Positions 1 through 64,000 of a stretch of DNA of 64,000 bases are shown here, piece by piece. This DNA comes from Candidatus Omnitrophota bacterium. GTDB lineage: Bacteria; Omnitrophota; Gorgyraeia; Zapsychrales; Fredricksoniimonadaceae. Where the stretch lies: contig JAGWKL010000009.1 in assembly GCA_028865345.1 (NCBI GenBank), positions 7,382 to 71,381 of the forward strand. The letters run 5' to 3'. Below the pieces are notes generated by a model. The model did not search any database. It was not told where the DNA came from and saw only the letters and a list, made by a program, of their open reading frames with translations. The position numbers and the translations under genes are program-made. Each line of letters opens with the position of its first letter. The stretch's first letter is position 1.

Positions 1-2
1 TA

Positions 3-506
3 ATTGGAGGAGGTCCTTACAACGGCGACCAAAGATCAAAGGTCACCCAAATGGGCGCGAAAATAGGCGGCTACGATGATTTCTTAGGTAAGGGCCAGAT
101 CTACGGATACCTGGACGGAGGCAAAAGAATTTGGGACAGGGGAGAAAACGTGCTTCCGGATTACCATGAAAAATATTACTGGATATATACCGGCTTCGGC
201 GCCGGCGTCAGCTATCCGTTTATTTCAAAATTATCCGTCGGCCTGGATGCGGAGATGTTATTTGCCATCAATCCCCGCATGCACGCTGATACCCTGAATG
301 ATACTTTTAAATTAGGCGCCGTCTGGGGCACGGAAGTCAAGCTTCCGATTAAATTCTATGTTTTAAACAATTTATCGCTGGATATCACCCCGTATTTTAC
401 TTATTGGAAGATCCAGGCTTCCGAAGTCTTGCCGGACGGCTATTATGAGCCGGTCAGCAAAACCCATGAAGAAGGCCTGCTGAGCGGCATGACGTATATT
501 TTCTAA
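3..506 (+). CDS. Outer-membrane beta-barrel-like protein, C-terminal fragment (5' end lies outside the window)
   Basis: The reading frame is open from the window edge to a stop at 506. The sequence is Gly/Tyr/aromatic-rich with alternating beta-strand-like segments. It ends ...GMTYIF, with the terminal Phe typical of OM beta-barrels. Confidence 0.45.
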   Translation: MGGGPYNGDQRSKVTQMGAKIGGYDDFLGKGQIYGYLDGGKRIWDRGENVLPDYHEKYYWIYTGFGAGVSYPFISKLSVGLDAEMLFAINPRMHADTLNDTFKLGAVWGTEVKLPIKFYVLNNLSLDITPYFTYWKIQASEVLPDGYYEPVSKTHEEGLLSGMTYIF

Positions 507-727
507 GCCGATTTATTGTGTGACCCGTCGCAAAAAGGCTTGTTGGCCGAGGTCTTGCAGCCGCACCAGGCTACTTGTTTTTCTTCTGTGATCTCCACGA
601 ATACAGGCCGCATGCCGGTGGGGCCATGGGAGCCGTCACAAAAAGGTTGTTTTTGGGACAGGCCGCAGCTGCACCAGACATACTTTCCGGGCTTGACGTT
701 CATGATGAAGGGATGGTTGTTGTTCAT
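503..727 (-). CDS. CDGSH iron-sulfur domain protein (mitoNEET-like, two CDGSH motifs)
   Basis: Two copies of C-x-C...FCDGSH (CSCG...CDGSHG and CGCK...CDGSHN) occur in a 74-aa protein. Confidence 0.85.
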   Translation of the reverse strand: MNNNHPFIMNVKPGKYVWCSCGLSQKQPFCDGSHGPTGMRPVFVEITEEKQVAWCGCKTSANKPFCDGSHNKSA

Positions 728-730
728 AGG

Positions 731-985
731 TTATTTCCCCGCTGCCGGTTGAATGGTCTGGCCCAGGCCCCGGATTTGGCCGATAAACAAGCAATTATTG
801 ATATTGTTGTCATAAATATAGACCCGGCCGGTGGTTTGGTCAAAAAATCCTATACGGTCGCTGGTGGTGCTAAAGGGAATGACGCCCGCGAAGCTTTTTT
901 GTTGGGCCCTGCTTTGCATGGTCAGCCCCAGGCAAAAACTCATTGTCGCGATCACGATCACTAAGAAAGCCGCCATTTTATTCAT
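731..985 (-). CDS. Small secreted hypothetical protein
   Basis: The N-terminus is hydrophobic and signal-peptide-like (MNKMAAFLVIVIATMSFCLGLT). No motif was recognised. Confidence 0.4.
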   Translation of the reverse strand: MNKMAAFLVIVIATMSFCLGLTMQSRAQQKSFAGVIPFSTTSDRIGFFDQTTGRVYIYDNNINNCLFIGQIRGLGQTIQPAAGK

Positions 986-1045
986 AGTTTTCTCCTCACT
1001 TAAATGTTATAATTTTTTTCATTTTAACAGATTCCCCGAAATTGT

Positions 1046-2236
1046 ATGAAAAAATATGATTTCATCATTATAGGCTCGGGCATCATCGGCTTAGGTGTGG
1101 CGCTGGCCCTCAAGGACCGTAAAGAGCAAAGCCGCATTCTGGTCATGGACAAGGAAGCGGCAGAGGCCCAACACGCTTCCGGACGCAACAGCGGCGTGTT
1201 GCATGCGGGCTTCTACTATACGGCAGACAGCCTCAAGGCCAGGTTTACCGTTGAGGGTTCGCGCGCCATGAAAGCCTATGTCAAATCCAGGGGTCTGAAG
1301 ATCAATGAATGCGGGAAATTGGTGGTGGCCCAAAACGAGCATGAGTTGGGGCAACTGGATGAACTTTTGCAAAGGGGAAAACACAACGGTTCCAATGTCA
1401 GGCTGGTGGATGAGGCCGAAGCCTGCCGGATCGAGCCTAACGTCAGGACCTTTAAGCGGGCGTTGTATTCGCCGGACACGGCAAGCATCGATCCCAAGGA
1501 GGTCTGTGCCTCGCTTAAAAATGATCTGCAAAGATCAGGCGTCGAGTTTTCATTTGACACAAAGTATTTGGGCCGCTCGTCCAATATTCTTCAAACCACC
1601 AAGGGAGATTTCGAGGCAGGCAAGATCATCAATGCTGCCGGCCTTTACGCGGACCGCGTGGCCAGGGACTTCGGTTTTGGGTTTAAATATACAATGGTCC
1701 CTTTTAAAGGGCTTTATTTGAAATACACCAGCAATAAGACCGATGTTACCACCAACATTTATCCGGTGCCGAATTTAAAAAACCCGTTTTTAGGGGTGCA
1801 TTACACCAAGACCGTGACAGGGGACATTAAGATCGGGCCTACGGCCATCCCGGCTTTTTGGCGTGAAAATTACGGGGCCGCAAGCGGCTTTTCGGCCCAA
1901 GAGATGGCGGAGGTGTTGTTTTTCGAATCCAAGTTATATCTGACCAATGCCTTTAATTTCCGTTCCCTGGCCCATGAAGAAATGCGTAAATACAACAAGG
2001 AGTATTTTATTTCCCTGGCCGCTTCCATGGTCCGGCATATCGACCCGCAAGGGTTTACGGAATGGACCAAGCCCGGCATCCGGGCGCAGCTTTTGGACAA
2101 GCAAGAGCTCAAGCTCGTCCAGGATTTTGTGGTGGAGGGCGACCACAAAAGCATCCATGTCCTTAATGCCGTGTCTCCGGCCTTTACCTGCGCCTTTCCG
2201 TTTGCCAGGTATGTCGTGGACCAATACGTTATATGA
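1046..2236 (+). CDS. lhgO: FAD-dependent L-2-hydroxyglutarate oxidase-like oxidoreductase
   Basis: The N-terminus carries the dinucleotide-binding motif YDFIIIGSGIIGLGVA. HNSGVLHAGFYYT, NECGKLVVA and the C-terminal HVLNAVSPAFT collinearly match the LhgO/YgaF family. Confidence 0.8.
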   Translation: MKKYDFIIIGSGIIGLGVALALKDRKEQSRILVMDKEAAEAQHASGRNSGVLHAGFYYTADSLKARFTVEGSRAMKAYVKSRGLKINECGKLVVAQNEHELGQLDELLQRGKHNGSNVRLVDEAEACRIEPNVRTFKRALYSPDTASIDPKEVCASLKNDLQRSGVEFSFDTKYLGRSSNILQTTKGDFEAGKIINAAGLYADRVARDFGFGFKYTMVPFKGLYLKYTSNKTDVTTNIYPVPNLKNPFLGVHYTKTVTGDIKIGPTAIPAFWRENYGAASGFSAQEMAEVLFFESKLYLTNAFNFRSLAHEEMRKYNKEYFISLAASMVRHIDPQGFTEWTKPGIRAQLLDKQELKLVQDFVVEGDHKSIHVLNAVSPAFTCAFPFARYVVDQYVI

Positions 2237-4263
2237 AATCACCTCTTAAAATAGCTTCCCGTTCGAGTCCGCTTGCCCTCGTGCAGATCGACGAGATCAT
2301 CCGTGATTTAAAGGCCCTGGGCAGGTCGGTGGATTATGAAATTCTAAAAATCCAGACCGCCGGAGACATGGACAAGACCACGCCATTGACCCAAAGCTCC
2401 GACGATTTTTTTACCGACGCCATTGACCAGGCCCTGCTGGCAGGCCGGGCAGATATCGCCGTGCACAGCGCCAAAGACCTGCCGCAACATTTGAATGAAG
2501 GCTTAAAGATTTTCGCCCTGACCAAAACTCTCGATGACAAGGACGCCTGGGCAGGCCGGGTGCATTGGAAAGACCTGCCGCCCAATCCAACGATCGGCAC
2601 CAGCAGCCTCCTGCGTCAGCAACAGTTCTTGGGGCTGCGTCCCGATGCCAGGATCGTTCAAATCCGCGGGACCATTCAGGAGCGTCTGCAATTAGTCAAC
2701 AAAGGTGAGGTGGATGGCATTATTGTGGCGGCTTGCGCCCTCAAACGCCTGGGACTGCAGAAGGAAATCAAGGATGTTTTTCCCTGGGAGGGCATGCCTT
2801 TGCAAGGCCAGCTGGCCGTGGTGGGCCGCCGCGGCGATCAGGAATTGGAACAACTATTTGGCGTGATGGATGTCCGCCGCCAATACGGCAAGGTCACGCT
2901 GGTCGGAGCAGGCCCCGGCGACCCGGAATTGATGACCGTCAAGGGACTAAAGTGCCTTGCCCAAGCGGACTGCGTATTTTACGATTATCTGCTGGATGTC
3001 TCTTTATTAAAGCATGCCCCCCAAGCCGAGCATATTTATGCGGGCAAACGCAAAGGCGAGCATTCGCTTTCCCAGGCAGACCTTTCGAGGCTGCTTAAAG
3101 AAAAAGCTTTTGCCGGCAAAAGGGTGGTGCGTCTTAAAGGGGGAGACCCTTTGGTCTTTGGCCGCGGGGCTGACGAGATCCAATACCTGCGTTCCTACCA
3201 TATCGAGGTTGATGTCATTCCGGGCATCAGTTCGGCCACCGGCATTCCTTCTTCGCTGGGCATTCCTTTGACCGCTCGCGGGATTTCTTCGTCGGTTGCC
3301 TTCCTGACCGGCCATGAAGAAGACGAGAATAAAGACCATCCCAGGCAGGTCGCTGTCCCCGAGGCGGACACCCTTGTTTTTTTCATGGGGCTGACCAAAT
3401 TAAACGTGATCGTGCAATCATTAAAAGAATCCGGCCGGCCGCTGACGACACCGGTCATGATCGTTGCCAACGGCACCAGGCCCGGGCAACAGATCGTCCA
3501 GGGTACGCTTGGGACAATAGAAGATTCGGCCCATGTCCATGGTTTAAAGCCTCCCGCGCTTATTATCGTCGGGAAAACCATTGAATTTTATAAGTCCGAC
3601 GGGAAAAAGATTTTCCTGCATTGCGGAACGCACCCTCAAAGCTACAGCCGTTTGGGCACCATTGTGCATTGGCCCATGATCGATATCAAGCCTGCGGCTT
3701 TAAGCAAGGCCCAACAACAAGCTCTGCAGCAGGCTTTTGAATCCGCGGACATCATTGTGTGTACCAGCTGGTATGCGGGAGAGAATTTTGTCAATGCGAT
3801 GAGGGCCGTTGATCCTCAGGCCGATCTTTCAGGCAAGGCTTTTGCCGTCATCGGCCGGCGCACAGCAGGCGCCTTGCAGGAACACGGCATCAAGTCCGCC
3901 GTTGTCTCCCGGGAGGAGACCGCGCAAGGACTGTTTGAAACCATGAGGCGGCATTGGGATTTGAAAGGCAAGCGCATTTTGTTTCCGCGTTCCAATTTGC
4001 CCAACCCGTTTTTAAAAGAAGCGCTGGCGGCCCAGGGGGCGCTGGTCACGGAAATAACGATTTATGAAAACACCAAACCCGCCCGGCGTGATTTGCCGTC
4101 CATGGACATCGAAGGCGTTATTTTCACCAGCCCTTCAACAGTAAGGAATTTTCTGGCGGATTATGGTAAAATACCGGACTCCTGGCAGGTCCTGGCCAAG
4201 GGGCCGGTCACTTTAAAAACATTACAGGAAGAAGGGTACCATCATGCCTCATCGTTATCGTAG
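2233..4263 (+). CDS. Tri-domain fusion of HemC-like domains 1-2 (about 215 aa), uroporphyrinogen-III C-methyltransferase CobA/SUMT, and uroporphyrinogen-III synthase HemD
   Basis: The N-terminus has IASRSSPLALVQ, ADIAVHSAKDLP and IGTSSLLRQQ, matching HemC. The middle has VTLVGAGPGDPELMTVKG and KGGDPLVFGRG, matching SUMT. The C-terminal third resembles HemD. The ATG overlaps the lhgO stop as ATGA. Confidence 0.8.
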   Translation: MKSPLKIASRSSPLALVQIDEIIRDLKALGRSVDYEILKIQTAGDMDKTTPLTQSSDDFFTDAIDQALLAGRADIAVHSAKDLPQHLNEGLKIFALTKTLDDKDAWAGRVHWKDLPPNPTIGTSSLLRQQQFLGLRPDARIVQIRGTIQERLQLVNKGEVDGIIVAACALKRLGLQKEIKDVFPWEGMPLQGQLAVVGRRGDQELEQLFGVMDVRRQYGKVTLVGAGPGDPELMTVKGLKCLAQADCVFYDYLLDVSLLKHAPQAEHIYAGKRKGEHSLSQADLSRLLKEKAFAGKRVVRLKGGDPLVFGRGADEIQYLRSYHIEVDVIPGISSATGIPSSLGIPLTARGISSSVAFLTGHEEDENKDHPRQVAVPEADTLVFFMGLTKLNVIVQSLKESGRPLTTPVMIVANGTRPGQQIVQGTLGTIEDSAHVHGLKPPALIIVGKTIEFYKSDGKKIFLHCGTHPQSYSRLGTIVHWPMIDIKPAALSKAQQQALQQAFESADIIVCTSWYAGENFVNAMRAVDPQADLSGKAFAVIGRRTAGALQEHGIKSAVVSREETAQGLFETMRRHWDLKGKRILFPRSNLPNPFLKEALAAQGALVTEITIYENTKPARRDLPSMDIEGVIFTSPSTVRNFLADYGKIPDSWQVLAKGPVTLKTLQEEGYHHASSLS

Positions 4264-5206
4264 ATTAAGGGCCTCCGCCGCCATCCGCGGGCTTGTGCGC
4301 GAAACCCACCTTTTGGCCGACGATCTGCTGCAGCCTTTTTTTGTGATCGACGGCAAAAATAAAAAAGAGCCCATCGACGCCATGCCGGGCGTTTTTCGTT
4401 ATTCCGTCGATCTATTGCTCAAGGAGATCGCCGCCTGTGTGCGCCTGGGAGCAAAAGGCGGGATACTTTTCGGCGTGTCCCGTCACAAGGACAATACCGG
4501 TAAATATGCCTATGCCGCCAACGGCCCGGTGCCTTGCGCCATTAAGGCCATCAAGAAACATTTCCCGCAATTTTTTATTGTGACCGATGTTTGCCTTTGC
4601 GCTTACATGGGCCATGGCCATTGCGGCATCGTTGAGGCCCAAAAGATCAACAATGATAAAACCCTGCCGGTGTTGGCCAGGATGGCCTTATGCCATGCCC
4701 AGGCCGGGGCCGATATGGTGGCCCCGTCGGACATGATGGATTTTCGCGTGGCTGCCATCAGGCAGGCCCTGAATAAGGAAAATTTTCAGGACGTGGGTAT
4801 ATTGTCCTACGCGGTCAAATATGCTTCGGCCTATTACGGCCCCTTCCGTGAGGCCGCGCATTCGGCGCCTGGCTTCGGCGACCGCAGGAGTTACCAGATG
4901 GATGCCGCCAACAGCCGGGAAGCTCTTAAAGAAGCCCTGCAGGATCTGGACGAAGGCGCGGACATGGTGATGGTCAAACCGGCGCTGGTTTATTTGGACA
5001 TCGTCTCCCTGCTGCGCCGGAAATTGAATGTGCCCATCGTGGCCTATAATGTGAGCGGAGAATACGCCATGGTCAAGGCCGCGGCCCAAAACGGCTGGAT
5101 CGATGAGAGATCATTGGTGTTGGAAACATTGACTTCCATCAAGCGCGCCGGGGCGGACATCATCATTTCCTACCACGCGAAGGCGGCCCTCGAATGGCTT
5201 CGATGA
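4244..5206 (+). CDS. hemB: Porphobilinogen synthase (ALA dehydratase), Zn-type
   Basis: RASAAIRGLVRETHL and the cysteine cluster CLCAYMGHGHCG mark the Zn-binding site. It continues to SYHAK at the C-terminus. Confidence 0.9.
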   Translation: MPHRYRRLRASAAIRGLVRETHLLADDLLQPFFVIDGKNKKEPIDAMPGVFRYSVDLLLKEIAACVRLGAKGGILFGVSRHKDNTGKYAYAANGPVPCAIKAIKKHFPQFFIVTDVCLCAYMGHGHCGIVEAQKINNDKTLPVLARMALCHAQAGADMVAPSDMMDFRVAAIRQALNKENFQDVGILSYAVKYASAYYGPFREAAHSAPGFGDRRSYQMDAANSREALKEALQDLDEGADMVMVKPALVYLDIVSLLRRKLNVPIVAYNVSGEYAMVKAAAQNGWIDERSLVLETLTSIKRAGADIIISYHAKAALEWLR

Positions 5207-6462
5207 ATACGGCCCAAAAAGTCATGGTGGGCGGCGTCAACAGTCCGGTGCGCGCTTTCAAGGCCGTGGGCGGAAACCCCCTGGTGATGGCCCAAGGCCG
5301 GGGCAGCAAACTTTTCGACATCAATGGCCGCAGTTACACCGATTATTGCCTTTCCTGGGGCGCATTGATCCTGGGCCACGCCCATCCTGATGTCACGGCG
5401 GCCGTATGCAAAGCGGCCCGAAAGGGCACCAGTTTCGGCACCACAACCTCGCCTGAGATCGAAATAGCCCGGTTTATCGTCAAGCATGTGCCGTCGGTGG
5501 ACATGGTGCGGTTTGTCAATTCAGGCACCGAAGCCACGATGAGCGCGGTGCGCTTAAGCAGGGGTTTTACTAAGCGCCGCAAGATCATCAAGTTCGACGG
5601 CTGTTACCACGGCCACAGCGACGATCTTTTGGCCGTGGCAGGTTCAGGGGTGGCTTTTCTGCCGGCCTCATCAAGCCAGGGAATTCCGAAAGCCCACATG
5701 CAAGACACCTTAAGTCTGCCTTTTAATGATACGCAGACCCTGCAGCATACCATTGAACGCCATCATGCGGACCTTGCCTGCGTCATCGTAGAGCCTGTGG
5801 CCGGCAATATGGGCGTCATCAATCCGCACCTTGATTTCCTTAAAACCTTACGTGCCCTGACCAAAAAATACGGCATTGTGCTTATTTTTGATGAAGTGAT
5901 GTGCGGGCTGCGTTCCGGTCTTGGCTGTGTCCAGGCCGATCTGGGGATCATTCCCGATCTTACCTGTCTGGGCAAGATCATCGGCGGCGGGTTCCCGGTC
6001 GGGGCGTATGGCGGAAGAAGGGACATCATGAAGTGCCTTTCGCCTTTGGGCGGCGTTTATCAGGCCGGCACCTTTTCAGGTACGCCTGTTGTCATGCAGG
6101 CAGGCCTGGCCGTTTTAAAGAATTTGACCCCTAAGATGTATAAAGATCTTAACACCATCTGTGATGATTTTGTCGGGCGGACAAACCTTGTTTTGAGGCG
6201 GGCTAAGGTAAAAGCCCATCTGGTCAATTATAAAAGCATGATCAGCATCCGTTTTTCGGATAATCCTGTTGATAATTATGCCCAAGCCAGGCAGGCTTCG
6301 TCCGATAAACTTTATGCGAAATTGTTCCATCATTTATTGCGCCGCGGGATCTATCTTCCCCCGGCGGATTTGGAATCTTTCTTTGTTTCCAGCCGCCACT
6401 CGCTGAAGGACATCAATGCTTTGGGCCGGGCCCTTCAGGACTTTTTTACCGGCCGGCGTTAA
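5194..6462 (+). CDS. hemL: Glutamate-1-semialdehyde 2,1-aminomutase
   Basis: GGVNSPVRAF is present, the class-III aminotransferase fold is suggested, and the PLP lysine context is GKIIGGG. It overlaps the hemB 3' end by 13 nt. Confidence 0.9.
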   Translation: MASMNTAQKVMVGGVNSPVRAFKAVGGNPLVMAQGRGSKLFDINGRSYTDYCLSWGALILGHAHPDVTAAVCKAARKGTSFGTTTSPEIEIARFIVKHVPSVDMVRFVNSGTEATMSAVRLSRGFTKRRKIIKFDGCYHGHSDDLLAVAGSGVAFLPASSSQGIPKAHMQDTLSLPFNDTQTLQHTIERHHADLACVIVEPVAGNMGVINPHLDFLKTLRALTKKYGIVLIFDEVMCGLRSGLGCVQADLGIIPDLTCLGKIIGGGFPVGAYGGRRDIMKCLSPLGGVYQAGTFSGTPVVMQAGLAVLKNLTPKMYKDLNTICDDFVGRTNLVLRRAKVKAHLVNYKSMISIRFSDNPVDNYAQARQASSDKLYAKLFHHLLRRGIYLPPADLESFFVSSRHSLKDINALGRALQDFFTGRR

Positions 6463-6477
6463 TATTTTAAGCCTCTT

Positions 6478-6692
6478 TTGAATTTTGAATGGGTGCTTAC
6501 GGGTATTGATGAGCGGGTGGCGGCGAGCTGGTGTTGTCGAGCGCACGCTGCCTGTTCCGTACAGCGCATCAGGGAAACCACTTTTCAATACGGCTATTGG
6601 ACCCGCACCCATCAAAGGAGCACGACAATACCAGCGAGTCGCCAGGACCCGCCTAGATTAAGCATAGTTATCCATTCAAAATTCAATGGATC
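6478..6692. other. Structured GC-rich intergenic element bounded by perfect 15-bp inverted repeats; candidate ncRNA or MITE-like element
   Basis: TTGAATTTTGAATGG at 6478-6492 is the exact reverse complement of 6673-6687. The interior also has long-range complementarity: GCGGGT/ACCCGC, GCTGGTG/CACCAGC, CGCTG/CAGCG. Confidence 0.4.
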
Positions 6693-6780
6693 CTATTTTA
6701 AGATATTTTTCCCAAACCCTTTCTTTTTGGCGGTCTTTTTGTTATCCTTATAGAAGAGGCCCTGAATCGGCCTAAAGCCT

Positions 6781-7122
6781 ATGTTCAATCCCATGAGAAA
6801 TAATGAGCAGCGCAGCCAACCGCGTGTCACCCTGGAGTTGCCCGTTACCGTCAGCATCGGATCGCAGCTGAGCGTCAAAGGCCAGCTTAAAGACCTTGCC
6901 GTCAACAGCGCCTTCATCAAGATCAAAAACAGCATTTATTTGAATGTTAACGATGAGATAGGGCTGGCCATTTCAGATTTGCCGGATGATCCTGATGCGC
7001 AGATCCAGGTGACCGCCCGGATCTCCCGTATCGTGCCGGGGGAGGGTTTTGCCGTTTATTTTACCGGAGTAGATGAAGAATCCTTAAAGTACATCAAGAA
7101 ATTCCTTCCCAAAGATCAATAA
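6781..7122 (+). CDS. PilZ domain protein (c-di-GMP binding candidate)
   Basis: An RxxxR motif (QRSQPRV) is followed by a D/NxSxxG-like segment and a beta-barrel-like C-terminus, in a single 113-aa domain. Confidence 0.6.
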   Translation: MFNPMRNNEQRSQPRVTLELPVTVSIGSQLSVKGQLKDLAVNSAFIKIKNSIYLNVNDEIGLAISDLPDDPDAQIQVTARISRIVPGEGFAVYFTGVDEESLKYIKKFLPKDQ

Positions 7123-7143
7123 TCAGGACAGCCGTTCATCACC

Positions 7144-8376
7144 ATGCACAAACGCATTTCAATCATCGGCGGGGGAATATCGGGCCTGGCTGTTTTGCAT
7201 TATTTGAAACAGCGCTTCGGGGACGATGCCGATATCTCTCTTTTTGAGAAAGAAGCGTCCGCCGGCGGCACAGTCCGCAGCCTGAAAAAAGATTCCTTCC
7301 TCTTTGAATGGGGGCCTGACGGGTTTTTGGACAATCAACCCGTTACGTTGGAGCTTATCGCGCAACTGGGTCTGGAAGACCGGCTCATCGGGGCCAGGCC
7401 TGAGGCCGCCACGCGTTATATTCAAATCGAGGGAAGATTATATCCTGTCCCCTTGGACCCTGTTGGTTTGATGCGTTCGCGGTTATTGTCCTCCCATGAT
7501 AAATGGTCCTTGATCAAAGGCCTGTTCAAAAGAAATATTTCCACCGACGTCTCCATCTATGATTATGTCAGCCGGCGCTTTTCTTGCGGGATCGCCGAGG
7601 CCCTGGTCGATCCTTTCATCAGCGGGATTTATGCCGGGGACATCCGGCGGCTGCATATGTCCGCTTTTCCTAAATTCAAAGGCCGGAAGTTCAAAAAGAG
7701 CCGCATGTGTTCTTTTAAAGGGGGCATGGGAGAGATCATCGAAGCCCTGGCTGACCGTTATAAAAATTGTATTCAAACAAGCTCGCCCGTAGCATCAATC
7801 CCGCCCGATATGGACATTACGGTTGTGGCGACACCTGCTTACGCCGCGGCCAGGATCGTTAAAAACGTCAATCCTGACCTGGCCCAAATCCTTGGCCTTT
7901 TCCCCTATGCGCCGGTGGCGGTGGCGGGCCTGGCCTTTAAACGCGATTCTTTCAAAAAAATTCCTGACGGCTTCGGATACCTGGTCCCTTCCAAGGAGCA
8001 TAAAGAGATTTTGGGAGTGCTCATCGAAAGCAATGTATATTCCCATCGGGCGCCGGAGGGCCATGTGATGCTGCGTGTCATTCTGGGAGGCATGCATCAT
8101 CCCCAGACCATCAACGACGCGCAAGAGAGGGTCCTTGTCAAAGCAGTCAAAGAGATCGATTCTGTTTATGGGCTGGTTTCCAATCCCATTGAAGGTTTTG
8201 TCAAATTTTGGCCCCAGGCCATCCCGCAATACGAAATAAATTATCCGCAAAACAGGCGCTCCATTGCCCTGGAATGCGCCAAAACGCCGGGACTGCATTT
8301 ATGCGCCAATTATTTGGACGGTATTTCCTTCAACGACTGCATTGCCGCTGCCAGGTCACTGGCGCTTGCTATATAG
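7144..8376 (+). CDS. hemY: HemY-family FAD-dependent protoporphyrinogen/coproporphyrinogen III oxidase
   Basis: The N-terminus is ISIIGGGISGLA. It also has SGIYAGD, WPQAIPQY and a C-terminal LDGISFNDC, all collinear with B. subtilis HemY. Confidence 0.75.
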   Translation: MHKRISIIGGGISGLAVLHYLKQRFGDDADISLFEKEASAGGTVRSLKKDSFLFEWGPDGFLDNQPVTLELIAQLGLEDRLIGARPEAATRYIQIEGRLYPVPLDPVGLMRSRLLSSHDKWSLIKGLFKRNISTDVSIYDYVSRRFSCGIAEALVDPFISGIYAGDIRRLHMSAFPKFKGRKFKKSRMCSFKGGMGEIIEALADRYKNCIQTSSPVASIPPDMDITVVATPAYAAARIVKNVNPDLAQILGLFPYAPVAVAGLAFKRDSFKKIPDGFGYLVPSKEHKEILGVLIESNVYSHRAPEGHVMLRVILGGMHHPQTINDAQERVLVKAVKEIDSVYGLVSNPIEGFVKFWPQAIPQYEINYPQNRRSIALECAKTPGLHLCANYLDGISFNDCIAAARSLALAI

Positions 8377-8400
8377 CCCATCTGGTGAGATAATATATCC

Positions 8401-9564
8401 ATGATCTCTCCTTCAGAAGCGCACAGGCTTATCTTGAATGCGGCCAGACTTTTTCCTGTAGAAACAATTCCTTTGACAAAAGCGGTGGGACGCGTTTTGC
8501 GTGAAGACATTAAAAGCGACCGCGACCAGCCGCCTTTCAGCAAAAGCCTGATGGACGGCATTGCAGTTTCTTATGAAGCCTGGATAAAAGGGCAAAGAAA
8601 ATTCAATATCGAAGCCGTGGTCGCGGCAGGGGTGTCGCCCAAGCCTTTAAAAAAGCCTTCAGGCTGTGTGCGCATCATGACCGGGGCCGTTGTTCCCAAA
8701 GGCTGTGACTGTGTTGTCCCGGTGGAGCAGGTCCAGGTGGATGAAAATTTCGCCCTGTGCAAAGACTGGACCATGATCAAAAAACACCAATTCATCCGCT
8801 CCCAGGCTTCCGACGGTAAAAAAGGGGACATTCTGCTTAAATCCGGCAGGCGGCTTTGGGCGCCTCATATCGGCATTGCCGCCGGTGTCGGAAAATCCAG
8901 GATCAAGGTCAGCCGCCTGCCGGCCATTGCGGTTGTGGCCACAGGGGATGAGCTGGTGGACATCCATCGCCTTGTCAAGCCATACCAGACCCGCCTTTCC
9001 AATTCCTACGCGCTGCAAGCCTTGCTGGACCAGGCCCAGTTGGGAGAGGTAAAAATTTTCCACCTGCGCGACAATGAAAAGCTCATGCGGCAGGGCATCA
9101 AGGATATTTTAGGCAAATTCGATTGCATGATTTTAAGCGGGGGAGTGTCCATGGGAGAATTTGATTATGTCCCCCGTGTCCTGGAGCAGTTGGGGATCAA
9201 ACAATCCTTTCATAAGGTTTCCCAGAAACCCGGCAAACCTTTCTGGTTCGGGGTCTCCAAAAACGGCAAGGCCATTTTCGCCCTGCCGGGCAATCCGGTC
9301 TCCACCCAAATTTGCGCCTACCGCTATGTCATCCCGTATTTAAAAAAGACCGTGGGGCTCGAGGTCAAACAGGAATTCATTTCCGTCCTGGACAAAGTCA
9401 ACATCCAATCCGACCTGACGCATTTTTTGCCGGTGGCCCAGGGGCATTTAGTCGCGATCAGCGGGTCCGGTGATTTTGCGGCCCTGGGAGAGGCCGACGG
9501 GTTTATTGAATATGAAAGCTACAAATCACAAACTCTTTGGCCTTATTTTAGCTGGCGGGTATAG
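8401..9564 (+). CDS. moeA: Molybdopterin molybdenumtransferase
   Basis: The MoeA N-terminal domain is present (LMDGIAV), along with an MoCF-binding region (LSGGVSMGEFD). Confidence 0.9.
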   Translation: MISPSEAHRLILNAARLFPVETIPLTKAVGRVLREDIKSDRDQPPFSKSLMDGIAVSYEAWIKGQRKFNIEAVVAAGVSPKPLKKPSGCVRIMTGAVVPKGCDCVVPVEQVQVDENFALCKDWTMIKKHQFIRSQASDGKKGDILLKSGRRLWAPHIGIAAGVGKSRIKVSRLPAIAVVATGDELVDIHRLVKPYQTRLSNSYALQALLDQAQLGEVKIFHLRDNEKLMRQGIKDILGKFDCMILSGGVSMGEFDYVPRVLEQLGIKQSFHKVSQKPGKPFWFGVSKNGKAIFALPGNPVSTQICAYRYVIPYLKKTVGLEVKQEFISVLDKVNIQSDLTHFLPVAQGHLVAISGSGDFAALGEADGFIEYESYKSQTLWPYFSWRV

Positions 9565-10117
9565 CACGCGCATGGGGCGGGACAAGGCCCTGCTTTCCTT
9601 TCACGGCAAACCTCAGGTGGAATACGTTGGCGGCCTCCTGCAACAATTCTGCAAAAAAGTTTTCCTGTCGAAAAGGGCCGACCAGCCGCCGTACAAGGCC
9701 TTTGACTCCATCGATGATGCTCCTGAATTTTCCGGCCAGGGCCCTTTAAGCGGGATTTTATCTGCCATGAAGGAATACCGGGGCCATGACTGGCTGGTTA
9801 TGGCCTGTGATCTGCCCCTGGCGGGCGAGGAAGCGGTCCGAACGCTTCTCGCCGGCCGGGACCGCAGCAAAACAGCCACGGCTTTTATCAGCACCCATGA
9901 CCAATTGCCTGAACCTTTATGCGCCGTTTGGGAAGGGCATGCCTACGCCGCCATCTTAAAATCATTCAACGAAGGCATTCATTGCCCGCGCAAAATCCTG
10001 CTCAAAAGCGATGCCGCTTTGGTCAGCCAAACAAATCCGCATTGGCTGGACAACATCAACACCCTTAAAGAGTACGAAGCATTAATAAAGACCGCGCCGT
10101 TTGTTTTTTCCCGTTAA
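9512..10117 (+). CDS. mobA: Molybdenum cofactor guanylyltransferase
   Basis: LILAGGYSTRMGRDKALL is the MobA signature. The start was chosen at the internal ATG of MKATNHKLFGL. The track ORF begins at 9470. Confidence 0.85.
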   Translation: MKATNHKLFGLILAGGYSTRMGRDKALLSFHGKPQVEYVGGLLQQFCKKVFLSKRADQPPYKAFDSIDDAPEFSGQGPLSGILSAMKEYRGHDWLVMACDLPLAGEEAVRTLLAGRDRSKTATAFISTHDQLPEPLCAVWEGHAYAAILKSFNEGIHCPRKILLKSDAALVSQTNPHWLDNINTLKEYEALIKTAPFVFSR

Positions 10118-10152
10118 ATCGTATATACTTACATTTAGGATGCTTGATCGAT

Positions 10153-10254
10153 AATAGCAAACCCCGCGTAAGCGGGGGACGCAAAGCTATAGGGTCCTTT
10201 TGAGGGATAGGACAGCCTGGCCGCCGAAATAAGCTTCGAAGACCACGCCCTATT
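10153..10254 (+). promoter_or_regulatory. Candidate c-di-GMP-I (GEMM) riboswitch in the 5' leader of the tandem-REC gene
   Basis: The sequence is AGCAAACC-CCGC-GUAA-GCGG-GGGACGCAAAGC. This reproduces the GEMM-I core: GGCAAACC, a GNRA-capped hairpin, and GGGACGCAAAGCC. A possible P1 pairs AAUAG at 10153-10157 with CUAUU at 10250-10254. Confidence 0.45.
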
Positions 10255-10319
10255 CCTTAAATCAAGCAGTTTAAGGGATAGGTTTTTTATTTAATGGGCA
10301 TCCCTGGAGGGAGGGGCGC

Positions 10320-11123
10320 TTGATGAATAAAATACTGATCGTTGATGAAAAAGAAGCCCTTGCCCGCCAAATTGAAGAGCGTCTTTCTTCGACAGGTTTT
10401 GAAATTCTTTATGCGCCGGACGGCCTTTATGGTTTCCAGATGGCCAAGGACAAAACCCCGGATCTGATCATCACCGACGCCTCGATCCCCATGATCAGCG
10501 GTTATGAGTTATGCAAGGCGATCAAGCTTGATAAAGACACCCAATCCATCCCCATCGTGGTCATGACGGAAAAACACCGCATGGAAGAAGCCTTCATGTT
10601 TTTGGGCGTCAAAGATTTTCTGGAAAAGCCCGTTAACATGGATGAATTGGAGAAAGTCGTGAGGAACAAACTCCAATTTTCCAGGATCATGCAATTGCAA
10701 AGGTCCAAGGTCCTGGTGAGCGGCAACCCGGAAGTCCTGTCAGTTTGCGAAAAACTGCTTAAACACGACAAGTATTGGATGGGGTGTTTTTGTGATAATG
10801 GCGATTCCTGTCTGGAATTGGCCGCCAGGTATTCCCCGGATGTCATCCTGGTGGATATCCTCAAGCCGGGCATGACCTCCGATGAGGTGATACGCCAGCT
10901 TAAAACACTGCCGGGACTGAAAAATAGCGTTATTCTGGCCTATTACTCCCTCTCCGGGCAGAACAAGGACTATATTGCCGTCCAGGTCCAAATGATGGAA
11001 GTCCAATACATGAAAATCCTGGCGCTCGAAGCGGGCGCCAAGGAATATCTGGGGGCCTTAAATCCCGATACCTTCCTGAAACTCATCAATATCTACCGCA
11101 GGGAATTTAACTTTATCATTTAA
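10320..11123 (+). CDS. Tandem receiver-domain response regulator-like protein with no output domain
   Basis: The N-terminal REC has a phosphoacceptor context LIITDASIPMISG and K-box EKPV. The second half is REC-like and degenerate. Confidence 0.7.
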   Translation: MMNKILIVDEKEALARQIEERLSSTGFEILYAPDGLYGFQMAKDKTPDLIITDASIPMISGYELCKAIKLDKDTQSIPIVVMTEKHRMEEAFMFLGVKDFLEKPVNMDELEKVVRNKLQFSRIMQLQRSKVLVSGNPEVLSVCEKLLKHDKYWMGCFCDNGDSCLELAARYSPDVILVDILKPGMTSDEVIRQLKTLPGLKNSVILAYYSLSGQNKDYIAVQVQMMEVQYMKILALEAGAKEYLGALNPDTFLKLINIYRREFNFII

Positions 11124-11162
11124 AATTTGCGTGGTTTGGGATATTTTGTTAATATTCCTTTT

Positions 11163-12227
11163 ATGTTAGTTGTTGGTGTAAGCCACAAAACAGCGCCTAT
11201 TGGGGTCCGGGAAAAGTTTTTCTTAAATCCTTCCCAGCAGGACTTGCTCCTGAGTGAACTGAAAAATCATCCCCAGATCACGGAAGGTTTTGTCCTTTCG
11301 ACCTGCAACCGGACCGAGGTCTATCTGAAATGCCTAAATGAGGATGTCGGCCCTTCCTTTGTTGTGGCGCTTATCGCCAAGGTCAAAAAGATCAATTTTG
11401 ATTTTGATACAGGCCTTTATGTTTATTCCTATGAAGGGCCCGGGGCCCTGGACCATCTTTTAAGGGTGGCCTGCGGCCTGGAGTCCATGGTGTTGGGAGA
11501 AAAGCAGATCCTGGGGCAGGTCAAGCTGGCGGTGGAGCGTTCACATGGGGCAGGCACCCTGTCGCGTTATTTCAATATCCTGACCAATGTGGCCATCCGC
11601 GCTGGCAAAAAGGCCCAAAACGAAACCCAAATCAGCCACGGCGGATCTTCCGTTTCCTGGGCGGCCGTGAAAATGGCTGAAAAAGCCCTTGGCGATCTTA
11701 AGGGAAAATCCGTGCTGGTCATCGGCGCCGGAAAAATGGGAGGGATCGCCCTCGAACATCTTCAGGGGCTGGGTGTCAAAAAAATATTTTTAATGAACCG
11801 TACAGGCGAAAAAGCGGAGGCCCTGGCCGCCAAATACAACGGCATCCCGTCTTCTTTTTGGAACATCAGGGAGATTTTAAGCGAAGCGGACGTTTGCTTT
11901 TGCGCCGTGGGCGCCCCGCATTATATTCTCGACAAAGAAAAGATCGCCGATATCGCATCACAGCGCGGCGGGCGATTGCTCGTCTTGATAGACATTTCCA
12001 TGCCGCGCAACATCGACCCTGAAGTCGGGAAGCTTGCGGATGTCCATTTAAGCGCCATTGATGATCTGCAGGTTGTTTTGGACAACAACATGAAAAAACG
12101 CAGCCAGGCCGTGCACCAGGTTGAGGATATTATCCGCCAAAAAATCACCGAGTTCAAAGTCAAGATCGCCAAATTGGAACATACGCCCGGCACCGATTTT
12201 TATGAGCATCGGCGAATGCCCGGCTAG
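11163..12227 (+). CDS. hemA: Glutamyl-tRNA reductase
   Basis: VVGVSHKTAPIGVREK and STCNRTEVY contain the catalytic Cys. An NADP-binding GAGKMG is present. The start was chosen at the internal ATG. Confidence 0.85.
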   Translation: MLVVGVSHKTAPIGVREKFFLNPSQQDLLLSELKNHPQITEGFVLSTCNRTEVYLKCLNEDVGPSFVVALIAKVKKINFDFDTGLYVYSYEGPGALDHLLRVACGLESMVLGEKQILGQVKLAVERSHGAGTLSRYFNILTNVAIRAGKKAQNETQISHGGSSVSWAAVKMAEKALGDLKGKSVLVIGAGKMGGIALEHLQGLGVKKIFLMNRTGEKAEALAAKYNGIPSSFWNIREILSEADVCFCAVGAPHYILDKEKIADIASQRGGRLLVLIDISMPRNIDPEVGKLADVHLSAIDDLQVVLDNNMKKRSQAVHQVEDIIRQKITEFKVKIAKLEHTPGTDFYEHRRMPG

Positions 12228-12258
12228 AGGGCCAATCTAAGGATATCGACAGAACAAT

Positions 12259-12564
12259 ATGACAGCCGGGATCATTTTAACAGTCTGGGGCCTTCTTCTT
12301 ATATTAGGAGGCTTTCTGGGGTTTAAAAAGGGGAGCAAGGTCTCGCTCATTGCGGGCGCCTCATGCGGCATCCTCGTCTTTCTCGGTATTTGGATATTGA
12401 GTTTCGCGCCCAAACCGGGCTGGGTATTTTTGAGTTGTTTGAATTTCTTGTTGTCTTTGAACTTTCTTTCCAGGCTCCTTAAAACCAAAAAATTCATGCC
12501 TTCCGGCATGCTTTTAATTCTCACCCTGGCTGTGTTGATTTTCTGCCTGGCCGGACTTAAGTGA
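12259..12564 (+). CDS. Small four-TM membrane protein (TMEM14-like)
   Basis: It is 101 aa and almost entirely hydrophobic, with Gly-rich helices. Confidence 0.5.
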   Translation: MTAGIILTVWGLLLILGGFLGFKKGSKVSLIAGASCGILVFLGIWILSFAPKPGWVFLSCLNFLLSLNFLSRLLKTKKFMPSGMLLILTLAVLIFCLAGLK

Positions 12565-12568
12565 ACAC

Positions 12569-12769
12569 ATGCCTAAAAAGCCGGCTGATGAACGCCCCCA
12601 ATTTTTTTTAATGTCACAAGGCTGGAACATCGCCATCGCCATCCTGGTATTGGTGCTGTTAGGCCATTGGATGGACGAAAAATTCCACACCGCGTATCTT
12701 TTTACGGCGGCAGGGGCGCTGTTGGGGGTCTTGTATTCTTTATATGAAATTTGGCGGATGTTGAAATAA
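12569..12769 (+). CDS. AtpZ/AtpI-like small membrane protein preceding the atp operon
   Basis: It is 66 aa with two TM segments, sits immediately upstream of atpB, and is followed by a weak hairpin plus T-run. Confidence 0.5.
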   Translation: MPKKPADERPQFFLMSQGWNIAIAILVLVLLGHWMDEKFHTAYLFTAAGALLGVLYSLYEIWRMLK

Positions 12770-12983
12770 TTTACGTAGTAATACTGATTGCGCAAACTCC
12801 CGAAAGGTTTAGACTAAAAAAGTATTCAAGTTCGGCAAAGCTGTCGATCCCAACAGGACAAAGATGCCCTCAGTGTTTCCGCTTTGGCGGCCAGACCCTG
12901 GGGGCCTTTTATTTAATAAAGTTTTAATGTTTTATGGCTAAAAACTTGCGCTGTTTTAACTTATCGTTTATCATATCAACATC

Positions 12984-13748
12984 ATGTTCCCCACATTTAA
13001 TTTAAGCGACTATATCATGCATCACATCGTCAATTCCCATGAGTGGCATATCCCGTTCTTTGGCGCTGTGGGGCTTGGCGGTTTTTTGACCATGCACGCC
13101 TTGATGATGTTCATCGGCACGGCCCTCGTACTGATTTTGTTCCTGGTGCTTTACCGCAAAGACGAACGCGTGCCCGCAGGCCTTACCAATTGCCTGGAGA
13201 TGTTTGTGGTTTTTATCCGCGATGAAGTCGCCATCCCGAGCCTCGGGGAAAAAGACGGTCTGTTGTTCACCCCGATGCTATGCACGCTTTTTTTCTTTAT
13301 TTTGGTCCTTAATCTCCTTGGACTTATCCCGCTTTTCGAACCTGCTACGGCCAACATCAATGTGACAGGGCCGCTGGCCTATCTTATCCTGGTTTTGATG
13401 GTTGTCGGCACTCTTGTACGCAACGGTCCCAAAGGCATATGGCATGCCATGATCCCCTCGACCTTGCCCAAGCTTCTTATCCCTTTTTTTTTGGTCACGG
13501 AGGTCGTGAGCATATTAGTGCGCACCGTCGCCCTGGCGATACGGCTTTTCGCGAACATGATAGCCGGCCACATGGTGATTTTGTCTTTTCTGGGACTGGT
13601 GGTCCTGTTCGGCTGGTGGGCCATGCTGGCCCCGGTGGTTGCCGTATTTTTTTACTGCCTGGACATTTTTGTGGCCTTTTTGCAGGCTTATATATTTATT
13701 TTGCTGTCTGCCGTATTTATCGGGCAAATGTACCATCCGGAACATTGA
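12984..13748 (+). CDS. atpB: F0F1 ATP synthase subunit a
   Basis: The sequence LAIRLFANMIAGH contains the essential Arg. Confidence 0.9.
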   Translation: MFPTFNLSDYIMHHIVNSHEWHIPFFGAVGLGGFLTMHALMMFIGTALVLILFLVLYRKDERVPAGLTNCLEMFVVFIRDEVAIPSLGEKDGLLFTPMLCTLFFFILVLNLLGLIPLFEPATANINVTGPLAYLILVLMVVGTLVRNGPKGIWHAMIPSTLPKLLIPFFLVTEVVSILVRTVALAIRLFANMIAGHMVILSFLGLVVLFGWWAMLAPVVAVFFYCLDIFVAFLQAYIFILLSAVFIGQMYHPEH

Positions 13749-13853
13749 AACGGGGTTTAAACACAGCATAAGAAAGGTCGCTTCTCTGAATAAAATTAAG
13801 GTAGCGGCACAAACCGGGAATTAAATTTATTAACCTTAAGGGAGGAAGTTTTT

Positions 13854-14084
13854 ATGAATCCACAATTATTGCATTTAGGGGAGATTTCCGCAGGGGCGGG
13901 TCTCGGGCTTTCCGCCGTCGGTGCGGGTATCGGGGTGGGACTTATCTTTGCGGCAGCCATCCAGGCCATCGCCCGCCAGCCGGAATTGACCAATAAATTG
14001 CAGACCCTGATGTTCATCGGCGCAGCCATTGTCGAAGGGGTGGCGTTTTTCTGCGCCATTATTTGTTTTTTAGCCATCAAATAA
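13854..14084 (+). CDS. atpE: ATP synthase subunit c
   Basis: It is a 76-aa hairpin proteolipid with a conserved carboxylate in AAIVEGVAFF. Confidence 0.9.
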   Translation: MNPQLLHLGEISAGAGLGLSAVGAGIGVGLIFAAAIQAIARQPELTNKLQTLMFIGAAIVEGVAFFCAIICFLAIK

Positions 14085-14093
14085 AGGTCCATT

Positions 14094-14636
14094 ATGTCCG
14101 ATACCACCGCGCATACACAAGCCCCTTCGGGCGGCCACCAGCAGACGGGGATCCTGACGCCGGATGCGACCCTGTTGACCTTGACCTGGGTGACCTTTTT
14201 TGTGCTGATGTTCATCCTGCATAAATTCGCCTGGAAACCCATACTTGCCGGCCTTAAAAAACGCGAAGATTACATCCGCAAGTCCGTTGAAGATGCGGAC
14301 AAGATCACCCGGCAGCTGGCCGAGATTGAACAAGACAAGACCAAGATACTTAACGAGGCCAAGGATAAGGCCAATGCCATCATCGAACAGTCCCGCAAGA
14401 TGAGCCATGAGATGGCCATGCATGTTGAGGCCGGCGCCAAAAAGAACGCCGAGGAGATCATCAACAGCGCCCGTCAGGAACTGGCCGGGGAGCGCGAGCG
14501 CGTCCTGGTCGCTTTGAAAAAAGAGAGCGTCCAGGCGGCCGTGTCTTTGTCTGAAAAGATCCTCAAGGAAAATCTCGATACCGAAAAGAACCGGAAATTG
14601 ATCAACGACGCCATTAAGGACATTGAACCGTCATGA
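14094..14636 (+). CDS. atpF: ATP synthase subunit b
   Basis: It has a single N-terminal TM followed by a long charged coiled coil. Its operon position supports the call. Confidence 0.8.
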   Translation: MSDTTAHTQAPSGGHQQTGILTPDATLLTLTWVTFFVLMFILHKFAWKPILAGLKKREDYIRKSVEDADKITRQLAEIEQDKTKILNEAKDKANAIIEQSRKMSHEMAMHVEAGAKKNAEEIINSARQELAGERERVLVALKKESVQAAVSLSEKILKENLDTEKNRKLINDAIKDIEPS

Positions 14637-15154
14637 GCCGGACTGCTGACCGTTATGCCAAAGCCATTTTTGAATTGGCCCGGGAACAAAACATCCTTGA
14701 AGCTGTGCAGGAATCCATGACTGAGATAAGAACGCTTATCATCACCTTGGAGGGTTTCCGGAGGTTTTTGGGCAATCCCTTGCTTTCTTACGAGGAACGC
14801 CGCGCTGTCCTGACCAGCCTCTTCGAGGGAAAAATCCCCGAGTTGGCCTTAAGGGCCCTTTTATTCATCACGTATAAGAACCGTTTGCCCATCTTGAGGG
14901 ACATCATCGAATCTTTTGACAGCTTATACCTGGCCGGCACCGGCACGATCAGGGCCTATATCAGGACGGCATTGCCCATTACGGACCAGGACAAAGCCTT
15001 GATCGACGGGCAGCTGCATGATAAATTCCGCCAACGGATGCTGACCCGCTGGTCCGTGGACGGCTCGCTCATAGGGGGCTTTAGGATTTTTATTCAAGGA
15101 GTCATTTACGATTATAGTTTTAAGAACCAGTTGAACCATTTCTTGCAACTATAG
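14633..15154 (+). CDS. atpH: ATP synthase subunit delta (OSCP)
   Basis: The N-terminus ADRYAKAIFELAREQN matches OSCP. It is placed between atpF and atpA. Confidence 0.8.
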   Translation: MSRTADRYAKAIFELAREQNILEAVQESMTEIRTLIITLEGFRRFLGNPLLSYEERRAVLTSLFEGKIPELALRALLFITYKNRLPILRDIIESFDSLYLAGTGTIRAYIRTALPITDQDKALIDGQLHDKFRQRMLTRWSVDGSLIGGFRIFIQGVIYDYSFKNQLNHFLQL

Positions 15155-15208
15155 GAACAAAGCGCAGCATAAAGTAAACCTTACAACAACCCCTAACAGA
15201 GAGTTCAT

Positions 15209-16723
15209 ATGCCTCAACAATTGAATCCCGATGAAATATCCGCCATCCTCAAACAGCAATTAAGCCATTTTACAGCCAAGGTGGAGACCTTTGAGGTGGG
15301 CACCGTGCTTAATGTCGGTGACGGCATCGCGCGTGTCTACGGCCTTTCCAATGTCATGGCCGGTGAGATCGTGCAATTTACCAACGGCATCAAGGGCCTG
15401 GCGCTTAATCTGGAAGAAAGCAATGTGGGTGTGGCCATTTTCGGATCGGACGCCGATATTAAGGAAGGCGATGAGGTCAGGCGCACGGGCAAAATTGCCT
15501 CCGTGCCTGCGGGGGACGGTCTTTTGGGCCGCATTGTGGATGCTCTGGGGGCTGCGGTTGACGGCAAACCGGCTTTCACTTCCAATGTCCTGCAGCCCAT
15601 TGAAGTCAAGGCTCCCGGCATCATCGACCGCAAGAACGTGCATGAGCCATTGCAGACCGGCATCAAGGTCATTGATGCCTTGACGCCCATCGGCCGCGGC
15701 CAGCGCGAATTGATCATCGGGGACCGTAAAACGGGCAAGACCACTCTTGCCGTCGATACCATCATCAATCAAAAGGGCAAGGGCGTGTATTGCTTTTACG
15801 TGGCCATCGGCCAGAAAAGATCGACGGTGGTCCAGGTCTTTGAGACGTTGCGCAAATTCGGGGCCATGGACTACACGACCATCGTGGCAGCCACGGCTTC
15901 CGACCCCGCACCCATGCAATTTTTAGCGCCATATGCCGGCTGCGCCATGGCAGAGTATTACCGGGACAACGGTAAACATGCGTTGATCATCTACGACGAT
16001 TTGACCAAACACGCCCAGTCCTACCGCCAGCTTTCGCTCTTGTTGCGGCGTCCGCCGGGCCGTGAAGCTTATCCCGGCGATATTTTCTATCTTCACAGCC
16101 GCCTCCTGGAGCGCGCGGCCAAATTGTCCGACAAAAAAGGGGCAGGTTCCCTGACGGCCCTGCCGGTCATCGAGACCCAGGCCGGGGACGTGTCCGCCTA
16201 TATCCCCACCAATGTCATTTCCATTACCGACGGCCAGATTTTCCTGGAAGGCGACCTTTTCAATGCCGGCCAGCGCCCGGCCATCAATGCAGGGCTTTCG
16301 GTGTCACGTGTGGGCGGTGATGCCCAGGTCAAGGCCATGAAGCAGACCGCGGGGTCCCTGCGCCTGGAACTGGCCCAGTACCGGGAGCTCGCGGCATTTT
16401 CGCAATTTGCCTCAGACTTAGACCAGGCCACCCGCAAACAGCTCGACCGCGGCAGGAGATTGATGGAGATCATCAAGCAGGGCATCCATGTGCCGTTGCC
16501 GGTCGTTAAACAAGTCGCCATCATTTTTGCCGGGACAAACGGATTTCTGGACGATGTCCCGGCCAACAGGGTGTGCGATTTTGAAGAATTCCTCTCTGCC
16601 CAAATAGACACCCAATACCATGACTTTGTGCAGTTGTTCAATAAAACCATGACCATGACCGATGAAATCAAAGCGGCATTAAAGAAATTATTGGAAGAAG
16701 TTAAATCGTCATTTAAAATATGA
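15209..16723 (+). CDS. atpA: ATP synthase subunit alpha
   Basis: It carries a Walker A motif GDRKTGKT and alpha-specific regions. Confidence 0.95.
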
Positions 16724-17604
16724 TCGGCATCAGAGAATTCAATAAAAAAATAGCCTCGCTGAAAAACACCCGCAAGATGACCAAGACGATGAAGATGGTC
16801 TCTGCCAGTAAATTCAAGCGGGCGCACAAGGCACAAGAGAGCGCGCAGGATTACGCCCAGAAACTGGGCAAATTAATGGAAAGCCTCTCCGGCGCAGGCC
16901 CCACCAACCATCCCTTGCTCAAAACCAAAAGGGCGGTCACCCGCAGTTTGATCGTTTTATTTACCTCCGACAAAGGCTTATGCGGGGGGTTCAATAATAA
17001 TTTGATCCGAAAAACCCGGCACTGGATCTCGGACAATCCCTATAAGTACACCGTTATCGGGATGAGCTTTTGCGGCCGGCGCGGCTATATGGCTTTCCGC
17101 CGCAGTGCTAAAATCAGCAAATATTATGAGAACATCACGGCCAAGCCGGAATTTGAAGGGGCCTTGAAGGTGGCGCAGGAAATTACGGATTCCTTTATCA
17201 ACAGCGAGTATGAAGAGATTTATCTGGCTTATAACCGTTTCGATGGGGCCATGACCCAGACCCCGGTGATCGAAAAGATCCTGCCATTGGATGCGTCTGT
17301 TTTCAGCAAATCCGAGGCCCCCCTGAAATCCAAAGGGCCGCGATCGATGGATTATACGTATGAACCCGAAGAAAAGGAGATCCTGTATTTTTTGATACCG
17401 AAATTCCTGAACTTTAAGATTTTTTATACGTTACTGGAAAATGCGGCCGGGGAACACGGGGCGCGCATGACCGCCATGGACAAGGCTTCCCAGAATACCG
17501 GCGAACTCATCGACCGCTATACGCTCTTGCGCAACCGCGCCAGGCAGGCGGCGATCACGAATGAATTGATCGAGATCATTTCAGGAGCGGAAGCTCTCAA
17601 ATAA
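16720..17604 (+). CDS. atpG: ATP synthase subunit gamma
   Basis: A gamma-family N-terminus and C-terminal helix ([15 protein letters not shown]) are present. Confidence 0.9.
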
Positions 17605-19035
<1,431 letters not shown>

Positions 19036-19039
19036 TATT

Positions 19040-19300
19040 ATGAGCTTTAAACTGTCCATAGTCGCGCCCAGCGGCAAAATTTTTGAGAACACGGTCGATT
19101 CTGTTGCGCTTCCCGGCGCCGAAGGCGCATTTGAAGTCTACAGCATGCACACGCCCCTCATATCGACTTTAAAAGCAGGGCGCGCCCGGGTGCGCCGCGG
19201 GGACAAAGAAACCGCTTATGAGATCACCAGCGGTATCCTCGAAGTCGACCTCGAACACAACGTGACCTTATTGGCCGATCAGGCCACACCGGTTCAATGA
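19040..19300 (+). CDS. atpC: ATP synthase subunit epsilon, short form (86 aa, beta-sandwich only)
   Basis: MSFKLSIVAPSGKIFENTVDSVALPGAEGAFEVYSMHTPLISTL matches the epsilon N-terminal domain. The ORF track extends the same frame upstream into atpD, so an internal ATG was chosen. Confidence 0.75.
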   Translation: MSFKLSIVAPSGKIFENTVDSVALPGAEGAFEVYSMHTPLISTLKAGRARVRRGDKETAYEITSGILEVDLEHNVTLLADQATPVQ

Positions 19301-19848
19301 AGAAGCTCAGCGAGAAAGTGCTTTATGAAGGCCAGTGGCTTGCCGTGCATCAAACGGTCTACCGGACCAAACACGGCCTGCAATTGACCTGGGAAACGGT
19401 CCACCGCCGCCGTTCGACCGTGGGGGTCGTGGTTGTTGCCAGGCTCATGCCTTCCGGGCGTTTTATCCTCATCAAACAGTACCGTCCGGCCATCGACGGA
19501 TACATCATTTCCTTTCCGGCAGGGCTTGGGCAAAATGATCCCAACCATGCCCTGGTGGAATTAAAAGAAGAGACCGGTTATACGGGAACGATCAAGGTTG
19601 TCAGCCCCGTGGTAAAAACCGGATCATCGATGATCAATGATAATGCCAGGATCGTTTATGTCGAAGTCGACGAGTATGCGCCGGCCAACCAAAACCCCGT
19701 GCAAACCCTGGAGGATGCCGAAGACATCGAAGTCTGCCTGGTGGCCAAAGATGACGCCGAAAACTTCCTGCTCAAGCAGATAGAACAGGGTATAAGCGTG
19801 TCGGCCAATTTGTGGTACGTTTTTGGTATGGGACAATGGATAGTTTAG
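19297..19848 (+). CDS. NUDIX hydrolase (ADP-ribose pyrophosphatase-like)
   Basis: A Nudix-box-like segment PAGLGQNDPNHALVELKEETGY is present. The ATGA overlaps the atpC stop. Confidence 0.75.
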   Translation: MKKLSEKVLYEGQWLAVHQTVYRTKHGLQLTWETVHRRRSTVGVVVVARLMPSGRFILIKQYRPAIDGYIISFPAGLGQNDPNHALVELKEETGYTGTIKVVSPVVKTGSSMINDNARIVYVEVDEYAPANQNPVQTLEDAEDIEVCLVAKDDAENFLLKQIEQGISVSANLWYVFGMGQWIV

Positions 19849-19863
19849 AAAAGGAAAAAAACA

Positions 19864-20562
19864 ATGAAAACAATATTGGTATTTATTTTCAGCCTCTGCC
19901 TTGCCACCTGTGCTTTTGCCGATGGCTCCATTACGGGTACGGTCAAATATGAAGGGATGGTTCCCCCTAAAAGATTTATCCCCATGGAGGCCGACCCGGT
20001 CTGTTACGCGATCCATAAGGGCAATATTTATTTGCCGTCGCTTCTATTAGGGAAGGGCAACACCCTGGGCAATACGTTCGTGTTCATCAAAAGCGGCCTT
20101 AAGCAAAGCGTTTATCCGCCTCCGGCAAGGCCCGCGGTCATCAGTCAGGCGGGATGCGACTATCATCCCCATGTCATCGGGGTCATGGCAGGGCAGAAGG
20201 TCGAGTTCCTCAATCCTGACGGGACCCTGCACAATGTGCATGCCATGTGCAGGATCAATCCGCAATTCAACGCTTCCATGCCGCCTTTCCGCAAGGAAAT
20301 GGAAGTGACGTTTAAAAAACCGGAATTCATGTTCCCCGTTCAGTGCGACGTGCATCCATGGATGCGGGCATGGATGGCGGTGATGCCGGACCCGTTCTTT
20401 GCCGTGACGGGACAGGACGGCAAATTTGTGATCAAAAACGTGCCCGACGGCACCTACGTCGTTGAGGCCTGGCATGAAAGGCTGGGCACAAAAACAGCGA
20501 CAGTAAAGGTGGGGGGCAACTCCTCGCAAAAGATAGATTTTACTTTTTCCGAGACCAATTAG
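19864..20562 (+). CDS. Secreted protein with carboxypeptidase-regulatory-like beta-sandwich signatures and a putative Cu site (His...C-x2-H-x2-M)
   Basis: It has a signal peptide. GTVKYEG and DGKFVIKNVPDGTYVVEAWHE are typical of CarboxypepD_reg. HNVHAM...QCDVHPWMRAWM gives a Cys/His/Met ligand set. It lies directly upstream of the oxidase operon. Confidence 0.5.
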   Translation: MKTILVFIFSLCLATCAFADGSITGTVKYEGMVPPKRFIPMEADPVCYAIHKGNIYLPSLLLGKGNTLGNTFVFIKSGLKQSVYPPPARPAVISQAGCDYHPHVIGVMAGQKVEFLNPDGTLHNVHAMCRINPQFNASMPPFRKEMEVTFKKPEFMFPVQCDVHPWMRAWMAVMPDPFFAVTGQDGKFVIKNVPDGTYVVEAWHERLGTKTATVKVGGNSSQKIDFTFSETN

Positions 20563-20591
20563 TGTTAAAATATTTCTAATTAGGGGGTTTT

Positions 20592-20768
20592 ATGGGAATT
20601 AAGAATATTCACGTGCTTCTTATTGTTATTTCCATCCTGTTGTCCGTTGGTTTCGGATTTTGGGCGGTTTTCCATAACTATGCCGTATGGGGATATCTTT
20701 CGTTCATCATTGCAGCCGTTTTGATTGTTTACTGTGTTCAATTTATTAAAAAAATGAAAACTTTATGA
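20592..20768 (+). CDS. Unlisted small ORF, 58-aa two-TM membrane peptide
   Basis: The ATG follows a TAGGGGG RBS-like stretch. The product is MGIKNIHVLLIVISILLSVGFGFWAV... It sits upstream of coxA. Confidence 0.35.
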   Translation: MGIKNIHVLLIVISILLSVGFGFWAVFHNYAVWGYLSFIIAAVLIVYCVQFIKKMKTL

Positions 20769-20831
20769 TAAGAAAAATAGCGTCCGACTGCCCCGCCCGC
20801 AGCTTTCGCGAACCGCTATCAGAGAGTTGAT

Positions 20832-21002
20832 ATGATTTTTTGCGCAGTCTGCTTCGGGGATCCCACCTCGCCCCTCACTCACGGATACAATTACGCGGTG
20901 ATCACGTTATTGCTTGTTGTCACCGCTGTCTTATCGGCATTCGGCATGATGTTTTTGAATTTCCGTAAAAGAGAAAGAAATTTCATCCATAAAATAAAAT
21001 AG
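20832..21002 (+). CDS. Unlisted small ORF, 56-aa peptide with N-terminal CxxC followed by one TM
   Basis: It encodes MIFCAVCFGDPTSPL...VITLLLVVTAVLSAFGMMFL. It lies between the preceding small ORF and coxA. Confidence 0.35.
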   Translation: MIFCAVCFGDPTSPLTHGYNYAVITLLLVVTAVLSAFGMMFLNFRKRERNFIHKIK

Positions 21003-21086
21003 AAATTAAATTTACCTTTCAAAGATTTATGGTATAGTTTAGGTTCTTAAGTTAAGGTCAAAAGGTCATTTTGGAGAACAAGCGAT

Positions 21087-22832
21087 ATGGGCGGTTCCCC
21101 CAATAGCGCTTCACATCACGAATCTTTTATCCGCAAGTATATTTTTTCCACAGACCATAAGGTCATTGCCATTCAATACCTGTTTTTAAGCCTGTTTTTT
21201 CTCCTTTTTGGCTTTTTGCTGATGCTTTTGATGCGCTGGCAATTGGCCTATCCCGGGCAACCCGTACCTTTTAATTTTATAGGAAAGCTGTTCGGCCAAA
21301 ACAGTATGCCCGGCGGTGTCATGCTCCCTGAATTTTATAACCAGTTGGGGGCCATGCACGGGACGATCATGGTGTTTTTGGGGGTTGTCCCGCTGGGCTT
21401 CGCTGTTTTTGGAAATTATTTGATCCCTTTGCAGATCGGCGCCAGGGACATGGCCTTTCCACGGTTGAACATGTTCAGCTACTGGTCGTTTTTTGCAGGC
21501 GGCATGTTGATGCTCTCAAGCTTTTTTTGGCCGGGCGGCCCGGCCAGCAACGGCTGGACATCTTATGCCCCCTTGTCCGACATTGCGCATGACGGGCAGA
21601 CCATCTGGCTTTTCAGCATGTTTATCATCATCGTGTCCTCGCTGCTTTCTTCCTTAAATTTTATTGTGACTATCTTTAACCTCCGGGCCCCGGGCATGAC
21701 CTTCGAACGCCTGCCGTTCTTTATCTGGGCCCAACTGGTCACCTCCTTTTTACTGCTGTTAGCTTTCCCGCCGCTGGAAGGGGCCGCGTTTTTGCAATTG
21801 TGCGACCGCCTGCTGGGGACAAGCTTTTTTCTGCCCAGCGGCCTGTTTGTCAACGGCCAGGTCTACAATGTCAGCGGGGGAGGCAATGCGCTGCTTTGGC
21901 AGCATTTGTTCTGGTTTCTGGGCCATCCCGAGGTTTATGTCCTTATCCTGCCGGCCTTAGGCATCGTCACGGAAATCATCGCCAACAACACCAGAAAAAA
22001 TATCAGCGGCTTTAACATGATGCGCGTTTCCGTCATCTTTTTGGGCTTTTTGTCATTTGTCGTCTGGTCGCATCACATGTACTTGACCGGCATGGGCACC
22101 GATATCACAGCCTTTTTCCAATTGACCACCATGATCATCTCGATCCCATCCATCATCATCGTTTCTGCTTTGTTCATCACCTTGTGGGGGGGATCCATCC
22201 GTTTTACCACTCCGATGATCTTTGCCCTTGCCTTTTTACCCATGTTCGGTATCGGCGGGTTGACCGGTTTGCCCCTGGGCCTGGCCGCCACCGACATCCC
22301 TTTGCATGACACCTACTATGTCATCGGGCACTTTCATTATGTCGTGGCCCCGGGCGTTATTTTAGGGCTTTTTGCCGGGATTTATTATTGGTTCCCCAAG
22401 GCCACGGGCCGAAAAATGAATGACCTCCTTGGCCATCTGCATTTTTGGCCTACCTTGATCACCATGAATTTCGTTTTTTTCCCCATGCTCATTCAAGGCC
22501 TGATGGGGGTCAACCGCAGGTTGTACGACGGGGGGGAGACTTATTTATTCATGCATAAAGTGCTTTATTGGAATGTGGTCATCTCCTGGGCGGCCTGGGT
22601 CCTGGCCCTGGCCCAGCTTCCGTTTATCTTCAACTTTTTTTACAGCATGTTCAAAGGCGAAAAAGTCCATTCGGACAATCCCTGGGAGTCCACCACGCTG
22701 GAATGGGCCACACCCACACCGCCTCCGCACGGAAATTTCACCAAACAGCTGACCGTGTATCGCGATCCCTACAGCTACAGCCTGGAGGGAGCGCCTAAAG
22801 ATTACAGCCCACAATATCAGGAGGAGATTTAA
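21087..22832 (+). CDS. coxA: Heme-copper cytochrome c oxidase subunit I
   Basis: It is a 581-aa 12+ TM protein with His ligands in HHMYLTG and GHFHYV. Confidence 0.9.
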   Translation: MGGSPNSASHHESFIRKYIFSTDHKVIAIQYLFLSLFFLLFGFLLMLLMRWQLAYPGQPVPFNFIGKLFGQNSMPGGVMLPEFYNQLGAMHGTIMVFLGVVPLGFAVFGNYLIPLQIGARDMAFPRLNMFSYWSFFAGGMLMLSSFFWPGGPASNGWTSYAPLSDIAHDGQTIWLFSMFIIIVSSLLSSLNFIVTIFNLRAPGMTFERLPFFIWAQLVTSFLLLLAFPPLEGAAFLQLCDRLLGTSFFLPSGLFVNGQVYNVSGGGNALLWQHLFWFLGHPEVYVLILPALGIVTEIIANNTRKNISGFNMMRVSVIFLGFLSFVVWSHHMYLTGMGTDITAFFQLTTMIISIPSIIIVSALFITLWGGSIRFTTPMIFALAFLPMFGIGGLTGLPLGLAATDIPLHDTYYVIGHFHYVVAPGVILGLFAGIYYWFPKATGRKMNDLLGHLHFWPTLITMNFVFFPMLIQGLMGVNRRLYDGGETYLFMHKVLYWNVVISWAAWVLALAQLPFIFNFFYSMFKGEKVHSDNPWESTTLEWATPTPPPHGNFTKQLTVYRDPYSYSLEGAPKDYSPQYQEEI

Positions 22833-22833
22833 T

Positions 22834-23445
22834 TTGGAAGCCGCACATACCGAAGAATTTATCCCTTACATCGTTGAACCCCGCGAAGACACCGGCCTTT
22901 ATAACGCAAAATTCGGCATCTGGCTTTTTTTGGCCTCAGAAGTGATGCTCTTCGGGTCTTTGTTTTCAGCTTACATCCTGCTGCGCGCAGGGTCTTTCAA
23001 CTGGCCGGTGCAGTCCGACGTCCAGAACGTGCCTATCGGCGCCATCAACAGCATTGTCCTTTTGTCATCCAGCATATTTTTTATACGCGCCTGGGTCCAC
23101 TTGAAAGCTGATAATATCGCCAAATATAAACAATTCATGCGTTTGGTGCTTTTGTTTGCTTTTATATTCCTGACGCTTAAAGGTTTTGAGTATTACCAGC
23201 ATTTCAGCCATCATGAATACCCCAAAACAAATGTTTTTTTCGGCCTTTATTATTTAATGACAGGCCTTCATGCCTTGCATATTATCGGCGGAATTATTGT
23301 CAACAGCTTTTATCTTGGGCCCGGCATGCGCCTTAGGTCCACCAACAAACAATGGTTCATCAACCGCCTGGAAGTCGCCGGCCTTTATTGGCATTTTGTG
23401 GACTTAGTCTGGATATTTTTGTTCTCGACCCTGTACCTGCTCTAA
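22834..23445 (+). CDS. coxC: Cytochrome c oxidase subunit III
   Basis: It is a 5-7 TM protein with a conserved C-terminal YWHFVDLVWIFLF. Confidence 0.85.
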   Translation: MEAAHTEEFIPYIVEPREDTGLYNAKFGIWLFLASEVMLFGSLFSAYILLRAGSFNWPVQSDVQNVPIGAINSIVLLSSSIFFIRAWVHLKADNIAKYKQFMRLVLLFAFIFLTLKGFEYYQHFSHHEYPKTNVFFGLYYLMTGLHALHIIGGIIVNSFYLGPGMRLRSTNKQWFINRLEVAGLYWHFVDLVWIFLFSTLYLL

Positions 23446-23449
23446 ATCT

Positions 23450-23761
23450 ATGGAAGACCATTCGAATTCCGCAGACCTTAAAAGAGATATCCTGATCTAT
23501 GGCGCCATCGTTGTCCTGACGGTCCTGATTGTGCTTATCAGCCGTTTTCATCTGGGCGTATTGGGAATTTTTATCATTGTGCCCATCGCCTGCACGGAAG
23601 CCGGGGTCCTGGCTTATTTTTTCATGCACCTTAGCGCCAAACAAAAAACTCTTCATATGCTTTTGTTGTTGACCATTGTCGTCTTTTTGTCGTTATTATT
23701 TTGGCCCGTGTGGGACATTCTTTATTCACCGAGAACGCCCAGCGCCTATACCACGAATTGA
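23450..23761 (+). CDS. coxD: Cytochrome c oxidase subunit IV (bacterial small subunit)
   Basis: It is a 103-aa 3-TM protein placed after subunit III. Confidence 0.6.
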   Translation: MEDHSNSADLKRDILIYGAIVVLTVLIVLISRFHLGVLGIFIIVPIACTEAGVLAYFFMHLSAKQKTLHMLLLLTIVVFLSLLFWPVWDILYSPRTPSAYTTN

Positions 23762-23763
23762 TT

Positions 23764-24513
23764 ATGGACAGCCTTTTACAAAAACTCCTTCCCATGCAGC
23801 CTTTAGCGTCGGTGGAAGGCCGTGCCAATGATACCCTGATGTATCTCATTCATGGGCTTATTCTTGTCCTTTTTGTGGGTTGGGCCGTTTATTTTATTAC
23901 GGTCCTGATCAAATTCCGCCAGAGAAAAGGCGTTAAGGCCCGTGAAGTCCCTGTCGCGCATAAAATTTCAACGTCCGTTGAATGGACCGTGGCCTTTCTT
24001 GAACTTTTGCTTCTCTTTGCCTTCTCCATCCCTTTTTGGGCTGTGCACCAGGCGTCGATCCCTAAAGGCAAGAACATCCTGACGATCAAAGTGGTGGCCC
24101 AGCAATTCGCCTGGAACATCCATTATGCCGGCCCTGACGGGAGATTCGGCCATACCTCTGCCCGTTTCCTTAATGATAACCCCCTGGGGCTTGATCCCAG
24201 CGATCCTGACGGTAAAGACGACATCACCACCATGAACGAGATCTATCTGCCGGTCAATAAGCCTGTCATTTTCGACCTGACCAGCAAGGACGTCATCCAC
24301 AGTTTTGGCATACCTGCGATGCGTGTCAAACAAGATGTCATTCCCGGCATGGTCACCCATGTCTGGTTTACCCCGGATAAGATAGGCCAATATGAAGTGG
24401 CGTGTTCCCAGTTGTGCGGCCCGGGGCATTACCGCATGAGGGGCATTATCCATGTTGTGAGCCAGGCCGATTTTGACCAATGGATACAGCAAAACAAAGG
24501 AATCCATGACTGA
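23764..24513 (+). CDS. coxB: Cytochrome c oxidase subunit II (CuA) with no fused cytochrome c domain
   Basis: It has two N-terminal TMs and the CuA site H...CSQLCGPGHYRM. The start was taken at the ATG right after the coxD stop. Confidence 0.85.
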   Translation: MDSLLQKLLPMQPLASVEGRANDTLMYLIHGLILVLFVGWAVYFITVLIKFRQRKGVKAREVPVAHKISTSVEWTVAFLELLLLFAFSIPFWAVHQASIPKGKNILTIKVVAQQFAWNIHYAGPDGRFGHTSARFLNDNPLGLDPSDPDGKDDITTMNEIYLPVNKPVIFDLTSKDVIHSFGIPAMRVKQDVIPGMVTHVWFTPDKIGQYEVACSQLCGPGHYRMRGIIHVVSQADFDQWIQQNKGIHD

Positions 24514-25045
24514 TCATCATCCAACCCCAAGACCGGAAGAACCTGAGGATATCCAAAAGCGTAATTTTATAAAAACCCTGACTGTCGCGATTTTGGGATT
24601 TATAACGTTTTTCTTAACGCAGCCTTTTGTCACCTACCTGTTTCCGGTGGCTAAGGAGGGGACGAAGGAAAAATTTATCAAGGTCCCTAATTTCCCGGCC
24701 ATACCTCTCGAAACGCCTACAAAAATGACCTTCGAATACATGGATGTGCAGGCCTACATCACCAGCAATGTTATTTATGACGTTTGGGTGGTCAAGCATG
24801 CCGCTGATAAAGCCTCCGTCTATAACCCCCTGTGCACGCATTTAAATTGCCGTTACACCTGGGTGGGAAGCCACCATGAATTTATGTGCCCCTGTCACGG
24901 AAGCATATTTAACATCAACGGCAAGGTCGTTGGGGGCCCCGCCCCCAGGCCTTTGGACACCCTTCCTTATAAAATTGAAGGGGGGGAGCTTTATGTCCAT
25001 TGGGAATTGTTTAAAGCCGGCATCCCGCAGAAACTTGAGATTTAA
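24506..25045 (+). CDS. Rieske 2Fe-2S protein of a bc-type complex
   Basis: Rieske box I is CTHLNC and box II is CPCHGS. The ATG overlaps the coxB stop as ATGACTGA. Confidence 0.85.
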   Translation: MTDHHPTPRPEEPEDIQKRNFIKTLTVAILGFITFFLTQPFVTYLFPVAKEGTKEKFIKVPNFPAIPLETPTKMTFEYMDVQAYITSNVIYDVWVVKHAADKASVYNPLCTHLNCRYTWVGSHHEFMCPCHGSIFNINGKVVGGPAPRPLDTLPYKIEGGELYVHWELFKAGIPQKLEI

Positions 25046-25076
25046 TGCGTCAAGGCGAACAAAGTAAAGGGCCGTC

Positions 25077-27374
25077 ATGAGTAAGAAAAAATGGCTGCAT
25101 CAGATCAAAGACTGGGTCGATGAACGCACCGGATTGATAAAGGCCGGCGCTGAATTCCTTCATGAAGAAATCCCCGGCGGCACCAGGTTTTCATACACCT
25201 TAGGCAGCGCCTGTTTATTTCTTTTGACCCTCCAGATCGTCACCGGCATCTGGCAGCTTTTTTATTATGTTCCGACCATTGATTATGCGTACTCCAGCTT
25301 AAATTACCTGCGCCTGCAGGTCCCATATGGGTGGCTCATCCACGGCATCCATTATTGGGGAGGGACTTTATTTACCATCGTCGTGGGATTGCACTGCCTG
25401 CGGGTTTTCATCTGGGGGTCCTATAAAAAGCCCCGGGAAATGGTGTGGCTGATGGGCATCGTGCTCATTATCCTGACGGCCCTGTTCATGTTCACCGGTC
25501 CGGTATTGCCCTGGGACAAAAACGGTTACTGGGCGGGGCAGGTGGGCATCGGCATCGCCGGCACCGTCCCTATCGTCGGTCCGCTGACGCAGATGCTGAT
25601 GCAGGGCGCCGACAAGATGGGGCAAATGGCCTTATTGCGCATGTATGTCATGCATGTGGCGCTTTTGCCCGGCGCCATTGCCCTTTTTGTGATTTTGCAT
25701 TTGGTGGCTTTCCGGAAATACGGTGAATCCGGGCCATGGGATAAAAAGAAGCGCGGAGGAGTCGGATATTTCTGGCCGGAACAGATATTCAAGGATGTGC
25801 TGGTTTCATTGTTGATATTCCTTTTGCTTGTTTACCTTTCCGCCTTTCATCCGGCGCCTTTTTCCGGTCTGGCCGACCCCATGGATACGCTTGTCACCCC
25901 TAAACCGGCCTGGAATTTTCTTTTCCTCTATCAATTGCTTAAATTGAAAATATTTTCAGGTCCTTTTGAACCATTGGGCACTGCCGGCATTCCCACGCTC
26001 TTTATCCTGCTTTTTGCTTCACTGCCTTTTGTGGACAAGAGTCCTGAACGCAATCCTTTTAAACGCGGCTTTGTCGTATTAAGCGGGTTTGCTTTTGTGG
26101 GCATGATCTTATATTTAACCTGGCTTGGTTATAGCTACACGTCTCCTGCCGTGGCAGCTCAAAAGGAACAGCCTAACCGCACCATGGTGACCCTTCACCA
26201 TAAAACGCAACCCCCCATGGACCTTCAAGAAACCATGCTCCTTGCCAATGCCAATAAAAAATTGACAGGAAAGAAGTTATTCCATACCTTGGGATGTACG
26301 GAATGCCATACCATAACCGGCAAGCCCAGCAATAAGCAAGGCCCGGACCTTATCATGGCAAAATCCAACAATCGTACCCGTGCCTGGTTATATGAACAGA
26401 TCGTTTCCCCTCAATCGCACAATCCCCGTACGATCATGCCGCCGTTTTCGGATTTAAGCCATAAAAATGTCGAGCTTTTGATTAATTTCCTGGACGGGCT
26501 GAAAGCCCCCAAGACGGCGGCGTTGCCGCCTCCGCCGCCGGCGTCGACAGCCGGAGGGACTGCGGCCGGCAAAGCAGCTGCCATTAAATACGGCGAACAA
26601 CTTTTCAATACAGTGGGCTGTACTCAATGCCATACGATCCAGGGCCGGCCAAGCAACAAGGTAGGGCCGGATTTGATCATAGCCGTCAAAAAGAGCAATC
26701 CTTCCAAAGATTGGCTCAAGACCCAGTTGACAGATCCCCAAGCGCATAATCCCATGAGCATCATGCCTTCATTTTCCAGCCGCTTGAATGACACGCAGAT
26801 GAATGCCGTGATTGTTTTCTTAAAAAGTTTGTCGACAAGAAAAGCAGTGCCATTGCCCGCCGGAGTGACGGAGACATCTTCCAGTAATACGAGTTCATCT
26901 TCGTCTTTCAGCAGCAATGCCGTTTATGCCACCAATATCATCGGTGACAAAGATCACGGAGCCATTCTCTTTCACCAGTCTTGTATCATGTGCCATGGGC
27001 CCCACGGAAACCCCAAAACCCCGGGATTTAACGCCCCCAAAGGCGTCCCGCCCCTTAATCCGATCGACCCCCATATTTTTAACGCCGATCCGCAGGCTTT
27101 TGTCGATCATATAAATACATTTATTCAGCACGGCGCCCCCAATATCGAGGGCGGCCCCAAAATGCCCAACTTCGGCGATTCTAATGCTTTGACCCAGGCC
27201 CAGATAGCGGACCTGGAAGCCTATGTCCTTTCCCTTAACGGAGTTGACCGCACCATGATCATGAACCCCGGGATTCAGCCCAAAGTATTTTTTTATACCT
27301 TACTTTGGATCACCTCTGTTATAATCATGTTAGCTGCAGTGTATTGGTTCGTGATCAGAACGCTTAAAATATAA
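25077..27374 (+). CDS. Cytochrome b fused to a C-terminal tri-heme c-type cytochrome
   Basis: The N-terminal 400 aa is a cyt b with His pairs in IHGIHYWG/GLHCLR and MHVALLP/ILHLVAF. The C-terminus carries three CxxCH motifs (CTECH, CTQCH, CIMCH) after a Pro-rich linker. Confidence 0.85.
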   Translation: MSKKKWLHQIKDWVDERTGLIKAGAEFLHEEIPGGTRFSYTLGSACLFLLTLQIVTGIWQLFYYVPTIDYAYSSLNYLRLQVPYGWLIHGIHYWGGTLFTIVVGLHCLRVFIWGSYKKPREMVWLMGIVLIILTALFMFTGPVLPWDKNGYWAGQVGIGIAGTVPIVGPLTQMLMQGADKMGQMALLRMYVMHVALLPGAIALFVILHLVAFRKYGESGPWDKKKRGGVGYFWPEQIFKDVLVSLLIFLLLVYLSAFHPAPFSGLADPMDTLVTPKPAWNFLFLYQLLKLKIFSGPFEPLGTAGIPTLFILLFASLPFVDKSPERNPFKRGFVVLSGFAFVGMILYLTWLGYSYTSPAVAAQKEQPNRTMVTLHHKTQPPMDLQETMLLANANKKLTGKKLFHTLGCTECHTITGKPSNKQGPDLIMAKSNNRTRAWLYEQIVSPQSHNPRTIMPPFSDLSHKNVELLINFLDGLKAPKTAALPPPPPASTAGGTAAGKAAAIKYGEQLFNTVGCTQCHTIQGRPSNKVGPDLIIAVKKSNPSKDWLKTQLTDPQAHNPMSIMPSFSSRLNDTQMNAVIVFLKSLSTRKAVPLPAGVTETSSSNTSSSSSFSSNAVYATNIIGDKDHGAILFHQSCIMCHGPHGNPKTPGFNAPKGVPPLNPIDPHIFNADPQAFVDHINTFIQHGAPNIEGGPKMPNFGDSNALTQAQIADLEAYVLSLNGVDRTMIMNPGIQPKVFFYTLLWITSVIIMLAAVYWFVIRTLKI

Positions 27375-27375
27375 T

Positions 27376-28401
27376 TTGCCCCTTCAACTTATGCAGACTG
27401 AAACCTTTGCCCTCCGACGTTTTTCAAAATTCCTTTGTCTTTTGACCCTGGGCCTGATTTTCTTAGGCGCCCTGGTCAAAAGCACCGATTCAGGACTTTC
27501 CGTGCCTGATTGGCCGACCACTTACGGCAAATTCATATACGCTTATCCTCTTAACAAAATGTACGGGGGGATCAAGTTTGAGCAAACCCACCGGCTGCTG
27601 GCATCCTTGGTGGGGATGCTGACCCTGCTTTTGACCATATGGCTTCTTCGTGTCAGGGACATGCCCCTTTGGGTCAGACGTTGGGGCATATTCGCATTTG
27701 TCGCAGTTGTACTTCAAGGTGTTTTAGGGGGACTGGGCGTCATATATTTCCTGCCGGTTTGGCTGACATCCTTACACGGAGTCCTGGCCCAGACATTTCT
27801 TCTGATTCTGATCTTTATCGCCTACGCGTTGTCCGCGGAACGCCATCAGCGTGGCAAGACCCAGGAAGAAGGCCATGACGGGACTTTCCTGAAGCCGGCC
27901 CTCTTTTTGATGGCGATGATCTACATCCAATTGATCATCGGCAATGTCGTGCGTCATTCCGGCTCCGGGCTGGCGGTGCCGGATTTCCCGACGATGGGAT
28001 GGAAGCTGATCCCAACTTTTGATGCCGCCTGGCTTCACAGGATCAACGCCTGGCGCTTCGAGCACAATATGGACCCCGTTACCATGGCCCAGGTATGCAT
28101 CCATCTTCTTCACCGCTTCTGGGCTTTTTTGATCGTCATTAGCCTTCTGTGGACCAATAAGATCGCTTATGACCGGTGCCTGAAGAATGCCGTTATCATG
28201 AAGACCCTGTATTGGCTTAATATTGCGATTATACTGCAAGTGGTTTTGGGGGCCTCCACGGTGCTGTCCCATGAAGAAGTTTATACAACGACCCTGCATG
28301 TGACCACAGGGGCGATCGTATTGACCTTGTCTTTCATCATGGTGCTGCGTTCAGCGCCCATAAAGTGGAAACAATTCAAATCATTGGTTTTTGCAAAATG
28401 A
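27376..28401 (+). CDS. ctaA: Heme A synthase (COX15/CtaA)
   Basis: It is an 8-TM protein with the COX15-like N-terminus STDSGLSVPDWPTTYG and conserved His residues. Confidence 0.85.
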   Translation: MPLQLMQTETFALRRFSKFLCLLTLGLIFLGALVKSTDSGLSVPDWPTTYGKFIYAYPLNKMYGGIKFEQTHRLLASLVGMLTLLLTIWLLRVRDMPLWVRRWGIFAFVAVVLQGVLGGLGVIYFLPVWLTSLHGVLAQTFLLILIFIAYALSAERHQRGKTQEEGHDGTFLKPALFLMAMIYIQLIIGNVVRHSGSGLAVPDFPTMGWKLIPTFDAAWLHRINAWRFEHNMDPVTMAQVCIHLLHRFWAFLIVISLLWTNKIAYDRCLKNAVIMKTLYWLNIAIILQVVLGASTVLSHEEVYTTTLHVTTGAIVLTLSFIMVLRSAPIKWKQFKSLVFAK

Positions 28402-29270
28402 AGAATAAATTCAAACTCTATAAGGCCTATTGGAGCATGACCAAGCCCGGCATCATGATGATGGTGCTGGTGACAACCGCCCTGGGGTTCTATTTTGCCG
28501 GCCGCGGCATTCAAGATTCCGTATTGCTTCTTTGGACATTGCTTGGTTCAGGATTGACGTGCGGGGGGGCATCCGTGCTCAATCAATACCTTGAGAGAGA
28601 TGTTGACGCGATCATGCGGCGCACCCAAAACAGGCCCATTCCGACGGGAATCATTGCGCCGGAAGATGCCTTGACCTTCGGTCTTGCCCTTATCTTAAGC
28701 GGCCTGTTCGTGTTCTGCTGGAAGGTCAATTTATTGACGGCGTTCTTGAGCCTGCTGACTTGTTTTTTATATGTTTTAGTCTACACGCCGATGAAAAAAC
28801 TGACCTGGCTGAACACCAGTTTCGGCGCCATTCCGGGAGCCATCCCGCCTTTGGGAGGCTGGGCCGCGGCGACCGATCATTTGGCCCCGGGCGGATGGAT
28901 CCTGTTTTTGATCATGTTCACCTGGCAGCACCCGCATTTTTATTCCATCGCCTGGTTGCTGAAAGATGATTATAAAAAAGCCGGATTTAAAATGCTGCCT
29001 GTCGTCCATCCGGACGCCAAATACACCCTTGTACAGATCACGGCCTTCAGTTTCCTTTTGACCGCCTTTTCGCTGATGCCGTCTTTGGCCGGCATGTCCG
29101 GCAAAATATATTTCTGGGGCGCCCTTGGCCTGGGGATAGGTGTTTTATACACCGCTTTTTTGTTCCAGCACAACCAATCCGACGCCAATGCGCGCAAGAT
29201 CCTGGGCGCATCCATTATGTATCTTCCTCTTTTATTGGTCCTGATCATCGTTGACGGGGCTTTAAGCTGA
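28398..29270 (+). CDS. ctaB: Protoheme IX farnesyltransferase (heme O synthase)
   Basis: It is a UbiA-family protein with YWSMTKPGIMMMV and NQYLERDVDAIMRRTQNRP. The ATGA overlaps the ctaA stop. Confidence 0.9.
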   Translation: MKNKFKLYKAYWSMTKPGIMMMVLVTTALGFYFAGRGIQDSVLLLWTLLGSGLTCGGASVLNQYLERDVDAIMRRTQNRPIPTGIIAPEDALTFGLALILSGLFVFCWKVNLLTAFLSLLTCFLYVLVYTPMKKLTWLNTSFGAIPGAIPPLGGWAAATDHLAPGGWILFLIMFTWQHPHFYSIAWLLKDDYKKAGFKMLPVVHPDAKYTLVQITAFSFLLTAFSLMPSLAGMSGKIYFWGALGLGIGVLYTAFLFQHNQSDANARKILGASIMYLPLLLVLIIVDGALS

Positions 29271-29271
29271 T

Positions 29272-29691
29272 ATGCATCCGCCTATCCTGCCGACCATCAA
29301 TGCCGGTTTGAACGCTTCTGCGGGAGTCCTTTTGACCTTGGGAGGGATTGCCATCAAGAACAAAGACCGCGTCAGACACAAAAAATTCATGATTTCAGCT
29401 TTTGCCTGTTCGGCTTTGTTCTTATGCACCTACCTGTATTACCACTTCACATCAGGGATCACGTATTATCACGGCAAGGGGATCTTAAGGACGATTTATT
29501 TTATCGTTTTGGGCACGCATACGCCCCTGGCGGTATTGATTGTGCCCTTTATCATCATGGCCATCCGCCATGCCTTAAGAGGGGAGTTTGATAAACACAC
29601 GCGCATTACCCGTTGGCTTTATCCGGCCTGGATTTATGTGTCGGTGACAGGCGTGGTAGTTTACTTCATGCTTTTCGTTCTTCCTGCCTGA
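29272..29691 (+). CDS. DUF420-family membrane protein commonly linked to aa3/caa3 oxidase clusters
   Basis: It is a 139-aa 4-TM protein at the end of the operon. Confidence 0.6.
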   Translation: MHPPILPTINAGLNASAGVLLTLGGIAIKNKDRVRHKKFMISAFACSALFLCTYLYYHFTSGITYYHGKGILRTIYFIVLGTHTPLAVLIVPFIIMAIRHALRGEFDKHTRITRWLYPAWIYVSVTGVVVYFMLFVLPA

Positions 29692-29720
29692 CGACCAAGA
29701 AAAGCTGATTAAGTCTTTTG

Positions 29721-30242
29721 TTATTTATTTTTCCTGCCGGTTATAAACGCGATCCTTTTGGCGATCATCCCCATAAAAAAGTCCGACTGGCCAAGCAATG
29801 TCCCGAAGACCAGCAAACCCGCGTAATAGGTGGGAGGGATAATAGGGATATAGACAAGGACCTTGATCCAAAGGGGCGTTTTGAGGGTAATACCCAGTAC
29901 GTGGAAAATGAATTTACGCACAGGCATGATGAACATGCCCGCCAGAGAGAAGCTCAGCATGATCATCCAGAAGTCCCATTCCTTTTTACATTTGACCCTG
30001 AGGCGTTGAAATACGAAGTACATTCCCATGGTTAAAAAACATGCGGCGGCGATAAATGGGATGGAGGCAAGCAGCCTGACAAAAAGGGACGATTGGGGCG
30101 TAATGCCCAGCATATGGAAGAAAAGCATGGCCAGAAGGCCAAGGCCCGTAAAAGCCATGACAATGCTAAGCAGGGCCCTTCCCAAATCCCAAATGCCGTT
30201 GATCTGCCATTTGGTTGATGGCGTTTCAGTGGAATTCATCAT
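29721..30242 (-). CDS. Polytopic membrane protein, hypothetical
   Basis: It is 173 aa with 4-5 TM segments. It is the last gene of a minus-strand trio with a ferredoxin and a B12-radical SAM protein. Confidence 0.5.
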   Translation of the reverse strand: MMNSTETPSTKWQINGIWDLGRALLSIVMAFTGLGLLAMLFFHMLGITPQSSLFVRLLASIPFIAAACFLTMGMYFVFQRLRVKCKKEWDFWMIMLSFSLAGMFIMPVRKFIFHVLGITLKTPLWIKVLVYIPIIPPTYYAGLLVFGTLLGQSDFFMGMIAKRIAFITGRKNK

Positions 30243-30253
30243 TTGCTTCCAGG

Positions 30254-30538
30254 TTATTTTTTTGGTTCAGCCAAAGGAGTCTTTTTTTGAGTGATCACTG
30301 GCAGCTCCTTTGACTTGGTGGCGTTTAACTCTGTGAAACTTTTGTATTTTTCAGGCAGGTCTGAATCCGAATAAATGGCCTGTACGGGGCATTCCGGAAT
30401 GCAGGCGCCGCAATCAATGCAAACCTCAGGGTCGATGACCAGCATTTCTTTATCTTCATGAAAGCAGTCCACGGGGCAGACCGTGACGCAATCGGTATAT
30501 TTACATTTAATGCAGGGTTCTGTAACGATGTGGGCCAT
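30254..30538 (-). CDS. 7Fe/8Fe ferredoxin (FdxA-like)
   Basis: [18 protein letters not shown] and [12 protein letters not shown] are two Cys clusters. Confidence 0.85.
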
Positions 30539-30575
30539 ATAAATTCTCCTTGAACTTTTGAATTACTATATCAAA

Positions 30576-32153
30576 TCAATGCGCCGGTGTCAATACAGGC
30601 ACTTCCGTGGCCGGACGCACACGGACGGTGCGGTTTAAAAATTTAGTGGCCGGGGCATGTCCCGCACGTTCGCCTTTAAGGGTCCTTAACATCTTTTGGG
30701 TAAAATAATGCACAAAGGCGCCAAAGCCGTAAACCTTTCTTAATAAATCACCCACAGAGCGGATGGCAATGAACATGTTCCATATCTGTCTGGGCCTTAA
30801 ATAAAATTCTTTAAGGCCGATGTCAATATGCTCATCGATATCTTTGTGGGAAAATTGGGGGTAGGAAAGCAGGGTGCGCTGCTCGCCGTTTTTCGTCAGC
30901 CAGTCTTGCCAATCCCTGCCCAAAAGATAATTGTTTTCCTTGGCCCATTTATATAACGATGTGCCGGGATAAGAGGAAACGCCGGTGATCTGGATCGTGT
31001 CCAGAGGCATGGATTTGGCGAAATCGATGGTCTTGCGGGCGGATTCCCTGGTCTCGCCGGGAGCGCCGATCATAAAACAGCCGTGTATGGTAAAGCCCAG
31101 GTTGTGCGCCTGTCTGGAATACTCGCGGGCCATGTCAACGGACACGCCGCCTTTACGGATGACCCGCAAATTTTCATCGGTGCCGAATTCGAAGCCTGTC
31201 ATCAGCATGCGGCAGCCGGCCTTGCGCATCAAGGGCAGGAGGCCCAAGTCCGTATTGACGCGCATATTGCACGACCAGCTGATGCGTTTGTTGATCCCTT
31301 TTTCGATGATCAAATTGCAGACATCCACGACATGCTGCTTGTCCGCCGCAAAGGTGTCTGTTTCAAACATGATCTCACGGACCTGCGGATGGAGCTTGAG
31401 GTCATGTTCCATTTCAGCGACAACCAACTCTGCCCGCCGGCTGCGCAGTTTATAGCCGTACATCAGCTGCGGATCGCGGCAAAACGTGCAGGCATTGTTG
31501 CAGCCGCGTCCGGTGATCAATGTTAAAAAAGGAAATTTCTTGCCGGCATCCGGATACCATTCCGGCTTGATCAATTGCCAGGCAGGGAAGGGCAATTCAT
31601 TGACATCGATATCAGGCCGCGGCATATTCCTGATGACCCTGCCGTCTTTTAACCAGCAAAGCCCTGAATTTTTGTCGTCGGCAATACCGTCGGCCAAATC
31701 GCGCAGCGTATAATCATATTCGCGGGGCAGGATATAATCCACCACCCCGCGGCCGATTTCAAAAGTATTTTCAACTTCGGCCGTGGCATGCTGGCCGACG
31801 AAGGCGACCCGGCATTTGGTCCTGGCCTTAATGATTGCGGCCTGTTCAATATCGGAATAAATAGAGGGGGTCGTTACGTGCATGACCAGAAGCCCGGGCG
31901 TAAGGCTCACCGTCGATTCAATGGACTCTTCGGCGGAAAAATTACGCGCGGCGGCTTCGATAAAATGGGTGTCGTGGCCGGCATCGATCAGGATCTGGGC
32001 GGCGGTCAGCAGATACTCGGGATGGCGCTGGACCCGGCCGCGGGACTTGGCCGCCCAACGGGCCACACGTACAAAATTATCTCCAAAGGAGGGATTAAGT
32101 ATTACGACCTTCATAGGCATAAATATATTACATCCTTCAATTTTGAGTGGCAA
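30576..32153 (-). CDS. B12-binding domain radical SAM protein (class B)
   Basis: It has an N-terminal cobalamin-binding-like Rossmann region (VVILNP...), the radical SAM motif CNNACTFC (Cx3Cx2C), and a C-terminal extension. Alternative starts lie at MPM, 33-39 nt inside the ORF. Confidence 0.8.
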   Translation of the reverse strand: MPLKIEGCNIFMPMKVVILNPSFGDNFVRVARWAAKSRGRVQRHPEYLLTAAQILIDAGHDTHFIEAAARNFSAEESIESTVSLTPGLLVMHVTTPSIYSDIEQAAIIKARTKCRVAFVGQHATAEVENTFEIGRGVVDYILPREYDYTLRDLADGIADDKNSGLCWLKDGRVIRNMPRPDIDVNELPFPAWQLIKPEWYPDAGKKFPFLTLITGRGCNNACTFCRDPQLMYGYKLRSRRAELVVAEMEHDLKLHPQVREIMFETDTFAADKQHVVDVCNLIIEKGINKRISWSCNMRVNTDLGLLPLMRKAGCRMLMTGFEFGTDENLRVIRKGGVSVDMAREYSRQAHNLGFTIHGCFMIGAPGETRESARKTIDFAKSMPLDTIQITGVSSYPGTSLYKWAKENNYLLGRDWQDWLTKNGEQRTLLSYPQFSHKDIDEHIDIGLKEFYLRPRQIWNMFIAIRSVGDLLRKVYGFGAFVHYFTQKMLRTLKGERAGHAPATKFLNRTVRVRPATEVPVLTPAH

Positions 32154-32247
32154 TCATTATTTCAAATTTTATCCCCGATTCCGGGGACAGATTTTCTTGC
32201 ATTTAAGGCTTTTTGAAAAGTTCGATTATGTGCTATAATTTCTCACC

Positions 32248-32679
32248 ATGAAATTATTTATCAGCTTGGTATTTTTGGTTTTAATGTTCAGTTCATGCCA
32301 GCAGCCGCCTTCCTATAAGGAGTTTCCCTGGAAGCCTTACAGCCAAAAGGCCGTGGAAGAGTCGATCGCACACAAAAAGCCGGTGGTGATCGATTTTTGG
32401 GCTTCCTGGTGCCCCAATTGCCGGGACATGGACAGGGCCGTCTTCTCCAGGCCGGATATACAGGCCAAGCTTTCCCAAGTGACCACTTTAAGGATGGATG
32501 TGACCAACCAGGACGATCCCCGGGTCCAAAGGATAGCGGACCAATTCGGCATCGAAGGCGTCCCAACGGTCGTCTTTCTAAACAGCCATGGGAAAGAAAT
32601 AGAGAACGCCCGTGTCATAGGTTTCGTCACACCGGCGGAATTCATGCAGGCATTGGCCTTGCTGAACATATTCAAATGA
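32248..32679 (+). CDS. Thioredoxin-fold lipoprotein (TlpA/DsbE-like)
   Basis: It has a lipobox MFSSC and a WCPNC active site. Confidence 0.75.
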
Positions 32680-33194
32680 CAAGATCCTTTGGGCTGTTTC
32701 TATGCCTGACAATGATTTTTAACGGAGGCCCGTGTATGGCCCTATCAAGCCAGGATACCATCGAAGTCTATGATGCTTCAACCCATTCCATCATCAAGAC
32801 CCAAAAAGTTTTCAAAAGCGAGGATGAATGGAGAAAAATATTAACCCCTTTACAATTTGATGTGATGCGCCGGCAAGGCACAGAGGCGCCTTTCAGCGGA
32901 GAATATGTCCATAACCACCGCAAAGGGATATATAAATGCGCCGCCTGCGGCCTGGATTTGTTTTCCTCGGATGATAAATTTGATTCCGGGACCGGCTGGC
33001 CCAGTTTCACCAGGCCCATCAATAAGCTTAATATCGCTTACGTCAAAGATGACAGCCTTGGCATGATGCGCATCGAAGTACGCTGTCCGCGTTGCGGCGC
33101 CCACCTGGGCCATGTGTTCGACGACGGGCCTCCTCCGACGGGAAAACGTTATTGCATCAATTCCGCGGCGCTCAAATTCGTAGAACAAAAATGA
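32676..33194 (+). CDS. msrB: Peptide methionine sulfoxide reductase MsrB (exported)
   Basis: A signal peptide is followed by the SelR motifs CAACG...[13 protein letters not shown]. The ATGA overlaps the trx stop. The track's 265-aa N-terminal extension is an artefact. Confidence 0.85.
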
Positions 33195-33805
33195 ACAACA
33201 AGATCTTCCTGCTGACCGTTCTTTTTTCGTTTTTGTATTTAGTCCAAACCAAGGGAGCCGATATGCCTTCCGACACTCATTTGGAAACCGCGACCTTTGC
33301 CGGCGGATGTTTCTGGTGCATGCAGCCGTTCTTTGACCACACCAAGGGGGTCGTCAAAACAACCGTTGGTTATACGGGCGGCCATGTGGCCAACCCCACT
33401 TACGAAGAAGTTTCATCCGGCACCACGGGCGATGTGGAGGCCATCCAGATAAAATACGATCCCAAAACCGTTTCTTACGAAAAATTATTGGACCTTTACT
33501 GGCATAACATCGATCCCACCCAGGCCGACGGCCAGTTCGTGGACGAAGGCACGCAATACCGGACCGTCATCTTTTATCATAATGAAGAACAGAAACGCAT
33601 CGCCGAGAAATCCAAGCAGGCCCTGGCTGCATCCGGGCGTTTCGATAAACCTATCGTGACAGCCATTACACCTGCCACGGCCTTCTATCCGGCGGAGGAC
33701 TACCATCAAAAATATTATTTGAAAAGCCCCTTCCAATACAATATGTACCATGATAATTCCGGCCGCGAAGAGTTTGAAAAGAAAGTATGGGGGAACGCCC
33801 ATTAA
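33191..33805 (+). CDS. msrA: Peptide methionine sulfoxide reductase MsrA (exported)
   Basis: A signal peptide is followed by a GCFWC active site. The ATGA overlaps the msrB stop. Confidence 0.85.
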
Positions 33806-34498
33806 ATGTCCAAGCTGTTTTTAGTCCCCAATACGATCAGTGAAGAACGCTACGATTTGCTCCCGGAATATATAGCCCCTGAGATCAGGGGAGTGCGGGT
33901 TTTTTTCGTGGAAGAACCAAAATCCGGCCGCAAGCTTCTTAAGAATCTTGACCCTGCATTCCCTCTAAGGGATTGCCGTTTTCTGGGCCTCAATGAACAT
34001 ACTTCTTCTCATGATATACACAGTTTTATCGATATTTTGAAAAAGCAGGACGGGGCGGTCATCTCGGAATCCGGCTGCCCCTGCGTGGCTGACCCGGGAA
34101 GCGAGCTGGTGGCGCTGGCCCATCAAAACCGGATCGAAGTCATCCCCCTCATCGGCCCTTCATCGATAATCCTTGCCCTCATGGCTTCCGGCTTAAACGG
34201 GCAAAATTTTGCTTTCAACGGTTATCTGCCCAAGGACCGGACGCAGCGGATACAAAAAATAAAACAGCTCCAAGAGCGTTCATCAAAGGAAAAGCAGGCC
34301 CAGATTTTCATGGAGGCACCGTTTCACAATCAAAGCCTTCTTGAAGATATCCTGGCTTCCTGCCGGGACAACACCCGCCTATGCATTGCCTGCGACATTG
34401 CCGGTCCTCATCAAAGCATTAAAACCATGAGCATTGAGGCATGGAAAAAGAGCACGGTAGAACTGGATAAAAAACCCGTATTATTCCTTCTCCAATAG
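33806..34498 (+). CDS. SAM-dependent methyltransferase of the tetrapyrrole-methylase superfamily (RsmI/YraL-like)
   Basis: LFLVPNTI...ESGCPCVADPGSELV resembles the RsmI-like family. Confidence 0.65.
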   Translation: MSKLFLVPNTISEERYDLLPEYIAPEIRGVRVFFVEEPKSGRKLLKNLDPAFPLRDCRFLGLNEHTSSHDIHSFIDILKKQDGAVISESGCPCVADPGSELVALAHQNRIEVIPLIGPSSIILALMASGLNGQNFAFNGYLPKDRTQRIQKIKQLQERSSKEKQAQIFMEAPFHNQSLLEDILASCRDNTRLCIACDIAGPHQSIKTMSIEAWKKSTVELDKKPVLFLLQ

Positions 34499-34583
34499 CT
34501 TATTGAATTATTTCAGATTAAAGCCTTCGCTATTGACGCGGGTCATATATTATTTATAATAAAAAAGTTAAACCCCTTTTTAT

Positions 34584-37298
34584 TTGAGAAGCGCCATGGA
34601 TCCATTCGACAAAAAATCCGTCGTAAAGAAATTAAAAACCGCTTCATCGTCATTTACCATCTATTCCCTGCCTCAATTTGCAAAGGCGCGGGGTCTTGAT
34701 ATTTCCCGGCTTCCGTTTTCCATCCGCGTCCTTTTGGAAAGCGCCCTGCGTAATTTTGACGATTACCAGGTCACGGAAAAAGATATCAACACGATCGCCT
34801 CCTGGAAACCCAACTCAAAAAAAGAAGAGATCGCCTTTAAGCCCGGCCGCGTGATCCTCCAGGATTTTACCGGCGTTCCCTGTGTGGTCGATCTGGCCGC
34901 CATGCGCGATGCCATGAAAGATCTCGGAGGAGACATCAAGAAAATTAACCCGCAGGTCCCCTGTGATCTTGTCATCGACCATTCCGTACAGGTGGACGCC
35001 TTCGGTACCGCAAAAGCTTTCGCCCAAAACGTGGCGCTGGAATTCCAACGCAACAAAGAACGTTATGAATTCCTCAAATGGGGGCAGTGTGCCCTGCAGA
35101 ATTTCCGCGTGGTGCCGCCCGCCACGGGCATTGTGCACCAGGTCAACCTCGAATATCTGGCCAAGGGTGTTTTAATAAAGAAAACCGGCCACGACATCCT
35201 GGCTTTCCCTGACAGCCTTGTGGGCACGGATTCCCACACCACCATGATCAACGGCCTGGGTGTCGTGGGCTGGGGAGTCGGCGGGATCGAGGCTGAATCC
35301 GTGATGTTGGGCGAGCCTATTTATATGCTGCTGCCGGAAGTTGTGGGTTTTCGCATCAAAGGCAAATTAAAAGAGGGAGTCACGGCAACCGACCTGGTTT
35401 TGACCGTCACCCAAGCCCTGCGCAAAAAAGGGGTGGTGGAGAAATTCGTGGAGTTTTTCGGCCCCGGCTTGCAGTATCTCTCCCTGCCGGACAGGGCCAC
35501 CATCGCCAACATGTCGCCGGAATATGGGGCCACCATCGGCCTGTTTCCTGTAGATGATGAAACGCTTAACTATTTGAAATTATCCGGCCGAAGCCGCCTC
35601 GAGGTGGCCCTGGTGGAAAAATATTATAAAACCCAGGGCTTGTTCTACACTTCACAAACAGCCGAATGCGTTTATTCCGATGTTCTGGAATTGGACCTTT
35701 CCACCGTCGAGCCATGTCTCGCGGGTCCCAAGCGCCCACAGGACAAGGTGGCCCTAAAAGATTTGAAATCAAACTTTTTGCAATCCTTGACCGCCGATGT
35801 GGCAAACCGGGGGTTCGGCGTTAAACCGGATGATGTGGGCAAAACAGCCCGCCTCTCCAACGGCCAAACGGAGACCTTGGGCCACGGGGCCGTGGTGATC
35901 GCCGCCATCACCAGCTGCACCAACACTTCCAACCCGTCGGTGTTGATCGGGGCGGGGCTTTTGGCCAAGAAGGCCGTTGAAAAAGGTCTTACCCCCGCAC
36001 ATTATGTCAAGACCTCTTTTGCGCCCGGCTCCCAGGTGGTGGAAGATTATCTGAAAACAGCCGGTTTGTTGAAATACCTGGAAAAAATCCGCTTTAACAT
36101 TGTCGGCTATGGCTGCACCACCTGCATCGGCAATTCCGGCCCCTTGCCGCAGCCCGTGGCCGATGCCATCAACCAGAACAATCTGGTTGCCGCCGCGGTG
36201 CTTTCCGGAAACCGCAATTTTGAAGGCCGCGTCAACCCCTACACCAAGGCCAATTTCCTGGCATCACCGCCGCTGGTCGTGGCTTATGCATTGGCCGGGC
36301 GCGTGGACATCGATTTGAATAACGAGCCCTTAGGCCGGGACAAAAAGGGCAATCCCGTATACCTAAAAGACATCTGGCCCACCCAAAAAGAAATAGCGCA
36401 GGCGGCGCACCGATTCGTCAAAGCCTCGATCTTCCGCCGTCGTTATAAAAACGTGGACCGCGGCAATAAAAACTGGAATGCCATTAAAACCGTTAAATCC
36501 GACCTGTTCCAATGGGATGATAAAAGCACCTATATTCAAAGCCCTCCTTATTTTGCAGGCATGAAGCTTGAGACCTCCCCCATCAAGGGCATTCGACAAG
36601 CCCGGTGCCTGGTCATGGTGGCTGATTCGATTACGACGGACCACATTTCCCCCGCAGGGGCCATTGCCAAGGATTCACCGGCGGGGAGATTCCTCATCGA
36701 GCAGGGTGTGGCCCCAAAAGATTTCAACAGCTACGGCGCCAGGCGGGGCAATGACAGGGTCATGACCAGGGGGACTTTTGCCAATATCCGTTTGCGCAAT
36801 TTAACGGCCGTTGGTTCCGAAGGCCCATGGACGACCTATTGGCCCACAAAAGAGAAAATGTTCATATATGATGCGGCCATGAAATACAAAGAAAGTCTCG
36901 TCCCATTGATCGTTCTTGCCGGCAAAGAATACGGCACGGGTTCTTCCCGCGACTGGGCCGCCAAAGGCACCACCTTGCTTGGGCTGCGCGCGGTCATTGC
37001 GGAAAGTTTCGAGAGGATCCACCGCAGCAACCTGTGCGGCATGGGCGTTCTACCCTGCCAGTTTATGGCAGGGGAAAGCCATGTCTCCCTCGGCTTAAAA
37101 GGGGATGAGACCTTTGATTTTATAGACCTGGACGACAGTCTCCAACCCCGCCGGGAACTGACCATTGAGGCAACATCGAGCGACGGCAATAAAAAGCATT
37201 TTAAGGTCATCGCCCGGGTTGACACGCCGGTGGAGGTGGATTATCTGCGCAACGGAGGGATTCTGCAAACGGTCATAAGGAAACTGGCGAAGCCATAA
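34584..37298 (+). CDS. acnA: Aconitate hydratase A
   Basis: It is about 900 aa with the Fe-S ligand region SCTNTSNP...CTTCIGNSG and a C-terminal swivel domain. An alternative start lies at the ATG 12 nt in. Confidence 0.9.
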
Positions 37299-37301
37299 TT
37301 C

Positions 37302-38048
37302 ATGCGTATTTTACTGACCAACGACGATGGGATCTATGCCGAAGGCATTTACGCCGCTTATAAGGCCTTAAGTAAAATTGCCGAGGTCACGGTCGTGGCC
37401 CCGGATTACGAGCAGAGTTCGGTCGGGCACGGCATCACTCTTTTTTACCCTCTCTTTGCCAAGAGAATCTCCCCGGAAAACCATTTCGATGGCTATGCCG
37501 TCAGCGGCAAACCCGCTGACTGCGTCAAATTCGCCGTCAGCGTGCTGTTCAAAGGCAAAAAGCCCGACCTGGTCGTCTCCGGCATCAATTTGGGAGGCAA
37601 TGACGGTTGCAGCGTATTTTATTCGGGAACGGTCGCCGCCGCCCGCGAAGGGGCGCTGATGGGCCTTAAGGCATTTTCCATTTCCCTGGATTGTTTTGAC
37701 GATCCGGATTTTGCCCAGGCCGCTAAATTCACATCCAGGTTTGCTTTGTGGGTCCACAAAAATCATCTGCCTTCCGGCACCTTCCTCAACGTGAATGTCC
37801 CCCTTGGGAAACCCAAAGGCGTGCTGTTCACCCGCCAGGGAACGGAACCTATCCATGAAATCTTCGAAAAACGCAAAAGCCCGCATGATAAACATTATTA
37901 CTGGATGGGCGCCAAAATGCCCGTCCATAAAAATGATAATAAGATAGACACCTATGCGTTGAAAAATAAATACATCACCATAACCCCGGTCCGTTCGGAC
38001 TTGACCGATGAAGGTTTTTTGAGCAACGTGCTCATGGAAAAAATATGA
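37302..38048 (+). CDS. surE: 5'/3'-nucleotidase SurE
   Basis: MRILLTNDDGI is the SurE signature. Confidence 0.9.
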   Translation: MRILLTNDDGIYAEGIYAAYKALSKIAEVTVVAPDYEQSSVGHGITLFYPLFAKRISPENHFDGYAVSGKPADCVKFAVSVLFKGKKPDLVVSGINLGGNDGCSVFYSGTVAAAREGALMGLKAFSISLDCFDDPDFAQAAKFTSRFALWVHKNHLPSGTFLNVNVPLGKPKGVLFTRQGTEPIHEIFEKRKSPHDKHYYWMGAKMPVHKNDNKIDTYALKNKYITITPVRSDLTDEGFLSNVLMEKI

Positions 38049-39094
38049 TCCCTGACGAAAGAATCTTTGCAGCCCGGATCCTGGCCGTAGACGACAACAT
38101 CCTTAACCTCCAGATCCTCAAAAAAATACTTGATCAGGCGGGCTTTATCCACATTACGACCACCACCGATCCTACAAAGGCCGTTGACCTTTACAAAGAG
38201 ATCCGGCCTGACCTGGTTCTCCTTGATTTGAACATGCCCAAGATGGACGGTTTCGCTGTCATGGCCCAATTGTCCATTCTCAATCCGGGGGACTATCTTC
38301 CCATATTGGTGTTGACGGCCGAAGAAGAGTCATTGCGTTTTAAGGCCCTGCAAAGCGGCGCCAAAGATTTTCTGCACAAGCCTTACGAACGGCTCGATGT
38401 GCTCCTCAGGAGCCGTAACATCATAGAGGTAAGGCTTTTGTACAAACAGATCAAGGATGATAATGCCACCCTGGACCAAAAGGTCAACGAGCAGATCAAG
38501 GAGATCCGGGACACCCGTCTGGAAGTCATCCGGCGGCTGGCCGTGGCCGCAGAATTGAGGGACACGGGCACCGGGCAGCACATCTACCGCATGAGCCATT
38601 ATTCCAAAGCCTTGGCCCTGGCCTTCGGTTTTACGAAAGAGCAGGGGGAGCTGCTGTTTACGGCCTCACCTTTGCATGATATCGGCAAGATTGCCATTCC
38701 CGATTCCATTTTATTAAAACCCTCCAGGCTCGAACCCCATGAATTCGAGATCATCAAGACCCATACCATCCTGGGGGCCCAAATGCTGGCAGGCAGCAAT
38801 TCTGTTTTCCTGAAGATGGCCGAAACCATCGCCTTAAACCATCACGAAAAATGGGACGGTAGCGGATATCCTCAAGGTATACGGGGAGAAGAGATCCCCA
38901 TCACCGGCCGCATCTGCGCTGTTGCCGATGTTTTTGACGCTCTCAGCTCCGACAGGCCGTATAAAGGGGCTTGGACGATCGAAAAAACCATGGCCGAATT
39001 AAGAAAACAAAAAGGGACTCATTTTGACCCTAAATTGATCGACGCCTTTGAAAGCATCCAGAAGGAGATTAAAGCAGTTTATGATCAGAATTAA
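38045..39094 (+). CDS. Response regulator with HD-GYP phosphodiesterase domain (RpfG-like)
   Basis: A REC domain (LLDLNMPKMDG) is followed by HDIGK...HHEKWDGSGYPQG. Confidence 0.85.
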   Translation: MIPDERIFAARILAVDDNILNLQILKKILDQAGFIHITTTTDPTKAVDLYKEIRPDLVLLDLNMPKMDGFAVMAQLSILNPGDYLPILVLTAEEESLRFKALQSGAKDFLHKPYERLDVLLRSRNIIEVRLLYKQIKDDNATLDQKVNEQIKEIRDTRLEVIRRLAVAAELRDTGTGQHIYRMSHYSKALALAFGFTKEQGELLFTASPLHDIGKIAIPDSILLKPSRLEPHEFEIIKTHTILGAQMLAGSNSVFLKMAETIALNHHEKWDGSGYPQGIRGEEIPITGRICAVADVFDALSSDRPYKGAWTIEKTMAELRKQKGTHFDPKLIDAFESIQKEIKAVYDQN

Positions 39095-39143
39095 TCATGT
39101 TATAATGCCGCCTTGTTGATGAAATTTGGAAGGAGTGTCCTTT

Positions 39144-40433
39144 ATGGCAGACTTTGCAGAGCTCAAAATTGATGGGAAAAAAGTGGAATGTCCAGTTATC
39201 ATCGGGACCGAAGGTGAAAAAGCCTTTGATATCGGCAAACTGCGTTCCCAGTCCGGGTGCATCACCCTGGATCCCGGATTTGCCAATACAGGCTCCTGCG
39301 CCAGCGCCATCACCTTTCTCGATGGAGAAAAGGGGATCCTGCGCTACAGGGGCATTCCCATCGAGCAATTAGCCGAGAAATCCACCTTTGTGGAAACCTC
39401 CTATCTCCTGATCCACGGACGCCTGCCCAATCATGACGAACTGGACGCCTTCTCTGAAGCCTTCAATGAGCATTCCATGATCCATGAGGACATGATCAAT
39501 TTTTTCCATGCCTATCCGTCCACATCCCATCCCATGGCCATCCTCTCGGCCATGGTCTGCGCCATGTCCGCTTATTATCCTGAATTCGTCAAGGAAAGGC
39601 CGGCCCAGGAGGAGATCGACCGCATTGCCATACAGCTTTTGTCCAAAGTGCGCACCATTTGCGCGTTTTCCTATAAGAAATCCATAGGCGAACCCTTTGT
39701 TTATCCGCGCTATGATTTAAGTTATGTCCCCAATTTCCTGAACATGATGTTCTCTTCGCCGACCCATCCGTACAAGATCGTCGATGAGGTGGTGCGCGCC
39801 CTGCAGGTCCTCTTGATCTTGCACGCCGACCATGAGCAGAACTGCTCGACGTCCACCGTGCGCCTGGTGGGCTCTTCGCATGCCAATCTGTACGCTTCCA
39901 TCTCCGCGGGGATATGCGCCCTGTGGGGGCCTTTGCACGGGGGGGCCAATCAGGCGGTCATTGAGATGCTCGAGAAGATCCAAAAAGACGGCGGCAATGT
40001 TTCCAAGTACATCGCCATGGCCAAGGACAAAAATTCGAACTTCCGCCTCATGGGTTTCGGCCACCGCGTTTATAAGAACTTCGACCCGCGGGCCAAGATC
40101 ATCAAAAAGCGGGCCGATGATCTGCTCAATAAATTGGGCATCCATGACCCGTTGCTTGAGCTGGCCAAAAAGATGGAAGAGACGGCCCTCAAAGACGAAT
40201 ATTTTATCGAACGCAAACTTTATCCCAATGTCGACTTTTACAGCGGCATCATTTACCGCGCCATCGGCATACCTTTGAACATGTTCCCGGTGATGTTCGC
40301 CATCGGCCGCCTGCCGGGCTGGATCGCGCATTGGAAAGAAATGATCCAGGACCCCGCAACCAAGATCGGCAGGCCGTTACAAATCTATGTCGGCGAAACC
40401 AAAAAAGATTACACCCCCATAGAAAAACGATAG
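39144..40433 (+). CDS. gltA: Citrate synthase
   Basis: The type II citrate synthase motifs GFGHRVYK and HPMAIL are present. Confidence 0.9.
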   Translation: MADFAELKIDGKKVECPVIIGTEGEKAFDIGKLRSQSGCITLDPGFANTGSCASAITFLDGEKGILRYRGIPIEQLAEKSTFVETSYLLIHGRLPNHDELDAFSEAFNEHSMIHEDMINFFHAYPSTSHPMAILSAMVCAMSAYYPEFVKERPAQEEIDRIAIQLLSKVRTICAFSYKKSIGEPFVYPRYDLSYVPNFLNMMFSSPTHPYKIVDEVVRALQVLLILHADHEQNCSTSTVRLVGSSHANLYASISAGICALWGPLHGGANQAVIEMLEKIQKDGGNVSKYIAMAKDKNSNFRLMGFGHRVYKNFDPRAKIIKKRADDLLNKLGIHDPLLELAKKMEETALKDEYFIERKLYPNVDFYSGIIYRAIGIPLNMFPVMFAIGRLPGWIAHWKEMIQDPATKIGRPLQIYVGETKKDYTPIEKR

Positions 40434-40443
40434 GAGTCTCTGC

Positions 40444-41835
40444 GTGATATCATTCCGTCCCAAAACTGCATATGATAAAGATGCCGTCCTGGTGCTTTTG
40501 GGCTCAGGACAAACCCATCCGCGCTTTAAAAAAGACCTGGAAAAGGGGGAAGTTTATCCTGTGATAGAAAAAGGCAGGGTATTTTTATTTGCCGGCCTTG
40601 GGAACACCGATAAATTGTCTTTGACGGATTTGCGCATCCAGGTACGCAAAGCCCTTTTGTCAGGTTATCTTAAAAAAGCCAGAAGTGTTGAGATTGTCCC
40701 TCACAGCAAGAATGATACAGCCATCATTTCCATTATTGAGGGCGTTGCCATCGGCACCTATGTCTGGGATAAATATAAATCCAGGGACAAAGAAGATAAA
40801 ACGGTCAAGGATAAACACATTACCATCAATGCTGAACCCAAGAAAGCCTTCCTTGATGCGGTCAATATCTGCCAGGGGGTAAGCCTGACCCGCGATCTTG
40901 TCAATGACAACGCCGACACCATCACGTCGGACTATTTGGAGAAAACGGTGCGCGGACTTATTAAAGGCCATAAGCCCGCCCGCCTGGAAGTCTTAAACCG
41001 CAAAGAACTGAAAGCCCGGGGCCTCAATCTTATCCTGGCGGTCAACCAGGCGAGCAACAAGGAGCCCAAGCTCATCATTGTCCGCTATGACGGCGCCAAA
41101 AAGAACGAAGGCTACACCGCCATCATAGGTAAAGGCATGACCTTTGACACCGGCGGCCTGAATTTAAAGCCTACCGGAAGCATTGAAACGATGAAAATCG
41201 ACATGGCCGGGGCCGCTGCTGTTTGCGGCCTGTTAAGAAATGCGCTTGCCCTGAAGATAAAAAAGAACCTTCTTTTTGTCCTGGGCGTTGCTGAGAATTC
41301 CATCGGTTCCGCGGCGTATAAACCCGGCGATGTGCTCACAGGCTATGCCGGCAAATCTGTTGAGATCGGCAACACCGATGCCGAGGGCAGGCTGGTGCTG
41401 GCCGATGCTTTTGCCTATGTTGTCAAGAATTATAAGCCTTCTAAAATGATAGACCTGGCGACGCTGACAGGCGCTTGTGTGGTGGCCTTGGGATTCGATT
41501 ATTCCGGCTTGTTTTCCAACAGCGATGAGCTCGCCCGTGAATTGATGGAAGCCTCCAGGAAAACAGATGACAGGGCCTGGCACATGCCCCTTTATCCGGA
41601 AATCAAGGAATATATCAAGTCACCCATTGCGGATATAAAAAATACCAGCAATATCAAGGGCGCAGGGGCCTGTACGGCCGCAGAATTTTTGCACCAGTTC
41701 ACCGAAGGCACCACCTGGGCCCATCTGGACATCGCCGGCACTTCCTACGCGGACGGCCATGGCCGCATGTATTACGGCCACGGGGCCACCGGCGCAGGGG
41801 TGCGCTTGTTGACGCATTATCTATTGCACAATTAG
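40444..41835 (+). CDS. pepA: Leucyl aminopeptidase (M17)
   Basis: NTDAEGRLVLADA is the M17 signature. Confidence 0.85.
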   Translation: MISFRPKTAYDKDAVLVLLGSGQTHPRFKKDLEKGEVYPVIEKGRVFLFAGLGNTDKLSLTDLRIQVRKALLSGYLKKARSVEIVPHSKNDTAIISIIEGVAIGTYVWDKYKSRDKEDKTVKDKHITINAEPKKAFLDAVNICQGVSLTRDLVNDNADTITSDYLEKTVRGLIKGHKPARLEVLNRKELKARGLNLILAVNQASNKEPKLIIVRYDGAKKNEGYTAIIGKGMTFDTGGLNLKPTGSIETMKIDMAGAAAVCGLLRNALALKIKKNLLFVLGVAENSIGSAAYKPGDVLTGYAGKSVEIGNTDAEGRLVLADAFAYVVKNYKPSKMIDLATLTGACVVALGFDYSGLFSNSDELARELMEASRKTDDRAWHMPLYPEIKEYIKSPIADIKNTSNIKGAGACTAAEFLHQFTEGTTWAHLDIAGTSYADGHGRMYYGHGATGAGVRLLTHYLLHN

Positions 41836-41841
41836 GAAACT

Positions 41842-43230
41842 ATGGATTATCGCATTGAAACCGATAGTATGGGGGAGATCAAGGTCCCTGCCGATAAATA
41901 CTGGGGCGCCCAGACCCAGCGTTCACTGGAGAATTTCAAGATCGGCACAGACAGGTTCCCCAGAGAAATGATCAAGGCGCTGGGTATCCTTAAAAAGGCG
42001 GCCGCATTGACGAATAAAGAACTTAAGACCCTGACCGCGGAGAAGGCGGATTTGATCGTCCGCGCGGCTGATGAAGTGATCGGCGGGGAGCTGGACCGTC
42101 ATTTTCCGCTCGTGGTCTGGCAAACCGGTTCAGGCACCCAGACCAACATGAATGCCAATGAAGTGATCGCCAACCGCGCTATTGAACTATCCGGGGGAGT
42201 CATGGGCAGTAAAAAACCCATTCATCCCAACGACGATGTCAATAAGGCCCAGTCTTCCAATGACACTTTTCCGACGGCCATGCATATCGCCGCCGTTGAA
42301 GAGCTCCACCGGCGCCTGATTCCAATGGTCAAAAAGCTGTGTGAGGCCTTACAAAAAAAAGAAAAAGAATTTCAGGACGTCATTAAGATCGGGCGCACGC
42401 ATTTGATGGATGCGACACCCTTGACGTTGGGGCAGGAATTTTCCGGTTATGTGCAGCAGTTGACCGGAGGCCTGGAACGCATTGAGGCATGCCTGCCGCA
42501 CCTTTATGAATTGGCATTAGGAGGGACCGCTGTCGGCACCGGGCTTAACACGCACCCTCAGTTTGCCGTCAAGGCCGCGGCCCAAATAGCGCAGTTGACC
42601 GGCAAACCTTTTAAAAGCGCCAGGAATAAATTCGAGGCCCTGGCTTCCCATGACAGCCTGGTGTTTTTAAGCGGGGCATTGAACACCCTGGCTGTTTCCT
42701 TGATGAAGATCGCCAATGACGTCCGTTGGCTGGGTTCCGGCCCTCGTTGCGGCATCGGCGAACTGCACCTGCCGGAAAACGAGCCTGGTTCGTCGATCAT
42801 GCCGGGCAAGGTCAACCCTACCCAATGCGAGGCCATGACCATGGTCTGCGTGCAGGTCTTCGGCAATCATGCGGCGGTGACCGTGGCCGGCTCCAACGGA
42901 AATTTCGAATTGAATGTTTATAAACCTGTCATCATTTTCAATTGTCTTAATTCCATACGGCTGCTCGCAGATGCCTGTGAAAGCTTCAGCGACAATTGCG
43001 TCACAGGCATCGAGGCCAACAGCATCAACATCAAAAAGCACCTGGATGATTCCCTGATGCTGGTGACGGCCTTAAATCCGCATATCGGCTACGACAACGC
43101 CGCCAAGGTCGCCAAAAAAGCCTTCGCGGAAAACATCACCCTTAAAGAGGCCGCCGTGCGTTTGGGATTGTTGACCGCTGAAAAATTTGATGCCGCCGTC
43201 CGTCCGCAGGACATGATAGGTCCCCATTAA
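41842..43230 (+). CDS. fumC: Fumarate hydratase class II
   Basis: [17 protein letters not shown] is the fumarase/aspartase signature. Confidence 0.9.
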
Positions 43231-43233
43231 AAT

Positions 43234-44337
43234 ATGATCATCGGTGTGCCGAAAGAGATCAAAAACAACGAATGCCGCGTGAGCCTTTTACCCGTCGGAG
43301 TTGAGGCCCTGGTACGTGCGGGCCATCAAGTCCTCATCGAACATAATGCCGGGGCAAACAGCGGTATCTCCGATGTGGATTATCAAACCGTGGGGGCGGA
43401 GATCGTTGATGTGGCGTCAGACGTGTTTGCCCAGGCCCAGATGATCGTCAAGATCAAGGAACCTTTGCCATCCGAATACAAACACCTTAGGAAGGACCAG
43501 ATTGTATTTACATATTTTCATTTTGCCGCCAGTCGACCGCTCACCGAAGCCATGCTGCAGGCCAAGATCACGGCCCTGGCTTATGAGACCCTGCAGACCG
43601 AGCATGGGGAACTGCCGTGTCTGACCCCCATGTCCGAGGTGGCCGGACGCATGGCGGTGCACGAAGGCGCCAAATATTTGGAAGAGCCGATGCACGGCAG
43701 GGGGATTTTATTGGCCGGCGTTCCCGGCGTTTATCCGGCGGAAGTGGTCATTATCGGCGCCGGCGTCGTGGGTTCCAATGCCTGTAAAATGGCCGCAGGA
43801 TTAGGGGCCAATGTCACGGTCCTGGACATCAATTTAAACCGCCTGAGGTATTTGGAAGAGATCATGCCGCCCAATGTCCATACCCTGATGAGCAATTCCC
43901 ATAATATCCGGGAAGCCGTGCTTAAGGCAGATTTGGTCATCAGCTCTGTGCTTATCCGCGGGGCCAAATCGCCGTGCGTGATCGACCGCAAATTGGTTTC
44001 CCAGATGAAAAAAGGGGCCGTGATCGTTGATGTGGCCATTGATCAGGGCGGGTCCATCGAAACATCCCAGCCCACGACTCATGACAACCCTGTTTATGTG
44101 GTCGACGGGGTGGTGCATTATTGCGTCACCAATATGCCCGGGGCGGTCGCCCGTACCAGCACCTGGGCCCTGGCCAACGCGACATTTCCCTATATCCTGA
44201 AAGTCGCCAACGACGGCTACAGGAAATGGGCCAAGGAGTCCCATGAGATCCGCACGGCCCTGAACATGACGGAAGGGCATTTGACCATCGCCGAGGTGGC
44301 CGAGACCTTTGACATTCCTTATAAGAAATTTACTTAG
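43234..44337 (+). CDS. ald: Alanine dehydrogenase
   Basis: MIIGVPKEIK matches AlaDH, and the NAD-binding motif GAGVVG is present. Confidence 0.9.
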   Translation: MIIGVPKEIKNNECRVSLLPVGVEALVRAGHQVLIEHNAGANSGISDVDYQTVGAEIVDVASDVFAQAQMIVKIKEPLPSEYKHLRKDQIVFTYFHFAASRPLTEAMLQAKITALAYETLQTEHGELPCLTPMSEVAGRMAVHEGAKYLEEPMHGRGILLAGVPGVYPAEVVIIGAGVVGSNACKMAAGLGANVTVLDINLNRLRYLEEIMPPNVHTLMSNSHNIREAVLKADLVISSVLIRGAKSPCVIDRKLVSQMKKGAVIVDVAIDQGGSIETSQPTTHDNPVYVVDGVVHYCVTNMPGAVARTSTWALANATFPYILKVANDGYRKWAKESHEIRTALNMTEGHLTIAEVAETFDIPYKKFT

Positions 44338-44382
44338 AATAAATCAATTGACGGCAAGAATTGAGAAATTACAATAACTAAT

Positions 44383-44736
44383 ATGACATCTTACGAAGAT
44401 CGCCGGGACAGTGTACGGGCCAGACGCATCATCACCGTCCGCCACCGTCTCGTTAAACACAACAACCGGAAAATTGATTCCATCTGGCAGCTGGCCACGA
44501 CAGAAAATATGTCCTTGAGCGGCCTGCTTTTTGTCAGCGCCTTGCCGTACCATCCCGATGACGTTATTGAGCTTAATATCATCATGTCCGGTGTCATCGA
44601 TATTTTTAACGGCTTCGGCAAGGTCGTCCGGGTGATCCGCAATAAAGGCGGTTACCATAAGGTGGCCGTAAGGTATGTCGATCTCAAAGCCAGGCGCCGG
44701 CCGGCTAAGTCTATTCTTACCTCAACCAAACAATGA
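44383..44736 (+). CDS. PilZ domain protein
   Basis: An RxxxR motif (RRDSVRARR) and an NxSxSG motif (NMSLSGL) are present. The stop overlaps the next ORF's ATG. Confidence 0.6.
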   Translation: MTSYEDRRDSVRARRIITVRHRLVKHNNRKIDSIWQLATTENMSLSGLLFVSALPYHPDDVIELNIIMSGVIDIFNGFGKVVRVIRNKGGYHKVAVRYVDLKARRRPAKSILTSTKQ

Positions 44737-46319
44737 AAAAAACTTCTTTTGTTGTCTGGCTCATCCTGGTGGTGGAATTCCTCTATATTTTTGCCTTTCT
44801 GATGAATTATGATTTCGCCTGGGTCAACCAGGAGAAATTCGGCGTACACCAATGGATCCTCTCCAATGGTTCCCAGTGGCATAAAGAAGATTGGACCAAA
44901 TTCCTCAACATCAATGTGATCGAATGCAACCCTTACCGTTTATCACGCCCGCTGTCCAATTTTGTCGAAGTTGTTGATACGAAATTCCGGGCCTGGTTAT
45001 GGAATTTTATACCCCCGCATCCGTCACTTTCCCTGCAATGGCCGTTCATGTTCATCCTGTTGCCCTGGCTTTTATATCAAACCTTTGTGAATATGGGGTG
45101 TTATCCTTTCATGGCCCTGGCCGGGGCCTGCCTTTATATATCTTCTCCCGGGTTTTTAGGGCCTTTGGTGATGCTTTTTCATCCTGCCAAGAGCCTTGCC
45201 AATTTCTTTGGCGTCCTTTCCATGTATTTCTTTTCCATAAACTACAAGCGAGAGTTTTCCTTACCCAAAAATGAAGAAGCCTCCCGCCAAAGGCGGGGCG
45301 GGGGAGTGTTATTCATAGCCGGATTGCTGGCTTTATACCTGGCGTTTATTTCCGATGAAACAGGACTTTATATGTATGTGGTCGTACTTTTACTTTTTTT
45401 CCGTTTATGGCTGCGCTCATGGCAAGAGAAACGCTACGGAATTTTTGCCGGTTTATTGGCCATGCCGATTCTCTATTGGGCCACGATCAAAGTTTTCCTG
45501 CCATATCTGCATTGGGCCGTCATGGGCGTAAAGATCAATTTGGCCAGTTATGAATCCTACCCGTCTTTAAAATCCTTATTTTGGCCGAATTGGCATTTTC
45601 TCTGGCTGAATACAAGGTTCCTGTTTGCCGACCATCCTCATCTTTTGATCAATTACAAGCAGCTGTTAAGCCATCCGTTGATATTAAGCATTCAGATCGT
45701 TTATGTGCTGCTGTTTTTATGGATGGTATTTTTGTTTTTTAGATCAGCGCTTAAGAATAAAAATGATCCCCGGCAAATAGACTTTCTTAAATTAACGGTC
45801 ATCGGAGTTTTACTGTTGCTCGGGTATTGTTTTTTTCAGACCTTCCAATTGTCCAAGAACGCCAAAGCATGGGGAATTTGGTGGTACGGCAGCCTTTTTT
45901 CTTTGATCTATACCGTGGCCCTGGTTTTCTTTCTGCAATTTATTTGTTCTCATTACCAATGGCTGCGTAAATGGTCGGCTGTAATTATTTTCATCTTTGT
46001 ACTTAATACTATGACTTTCACCACCTACCGTCTTGCAATTTGTAAAATGCAGAATCTCAACCGTACCGCTTACAGCTTCATGGACATATTCAAAGGCAGG
46101 GTGGATCCGTACGGATTCGACTTTGACGAATTCTTTGATAAAAGCTATTGCAGACAAATGTATACCTATATGTATTGGCTGCATTGGAAGGGCCTTCCCG
46201 ATAATATTGATCCCCGGAAAATAAATAAATGCTTCTCCAGGTATTTAAGCAGTGATCTTTACTTTTTTACAGAAGAAGATGGCTATCTGCCGGCAGAACT
46301 CGGTCAGCCGCCGTCCTAA
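44733..46319 (+). CDS. Large polytopic membrane protein, hypothetical
   Basis: It is 528 aa with more than 10 predicted TM helices and is translationally coupled to the PilZ gene. Confidence 0.5.
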   Translation: MKKTSFVVWLILVVEFLYIFAFLMNYDFAWVNQEKFGVHQWILSNGSQWHKEDWTKFLNINVIECNPYRLSRPLSNFVEVVDTKFRAWLWNFIPPHPSLSLQWPFMFILLPWLLYQTFVNMGCYPFMALAGACLYISSPGFLGPLVMLFHPAKSLANFFGVLSMYFFSINYKREFSLPKNEEASRQRRGGGVLFIAGLLALYLAFISDETGLYMYVVVLLLFFRLWLRSWQEKRYGIFAGLLAMPILYWATIKVFLPYLHWAVMGVKINLASYESYPSLKSLFWPNWHFLWLNTRFLFADHPHLLINYKQLLSHPLILSIQIVYVLLFLWMVFLFFRSALKNKNDPRQIDFLKLTVIGVLLLLGYCFFQTFQLSKNAKAWGIWWYGSLFSLIYTVALVFFLQFICSHYQWLRKWSAVIIFIFVLNTMTFTTYRLAICKMQNLNRTAYSFMDIFKGRVDPYGFDFDEFFDKSYCRQMYTYMYWLHWKGLPDNIDPRKINKCFSRYLSSDLYFFTEEDGYLPAELGQPPS

Positions 46320-46322
46320 CGC

Positions 46323-46997
46323 ATGACCGAAATTAGAATAGATAAGCTGATCAGAAGCCGGCGCAAGACCATCGGCCTGCAGATAACCGGTGATGCCAAG
46401 CTTATTGTCCGGGCCCCGCTTTTTGCTCCCCAAAACTTCATCGAAGAGCTTATCCAACGCAAACAATCCTGGATCAGGGCCAAACAGGACTTTTATAAGG
46501 TGCGGCAAAGGCAGGTACGGAGATTCATCCCTGGGGAAGAATTCCTGTTTTTAGGCCAAAGTTATCCGTTGGTTGCGGCAGAAGATCTGCCCAAAGCGAT
46601 CGTCTTTGATGGTCATTTAAGGATTTCCAGCCTGGTTTTGGCCAATGCGCGCCAACATCTGGAAAGCTGGTACAAAGCCCAGGCTTTTGAATATATTGCC
46701 CAAAGAGTGCAGCATTTTGCCAAATTGGCAGGGTTAGGCTATAAATCCATAAAGATCAATAGGGCAACAACGCGTTGGGGGTCCTGCGGGCCTAAAGATA
46801 CCCTGAACTTCAGCTGGAGGCTGATCATGGCACCGTGCGATGTGGTGGATTATGTGGTCATCCATGAGCTGATGCACTTAAAGCAGAAGAACCATTCGCG
46901 TAAATTTTGGGCAGAGGTGGCAGGAATGATGCCGGAGTACAGGCAACAAGAGCGCTGGCTTAGGGCAAAGGGGCATTTGCTGGCATGGCCTGAATGA
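46323..46997 (+). CDS. YgjP/DUF45-like metal-dependent hydrolase (HExxH)
   Basis: It has a C-terminal HELMHLKQKNHSRKFW motif. Confidence 0.7.
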   Translation: MTEIRIDKLIRSRRKTIGLQITGDAKLIVRAPLFAPQNFIEELIQRKQSWIRAKQDFYKVRQRQVRRFIPGEEFLFLGQSYPLVAAEDLPKAIVFDGHLRISSLVLANARQHLESWYKAQAFEYIAQRVQHFAKLAGLGYKSIKINRATTRWGSCGPKDTLNFSWRLIMAPCDVVDYVVIHELMHLKQKNHSRKFWAEVAGMMPEYRQQERWLRAKGHLLAWPE

Positions 46998-47085
46998 ATA
47001 TCATTTCCCTGTATAACAACTTAACATAACATATATTATAGGAAGAACTTTTAAAGAGAACTAAGGGGCTGGAATTGATCCGTTT

Positions 47086-48300
47086 TCATGGCTTAACGCA
47101 GCTAGTCAGCTCCTTCGCCCATTGTTTTCCTTTCGTATTTAATAAGTTTTCCATACCTTTTAATCTGTCTTGAGTCCTTTCTTTTAGAGATAGTTCTTTA
47201 ATCAAGGTAAGATGTCTTTTTAAGAATGCTATAACTAAATTTAAGCTTCCCTTTTCCTTTGAAATTATGTTTCCCAATCGTTCACCATTGTAGTCAAAGC
47301 AACTAAAAAAAGCTTGGTACTTTCTTTTGAGAAATAGCTCTTTTTCGATAGTTACATCATCGTAAAAAAAATTGAAAATTTTTATCAAATCTGAATTTCT
47401 GAAATATCCAACCTGGTAAGCCCTTGCATCTGCAAAAGCGTAAATTGGTTGAACGCTCGTTTTAGCATAATTGGACAGGCTTTTACATATGCCTTCAATA
47501 AACAGTTTAGAGCCTGAAACAAAGCTTACGCGCCATCGATTAGATGAAAAGCTGATGCTGCCGTCACCATCAAAATATCCGCGAATAAAGTGACTATATA
47601 AAATTTCAGGTAAAACAGGAAATTTATCATCTAAGCTTTTATTAGGCGTTAACCCCAAGGCAAGCAAGTCATTAATCATGACCTTATTGCCTATAGTTAA
47701 AGTATATAACTCTTGTTTAACTTGTCTAGTAATTTTGTGCTCTGAATCCATTAAATCTCTAATTTTATATAAAATTTCCGGTTCTTTTTGACTAATGGAA
47801 AATTGATTAAGCTGGTTGCCCAAATTCCCATCTGAATAGATAAAACCAAGCACATAGGCCATTTCTGGCGTTTGCTGTTTAAAAAAAGCCTCGTTTATTG
47901 AACTGAACCCAACATTTTTGCCTTTCTTTTTTGCCTCTCCCCTTGCTGCTGATTTACTCCGTATAGCAAGGCCGTACTTTCTAAGCAATAATAGAATATA
48001 AGCCCTTGAACAATTATGAAGCTTAGCAATGTCCCCCATCGACATTTTCTGTTCACAATATAATTCCTTGAGCCGATCTTCAGTTAATTGAGAAATGATG
48101 GCGCTTTTGACCCGTTGTTTTTGAGTTGCAGAAATCTTTTTTTTAATACTCGACAAATGCTTTAGATAAGACCCATGATCATTTCTATCAAAATCCCCTG
48201 TTCCTCTGATTACAAATTTATGGTAACAGTTTCGACAATAGCCCTTGGAATGATGTGGCTTATTCTGTAAGCATCCCTTGCAAGTGGTCAAAGTTTGCAT
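47086..48300 (-). CDS. Free-standing double-motif LAGLIDADG homing-endonuclease-like protein with N-terminal Zn ribbon and HTH
   Basis: It has CKGC...CRNC, the HTH MSMGDIAKLHNCSRAYILLLLRKYGL, and LAGLIDADG motifs YVLGFIYSDGNL and IRGYFDGDGSISF about 100 aa apart. Confidence 0.6.
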   Translation of the reverse strand: MQTLTTCKGCLQNKPHHSKGYCRNCYHKFVIRGTGDFDRNDHGSYLKHLSSIKKKISATQKQRVKSAIISQLTEDRLKELYCEQKMSMGDIAKLHNCSRAYILLLLRKYGLAIRSKSAARGEAKKKGKNVGFSSINEAFFKQQTPEMAYVLGFIYSDGNLGNQLNQFSISQKEPEILYKIRDLMDSEHKITRQVKQELYTLTIGNKVMINDLLALGLTPNKSLDDKFPVLPEILYSHFIRGYFDGDGSISFSSNRWRVSFVSGSKLFIEGICKSLSNYAKTSVQPIYAFADARAYQVGYFRNSDLIKIFNFFYDDVTIEKELFLKRKYQAFFSCFDYNGERLGNIISKEKGSLNLVIAFLKRHLTLIKELSLKERTQDRLKGMENLLNTKGKQWAKELTSCVKP

Positions 48301-48336
48301 AAAACACCCTTAAATACAAAATACATCTATTTCAGC

Positions 48337-48654
48337 CTACTTAACAGGCTGTAATTCATAATGTACGCCTTCATTTTCTTGTAATAGATGGATCACTTCA
48401 AAAAGATTATTAGCTGTTGGATTTCCGGTAACACTAAACATGCGCATCAGGCTTTTGGGGTCTTTATGGGTCAATCTAGACAGTTTTTCAAAGCCAACAG
48501 TCGCATTAATATAATCACGTAACAACGCTTTACCTGTTTTAATATCTCCTGAAAGCATGGATTCAATACTTTCACGAAGAATTCCCTCACGGAATTCCTT
48601 GTCTTGTAAGGCTCGAGCCTGAACTGTTTCCTTGAAATTACGCGTAATTGTCAT
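48337..48654 (-). CDS. higA: HTH antitoxin (HigA-like addiction-module antidote)
   Basis: It is a 105-aa Cro/C1-type HTH located downstream of the toxin. Confidence 0.7.
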   Translation of the reverse strand: MTITRNFKETVQARALQDKEFREGILRESIESMLSGDIKTGKALLRDYINATVGFEKLSRLTHKDPKSLMRMFSVTGNPTANNLFEVIHLLQENEGVHYELQPVK

Positions 48655-48659
48655 CGCTT

Positions 48660-48983
48660 TTAACCTTTTTTACGCCGTTTATATTCATCCCAAAGCAAAT
48701 AGGCATGGTCGATATCTTTTTGTTGACGTTTCTTTGTTCCGCCCCCTAAAAGAATGATCAATTTATCCCCATCTTTACCAATATAAACCCGGTAACCAGG
48801 CCCCCAGTCAATAATCACTTCTTGAAAAGCACCGTTAATCGGTTTTAAATTCGAACAATTCCCCTGCTCAATACGAGTCAAATAAACATTCACTTTATTT
48901 GCTGCATGAGCATCAAGGCTATTAAACCAGTCAGCAAACGGGCTTTTTCCATCTATAGTTATATATTCCTCAACTATGATCAT
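48660..48983 (-). CDS. higB: RelE/HigB-family addiction-module killer protein
   Basis: It is 107 aa, toxin-first, and separated from higA by a 5-nt gap. Confidence 0.7.
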   Translation of the reverse strand: MIIVEEYITIDGKSPFADWFNSLDAHAANKVNVYLTRIEQGNCSNLKPINGAFQEVIIDWGPGYRVYIGKDGDKLIILLGGGTKKRQQKDIDHAYLLWDEYKRRKKG

Positions 48984-48995
48984 GCCCTACCTATA

Positions 48996-49015
48996 AAGTA
49001 ACATATAAGTTACTT
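48996..49015. promoter_or_regulatory. Perfect palindrome AAGTAAC-N6-GTTACTT immediately upstream of higB; likely TA operator
   Basis: The 7-bp arms are exact reverse complements, 12 nt upstream of the toxin start. Confidence 0.5.
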
Positions 49016-49167
49016 ATATGCAAATTAAATTGATTAAAAAATTGGGGGAATTTGATTGTTTTTATTGCTGTCCGCTTGGGGGGGAAGATCGATGAAAAGA
49101 TTATACAAGCCAAACCACCGCCGCACCAGAGAAAAACTACCTTGCGACTTCATCTCAAGGGCTGGCC

Positions 49168-50100
49168 TCAAGAAAAGGAGGCACAAATCCCCTTCGGGGC
49201 TTTATGTCCCCTTTTCTTGTGCGGGAAATGGCTGGGCCCGTAGGGCCGTAACCAGTATTTGAGCTTGCACTTTCTTACCCGTGTACCATACCTGAAATGA
49301 TCGGCGAACTGGTGGATGAGATACCAGAACTCCTTTTCCGTCAGGTCCTGTTTCATGGCGTTGACCATCCTGGAAGTGATCACCAGTCTCTTGGGGTTGG
49401 CCGGTGTCCAGTGGTCAAAGGTCAAATACCATGGACTGTGCTCATCAAATAGATCCAGCTCCATGCCGGTGTAATAGCAGATATAACCGTACTTGCGTAT
49501 ATAGTCCCAAATGGCTTTTCTGGCCTTTAAGGGGAAACGTTCCATGACCATGCGCTTGGCGATGGTCGAACACTGCGGGCAATATTTGTGCCATCTATTG
49601 GCTGTGGGCTGGCGGCCGCAACCGGCACAACACCGCTGTCCATGAAGGAGCTTTGGCAATCTGTACCAATGTTTCAGATGCCTCTTTTTGACCTTCAGAT
49701 GTTTTCTTCTGTGATCGTCGAGTGCGATCACATAATACCTAAACTCTTTTTGGGTCATGTCCTGCTTCATGTCGTTGACGATGGCGGCACAAATGACAAT
49801 CTTGATGGGATCTCCCGGCCTCCAATGGTCAAAATCAAGATACCAGGGGCTTGTTTCATCGTCTAACTCTAAAGCGACTTTTATGTAATAATCCCTATAG
49901 TATTGGGCACGGATATATTCCCGTACGCCCTGCTGGGCCTTGGCAGGGAATCTCTTTCTATGCATCCGGCGGGTTGTTTTGAGGCAGTCCCGGCAATAGA
50001 TGGACCAGTTGGAAAAGACCTTTTTGCGGCCGCACATGCAGCAGGTTTTTAAAGGTTTTCTGGAGAGGTGGTGAGCTTTAAGGGGCATATTGACATGCAC
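49168..50100 (-). CDS. Internally duplicated Zn-ribbon protein with HNH-like DHW-P...N-MKQD motifs (two ~150-aa repeats)
   Basis: Repeat 1 has CCMCGR..YCRDC and SPWYLDFDHWRPGDP...VNDMKQDMTQKEF. Repeat 2 has CCAGCGR..YCPQC and SPWYLTFDHWTPANP...VNAMKQDLTEKEF. Confidence 0.55.
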   Translation of the reverse strand: MHVNMPLKAHHLSRKPLKTCCMCGRKKVFSNWSIYCRDCLKTTRRMHRKRFPAKAQQGVREYIRAQYYRDYYIKVALELDDETSPWYLDFDHWRPGDPIKIVICAAIVNDMKQDMTQKEFRYYVIALDDHRRKHLKVKKRHLKHWYRLPKLLHGQRCCAGCGRQPTANRWHKYCPQCSTIAKRMVMERFPLKARKAIWDYIRKYGYICYYTGMELDLFDEHSPWYLTFDHWTPANPKRLVITSRMVNAMKQDLTEKEFWYLIHQFADHFRYGTRVRKCKLKYWLRPYGPSHFPHKKRGHKAPKGICASFS

Positions 50101-50118
50101 TTAATTTTAAAAGTGCGC

Positions 50119-50442
50119 CTACCTCTTAAACACAAACGCAAGAAACATGCCGGCATACAGGCAAAAAACCAACATGCAGATGAAAGAAATTTTCTTTCTT
50201 TGAGCGATCAACGAATTTAATCCCGGGTCCTTCAAAGCAAGATACTCTTCCTTGTCCTCAAAAGCTTTCATGAGAGCTTTATCCGCTTTCGAAGTGCTGG
50301 GTACCCAGGAAGGCTTATTCAGCTTTTCCCATACCGAAGGATGCTTGAATTGCAGATATTTGACAAACCTCAAATTAAAATAAACGACCAAAAAAAGGGT
50401 AATGACAAGGACAACAAACAAAATCTGCAAAAAAATGCTCAT
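50119..50442 (-). CDS. Small two-TM membrane protein, hypothetical
   Basis: It has N- and C-terminal hydrophobic helices flanking a charged core. Confidence 0.45.
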   Translation of the reverse strand: MSIFLQILFVVLVITLFLVVYFNLRFVKYLQFKHPSVWEKLNKPSWVPSTSKADKALMKAFEDKEEYLALKDPGLNSLIAQRKKISFICMLVFCLYAGMFLAFVFKR

Positions 50443-50465
50443 ACTAAAACCTCCTCATTGAAACA

Positions 50466-50918
50466 TCATCTGGCTTCCGGGATTTCCGGCTCGACGAGCA
50501 TCGCTAAAAGAGTCAGGGATTCCTGCCAGCCCAAATAGCACATTTCCGTAGGGATAGCCGTCGGTATGCCTTCCTGAACTATATTCAAGTCAACCCCACA
50601 AGACACCTTTTTAATGGTAATGGTTGTTTGCATTTCACCGGGCATATTGGGATCGTCAAAACTGTCCGTATAACGGATAAGCTTATTGGGCGCCAATTCA
50701 ATGATTTTCCCGCCGAAGGAATGCGAATGCCCTGTCGTAAAATTGGTAAACGTTATTTTATAAGAACCGCCGACCTTGGCGTCCAAGTGATGCACCTTGC
50801 ACGTAAATCCGTTGGGCGCAAGCCATTTGGCCTTGGCATCGGGATCAAGGAATGCTTTATATAGCTTTTCAGGCGTGGTTCTCAGTACGCGATGAAGTTG
50901 GATAGCACCTCCGGCCAT
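50466..50918 (-). CDS. SRPBCC/Aha1-like (polyketide cyclase fold) protein
   Basis: Its length and KLYKAFLDPDAKAKWLAP...GGSYKITF are typical of the AHSA1/SRPBCC family. Confidence 0.7.
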   Translation of the reverse strand: MAGGAIQLHRVLRTTPEKLYKAFLDPDAKAKWLAPNGFTCKVHHLDAKVGGSYKITFTNFTTGHSHSFGGKIIELAPNKLIRYTDSFDDPNMPGEMQTTITIKKVSCGVDLNIVQEGIPTAIPTEMCYLGWQESLTLLAMLVEPEIPEAR

Positions 50919-50977
50919 ACCAATCCCCTCTCTTTTAAAAGTAAGATTACTGCGGAAAGTAAATTAATTCAAGTTAT

Positions 50978-51127
50978 TTAGCGATGGTCAAAATCCTCAT
51001 CCTCATGGTGGTGATGACGATACCACCAAGGATGATAATGATGGTCGACGTCCACATAACAGCCTGAAAATTGAATGGCCATTATCAGAACACCCAAGCC
51101 CAAGATTTCTTTTTTTATTATAAACAT
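50978..51127 (-). CDS. Unlisted 49-aa His-rich small lipoprotein (candidate metal-binding peptide)
   Basis: A GGAGAG RBS lies 6 nt upstream. The product is MFIIKKEILGLGVLIMAIQFSGCYVDVDHHYHPWWYRHHHHEDEDFDHR. It has a signal peptide with lipobox FSGC. 9 of the 27 residues after the lipobox Cys are His. Confidence 0.45.
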   Translation of the reverse strand: MFIIKKEILGLGVLIMAIQFSGCYVDVDHHYHPWWYRHHHHEDEDFDHR

Positions 51128-51150
51128 ATACTCTCCTTTTTTGCCTTAAT

Positions 51151-51172
51151 TTATGAGTTAATTATGAGTTAA
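51151..51172. promoter_or_regulatory. Perfect tandem direct repeat TTATGAGTTAA x2 in the promoter region of the His-rich lipoprotein gene
   Basis: The two copies are at 51151-51161 and 51162-51172, inside a TTGGTT-N17-TAAATT sigma70-like arrangement on the minus strand. Confidence 0.3.
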
Positions 51173-51212
51173 CCAAAATTAAGACAAAATGAAAACAAGA
51201 TTACGGCGGATT

Positions 51213-54200
51213 TTATTGGATAAATTTCAGAAGATTGGGAATGGGCGTAACGCCCACTATGACGCCATACAACCCCTGGGCTTTTAAAAGCATGGCCCCG
51301 AGCGCCTTATTGCTGACGATAGGGCCGAACAAGGAGCCCTGGCGTTGGAGGGTTATATTTGTAAATTTGATACCTCCCGGGTTTGCCATGGCCGCGTCGG
51401 CCCCCTTTAATGTTTGCAATTTGTTTTCGAGGTCTCTAACAAGCCCGCCGACAAACCGCCTGAGGCGGGCTTCTTTTTGCTCCACTGACAATACTTCATC
51501 ATTGTCCAAATTCATGATCCAATCATGCAAGATCCCCGATGCGCCGGAATGGGCAAACAGACCCTCCAGAAACTTTTGGAAATTGCGCCCGAGATAATAT
51601 GACAACAAGGCATTATAGCCAAACCTGTTTTCCAAACTCTTCTCCTCTGCTATAAATGCCTTGATCCCGCTGCCCTTTTCCTCAAAGACCTCCGGCACTC
51701 CAATGACGCTGAACTTGAACGATTTGACGCCGTTGCGCCCCGTATTCAATATCCCATTGATGGTTTGCTGGTCGTCCCCTAAGGCCTCAACGATCCTTTC
51801 CTGTGTATCTTTGTCCAGTTTGGCTTCTCTCTTGCGATGCTCAATGACCATTTCATATTCCTTCAGATAAGCCGCTGAAGTCAGCAAATAATAGGCGATC
51901 CGGTTTAATCGCGGCCCCAAGGCCGCGTTTTGGTAAAACTCCAAATGCTCCGGATCTTTGTTCCATAACCCGATCAATGGTTTATAGACCGTATCCAGCC
52001 ACGCATGGGAAGTGTCTTGTCTGGGCATCAGAATATTCCCCTTGCCGGGGTGGTTGAAATCCACAGGGATGCCCTGATCAGCCAGAACACCGGTCCTCCA
52101 TGTTCCTGAACCCACGTATGCCCCATTGGCTGTTCCGTCTTCTTCCCATGCCCCGTTAGCCTCGTTATCATCCGAGTCCTGGATCTCCACATCGAGCGCC
52201 GCCAAAAAAAGGATCTTCTCTTCCCGTGTGATGCTCTGGACAAACTGAAAACTTCCCGGAAAATCCTGGGGCCTCTTGTTTTTTTCATCAGCGATCTTGT
52301 TTTCCAAACTTTTCAATTCAGCCGCAAGTTTTTCGCTGGCTTCCGTATGCTGGTTGTTCCCCAATAAAACCACGTCATAACCGAGTTGAACCAACATCCA
52401 AATGTTGTCGTCCGTCAAAGCCCTTTGCCGGCCGGCCTTTTCCGGCACAAGGCGGCGGACATAGCCCAACACCGGCCTGTCCAAATCCACGTGCACAAAG
52501 CCGCCGTTGGCGGTCATGATCCCGGCCGCGTTAAGCCTTACTTTGCTTGCTCTTTTTGTCAATGCCTCCTCGCGGGCCGTCGGCCTTTCAAAATCAGCGT
52601 TCTGGGGGATCACATTTTCCTGCTGGAGCTTTTTGAATTCTTCACGGTAGACGGCCGCCATTTCTTCCGGCACCGCGCCGTTTGTCACGGCAACCAGGAC
52701 CGAATTGGGATCATTGCCCCTCATGCGGTCCGCATGGCTGTTGGCCACCGCCCCGAAGAAATCGGCCAGTCTTCCGCCTCCGCTGGTATAATCGATATAC
52801 TGGACCCCGCGCCTAAACGCATTGATATAAAAATCCTTGATCCCCATCATGTGTTTTAGAAAAACATCCACCGCCCATTTAACGTCACCGTTGCCTCCGC
52901 GGTTTAAATCGGTATGCGTGGTATATGCCCATACAATATTTTTAACCGCATCATCCGAGCCGAACCTGCTCATCGTGACCGCTTCCAACGGCCCGAATTG
53001 CCCGTCATTACCATGTACGATGGCCGGTTCCCAGGTCTGTCCCTGCTGTTCCATGGCCTGCCTTCTGTTCGTTTCCAGCCGTTTGATCAACTCGGCGCTG
53101 GCAATGTTCAAAAATGCCATGGACTCTTCTTTACTGACAGGGTTGTTTTTTGCGCTGTAGTTATAAAGCATCTTTGTATAATATGAACTGCCGTCCGCCT
53201 GGACATCGCGGATCAGATAGGTCGCGATACCGTTCTTGTCGATGCCCCTGGCCACCCTCACGTGCACCTGTTTATACCCATTTCCGTCGCTGTTACCGAT
53301 CTGGATATCAAAATCATCAAAATCATTATTCAGGTCCCTGATACCCTGATTGGGGGCCGCATAATCCAGGGGATTGCCGTTGATATCTAATTGATAGTCC
53401 GGTTCGATATAGTTGACATCCGCGCCCAGATCATGCATCCCTTTTCCATGGAATTCCATGACCGGGCCCAGGCCCCCTGTCCAGTAATGGATCTCTGCGG
53501 CCAGCATGTAGATCGCCCGCCCCTGCAAATTCGGCCTTTTGTCCGCCAGCCATGTCTTACGGTCAAAAATGCGGTTCATCAAAAAGATCTTATCGACCAA
53601 TTCCGGCTGTTTTTTGCCTTTGTACTTTTTTTGAAGGGCCTTGATCAGATCGTCTTCCTGAGCTTTGGACAACAGCGTGATCGCCTTTAATACCGGCCAT
53701 GCCGACTGCACAGGATATAACCTTTGGGATTGCACATAAGCAGAATATTTGTCAATAAAGGCATAAAGCCCTGCCCGGTTAAATTTCCCTCTCTTATTCA
53801 AAAGCCCTTTAAGCTCATCCAAAAGACCCCAAGGCCTATTGAGGTCATACCAGTTGGAATATGATTCGGCCGGGGATGGATTAAAAACGACCTGGATATC
53901 CACGTCATTTTCTGTGCCGGCAGCCATGGCCAGGTCGCCATCGGAAGCCCTGGTAAAATGCACGGGCTGATCCACAAAACCGCCCGAAAAATACTTGCGC
54001 GGTATGGGCTGGTTGGAAAAACGGTCCGTCTCTTCTTTGATAAAGTTGAAAACGCCTCTTTTATAAGAAGCCAGATAACGGTGATAGATAAGCTCCTTGT
54101 TTTTGGGGTTATTGAGGTCGATCCCCGAGACTTTATCGCGGCCGGAAAAATCTTTATTGAGGATGGACTGTTTAAAAGCCTCCTGGTACCATTGCGCCAG

Positions 54201-54356
54201 GATGAGCGAATAGAACACCTGTCTTACTCTCGCAAAATTCTTATTTTCATTCACGGCTTTTTCTACGGCAGGAAGCAGGACCTCACGTAAAACCTGTCTG
54301 GATATGTCCTTGGTCTGGGCATTGCCGGCTTGTCCATGGCTTGCATTGCCAATCAC
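51213..54356 (-). CDS. Large (1047 aa) protein with a diverged alpha-glucan phosphorylase (GT35)-like core and an N-terminal extension of about 300 aa
   Basis: TGGLGPV...GKGMHDLG resembles SGGLGVLAGDHLKSASDLG. HGNDGQ resembles H.NEGH. AYTTHT resembles AYTNHT. The C-terminal GGIKFTN resembles the PLP-Lys GNMKFMLNG. Confidence 0.4.
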   Translation of the reverse strand: MIGNASHGQAGNAQTKDISRQVLREVLLPAVEKAVNENKNFARVRQVFYSLILAQWYQEAFKQSILNKDFSGRDKVSGIDLNNPKNKELIYHRYLASYKRGVFNFIKEETDRFSNQPIPRKYFSGGFVDQPVHFTRASDGDLAMAAGTENDVDIQVVFNPSPAESYSNWYDLNRPWGLLDELKGLLNKRGKFNRAGLYAFIDKYSAYVQSQRLYPVQSAWPVLKAITLLSKAQEDDLIKALQKKYKGKKQPELVDKIFLMNRIFDRKTWLADKRPNLQGRAIYMLAAEIHYWTGGLGPVMEFHGKGMHDLGADVNYIEPDYQLDINGNPLDYAAPNQGIRDLNNDFDDFDIQIGNSDGNGYKQVHVRVARGIDKNGIATYLIRDVQADGSSYYTKMLYNYSAKNNPVSKEESMAFLNIASAELIKRLETNRRQAMEQQGQTWEPAIVHGNDGQFGPLEAVTMSRFGSDDAVKNIVWAYTTHTDLNRGGNGDVKWAVDVFLKHMMGIKDFYINAFRRGVQYIDYTSGGGRLADFFGAVANSHADRMRGNDPNSVLVAVTNGAVPEEMAAVYREEFKKLQQENVIPQNADFERPTAREEALTKRASKVRLNAAGIMTANGGFVHVDLDRPVLGYVRRLVPEKAGRQRALTDDNIWMLVQLGYDVVLLGNNQHTEASEKLAAELKSLENKIADEKNKRPQDFPGSFQFVQSITREEKILFLAALDVEIQDSDDNEANGAWEEDGTANGAYVGSGTWRTGVLADQGIPVDFNHPGKGNILMPRQDTSHAWLDTVYKPLIGLWNKDPEHLEFYQNAALGPRLNRIAYYLLTSAAYLKEYEMVIEHRKREAKLDKDTQERIVEALGDDQQTINGILNTGRNGVKSFKFSVIGVPEVFEEKGSGIKAFIAEEKSLENRFGYNALLSYYLGRNFQKFLEGLFAHSGASGILHDWIMNLDNDEVLSVEQKEARLRRFVGGLVRDLENKLQTLKGADAAMANPGGIKFTNITLQRQGSLFGPIVSNKALGAMLLKAQGLYGVIVGVTPIPNLLKFIQ

Positions 54357-55111
54357 AGTCTTTGGGCCTGATAATCTTCGTCCAGCATCACCTTCAAATG
54401 GGCATGAAGGATATAAACCGTGTCCCCCTTTTCATACACCGTCGCCTTCTCGGGAAGTATCCATATCTTATTGATGACATTAACCGGGATCTGGGTGACG
54501 CCGAATTTCCGGTAGGCCTCATCATAGACCTTATTCCAAAACTTCTTGCCCAGACGGCTTTCAGGATAAATAAGAGAGGCCCCCACCTGCTTGAGGATAT
54601 AATCTTCAGCCAGAAGGTCACGGCCTAGCTGGGTCTTGTTCAATACATCGGGAATGATATGGTTCTTCTGGACCGGTGATAAGTTGACCCAAAGGTCTTT
54701 TTCAGGCACCGCCAAAGCCGCCAGGAAATAATTCACCAGGCGCTGTGACGTTTTATGAAAATCTTCAGCGTTTAATCTTTGGTCACCCGGATCAACGATA
54801 AAATCAAAAAGGAAAGGATCATCAGGATGTATCTTCAGGCCTTTGATCAAAACAGGCCTGAAAGGTGGACTTAAATTGACCCTGACCCCTGGTTTTGGCA
54901 AAAGAAACGGTAAGGTGGAAAAATCATCGGACGCCGATTGGGCCCGGGAAGACGGCAGATATATTGACGAGGCGATAAAATTAAATATTATCCAAATGCA
55001 TAAAATGCGTCTCACATTTGTCATGGAAGCCGCCGGCATAGTTAATAATTGAATAATAGGGCCTACTGAAAAGATAGCATATCGAAGATTAAAAAACAAA
55101 TTTTCAAACAA
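54353..55111 (-). CDS. Hypothetical exported protein co-transcribed with the large phosphorylase-like gene
   Basis: Its stop overlaps the downstream ATG. The N-terminus has a hydrophobic signal/anchor segment. Confidence 0.5.
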   Translation of the reverse strand: MFENLFFNLRYAIFSVGPIIQLLTMPAASMTNVRRILCIWIIFNFIASSIYLPSSRAQSASDDFSTLPFLLPKPGVRVNLSPPFRPVLIKGLKIHPDDPFLFDFIVDPGDQRLNAEDFHKTSQRLVNYFLAALAVPEKDLWVNLSPVQKNHIIPDVLNKTQLGRDLLAEDYILKQVGASLIYPESRLGKKFWNKVYDEAYRKFGVTQIPVNVINKIWILPEKATVYEKGDTVYILHAHLKVMLDEDYQAQRL

Positions 55112-55506
55112 AAAAATGCGGTATAACGTTAAGGCGGGATTTATTGAACTTAGATAAAAGGATCGAAGTTGCCGGCACCTCCTATCCCTCGAGGGGCATA
55201 TTTACATCCCTTTTTTTCACATTCCATGTCTTTATCCGAACATTTTTTTATGCGCCAGGAGATGGCATCTTTTCTGCCTATTTCCGAGACAGCCTCTTTC
55301 ATAAGAGTGATCGTTTTACTTTTAAAATTACAATGAATATTAACAAATTGTGTTTTGTACATTTTTCTACCCAAAAAAACAGCCTTTTCTCCCAAACGGA
55401 AGAAAAGGCAACGGCTTTTCTTTGACTTGTCCTTATAACAATAGTCCTAACAGGAACCTATGTCAAAAGTATTTTTATAGGGTGTCAATGCCAAACTTGT
55501 ACCATA

Positions 55507-55929
55507 TCAAAGATCAAACGATTTTAGCAATTTGGCCGTGGGGTATGTTTCTAAATGAGGGATATTTTCAAAATCTTTATCATTGGACCAAATAGGTATG
55601 CCCTTAGCAAGTGCTAAAGCTGCCAGAGGAATGTCATCCATATCTCTTTGACCAATATATGTTTTAGCCTGAGTTAATTTAGATTTATATTCATCTTCTC
55701 CAATTATCTTGACTGGCAGCATTTTAAATTGCACCCATAAAGCTTTAAGATCGATATGGTATTTTGCGCCGAGAAAAGGAAGATAATCCTCAACCTCTCC
55801 GGCATTAAACTCGGTGGTCAGGATTTCAAGGTTTGTTCGGGTAAAAACCTTCAGCGCGGCATGACCAATAACTGCAGAAAGTAAAACATTACTGTCTGCT
55901 GCGACGCTTTTTAAAGACTTTGAAGTCAT
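55507..55929 (-). CDS. vapC: PIN-domain toxin
   Basis: It has an N-terminal acidic DSNVLL and later conserved Asp residues. Its length is typical for VapC. Confidence 0.75.
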   Translation of the reverse strand: MTSKSLKSVAADSNVLLSAVIGHAALKVFTRTNLEILTTEFNAGEVEDYLPFLGAKYHIDLKALWVQFKMLPVKIIGEDEYKSKLTQAKTYIGQRDMDDIPLAALALAKGIPIWSNDKDFENIPHLETYPTAKLLKSFDL

Positions 55930-56155
55930 CTAAAATTTCTTTCTCAGTTACTTTTTTCTGACTTAATGCTGAAGCGATTCTGCCGCCCATTTGAGCCACG
56001 AATTCCTTCTTTAACTCAATAGGAAGCTTGGCAGATTCTTCTAAAGGCAGAAAACAGCCCACCATTTTGCCATGGTTGGTCACCAAAACCATTTCTCCTT
56101 CTTTGCCATACTCTGCCAGGGAACTTCTGAATTCACGAATAGAAGCTAATTTCAT
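55889..56155 (-). CDS. vapB: Antitoxin of the VapBC/Phd-YefM type
   Basis: It is an 88-aa protein immediately upstream of, and overlapping, the PIN gene. The start was taken at the internal ATG of MKLASIREF. Confidence 0.55.
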   Translation of the reverse strand: MKLASIREFRSSLAEYGKEGEMVLVTNHGKMVGCFLPLEESAKLPIELKKEFVAQMGGRIASALSQKKVTEKEILDDFKVFKKRRSRQ

Positions 56156-56250
56156 AATTTTTACCTCCCGAGCCCAACTATAGCACACAAAATAAAATGT
56201 GTCAAATATGTGTACACATTATTCTTGTGTTTAGGCTGTAGCTTGTCCTT

Positions 56251-56502
56251 TTACTTGGCCAATCTATTGTAAAGCCAGGCAAAGACAGCACAACCGATAC
56301 CGGCATCCAAAAAGGCCCAGGCTGCGCCAAAGATGCTTCCGGGAATAGTTGCAGAGTAACCGATATAGAAAGTCCCCAGCGCGGCCACAAATTTGGCGCA
56401 ATAACCGCAAGTCATCGCCGAAATACCCATGATGAAAACCCCGGCACTCCAAAGGATGCCCCCTGCCAGCCCAAAAGCTTTTATATCCAGTTTTCCGTTC
56501 AT
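56251..56502 (-). CDS. Small Gly-rich two- or three-TM membrane protein
   Basis: The product is 83 aa and hydrophobic. Confidence 0.45.
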   Translation of the reverse strand: MNGKLDIKAFGLAGGILWSAGVFIMGISAMTCGYCAKFVAALGTFYIGYSATIPGSIFGAAWAFLDAGIGCAVFAWLYNRLAK

Positions 56503-56550
56503 GTTCCCCCCTTTTTATTTGCTTCGGTATGATCTTAGTAAGAATTTGGC

Positions 56551-57024
56551 TTGGTATTACAAAAGTTGTATAATAAAGATGCCATGAGATTAAAAATTAT
56601 TATATTTTCAGCTTTTTTCATGCTCATAGCCCTTCCCGCTTCCTTTGCCTGGCGGGATGCGGACGGCTATTGGGGCCCAAACGGCTATTGGCATTATTAC
56701 GGAAGCGGACGCGACCAGCCTTATTCCTATTACATCGATGAATATTATTCTCCCGGATTTGTCCATTATCCGTTGGTCGACCCGGACTTTATTGCCTACG
56801 TCAATACTACAGCGGTGCCTGCGGTTTCCCCCCTGGCCCCGCAACTACAGATCCCTGTTGCGCCCCCTCAGCAAAATGAATTTACGGTCAATATCCCCAA
56901 TGACCACGGAGGCTATACGCCTGTTCTTATAAAAAGATCGGGCAATGGATACACCGGCCCCCAAGGTGAATTTTATTACACCTTTCCCGCCGTGTCGCAA
57001 CTTAAGTTGATGTACGGAAAATAA
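56551..57024 (+). CDS. Secreted Tyr/Pro-rich hypothetical protein
   Basis: It has a signal peptide (MRLKIIIFSAFFMLIALPASFA) and a low-complexity Tyr-rich mature region. Confidence 0.45.
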   Translation: MVLQKLYNKDAMRLKIIIFSAFFMLIALPASFAWRDADGYWGPNGYWHYYGSGRDQPYSYYIDEYYSPGFVHYPLVDPDFIAYVNTTAVPAVSPLAPQLQIPVAPPQQNEFTVNIPNDHGGYTPVLIKRSGNGYTGPQGEFYYTFPAVSQLKLMYGK

Positions 57025-57027
57025 TTT

Positions 57028-57468
57028 TTATTTTTTCTTCGGCGCCGCTTTTTTCTTCACAGCGGTCTTTTTAGCTGCTGCCGGCTTTTTCTTGGGGCCG
57101 GCCTTGGGTGCTTGCTTGGGCGCCTGGATAAAAGAAGGGGCCATATTGGGATTATGGTCCTCCGCCCTGATGGGGCCATTGCCCCTTTTTCTTAAAGCAA
57201 AGCATTCCTTGCAATATACCGGACGGCCTTCGGCAGGTTTAAAAGGCAGGGATGCCTCTTTGCCGCAGTCGGCACAGGTGATCTTGTACATGACCTTTGC
57301 AAGACGCTGCTGTTGAGCGTTCATGGCCGGATTTTGAGGCTGGGACATCAACACGGGGGTGGCCATCACGCGGCCCATGACAAGGTCCAGTTTTTTGTCC
57401 AGCGAAGAGATCTGTTCCTGAATCTTGGAGATCAATTCCAAAATTTCTGATTCTGTCTGTGCCTTCAT
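57028..57468 (-). CDS. MJ0042-type zinc-ribbon protein with N-terminal coiled coil and Lys/Ala/Pro-rich histone-H1-like tail
   Basis: ITCADCGKE...PVYCKECF is a C-x2-C-x17-C-x2-C ribbon. The C-terminus is PKKKPAAAKKTAVKKKAAPKKK. Confidence 0.55.
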   Translation of the reverse strand: MKAQTESEILELISKIQEQISSLDKKLDLVMGRVMATPVLMSQPQNPAMNAQQQRLAKVMYKITCADCGKEASLPFKPAEGRPVYCKECFALRKRGNGPIRAEDHNPNMAPSFIQAPKQAPKAGPKKKPAAAKKTAVKKKAAPKKK

Positions 57469-57947
57469 GGGGTCAGGACCCCGCCGGTGCTCATGGTTTC
57501 CGTGGTGCTTCCGCCGGTGCTCATGGTTTCCGTGGTAGTCCCGCCGGCAGTCGTATCGGCGTTCATCAAATCCATCAAATCAGCGGAATACTGCTTGGCA
57601 AATTTCGAAGCCAAATATTGCATGCTTTTTACGTTCATATCCAGGTCAACTTCCGTAATAAGATTTAAATCCTTGTCATATTTCATCAATTTATTGCCAT
57701 AAGCGACTATGACCCCGTTATCGACGGGAACCATGGTCGGCTGTCCTATCATCCTGTAAATCACCCCCATCTCAAACAAGGACTCCATAAACTTCTTTAT
57801 TTTTTTCTTGGTCATTTGCGGAGTCATTCCAAGCGGAGGCATTCCCATAGGCCTGCCCATTGCCTTGTATTTATATGGATTTTGGGCAAAAACCGGCGGC
57901 GCGATCATGACCGACGCCAACAGGACCGCAACAAAAACTTTAAACAT
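57465..57947 (-). CDS. Secreted protein with a C-terminal Thr/Gly-rich tandem repeat
   Basis: It has a signal peptide and a C-terminal (TTETMSTGGS)x2+ repeat. Its stop overlaps the start of the Zn-ribbon gene. Confidence 0.5.
   Translation of the reverse strand: MFKVFVAVLLASVMIAPPVFAQNPYKYKAMGRPMGMPPLGMTPQMTKKKIKKFMESLFEMGVIYRMIGQPTMVPVDNGVIVAYGNKLMKYDKDLNLITEVDLDMNVKSMQYLASKFAKQYSADLMDLMNADTTAGGTTTETMSTGGSTTETMSTGGVLTP
57481..57550. repeat. 30-nt tandem direct repeat (2.3 copies) inside the coding sequence
   Basis: CCGCCGGTGCTCATGGTTTCCGTGGTGCTT is repeated with 2 mismatches and followed by a partial third copy. Confidence 0.8.
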
Positions 57948-57950
57948 AAG

Positions 57951-58217
57951 TCACTCCTTTATCAGTTTCCGGTTGATCGTGGCGGTATCTTCCACCATGT
58001 CCCACTTGGTCCAATACAAATATTCCCCTATGTCGATGCAAATGTAAGAGATCCCCTGCAACGAGATCACATAACCCTTTTTCTTGATTTGATGCACGAA
58101 ATCCTCGAACTCCTGGCGTTTATCTTCTTCACAAACATAAAATTGATGGCTTTGGTCATCACTTGTTTCCCAGCGGATCTTCTGTATGAACGGGTCGGTT
58201 TCTTTCATTTTTGACAA
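57951..58217 (-). CDS. Hypothetical 88-aa acidic protein
   Basis: The ORF lies between the sensory-GAF gene and the secreted-repeat gene. No motif was recognised. Confidence 0.35.
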   Translation of the reverse strand: MSKMKETDPFIQKIRWETSDDQSHQFYVCEEDKRQEFEDFVHQIKKKGYVISLQGISYICIDIGEYLYWTKWDMVEDTATINRKLIKE

Positions 58218-58239
58218 ACAAAAGAAAAGCCTCTGCCCC

Positions 58240-59226
58240 CTATGGATTTTTCTCCATGGAAACGCCGCCTATGGCAGCGGAAGTCAGCTTAAAGAGATTC
58301 TGGATGAATTCCTCGCTATGGCCCTCCGGACGGCCGGGGCCGTTTCGGAAGGAAAGATTCAACACCCCCAAAGCATCATGCCCGACGGCCATGAGGGGCA
58401 TGACGATCGAATACTTGATTTCGGGCCGTTTGAGAAGGTGTTGGATGCGGTTATTGGGATGGGCGCTGTCGATGACCAGCGTTTTTTTCTCTTTCATGGC
58501 AAACCCCGCAAGCCCCTCTTCTTTTTTTAAAGAAGGCCTCGGCACCCACCGTTCATCCAGGCCGCGGGAAACTTTGATCATAAATTCATCGGTCCGGTCA
58601 TCAACGGTCATGATGGAACCGCTTTCGGCCTGGGTCATGAACATGGCCATGTCGAGAATGGCGGTATAAATTTCGTCCATGGGAACGGAAGCTTCTTGCA
58701 GCTTCCTGCGCTCGTAATTGGCCTGCACGGTGTATTGGGAAAGTTCAAAGAGCAATTCCAAGATCGAACGCAGGCTGGTATAGGAAAGTATGCGCACCTG
58801 GTCGATCTCACTCAGGATGTCTTCGGCAAAGCCACCCTGGGCGGCGATCAGGAACTCATATTCCGCGCGTGTAAAGCGCTTATTTAAAATGACCGGCCCC
58901 ACGACAATATAGGCCAGCGGTTTGCCGGGCTGTATCTGCACGGGGATGGCAAAACTGCTTAAGGCCAGAGGGTCCTTATATTCCAGGTATCCTTCAGGAG
59001 AGGCTGTAAACCTGTCCAAAATATTAAACGGTCCGTCCTTGGTTTCATCGGCCCTGGCAGACCTGGCGTATCTGGAGATCAGGCGCCAGCCGTAGGCATC
59101 CGTCTTCGGCGTCAATAAGATCTTTCCATTGATATCGACGATAAAGATATTGGTCTTCAGCACATCGATGAAACTGTGCACGATAGGCTTGAGCTTTTCA
59201 AATTGGATGAGTTCGTTTAAGTCCAT
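58240..59226 (-). CDS. Sensory protein with N-terminal PocR-like region and C-terminal GAF domain, no output domain
   Basis: It has GAF-like residues in the C-terminal half and lies directly downstream of the sigma-54 regulator. Confidence 0.5.
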   Translation of the reverse strand: MDLNELIQFEKLKPIVHSFIDVLKTNIFIVDINGKILLTPKTDAYGWRLISRYARSARADETKDGPFNILDRFTASPEGYLEYKDPLALSSFAIPVQIQPGKPLAYIVVGPVILNKRFTRAEYEFLIAAQGGFAEDILSEIDQVRILSYTSLRSILELLFELSQYTVQANYERRKLQEASVPMDEIYTAILDMAMFMTQAESGSIMTVDDRTDEFMIKVSRGLDERWVPRPSLKKEEGLAGFAMKEKKTLVIDSAHPNNRIQHLLKRPEIKYSIVMPLMAVGHDALGVLNLSFRNGPGRPEGHSEEFIQNLFKLTSAAIGGVSMEKNP

Positions 59227-59241
59227 GATATCAACCGTTGA

Positions 59242-60627
59242 TTATTTGAATGAGATGCCGTATTTTTTCATTTTATTGTAAAGGGTCGTCCTGTTGATGC
59301 CGAGGCTCGCCGCGGTCAGGCTGCGGTTGCCGTTCATTTCTCTTAGCTTGGTCAGGATAAGTTCTTTGGCCGGTTCTTTCAAGCCGTCCTCCAAAGACTG
59401 GTGTACGGTATTCCTTTCCTTACGCTCTGCGGCGTTGAAGGTCACAGGGAGGTCCCGCTTGTTGATGCAATGGGTCTGGGCCATGATCACGGAGCCTTCG
59501 ATCACGTTTTCCAGCTGCCTGATATTGCCGGGCCAGCGGTATTCCATAAAGAGTTTTTTGACCTCGTCAGAAATGCCTTTGACATTTTTATTATTTTTCT
59601 CATTGGAGACCCGGATAAAATGTTCCACCAATAAATTGATATCATCTTTTCTCTGCCTCAAAGGGGCGATGGCAATGGGGATGACATGGATGCGGTAATA
59701 CAAGTCTTCCCTGAATTTCCCCTCTTCCACCAGCTTTTCAAGGTCTTGATTAGTGGCCACGATCACCCGGGCGTCGGTCTTGCGCGTCTGGGTGTCCCCC
59801 ACGCGTTCGTATCCGCCGTCCTGCAATACCCTCAAGAGCTTCACCTGGAGTTCCTGCGAGCAGGTGTCGATTTCATCCAGGAAAATGGTGGCGCCGTCGG
59901 CCAGCTCGAAACGGCCGGCCTTGTCGCGGATGGCGCCTGTAAAAGCGCCCTTCACGTGGCCGAACAACTCGCTTTCCAAAAGCGTTTCAGAAAGGGCGCC
60001 GCAACTGACCTCCACAAAAGGCTTGGCCCTGCGGTTCTGGTCGTGCTGGTGGATGGCGCGGGCGACCAGGCCTTTGCCGGTGCCGCTTTCGCCTGAGATC
60101 ATAATGGTGGCATTGGTCGAAGCCACGGACTCGATAAGCCGGTAGACCTGCTGCATGGCTTCGCTTTGTCCGACGATCCCGTAAAATGTGGACCGTTTTT
60201 TCATTTCCACCATGGCCCTCAGCTCGATGTTTTCCCTCAGGAGCTCTTTTTTTTCGATGATCCTGGCGATGATCAGCTTGATCTCTTCGTCATGGATGGG
60301 CTTGGTGACATAATCAAAAGCATGCTGCTTCATCGCGGAGACGGCCGACTCAATGGTCCCGTAGCCGGTGATCACAATGACCTCGGTGGCCGGAAAATTC
60401 TTTTTAATAAAGCCCAGCAGGTCGATGCCGTCGGCATCGGCAAGCTTGAGGTCGGTGATAACGATGTCAAAAAGGGTTTTGCGGACAAGCTCCTTGGCTT
60501 CCTGCATGGCGGAAGCCATCTGCACCCGGAAGCCTTCGATCTTGAGGATCTCATAAAGCGATTTGCGGATGAGAGGCTCGTCATCAACGATCAAAATATG
60601 GTAATTTTTATAGCGTTCGTCCATCAT
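59242..60627 (-). CDS. Sigma-54-dependent response regulator (NtrC family)
   Basis: It has REC (ILIVDDEPLIR), AAA+ Walker A GESGTGKG, GAFTGA, and a C-terminal Fis-type HTH. Confidence 0.9.
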   Translation of the reverse strand: MMDERYKNYHILIVDDEPLIRKSLYEILKIEGFRVQMASAMQEAKELVRKTLFDIVITDLKLADADGIDLLGFIKKNFPATEVIVITGYGTIESAVSAMKQHAFDYVTKPIHDEEIKLIIARIIEKKELLRENIELRAMVEMKKRSTFYGIVGQSEAMQQVYRLIESVASTNATIMISGESGTGKGLVARAIHQHDQNRRAKPFVEVSCGALSETLLESELFGHVKGAFTGAIRDKAGRFELADGATIFLDEIDTCSQELQVKLLRVLQDGGYERVGDTQTRKTDARVIVATNQDLEKLVEEGKFREDLYYRIHVIPIAIAPLRQRKDDINLLVEHFIRVSNEKNNKNVKGISDEVKKLFMEYRWPGNIRQLENVIEGSVIMAQTHCINKRDLPVTFNAAERKERNTVHQSLEDGLKEPAKELILTKLREMNGNRSLTAASLGINRTTLYNKMKKYGISFK

Positions 60628-61853
60628 GAATGCCCTGCCGGTAAAAAGACAGTAAACACCGTACCCTTTGAAGGCGCGCTTTCAATTTCTATTTTTCCGT
60701 CATACAAGCGGACGATCTCACTGACAATGGTCAGGCCCAGGCCGCAGCCTTCTTCCATGCCTTTGGTTGTGAAAAACGGCTCAAAGATCTTTTCAATGTT
60801 CTGCTTTGGGATACCTTTGCCCGAATCCGAGACCTGGATCTTGACCATGTCCCCTTCCATGGCGGTCAAGATCGCGATGGTACCTTCCCGGTCGATCGCG
60901 TCGGCGGCGTTGCGGATGATATTGGAAACGACCCTTTCCAGGCCGCGATCATCCAAGGGGGCCAGTCCTTCCTGCAGGCGACGCGTCACAGTGATGTTTT
61001 TATGAGCAAAATCCCCTCTTAATTCCTTCAGGCACTGCTCCACGCAGTTATTGACATCCACCAGGCCTGCTGTTGATGTGTTGCGCGCGCAGGCCAGAAG
61101 GCTTTTGACGATGTTGGCCATGCGTCTCAGGCCCTGGCGGGCCTCCAGAAGATATTCGCGGACAACCTCATTGTCTTCATCCAGGTGTTCAAGGGAAAGG
61201 TTCGTGTAACGCATGACGCCGTCTAAGGGATTGTTGAATTCATGGGCAATGCCGCCGGCAAGTTTGCCAAGCGACGCCAGACGCTCATGCAGGACAACTT
61301 CTTTCTTCAGGCGGGCAGCTTCCTGGTTGGTACGTCCCAGCTGGCTGTTGAGCATAAGGCGCTCAAAGTTCAAAGCGATCTGGCTGGAGAGAAAATCCAG
61401 GACCTTCAATTCGTTCTTATTGAACTTCTGATGCGTGGTCTTGTCGGAGATGTTGATGACGCCGATCAGCCTGTCCTTGATCAGAAGCGGCGCGCAGATG
61501 AACGAAGGCGAGCGGTAGCTCCTGCGGGGCTTGAGGTCGCCGAAGCGCTTGTCCCGGCCGATATCGTCGACCAATACCGGCATTTTGAGCTGGGCCACAT
61601 GCCCGACAATGCCCTCTCCCATGCGCTTGACCAAGAGCATCTGCTCATCCGTCTTCAGGCCCCTGGAAACCTGCAGGACAAGCTTGTCGCCTGCATCCAG
61701 AAGAAAAATAGAGCCGCGCGTGGCCCGCATTAGCTCAAGAATATCATTCAGAGCGCCTTCCAGAAGATCGTTGACATTATCTGCAACGAGCGCGGCCGCG
61801 CATACCCCATTGATCCTTGCCAGGATGCTTTGTTGTTTCACCGCAAGCACCAT
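60624..61853 (-). CDS. Cytoplasmic GAF-domain sensor histidine kinase
   Basis: It has an N-terminal GAF, an H-box HEFNNPL, and HATPase N/G boxes (DSGKGIP, GLGL). Confidence 0.85.
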   Translation of the reverse strand: MVLAVKQQSILARINGVCAAALVADNVNDLLEGALNDILELMRATRGSIFLLDAGDKLVLQVSRGLKTDEQMLLVKRMGEGIVGHVAQLKMPVLVDDIGRDKRFGDLKPRRSYRSPSFICAPLLIKDRLIGVINISDKTTHQKFNKNELKVLDFLSSQIALNFERLMLNSQLGRTNQEAARLKKEVVLHERLASLGKLAGGIAHEFNNPLDGVMRYTNLSLEHLDEDNEVVREYLLEARQGLRRMANIVKSLLACARNTSTAGLVDVNNCVEQCLKELRGDFAHKNITVTRRLQEGLAPLDDRGLERVVSNIIRNAADAIDREGTIAILTAMEGDMVKIQVSDSGKGIPKQNIEKIFEPFFTTKGMEEGCGLGLTIVSEIVRLYDGKIEIESAPSKGTVFTVFLPAGHS

Positions 61854-61865
61854 AATTCCTTCTGC

Positions 61866-62756
61866 CTATTTCCCCTCTTGCCGCGGAGTGATCTTCACAT
61901 GATTGGTTTTGAGCCTGGTAATATTGACCACCATGCCTTTGAACAATCCAATCATCGGATGTTGAGGGTATTTCTTCATGAACTCTTTGTAAATCTCAAC
62001 GGGCAAATCATAATTCTTCATGTGGACGATGGCCGCCACATTAATGACATAAATCGCTTCCCGCAGGCTTCTTTCGTCCGCGTCCGCCATCAACATTTCC
62101 CGGCAATACTTCACGACCTGGGGCCAATCCTGCCTGGCAAGGTCCGCGGAAACCATCAGCTTCAAGGCGGCGGTACGGATCTCTTTATCACGAGAATGTT
62201 CTAAGACATTTTTGTATTGGGTAATGGCGCGGCCAAAAGCCTCTGATTTATCTGCAGGATCGTTTTGGGCCTGGCGGCTGGCGATATATAAAGGAAGTTT
62301 TAAACCGACTACGGTTGTAGGATAAAGCCGGATGGTCTTTTGATACTGCTCCTGCGCCTGGGGCCAGTCCTTTTGCACTTCGTAGGTTTCTCCAATGGCT
62401 GCCATGGCCTCGGCAATATGCTGCGGATCATGGGGAAAGGCCGCCGGGATTTCGGCATAAACCTTGCGTGCCGCATCATAATTTTTTCTGACCAGATCGA
62501 CCTTAGCTATCCACATATACGCCTGGGGGACAAGAGGCGAATGAGAATAGGCCTTGATAAAATCCCTATAACGCCGGATGATCTGCTCAAACGTAAAGTC
62601 CGGAACAGCTTCCGGTTCCTGCTCCAATAGATTCATCTGTTGGTTGATATGCCACAAGCTGCGTTCGGCAGAGTACTCCCCTTTGAAGTCCAGAAGACTC
62701 AGGAGAACATAAACCGCAACCAGGACGATCAAAAGTCTGATGATAAGTTTCTTCAT
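61866..62756 (-). CDS. TPR-repeat protein with N-terminal membrane anchor (PrsT-like)
   Basis: It has multiple TPR-like helices. The start was chosen at MKKLIIRLLIVL, so the ATG overlaps the upstream gene's stop. Confidence 0.6.
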   Translation of the reverse strand: MKKLIIRLLIVLVAVYVLLSLLDFKGEYSAERSLWHINQQMNLLEQEPEAVPDFTFEQIIRRYRDFIKAYSHSPLVPQAYMWIAKVDLVRKNYDAARKVYAEIPAAFPHDPQHIAEAMAAIGETYEVQKDWPQAQEQYQKTIRLYPTTVVGLKLPLYIASRQAQNDPADKSEAFGRAITQYKNVLEHSRDKEIRTAALKLMVSADLARQDWPQVVKYCREMLMADADERSLREAIYVINVAAIVHMKNYDLPVEIYKEFMKKYPQHPMIGLFKGMVVNITRLKTNHVKITPRQEGK

Positions 62757-63640
62757 GCCGAAGGTCTCGCCGGATTTTCCTTGGTATACAAATAATAGGT
62801 GGTCACCGCCGCTGCGATGATGCAATCCACCAGGGTGGCGCAAATAGTGCTGACTACAAGGACGACCAGTTCAATTTCAGGAAAGGTTACGGTCATCAAA
62901 GCCGGAATTTTGTCACGCGCAAGCAGGACCGGTAAATAGAAAAGTGTGGGCACAAGCACAACAACGATCGTAAACCAAAACGACTGCCAAAAGAACTTCA
63001 ATCCCAGTCCTATCGCAGGGAATATCTTCTTTTTTTCAAGAACGATAATGGGAATGACATAAATCAAAACCGCTGTGATCAAAATCCCCACCAGAAACTG
63101 CACATAGAGACCGCTGCCAAGAATTGCATGTTTGATAAAACCATGCACCCCGCCCTTGGCTTGGATTTTTGCTGCCCAAATATACAAATTGTTATAACTC
63201 TTGGCAAAGGCGAAAAACAAGAAAAAAGAAAGGAAGGAGGCCAAAAGAACATGGATATAGGAAGGCCAACAGTCCTTCCATGCTTCTTTAACGGACATTT
63301 TTTTGTCGTTGTTGAAAGCGCCTATGAGCCGGATGGAAACAGCCAAAAGAAAGCCTCCGGCAAACAAATAAATGACCACCTGGGCGTAATAGAATAATTT
63401 AGGCAAAAGAAGGAAATTATAGGGATAGTGCAGAAATTCCGGGCCCCAGAGACGGCTGATCAAGGGGGCAAAAAAAACGGACAATGGCGGACGGGGAGCG
63501 AAATAGAAAATTTCAAGGGCCAACAATTGAAAGAAGACACTGATGACTAAGGGATAGAAAATTATGGGATGTTGGAACAGGATTGAAATCGAAGAGTTCA
63601 GGACAGCAAACGGCTTAGGGCGCAAGGATTTCGACGTCAT
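62753..63640 (-). CDS. Polytopic membrane protein, hypothetical
   Basis: It is 295 aa with about 8 TM helices and lies between the PEP-CTERM gene and the TPR gene. Confidence 0.5.
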   Translation of the reverse strand: MTSKSLRPKPFAVLNSSISILFQHPIIFYPLVISVFFQLLALEIFYFAPRPPLSVFFAPLISRLWGPEFLHYPYNFLLLPKLFYYAQVVIYLFAGGFLLAVSIRLIGAFNNDKKMSVKEAWKDCWPSYIHVLLASFLSFFLFFAFAKSYNNLYIWAAKIQAKGGVHGFIKHAILGSGLYVQFLVGILITAVLIYVIPIIVLEKKKIFPAIGLGLKFFWQSFWFTIVVVLVPTLFYLPVLLARDKIPALMTVTFPEIELVVLVVSTICATLVDCIIAAAVTTYYLYTKENPARPSA

Positions 63641-63787
63641 GAGTATTAATGTATCTCTTTATTATGTAATTAGTTATGAATAATAATATCACAATTTCAA
63701 AGATCAGTCCAGGTTAAAGAAACAATATGTTAAAAAAGCAGACATTGATGGTCTGCTTTTTTATACTGGTAATAAATGTCAAAACAA

Positions 63788-64000
63788 CTATTTCAAACAG
63801 GGCTTTACTGCTTTTGTGCGAAAATACATCACTATGATAAACATGCCCACAGCCAAAAGAAGAAGTGAAGTCGGTTCAGGATCATGAACAGAAGCAAGGG
63901 TCCCTCCTGTCGGATCCACACCTCCCGGAGGCGGGACAGTAACAACTGTGCCCGAGCCGCCGGTAAGTCCGCTGGTTAATCCAGAAGACGAACCTGAACC
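63788..64000 (-). CDS. C-terminal end of a PEP-CTERM protein-sorting-domain protein (5' end lies outside the window)
   Basis: Translation ends ...GTLASVHDPEPTSLLLLAVGMFIIVMYFRTKAVKPCLK. This is a classic PEP motif plus TM plus basic tail. Confidence 0.65.
   Translation of the reverse strand, partial: GSGSSSGLTSGLTGGSGTVVTVPPPGGVDPTGGTLASVHDPEPTSLLLLAVGMFIIVMYFRTKAVKPCLK

Follow-up and report, generated by a model that had tools for sequence, protein, structure and literature searches.

The window analysed here, a 64,000-nt stretch of contig JAGWKL010000009.1 from a Candidatus Omnitrophota bacterium, harbours an open reading frame at positions 49168..50100 on the minus strand, the strand of all features located below. 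It encodes 310 amino acids from a GTG at 50100 and ends with the stop codon at 49168-49170; an alternative ATG start at 50088 yields a 306-aa form that corresponds to NCBI P0001, an identical protein. Directly 3' of the stop codon lies a conserved intergenic element of ~60 nt (49105..49166; core GGTRGTTTTTCTCTGGTGCGGCGG), of which the window contains a single copy. It is followed by a RelE/ParE-family toxin gene (48660..48983; TIGR02683, 9.8e-26), by a putative antitoxin of the same pair (48337..48654), assigned from its position and a weak match to the repressor phrog_4268, and by the gene of a LAGLIDADG protein (47086..48300; phrog_4645, 1.3e-44; Pfam LAGLIDADG_3).

Two copies of one module in a single chain

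The protein encoded at 49168..50100 is built from two halves that align without gaps and share 58 of 130 residues (45%; BLASTP E 1e-42). Their Smith-Waterman score of 316 compares with 31.8 +/- 5.3 for 1000 shuffles (maximum 63; z = 54), and the internal tandem duplication proposed in a sequence-only reading of the window is thereby confirmed by self-alignment, well above the shuffled background. The motifs that this reading had lined up (CC.CGR...YC..C, RFP.KA, SPWYL.FDHW.P and VN.MKQD.T.KEF) are each found in both halves. It was right about the number of modules and overestimated their size, given as ~150 aa and measured at ~134 aa: self-alignment and module alignment delimit an N-terminal module of residues 17-150 (49651..50052) and a C-terminal module of residues 155-288 (49237..49638), the latter also covered by a single-module structure model (pLDDT 88.7). 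The linker between them (residues 148-157; 49630..49659) differs in length and sequence among homologs and is modelled at pLDDT <50, as is the non-conserved C-terminal tail (residues 289-310; 49171..49236), which homologs lack and which runs into repeat-derived DNA.

Each module comprises a Cys4 zinc ribbon, two helices, a hairpin with a 'CYYTG' motif and a beta-beta-alpha core bearing the signature D-H...P...N..K. The N-module ribbon (C20, C23, C36 and C39; 49984..50043) has its four cysteines invariant across 33 homologs, and all eight ribbon cysteines, including those of the C-module (C158, C161, C174 and C177; 49570..49629), are invariant in the homolog alignment. The N-module core, defined by the AF2 model and a motif census, spans residues 87-112 (49765..49842) with strands at 87-92 and 101-105 and a helix at 106-112, and contains D91-H92, P95, N109 and K112. 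Its counterpart in the C-module, supported by alignment, AF2 and census, spans residues 225-250 (49351..49428), and here F228, D229, H230, P233, N247, M249 and K250 are invariant. In both cores the D-H pair (D91-H92 and D229-H230) terminates strand 1 of the AF2 model, and the asparagine (N109 and N247), the predicted metal ligand, sits in the first turn of the helix ahead of the lysine (K112 and K250); pair, asparagine and lysine alike are invariant in C-modules. The halves diverge at the upstream hairpin: the 'CYYTG' motif occupies residues 208-212 of the C-module, and RDYYIKV (residues 69-75) stands at the expected position in the N-module, which thus lacks the near-invariant C, T and G and may be catalytically unequal to the C-module.

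Both modules are under strong purifying selection. Compared with the 89%-identical ortholog at locus L020, dN/dS is 0.064 for the N-module and 0.073 for the C-module, as opposed to 0.8 for the tail. In nearest-neighbour comparisons 57 of 67 N-modules match another N-module best and 63 of 67 C-modules another C-module, which shows that the duplication is old and that both halves have been retained.

An unannotated family of the HNH superfamily

We found 45 close two-module homologs of the protein, and a profile of the module retrieves 623 cluster representatives at E <= 0.001, comprising two-module proteins of ~280 aa and one-module proteins of ~140 aa. All 165 relatives for which names and Pfam annotation were listed are 'hypothetical' or nameless; three of them carry a Pfam entry (the zinc ribbon PF17032 twice, PF27587 once) and none an HNH or other nuclease domain. 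Literature searches on tandem or double HNH proteins turned up multimeric assemblies only (Cap5, SPARHA and TasH among them), and in none of these reports is a fused chain with two HNH cores described. The family is unannotated and named by no database, and its two-module architecture would be the fused, pseudo-dimeric form. Tblastn searches of phage and plasmid collections returned no match to the family and IMG/VR holds two distant relatives only, so that it is not typically viral or plasmid-borne. Among ~90 two-module proteins, a D/E-H pair is present in both modules of 43, in the C-module only of 38 and in the N-module only of seven; the N-module pair has thus gone in about 40% of them.

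The fold class of the core emerges from several kinds of comparison. Against PHROG the protein matches phrog_1035 ('endonuclease VII'; 2.3e-7), phrog_3322 (1.6e-5) and phrog_2255 ('HNH endonuclease'; 3.4e-4), and of 31 single-module relatives 12 match phrog_1035 (best 4.8e-8) and one phrog_1271 ('HNH endonuclease'; 7.8e-10). Pfam HNH_4 remains sub-threshold in relatives (20.4 bits in P0048 against a cut-off of 22) and finds no match at all in the protein itself; none of the curated HNH models in Pfam and NCBIfam attains its cut-off. The A3 profile recurrently matches Cas9 HNH domains (E 0.27-1), with D-H aligned on D-H, including that of the C-module. In the AF2 model of the full chain (pLDDT 83, pTM 0.76) the beta-beta-alpha element recurs in both halves; the packing of the two modules against each other is a prediction taken from the pTM alone. 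Foldseek ranks the Geobacter metallireducens HNH nicking endonuclease 4h9d (probability 0.87), Cas9 HNH domains and EcoKMcrA as top PDB matches, all with E-values >1e-3, and in BFVD it returns nine matches at E <= 1e-3, the named rows, at slightly weaker E-values, being HNH or homing endonucleases.

Taken together, the PHROG matches, the sub-threshold HNH_4 scores, the weak but repeated Cas9-HNH matches and the Foldseek ranking support assigning the core to the HNH (His-Me finger) superfamily, with the Cas9-type HNH_4 group as the closest branch, an assignment that holds at superfamily level only. The likeness to a His-Me core noted in the sequence-only reading is upheld at this same level; the family search it had suggested yielded significant PHROG matches, whereas the curated models stayed below cut-off. 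PDB sequences searched with phmmer and with profiles yielded nothing significant, only weak recurrent matches to Cas9 HNH and to the eL37 ribbon. Hhalign of the family profile against a single Cas9-HNH sequence gave nothing, and against a single sequence of T4 gp49 endonuclease VII a probability of 4%. Pfam Endonuclease_7 matched none of the family sequences scanned, which leaves the phrog_1035 label as the sole link to endonuclease VII. PADLOC defence-protein models matched neither the protein nor three single-module relatives, and matches to TIGR04402 ('mobilome CxxCx11CxxC'; 15.5 bits, where the cut-off is 70) and to Pfam E2-Crich were set aside as noise from the cysteine pattern.

Proposed mechanism and comparison with known nucleases

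As D-H, P, N and K together with the four ribbon cysteines are present in both modules, the protein would be a metal-dependent DNA endonuclease. We consider it reasonably likely that 49168..50100 encodes a single-chain tandem zinc-ribbon/HNH protein acting as a pseudo-dimeric enzyme and carried as an island accessory gene, its two modules probably cutting DNA as a dimer within one chain; catalysis, the substrate, double-strand cutting and the biological role are predicted from the features described above. In such an enzyme the histidine of the D-H pair at the end of strand 1 would serve as the general base, and the asparagine in the first helix turn, followed by the lysine, would coordinate the catalytic metal. 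One-module proteins of ~140 aa would presumably work as homodimers, of which the fused form is the covalent equivalent, and a fused monomer could cut both strands and recognise an asymmetric site. Those relatives whose N-module is dead might be nickases, or might use their N-terminal half for binding only.

The beta-beta-alpha-metal core is common to the tandem modules, to the Cas9-type HNH domain (HNH_4, PF13395) and to 4h9d. Cas9 HNH carries the motif DVDHIVP...NRGK and follows the same logic, C.Y.G..L, then D-H..P, N..K and E, with the D-H pairs aligned. Compared with Cas9 HNH and 4h9d, the loop from D-H to the helix asparagine is shorter in the module (17 residues from H to N), and the middle asparagine and the flanking CxxC pairs are missing: no asparagine is conserved between H230 and N247, and the positions of the two CxxC (or CxxH) pairs that bind structural zinc in HNH_4/McrA-type domains read C208-Y-Y-T and S243-R-M-V, with C208 alone retained. 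The module in turn adds an N-terminal Cys4 ribbon and a two-helix linker, is duplicated in tandem and scores below the Pfam cut-off. T4 endonuclease VII, whose label belongs to the best profile match, is likewise a small zinc-binding His-Me protein and acts as a dimer. Its zinc is held by Cys pairs that surround the active site rather than in a separate N-terminal ribbon, and nothing observed in the tandem protein points to junction resolution. PacI, Hpy99I and KpnI are small HNH enzymes with Cys4 zinc sites in which two subunits cut both strands; they are absent from the Foldseek matches, their zinc sites are placed differently, and the window contains no methyltransferase gene adjacent to the tandem HNH gene. 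An analogy of architecture only can be drawn with the single-chain LAGLIDADG enzymes I-SceI and I-OnuI as opposed to the homodimeric I-CreI: duplication and fusion of the gene for a homodimeric nuclease led to a monomer whose halves diverge, which permits asymmetric sites and, in some lineages, the loss of one active site. The fold and chemistry of these homing endonucleases are unrelated, and the window protein lies outside any intron or intein.

The two halves need not contribute equally, and one alternative holds that the C-module alone is catalytic and the N-module a structural or DNA-binding pseudo-nuclease half, in which case the enzyme would nick one strand or cut as a dimer of chains. 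The census lends itself to this account, since 38 of ~90 two-module relatives have an N-module without D-H, often also without the asparagine, and the C-modules of full-length members never lose the pair; the degenerate 'CYYTG' of the window N-module and the description of 4h9d, the best structural match, as a nicking enzyme point the same way. We nevertheless think it unlikely for the window protein, because D91-H92, P95, N109 and K112 are preserved in this protein and throughout its clade, its N-module is as constrained as its C-module and 43 relatives have kept both sites. A more radical alternative would make the protein a non-nuclease, a zinc-ribbon nucleic-acid-binding or regulatory factor in which the HNH-like core survives as a relic without catalytic function. 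The unmatched curated HNH models, the missing structural asparagine and CxxC pairs and the weak PDB E-values are what it can draw on, but that D-H, P, N and K stay invariant in hundreds of members, diverged as these are, is hard to account for without catalysis and active-site loss is restricted to one half, and we judge it very improbable.

With the pseudo-dimeric nuclease model, a protein family that current annotation overlooks acquires a name and a mechanism that can be tested. The model would also put HNH nucleases on the evolutionary route of the LAGLIDADG enzymes, from homodimer to fused pseudo-dimer with one site decaying in many lineages, and a chain of ~280 aa that combines a pair of HNH sites with a pair of zinc ribbons might serve as a scaffold for nicking DNA or for recognising it asymmetrically.

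Neighbouring genes and the conserved element

The tandem HNH gene of the window is intergenic and stand-alone, outside any operon with the LAGLIDADG gene. The LAGLIDADG protein possesses an N-terminal Cys4 ribbon of its own (C7, C10, C22 and C25; 48226-48282) with the spacing C-x2-C-x11-C-x2-C, which is conserved within its own family. The sequence-only reading had suggested that the two ribbons are one DNA-targeting module, joined in each protein to a nuclease of another fold. They are alike in type: both follow C-x2-C-x11/12-C-x2-C with an aromatic residue ahead of the third cysteine, and family-level hhalign of ribbon against ribbon (probability 85.7%, P 5.5e-6) scores 26.2 against 13.4 +/- 3.8 for Cys-preserving shuffles, none of 120 scoring as high. 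The tandem-HNH ribbon HMM gives the LAGLIDADG ORF of the window 3.5 bits (E 3.5), a score that about 20 random frames exceed. The ribbon of ribosomal protein eL37 matches the tandem-HNH ribbon with the same P per sequence, about 2e-6, and Pfam models of generic ribbons do so at about 1e-5; the gene tables read for relatives' loci list no LAGLIDADG gene. The ribbon is hence of a widespread kind, and the two genes appear to be neighbours by coincidence; what survives is a generic resemblance, and a portable targeting module specific to these two proteins is most improbable.

Around family genes one finds toxin-antitoxin pairs, NYN, GIY-YIG, PD-(D/E)XK, restriction-modification, ORF6N/Bro-N and MazG genes, with no fixed partner. 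The flanks of the 89%-identical ortholog are unrelated to those of the window except for the 60-nt element, and a 74% relative (L021) shares a conserved gene pair close by. This setting suggests a stand-alone accessory gene of variable toxin-antitoxin/nuclease islands of mobilome or defence type in Omnitrophota.

The element, whose core is also given as GGTGGTTTTTCTCTGGTGCGGCGG and whose conserved part is the central 19-nt core, lies 3 nt past the stop codon of the tandem HNH gene in the window and punctuates similar gene arrays in related genomes. RNAalifold on 43 copies gave -1.6 kcal/mol, zero compensatory pairs and no hairpin, which disposes of a structured RNA or attC-like hairpin, and Rfam has no match. 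By inspection, no reading frame shows a consistent stop or third-position variation as expected of a coding fragment, and the GG-N10-GC spacing of a sigma-54 promoter does not fit. An integron cassette with attC was rejected on the missing hairpin and on the central core, found instead of terminal inverted cores; the loci examined, of about 17 kb each, revealed no integrase.

Might the tandem HNH protein recognise or cut this element and so help to move or maintain the arrays that it punctuates? Besides the window, the element lies <=115 nt downstream of a family gene at L001, L049, L051 (twice), L056, L057 and L062, on both sides of the gene at L051 and L056, and 3' of a pair of two-HNH and NYN genes at L020 and L021, with a remnant directly after the L020 gene; a family gene adjoins it in eight of 25 metagenome loci fetched by the core alone. 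Most copies, however, border other genes (NYN, MazG, ORF6N, ArdA), about two thirds of the family genes in related genomes are without it, and it shows neither hairpin nor covariation, so that we regard such a role as very unlikely. Still more tenuous is the extension by which the protein would be the dedicated nuclease of an undescribed cassette-like system in Omnitrophota. There the element would separate units of a single or a few genes (HNH, NYN, MazG, ORF6N/Bro-N, ArdA, toxin-antitoxin, restriction-modification), and its recognition or cutting would lead to their gain, loss or copying, an HNH counterpart of integron or homing mobility. The linked element may in any case indicate an unrecognised organisation of accessory genes in an uncultured phylum.

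An apparent interruption of TpsA by a family gene at L003-L008 was dismissed, the downstream ORF being an unrelated CheB-CheR-PAS protein. Two relatives are located directly downstream of TpsB/TpsA secretion genes, a placement for which the nuclease model does not account.

Duplication and anatomy of the tandem HNH protein

The minus-strand ORF at 49168..50100 encodes a protein of 310 aa, here the tandem HNH protein, and an identical protein labelled 'hypothetical protein' is present in a Candidatus Omnitrophica MAG (P0001; 306 aa due to a start at ATG 50088). Its two halves align over 130 residues without gaps, including 58 identities (45%, BLASTP E 1e-42), and their local alignment score of 316 lies far above that of 1000 shuffles (31.8 +/- 5.3; z = 54). 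The internal tandem duplication claimed in the sequence-only reading is real, and all of the motif strings quoted there are found in both halves; of the two modules, put at ~150 aa, each measures only ~134 aa (residues 17-150 and 155-288), with a linker of ~10 residues between them and a tail of 22 residues after the second.

An alignment of 33 two-module homologues (A1) and their 66 separated modules reveals a single architecture that occurs twice per chain. Each module opens with a Cys4 ribbon (C-x2-C-x11/12-C-x2-C), followed by two helices (R-M...R-F-P..A....W.Y-I-R-K-Y-G), a hairpin ('C-Y-Y-T-G-x-x-L'), the stretch 'S-P-W-Y-L-x-F-D-H-W-x-P', a second strand, a helix starting 'x-x-V-N-x-M-K-x-D-L-T-E-x-E-F', a long helix and, at the end, the basic 'V-R-K-x-K-L-x-Y-W-x-R-x-Y'. 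The AlphaFold2 model of the full chain with A1 (pLDDT 83.4, pTM 0.76) places a strand-strand-helix unit in each half, at residues 87-92/101-105/106-112 and 225-230/239-243/244-250, whereby the first strand ends at H92 in the N-module or H230 in the C-module and the first helix turn holds N109 or N247. Low confidence is limited to the linker (148-157) and the tail, and the pTM of 0.76 across this low-confidence linker suggests that the halves may pack together. The C-module modelled alone reaches a pLDDT of 88.7.

HNH assignment and predicted mechanism

Searches of the tandem HNH protein against Pfam and NCBIfam returned nothing better than E 0.01 and no curated HNH model at threshold; scanned one by one, the 31 sequences of the single-module alignment (A3) matched generic zinc-ribbon models only, plus HNH_4 at 0.048 in two cases. 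Among ten further two-module relatives, P0048 matches HNH_4 with 20.4 bits (cut-off 22), beginning exactly at the 'C.Y.G' motif. Among the PHROG profiles, the tandem HNH protein matches phrog_1035 ('endonuclease VII', 2.3e-7), phrog_2255 ('HNH endonuclease', 3.4e-4) and, over the C-module core at residues 205-270, phrog_3322 ('endonuclease', 1.6e-5), while 12 and 11 of the 31 single-module sequences match phrog_1035 (best 4.8e-8) and phrog_3322, respectively, and others match four more PHROGs labelled 'HNH endonuclease' (best 7.8e-10). In Foldseek searches nearly all top matches of the full chain are HNH domains, including those of Cas9, a type II restriction enzyme (4l0k), EcoKMcrA, Cap5, SspE-CTD and Cas5-HNH. 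The single module finds the Gme HNH nicking endonuclease 4h9d as its best match (E 0.058, probability 0.87, TM 0.55 on target), then Cas9 HNH and McrA; against viral models it has nine matches at E <= 1e-3, and the named models just beyond that limit are annotated as HNH or homing endonucleases. About 12 of the 29 matches of the single-module profile to PDB sequences are Cas9 HNH domains (E 0.27-1), and 'F.C.Y.tg..L......Y.tfDH..P' falls on a GeoCas9 stretch with D-H over D-H. These four independent lines (PHROGs, full-chain and single-module Foldseek, PDB profile) agree, and the resemblance to a His-Me (HNH) core noted from the sequence is accepted at the level of the superfamily, but not as membership of any defined Pfam family.

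By inspection, the 'S-x-x-V-N-x-x-K' and 'C-Y-Y-T-G' of the family correspond to the 'C-x-x-C-N-x-x-K' and 'C-x-Y-C-G' of ordinary HNH proteins. On this correspondence, the Cys pairs that bind zinc inside the core are gone from the family, as is the middle Asn; its hairpin loop has become shorter, and a ribbon has been added as a separate unit at the N terminus.

A single HNH site cuts one strand, whereas dimeric HNH enzymes such as endonuclease VII, PacI, Hpy99I and KpnI cut two. One-module proteins are most likely homodimers; fusion would render the dimer covalent and leave the halves free to diverge, either towards the reading of asymmetric sites or towards the loss of one active site. The tandem HNH protein is predicted to be a DNA endonuclease that requires metal, has two active sites within one chain and binds two structural zinc ions. 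The mechanism proposed is clear and open to test, and the evolutionary parallel is instructive; a repeat element lies beside the gene.

Distribution of the family and divergence of its halves

All 45 members of the close family have two modules and are called 'hypothetical'. Among 1.84 billion cluster representatives, a profile of modules predicted to be catalytically intact (A2) recovers 623 proteins at E <= 1e-3, of which 218 reach E <= 1e-10; some carry two modules (~280 aa), others one (~140 aa), and a single chain, P0086, is longer at 399 aa. Against 5.8 billion proteins the single-module alignment profile gives 173 matches, and none of the 120 listed carries a Pfam annotation or a name beyond 'hypothetical protein'. 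With each species represented by one genome, scanning yielded 21 loci; apart from one weak match, they all come from MAGs of Omnitrophota or from MAGs that bear the label 'uncultured Planctomycetales', typically with two divergent paralogues per genome. Phage collections, plasmid collections and PADLOC hold no family match, IMG/VR only two distant relatives, and literature searches found no description of a fused two-module HNH architecture; this is a new, unannotated family within the HNH nucleases.

Scoring of the key positions in ~90 two-module proteins revealed that D/E-H is kept in both halves in 43, in the C-module only in 38, and in the N-module only in seven, several of them truncated. 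The 38 altered N-modules read S-R, S-H, G-R, S-Y or N-F and often miss the Asn, yet the ribbon Cys and the Lys are always retained. The nearest match of N-modules is the N-module of another protein in 57 of 67 cases and that of C-modules a C-module in 63 of 67, with five modules nearest to their own partner, which points to mainly one old duplication, perhaps supplemented by a small number of later duplications or by gene conversion. The tandem HNH protein sits in the 'both intact' group; its N-module carries 'A-Q-Y-Y-R-D-Y-Y-I-K' in place of 'K-Y-G-x-x-C-Y-Y-T-G', as does its 89%-identical orthologue from another MAG (L020). Between these two, dN/dS is 0.064 in the N-module and 0.073 in the C-module, values that argue that both halves are functional; at 0.8, the tail evolves neutrally.

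Genomic neighbourhood and the 60-nt element

The gene lies in a minus-strand accessory run with a G+C of 0.41-0.45 (versus about 0.50) that encodes, in order, an AHSA1-family protein, a small membrane protein, the tandem HNH protein, a RelE/ParE toxin (TIGR02683, 9.8e-26) with its putative antitoxin, and a LAGLIDADG protein (47086-48300). The latter is free-standing and has an HTH region and, at its N terminus, a conserved Cys4 ribbon; its family is large (>1000 matches, many with extra HTH_3 domains), and the exact sequence is absent from the protein database, the nearest entry being 83% identical. The sequence-only reading had proposed that both neighbours carry the same ribbon type as a shared DNA-targeting module. 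The likeness in type stands: the LAGLIDADG family conserves its own ribbon, 'C.GC......H.a.GYC..CY.K', and when the profiles of both ribbon families are aligned with each other (probability 85.7%, P 5.5e-6), the four Cys stand in register and the score is 26.2, against 13.4 +/- 3.8 (maximum 24.6) for 120 Cys-column-preserving shuffles. Specific sharing, however, is not supported. An HMM built from the 66 module ribbons gives the LAGLIDADG ORF 3.5 bits (E 3.5), a score exceeded by some 20 random frames within the window, and the module ribbon matches the ribosomal eL37 ribbon (E 0.34 in 177,635 sequences, P about 2e-6) and generic Pfam ribbon models (about 1e-5) with similar strength. The likeness reflects a widespread ribbon subtype ('kCxxCG...YCxxC') and does not show module exchange; no LAGLIDADG gene occurs in those relatives' loci whose gene tables were read.

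Relatives elsewhere have no constant partner gene and are found beside toxin-antitoxin pairs, NYN, GIY-YIG and PD-(D/E)XK nucleases, and ORF6N/Bro-N, MazG-like, restriction-modification and Schlafen-type genes. The genes of P0004 and P0005 come straight after, and downstream of, a two-partner secretion pair, TpsB (ShlB/POTRA) and TPS-domain TpsA (L001 1-4806; L003-L008, e.g. L005 1-2754), a spot occupied in contact-dependent-inhibition loci by immunity or orphan genes; the window has no such pair. One-module relatives follow a UvrD helicase beside RusA and an integrase, and another (P0095) belongs to a conserved operon (L016 2867-8333; also L017-L019) of PD-(D/E)XK, HTH-WYL-WCX, the HNH module (23-nt overlap), 269-aa and 237-aa ORFs and metallo-beta-lactamase/RMMBL that looks like an undescribed defence-type operon.

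On the minus strand, 51213-55111 encodes a 1047-aa protein with a starch-synthase-like GT5 as its sole domain and an upstream 252-aa ORF without a Pfam match. This pair is kept near tandem-HNH genes in L021, L025, L028 and L035, suggesting that the island occupies a recurrent hotspot beside it. Further along the same strand, a second toxin-antitoxin-like pair identified by eye (55507-56188; a PIN-like 140-aa ORF overlapping a 99-aa ORF) and an 83-aa membrane-protein ORF (56251-56502), whose DNA is 78-80% identical to stretches of L021 and L037, extend the accessory island to about 57 kb. Elsewhere in the window, a c-di-GMP-I-GGC riboswitch aptamer (RF03167, 10147-10229 (+), 60.3 bits versus a gathering score of 59) is situated upstream of the ORF at 10320-11123.

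The tandem HNH gene's stop codon is followed at once, on the same strand (-), by a conserved intergenic element of ~60 nt (49105-49166, CCAGCCCTTGAGATGAAGTCGCAAGGTAGTTTTTCTCTGGTGCGGCGGTGGTTTGGCTTG), single-copy in the window. Elsewhere, copies that share its orientation number five in L020, a locus of 17 kb (6061-6121, 7776-7833, 9789-9848, 10601-10659, 14824-14884), two in L021 (10088-10146, 13758-13818) and one in L001 (6833-6892), and the element is present across L041-L065. The core GGTGGTTTTTCTCTGGTGC is invariant and always oriented with the genes; a 19-nt invariant centre is flanked by variable arms. In L020 it divides same-strand gene groups: a 120-aa ORF, element, a Bro-N-like gene, element, tandem HNH and NYN, element, a truncated HNH module, element, a group that includes MazG and a methyltransferase/restriction pair, element, and a 264-aa ORF. 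In this array the truncated module (9911-10345) lies between two element copies, ~1 kb past the full tandem gene in the downstream direction, and has a frameshift behind 'SRLIN', which suggests gene turnover within arrays. L020 also contains an IS200-like Y1 transposase ORF (1004-1681).

Exact matches to the 20-nt core in metagenomes retrieved 25 loci, in which an nhmmer profile counts about 45 copies. Eight of the 25 have a copy no more than 115 nt past the end of a tandem HNH gene, and L051 and L056 have one on either side of that gene. NYN, MazG-like, ORF6N/Bro-N/KilA-N, ArdA, YhcG, Fic, DUF2202, restriction-modification and toxin-antitoxin genes adjoin the element as well; the link is enriched, not exclusive, and a partnership between nuclease and element is improbable. 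The element punctuates arrays of small accessory genes on Omnitrophota contigs, often directly after tandem-HNH genes. Neither strand yields a consensus structure or covariation, there is no Rfam match and no copy in viral contigs, and no integrase was seen near it in the locus DNA examined. Its appearance is not that of an integron attC site, and, in contrast to REP sequences, it is not palindromic. Families of short hairpin repeats starting GTCATT (for example GTCATTGCGAGG...CGAAGCAATC and GTCATTCCCGCGAAAGCGGGAATCCAG) crowd the intergenic regions flanking the element in L001, L010, L020, L022, L049, L057, L062, L063 and others; because a T-run usually follows, they look like terminators or REP sequences.

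Follow-up and report, generated by a model that had tools for sequence, protein, structure and literature searches.

Known regulators of exosortase/PEP-CTERM systems

Proteobacterial PEP-CTERM genes have sigma-54 motifs upstream and occur alongside PrsK, PrsR and PrsT, and PrsR motif 1, a 17-nt element with the 3' end TTTACA, precedes the sigma-54 motif by about 63 nt (PMC1569441). PrsK/R/T and their DNA motif were reported to be confined to Proteobacteria, and the regulation of exosortase/PEP-CTERM systems elsewhere was explicitly left open (PMC1569441). In Aquincola, transcription of pepA is RpoN-dependent (PMC9850573). Here we describe a gene cassette that, judging from its composition and surroundings, is most likely a regulatory operon specific to the lineage Candidatus Omnitrophota that serves an exosortase/PEP-CTERM surface-protein locus.

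A five-gene cassette in Candidatus Omnitrophota

The DNA analysed (the window, 64,000 nucleotides of a Candidatus Omnitrophota contig) holds the cassette near its far end, with the following features from the window edge inwards:

63789..64000, minus strand: 3' end of a small PEP-CTERM gene (from translation), the predicted last gene of the sigma-54 target operon
63731..63763, minus strand: intrinsic-terminator-like hairpin of 13 pairs with a T-run, read directly from the sequence, which would close the PEP-CTERM operon
63683..63711, minus strand: sigma-70-type promoter-like site of the cassette, TGGACT-17-TATTAT with an extended -10 TG (9/12 matches)
62753..63640, minus strand: Mem, a polytopic membrane protein of 295 aa from an uncharacterised family, with about 6 hydrophobic spans by hydropathy
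61866..62756, minus strand: TPR protein of 296 aa with a single transmembrane anchor at the N-terminus and repeats of the YbgF/CpoB type
60624..61853, minus strand: soluble histidine kinase of 409 aa with GAF (28-161), HisKA (H-box His204) and HATPase_c domains
59242..60627, minus strand: NtrC-type sigma-54 enhancer-binding response regulator of 461 aa with receiver, Sigma54_activat, AAA_lid_14 and HTH_8 domains
58240..59226, minus strand: PocR+GAF protein of 328 aa (PocR 50.1 bits, GAF_2 38.8 bits)

An ORF check of 58240-63640 recovered all five cassette genes on the minus strand, as tightly packed as the initial annotation had described them. The 4-nt overlaps that it reported are real at the membrane/TPR and kinase/regulator junctions, the first of which appears to couple translation of the TPR protein to that of Mem, while 12 and 15 nt separate the genes at the remaining junctions. 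The same order (Mem, TPR protein, GAF-HisKA-HATPase kinase, NtrC-type activator, PocR+GAF protein) is found in more than 20 species-level Omnitrophota genomes with membrane protein identities of 30-62%, which argues that the arrangement is not due to chance; all genomes compared are metagenome-assembled and come from uncultured organisms. At one locus (L013), the kinase gene is apparently missing between the TPR and regulator genes.

The small PEP-CTERM gene had been grouped with these five genes, which it indeed adjoins, but it seems to belong to a separate transcription unit, given the hairpin and the sigma-70-like site that lie in between. Similar hairpins with T-runs occur upstream of the cassette at several other loci, and most orthologous loci have a far better promoter-like sequence, TTGACA-N17-TAgAAT, at the matching place. 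We thus picture the cassette as a single operon that would be read from its own sigma-70-type promoter just 3' of the terminator behind the last PEP-CTERM gene. The partial ORF at the window edge ends in VHDPEPTSLLLLAVGMFIIVMYFRTKAVKPCLK before its stop codon, where in translation a P-E-P motif precedes a hydrophobic span and a cluster of basic residues. Its full-length counterpart was found on L001, which together with L002 is one of two near-identical public contigs from strain-level relatives of the window contig (ca. 99.6% identity in the first 7.6 kb). This protein of 101 aa (L001 9548-9853) has a lipobox (LSGC), a Gly/Ser-rich linker and an HDPEP-TM-basic tail; it scores 18.9 bits with the Pfam PEP-CTERM model, slightly below the cut-off of 20.7, and its orthologues at 9 loci conserve the lipobox and a canonical [IVL]H[ND]PEP tail.

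The kinase carries a GAF domain and has no hydrophobic span by hydropathy, in line with the soluble GAF kinase originally proposed. The regulator matches Response_reg (93.2 bits), Sigma54_activat (229.3), AAA_lid_14 (95.3) and HTH_8 (39.0). Catalytic motifs are intact in both proteins, with His204 in the kinase and, in the regulator, the receiver aspartate 59 (the presumed phospho-acceptor), Walker A at 179, GAFTGA at 227 and the C-terminal HTH_8, next to a DEID motif at 251.

The gene that follows the regulator encodes the additional sensor that the initial annotation had seen appended there. Its PocR sensory domain (PF10114, residues 5-171) clearly exceeds the gathering cut-off of 23.9 bits, and a Pfam domain search detected no output domain, so that the protein would have to act on either the kinase or the activator by way of protein-protein contact. 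In an AF2 model (pLDDT 82), a long helix links two alpha/beta domains. The predicted fold resembles the tandem GAF and PAS-GAF regulatory modules of cyclases, phosphodiesterases and phytochromes (PDB 1ykd, 1mc0) with their two small-molecule-binding alpha/beta domains and long helix, but where those modules lead into a covalent enzymatic output, the polypeptide stops behind its second sensor domain. It has around 75 full-length relatives, and each of the minority with a named source comes from Omnitrophota.

The adjacent exosortase locus and its predicted sigma-54 promoter

The exosortase and the sigma-54 promoter lie outside the window and were seen only on the strain-level contigs L001 and L002, where the order is exosortase, EpsI, TGGCACGGAACTTGCT, Bac_transf, four PEP-CTERM genes, terminator and cassette. 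On these contigs, the exosortase anticipated upstream of the window is found together with EpsI around 4-5 kb past position 64000. The exosortase (TIGR02602) scores 181.2 bits against a cut-off of 105.55 and EpsI (TIGR02914) 103.8 bits against 42.8, and two of the four neighbouring proteins reach a PEP-CTERM cut-off; the three components together (TIGR02602, TIGR02914 and TIGR02595) identify the locus, by these profiles, as a predicted exosortase/PEP-CTERM system. The exosortase scores below the cut-off of every type-specific model tested (XrtA 174/208, XrtD 181.1/400, XrtW 175.2/425, XrtV 141.7/313, XrtB 124.6/275) and is therefore left untyped. The phosphoglycosyl transferase (Bac_transf) of the locus carries an internal PEP-CTERM signal.

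A search for the GG-N10-GC motif suggested by the initial annotation revealed a perfect sigma-54 promoter sequence, TGGCACGGAACTTGCT (TGGCAC-N5-TTGC), at L001 6349-6363. It lies on the coding strand between epsI and Bac_transf, 56 nt upstream of the ATG, and heads the operon that holds the PEP-CTERM genes. A site of this kind (threshold 10/12) is kept in 16 of 17 epsI/Bac_transf gaps of diverged Omnitrophota loci. In a strict scan of 29 loci (ca. 450 kb, both strands) for TGGCACG-N4-TTGCW with at least 11/12 matches and fixed GG and GC, all matches were on the coding strand and located either in the epsI/Bac_transf gap or, at L019, directly upstream of a PEP-CTERM gene, with none elsewhere. 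L031, which was outside the 29-locus scan, has the same arrangement as L019.

Further upstream, between -220 and -80, TGTC-N6-TGTC is ca. 400-fold enriched (12/18 loci) and CAACA-N0-4-TGTT ca. 74-fold (10/18 loci), both at fixed distances. Candidate activator sites are a CAACATGTTG-type palindrome at around -160 and two to four TGTCMTRG direct repeats with a 10-nt period from around -130 to -92. With a promoter element on the coding strand of an intergenic region, position-fixed upstream motifs and an enhancer-binding protein encoded nearby, the operon has what is expected of a sigma-54-dependent promoter, and we predict it to be one. No RpoN box was found in the locus sequences examined, a scope that is uninformative on the presence of rpoN in the genome.

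The cassette adjoins sigma-54-driven PEP-CTERM genes at 18 of around 23 distinct cassette loci; the five others are L012, where the contig starts at the membrane gene, L015, L023, L029 and L030. One could argue that the kinase/regulator pair controls other genes and that a different enhancer-binding protein serves the PEP-CTERM promoter, with adjacency reflecting coincidence or shared inheritance, since the cassettes of L023, L029 and L030 have neither a sigma-54 site nor a PEP-CTERM gene next to them and the regulator is one of a large family of paralogues (it matches 121 NCBIfam models). We regard this as very unlikely because adjacency at those 18 loci persists while the membrane protein has diverged to ca. 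30% identity, and because the sigma-54 site is gone exactly where a PocR-AraC regulator replaces kinase and regulator (L007 and L008). No such site was found at L020 and L021 either, which likewise have the membrane/TPR pair without kinase or regulator. Furthermore, L019 and L031 lack an adjacent exosortase and nevertheless retain a sigma-54 promoter and a small PEP-CTERM gene abutting the cassette.

Comparison with PrsK/PrsR/PrsT and other known systems

Like PrsK/R/T, the cassette pairs a histidine kinase with an NtrC-type sigma-54 activator, adds a TPR protein and lies beside exosortase/EPS genes, with a -24/-12 promoter and a conserved upstream site before PEP-CTERM genes. The regulator shares the architecture of PrsR exactly (receiver, sigma-54 AAA+, Fis-type HTH). 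In place of the polytopic membrane kinase PrsK there is a soluble kinase that bears a GAF domain at its N-terminus, and the TPR protein has a transmembrane anchor and a length of 296 aa, whereas PrsT is a lipoprotein of ca. 900 aa. The cassette also differs from Prs by two extra conserved partners, the CysZ-like membrane protein and the PocR+GAF protein, by a sigma-54 promoter that would drive, instead of single PEP-CTERM genes, an operon of several genes with a phosphoglycosyl transferase at its head, and by its host phylum, Omnitrophota instead of Proteobacteria.

The profile tests that the initial annotation had suggested went against family membership, with the regulator at 389.2 bits for PrsR (TIGR02915, cut-off 502.6) and the TPR protein at 19.9 bits for PrsT (TIGR02917, cut-off 312). 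The kinase scores 95.9 bits for PrsK (TIGR02916, cut-off 300), matching profile positions 415-679 only, and the membrane protein has no match to TIGR02916. That these are genuine but diverged orthologues of PrsK, PrsR and PrsT is a reading to which we give almost no credence. It could draw on the end-to-end alignment of the regulator with TIGR02915 (E 2.5e-116), on the shared logic of TPR protein, kinase and sigma-54 regulator beside PEP-CTERM genes with a -24/-12 promoter, and on a TGTAA (TTACA in the opposite strand) that precedes the -24 element by 61-63 nt at 6 of 17 loci and is reminiscent of PrsR motif 1 as described in text; the strongest conserved elements, the TGTC repeats and CAACATGTTG, are different and sit further upstream. 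Against it stand all three missed cut-offs, scores of the regulator that are as good or better for AtoC (422.7) and NtrC (395.5), a kinase devoid of any membrane domain, and a TPR protein with a third of the length of PrsT whose N-terminal hydrophobic span has no lipobox cysteine. The reported confinement of PrsK/R/T and their motif to Proteobacteria also speaks against orthology (PMC1569441). The idea of a Prs-like module thus holds insofar as the cassette appears to work alike and belongs to an exosortase/PEP-CTERM locus; with no protein reaching the PrsR, PrsK or PrsT cut-off, it is better seen as a functional analogue than as a member of the Prs family.

The overall design of a HisKA/HATPase kinase with an NtrC-type regulator is also that of AtoS/AtoC and ZraS/ZraR. 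AtoS (185.2 bits, cut-off 646) and AtoC (422.7 bits, cut-off 714) are the top NCBIfam matches of kinase and regulator; yet these scores lie far under the equivalog cut-offs, and the genomic context and inferred regulon are unrelated. Sensors of the AtoS/ZraS type are membrane/PAS or periplasmic, as opposed to the soluble GAF kinase of the cassette. The PocR sensory domain of the last cassette gene is otherwise known from one-component regulators that combine it with an AraC HTH. In the cassette it is instead fused to GAF with no DNA-binding domain and hence cannot be a one-component regulator, and its similarity to the PocR-AraC domain of L007/L008 is marginal (E 0.023). The literature searched contained no link between PocR and exosortases.

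The membrane/TPR pair

Mem has no Pfam or NCBIfam family match in profile searches, and hydropathy gives around six spans where eight had been counted originally. Its AF2 model (pLDDT 92.9) weakly resembles the transporter-like CysZ and CTL1/PNS1 (TM 0.5-0.6), without significance (E >0.1). The family comprises 859 representatives at E<=1e-3, of which a single cluster representative, P0222, has the Mem domain fused to Glycos_transf_4, a WecA/MraY-type phosphoglycosyl transferase. The TPR protein scores 61.8 bits with TIGR02795 (cut-off 90.1) and has a full-length homologue beside the exosortase at L007 (25% identity, E 1e-20). There and at L008, both from a distant clade, exosortase-EpsI directly follows the homologous membrane/TPR pair, and a PocR-AraC regulator plus a PilZ-like protein take the place of kinase and regulator. 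At two loci the pair occurs with PocR-GAF alone, and at L020 and L021 it adjoins sugar-nucleotide genes. PocR therefore looks like a recurrent input, and the pair may be machinery and not a sensor.

We accordingly see two possible roles for the pair, which could relay the status of the envelope or be co-transcribed exosortase/polysaccharide machinery. For the latter, only kinase, regulator and PocR+GAF protein would be regulatory, and Mem and the TPR protein would work, for example, with the priming glycosyltransferase or with lipid-linked intermediates. We hold this to be a serious possibility, if short of an even chance. That the pair accompanies the exosortase also at loci with an AraC-type regulator, together with the glycosyltransferase fusion, argues against a purely sensory role, and the sugar-nucleotide neighbours and the likeness to transporters point the same way. 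Conversely, the pair is accompanied by a PocR-domain protein at every examined locus that extends far enough, and it stays with kinase and regulator at L019, L023 and L029-L031 although no exosortase is adjacent; the fusion is one representative and the fold matches are not significant.

More speculatively, and in our view rather improbably, Mem, the TPR protein and the PocR-domain protein could form an unrecognised three-part unit that couples exosortase sorting to polysaccharide priming by monitoring the phosphoglycosyl transferase (which, carrying a PEP-CTERM signal, would be an exosortase client) or its lipid-linked product. The outputs of the unit would be interchangeable, with GAF kinase and sigma-54 activator in one clade and AraC HTH and PilZ-like protein in another.

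Proposed mechanism and implications

Overall, we consider it probable that the locus contains a sigma-54 regulatory cassette controlling the neighbouring exosortase/PEP-CTERM operon. Signals would enter in the cytoplasm via the GAF domain of the kinase and the PocR+GAF protein, though the roles assigned to the latter and to the membrane and TPR proteins are inferred. The kinase would then phosphorylate the receiver domain of the activator, and the activator would bind the conserved upstream sites, its likely targets, and open the sigma-54 promoter. This promoter is predicted to drive an operon of the PEP-CTERM-anchored phosphoglycosyl transferase, the PEP-CTERM proteins and the small lipoprotein at the window edge.

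The locus offers a concrete and testable answer to the question of how exosortase/PEP-CTERM systems are regulated outside Proteobacteria, and does so for a whole candidate phylum, defining for Omnitrophota a sigma-54 promoter together with candidate enhancer sites and the activator that goes with them. Cytoplasmic input via GAF and PocR would replace the membrane kinase PrsK. Sigma-54 control of PEP-CTERM genes was either invented a second time or rewired to other sensors. The CysZ-like membrane protein and the short TPR protein, both conserved and uncharacterised, track the exosortase across clades, and the PEP-CTERM signal on the priming glycosyltransferase hints that protein sorting may be physically linked to the start of polysaccharide synthesis. 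Since Omnitrophota have not been cultured, are often ultra-small and may depend on a host, control of their surface layer may bear on attachment.

Gene content and transcription of the cassette

The five minus-strand genes near the end of the window form a cassette whose coordinates and domain content, checked by ORF and domain analysis, agree exactly with the initial annotation. These genes and the flanking signals are as follows.

58240-59226, minus strand: PocR + GAF protein, 328 aa
59242-60627, minus strand: regulator with receiver, sigma-54 AAA+, lid and HTH_8 domains, 461 aa
60624-61853, minus strand: GAF + HisKA + HATPase_c kinase, 409 aa
61866-62756, minus strand: TPR protein, 296 aa
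62753-63640, minus strand: membrane protein of no family, 295 aa
63711..63683, minus strand: sigma-70-like site, between terminator and cassette
63763..63731, minus strand: strong hairpin terminator, after the PEP-CTERM ORF at the window edge

The kinase and regulator genes overlap by 4 nt, as do the membrane and TPR genes, and the catalytic motifs are intact (H-box His204 of the kinase; receiver aspartate 59, Walker A, GAFTGA and DEID of the regulator). Hydrophobic spans are absent from the regulator, the PocR+GAF protein and the kinase, which, as previously proposed, carries a GAF domain and is soluble. The TPR protein has a single N-terminal hydrophobic span without a lipobox cysteine, and hydropathy gives about six spans for the membrane protein rather than the eight assigned to it before.

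The partial PEP-CTERM ORF at the window edge has a translation ending ...HDPEPTSLLLLAVGMFIIVMYFRTK..., and the terminator and sigma-70-like site that follow it imply that this gene and the cassette are separate transcription units. Upstream of the cassette, most loci compared have a good TTGACA-N17-TAgAAT promoter and many a hairpin/T-run, with no sigma-54 site, TGTC repeats or palindrome ahead of the membrane gene. We therefore rejected autoregulation of the cassette, given a promoter of sigma-70 type that lacks both sigma-54 site and enhancer motifs.

The small protein encoded directly upstream (3' end at window positions 63789-64000; 9548-9853 in L001, a near-identical public contig that runs past position 64000) is conserved in orthologues of 90-130 aa. 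It has a lipoprotein-type lipobox (L[SVY]GC) and a low-complexity region rich in Gly and Ser, ends in an [IVL]H[ND]PEP-CTERM tail, and so bears two different membrane-anchoring or sorting signals. Outside the window, the 90 nt that separate PEP-CTERM genes three and four contain a long perfect inverted repeat (L001 9484-9529; CCGGCATGGTT...AACCATGCCGG) enclosing an ACAGCT/AGCTGT pair. The repeat has no T-run and no Rfam match and may serve in RNA processing or stability; across the locus as a whole, no known RNA element matched Rfam at E<=1.

The membrane and PocR+GAF proteins

The fold of the membrane protein is predicted with high confidence (pLDDT 92.9) and shows only weak similarity to CysZ and to choline-transporter-like proteins (TM 0.5-0.6, E above 0.1); its family comprises 859 representatives at E<=1e-3. 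The idea that it is the detached N-terminal domain of a split PrsK found no support, as no NCBIfam model, TIGR02916 included, matched at E<=0.01. One family representative of 643 aa, P0222, fuses a Glycos_transf_4 domain (WecA/MraY-type phosphoglycosyl transferase, residues 81-239) to the membrane-protein domain (residues 369-642). This sole example is a possible Rosetta-stone link to the priming step of glycan synthesis, and a transferase of the same class is encoded two genes upstream of the membrane/TPR pair in two distant loci, L007 and L008.

The predicted model of the PocR+GAF protein shows two sensor domains with a long helix between them, similar to tandem-GAF and PAS-GAF regulatory modules but missing their output. 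About 75 full-length relatives were recovered, most without a source name, and all of the named ones come from Omnitrophota.

Relationship to the Prs system

Haft et al. reported PrsK, PrsR and PrsT together with a sigma-54 motif ahead of PEP-CTERM genes in Proteobacteria only, with other regulators remaining to be found (PMC1569441), and a PEP-CTERM gene of Aquincola was later shown to be RpoN-dependent (PMC9850573). The initial annotation had described the cassette as a Prs-like module with a variant signalling input. The observation behind that proposal is real, the proposal itself partly right and the regulatory logic shared, while membership in the three Prs families is not borne out: the regulator scores 389.2 with the PrsR model TIGR02915 (cut-off 502.6) and higher, 422.7, with AtoC; the TPR protein scores 19.9 with the PrsT model TIGR02917 (cut-off 312); and the kinase scores 95.9 with the PrsK model (cut-off 300). 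The cassette also differs in that its kinase is soluble and its TPR protein short and not a lipoprotein. Our literature search found no paper that links exosortase to PocR or that connects PEP-CTERM regulation to Omnitrophota, and the main Omnitrophota genomics paper mentions neither exosortase nor sigma-54 nor exopolysaccharide.

The exosortase locus beyond the window

A membrane protein of identical sequence occurs on three public contigs from Candidatus Omnitrophota metagenome-assembled genomes, of which the window is a strain-level variant (about 30 mismatches to L001 in the first 7.6 kb; closest to L003). Upstream of the cassette and read toward it, L001 (126 kb) and the likewise near-identical L002 carry an 858-aa protein, exosortase, EpsI, a 255-nt gap, the phosphoglycosyl transferase Bac_transf and four PEP-CTERM genes, the last of which is the one truncated at the window edge. 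Thus the exosortase anticipated from the window alone is indeed present, some 4-5 kb beyond position 64000. It scores 181.2 bits with TIGR02602 (cut-off 105.55; L001 4681-5514 and L002) and reaches no type-specific cut-off (XrtA 174 vs 208; XrtD, XrtW, XrtV and XrtB also under), and by these profile scores it is probably an untyped Omnitrophota subtype. EpsI is a separate gene (L001 5530-6165; 103.8 bits, cut-off 42.8), and Bac_transf passes TIGR03025 (308.4 bits, cut-off 295.55).

An N-terminal extension is conserved in the transferase (L001 6420-7274, about 3 kb past position 64000; orthologues in L004-L028). In it, a signal peptide (..AWA) and a ~35-aa linker lead into a canonical PEP-CTERM signal, S[HR]APEP[ST]TxALFGSGxFGMxxSFxR[RK], immediately after which come a KRxFD helix and the catalytic domain. 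We saw this internal PEP-CTERM extension in 16 of 17 loci; five of six N-termini tested pass the TIGR02595 cut-off, and L001's own copy falls below it. Its presence implies that the priming enzyme is itself a docking partner or a cleavage substrate of the exosortase. No paper describing a PEP-CTERM signal inside a priming phosphoglycosyl transferase was found, and a search for PEP-anchored glycosyltransferases with a short, 117-aa N-terminal fragment gave one match only. A transferase with both a signal peptide and an internal PEP-CTERM signal is the most surprising item of this analysis, though peripheral to the main finding.

A predicted sigma-54 promoter ahead of the proposed target operon

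If 2 mismatches at most are allowed, TGGCAC-N5-TTGC occurs 61 times in the window against 77.7 expected, so the motif is not enriched there. An exact match at 49579-49593 and a candidate at 50138-50152 both lie within ORFs and were rejected as chance matches. The genuine promoter sits past the window end: a search for a -24/-12 site ahead of the PEP-CTERM genes, as the initial annotation had suggested, revealed a perfect TGGCACGGAACTTGCT in the L001 epsI/Bac_transf gap, 56 nt upstream of an in-frame ATG.

We collected 31 loci in all, mapped their genes by tblastn and scanned 29 of them for the motif (about 450 kb, both strands). All matches scoring 11/12 or better fall on the coding strand of the epsI/Bac_transf gap or upstream of the PEP-CTERM gene of L019, with none elsewhere in this sequence, and at a threshold of 10/12 the site is present in 16 of 17 such gaps. 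The L019 site lies immediately ahead of the small PEP-CTERM gene adjoining the cassette, and L031, a later addition, is arranged likewise; in both, this gene is the sole one between promoter and cassette.

Between -220 and -80, further elements occupy fixed positions. One is a CAACATGTT(G/T) palindrome (also written CAACATGTTG) close to -160, which is followed some 20 nt downstream by a second CAACA and occurs in 10 of 18 loci, a 74-fold enrichment. The other is a set of TGTCMTRG direct repeats, two to four in number and spaced at a period of exactly 10 nt, that falls within -132 to -92; it occurs in 12 of 18 loci, an enrichment of about 400-fold. In 6 of 17 loci, a TGTAA element is also seen upstream of the -24 box at a distance of 61-63 nt, and may be a faint echo of PrsR motif 1 (TTTACA, about 63-nt spacer). 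An RpoN-box regex had no match in the locus sequences, which cover just a few kb per genome.

Gene-order conservation and natural controls

Even where identity of the membrane protein falls to 30-62%, Omnitrophota genomes keep one order: exosortase, EpsI, sigma-54 promoter, transferase, PEP-CTERM gene(s), membrane protein, TPR protein, kinase, regulator and PocR+GAF protein. Five loci (L019, L023, L029-L031) keep the cassette intact with no adjacent exosortase, and the cassette is therefore the conserved unit. These five have a gene of about 900-990 aa upstream of it (L030 1582-4290; L031 1085-3868), which in L030 and L031, the two covered by our domain scan, encodes AMP-binding, PP-binding and acyltransferase domains; such an Aas-like composition hints at a lipid-modification link. 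In L013 (10867-13146), the regulator gene directly follows the TPR gene with no kinase gene between them by tblastn, and the kinase may have been lost or relocated.

The distant L007/L008 clade (membrane protein 24-26% and TPR protein 25% identical, E 1e-20) has the membrane/TPR pair immediately upstream of exosortase-EpsI, with a PocR-AraC regulator and a PilZ-like protein, and has neither kinase/regulator pair nor sigma-54 site.

L007 1128-5693 and L008 8596-13149: Glycos_transf_4, PocR-AraC, PilZ-like, membrane protein, TPR lipoprotein, exosortase, EpsI, PEP-CTERM/CBM_4_9 proteins

The PilZ-like domain suggests a c-di-GMP input in these loci. In L020 and L021, the trio of membrane, TPR and PocR+GAF proteins stands on its own beside sugar-nucleotide genes, and the sigma-54 site is absent. 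The promoter thus tracks the kinase/regulator pair and the membrane/TPR pair tracks a PocR-domain protein. The main alternative to the mechanism proposed below, which we consider less likely though plausible, is that the membrane/TPR pair is pathway machinery and not signal input.

Other features in the window

A 404-aa ORF (47086-48300, minus strand) with two LAGLIDADG-like motifs, YVLGFIYSDGNL and FIRGYFDGDGSI, suggests a homing-endonuclease-type protein. The adjoining 310-aa ORF (49168-50100, minus strand) is an internally duplicated Cys-rich module ending FDHW(R/T)P, and this region has a lower G+C of 0.41-0.45. A PIN-domain toxin (140 aa) and its upstream 99-aa partner form a VapBC-like pair (55507-56188, minus strand), downstream of which lies a very large Glyco_transf_5-containing protein (51213-54356, minus strand; 1270 aa as called in L001).

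Proposed mechanism

The best-supported reading, which we favor with moderate confidence, is that the kinase acts through the activator on the sigma-54 promoter of the target operon. A constitutive sigma-70 operon would supply the soluble GAF kinase and the NtrC-type activator, and the phosphorylated activator would bind the candidate upstream sites and open the promoter of the transferase/PEP-CTERM operon. The PocR+GAF protein may modulate kinase or activator through direct contact. The analysis itself demonstrates the gene content, its conservation, the promoter and the co-occurrence of promoter and kinase/regulator pair, while we infer the phosphotransfer, the activator binding site and the roles of the PocR+GAF, membrane and TPR proteins. 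On this reading, the cassette and its promoter make up a new form of sigma-54 control over exosortase cargo, specific to the lineage, that takes its input in the cytoplasm through GAF and PocR domains and has two conserved partners still uncharacterised.
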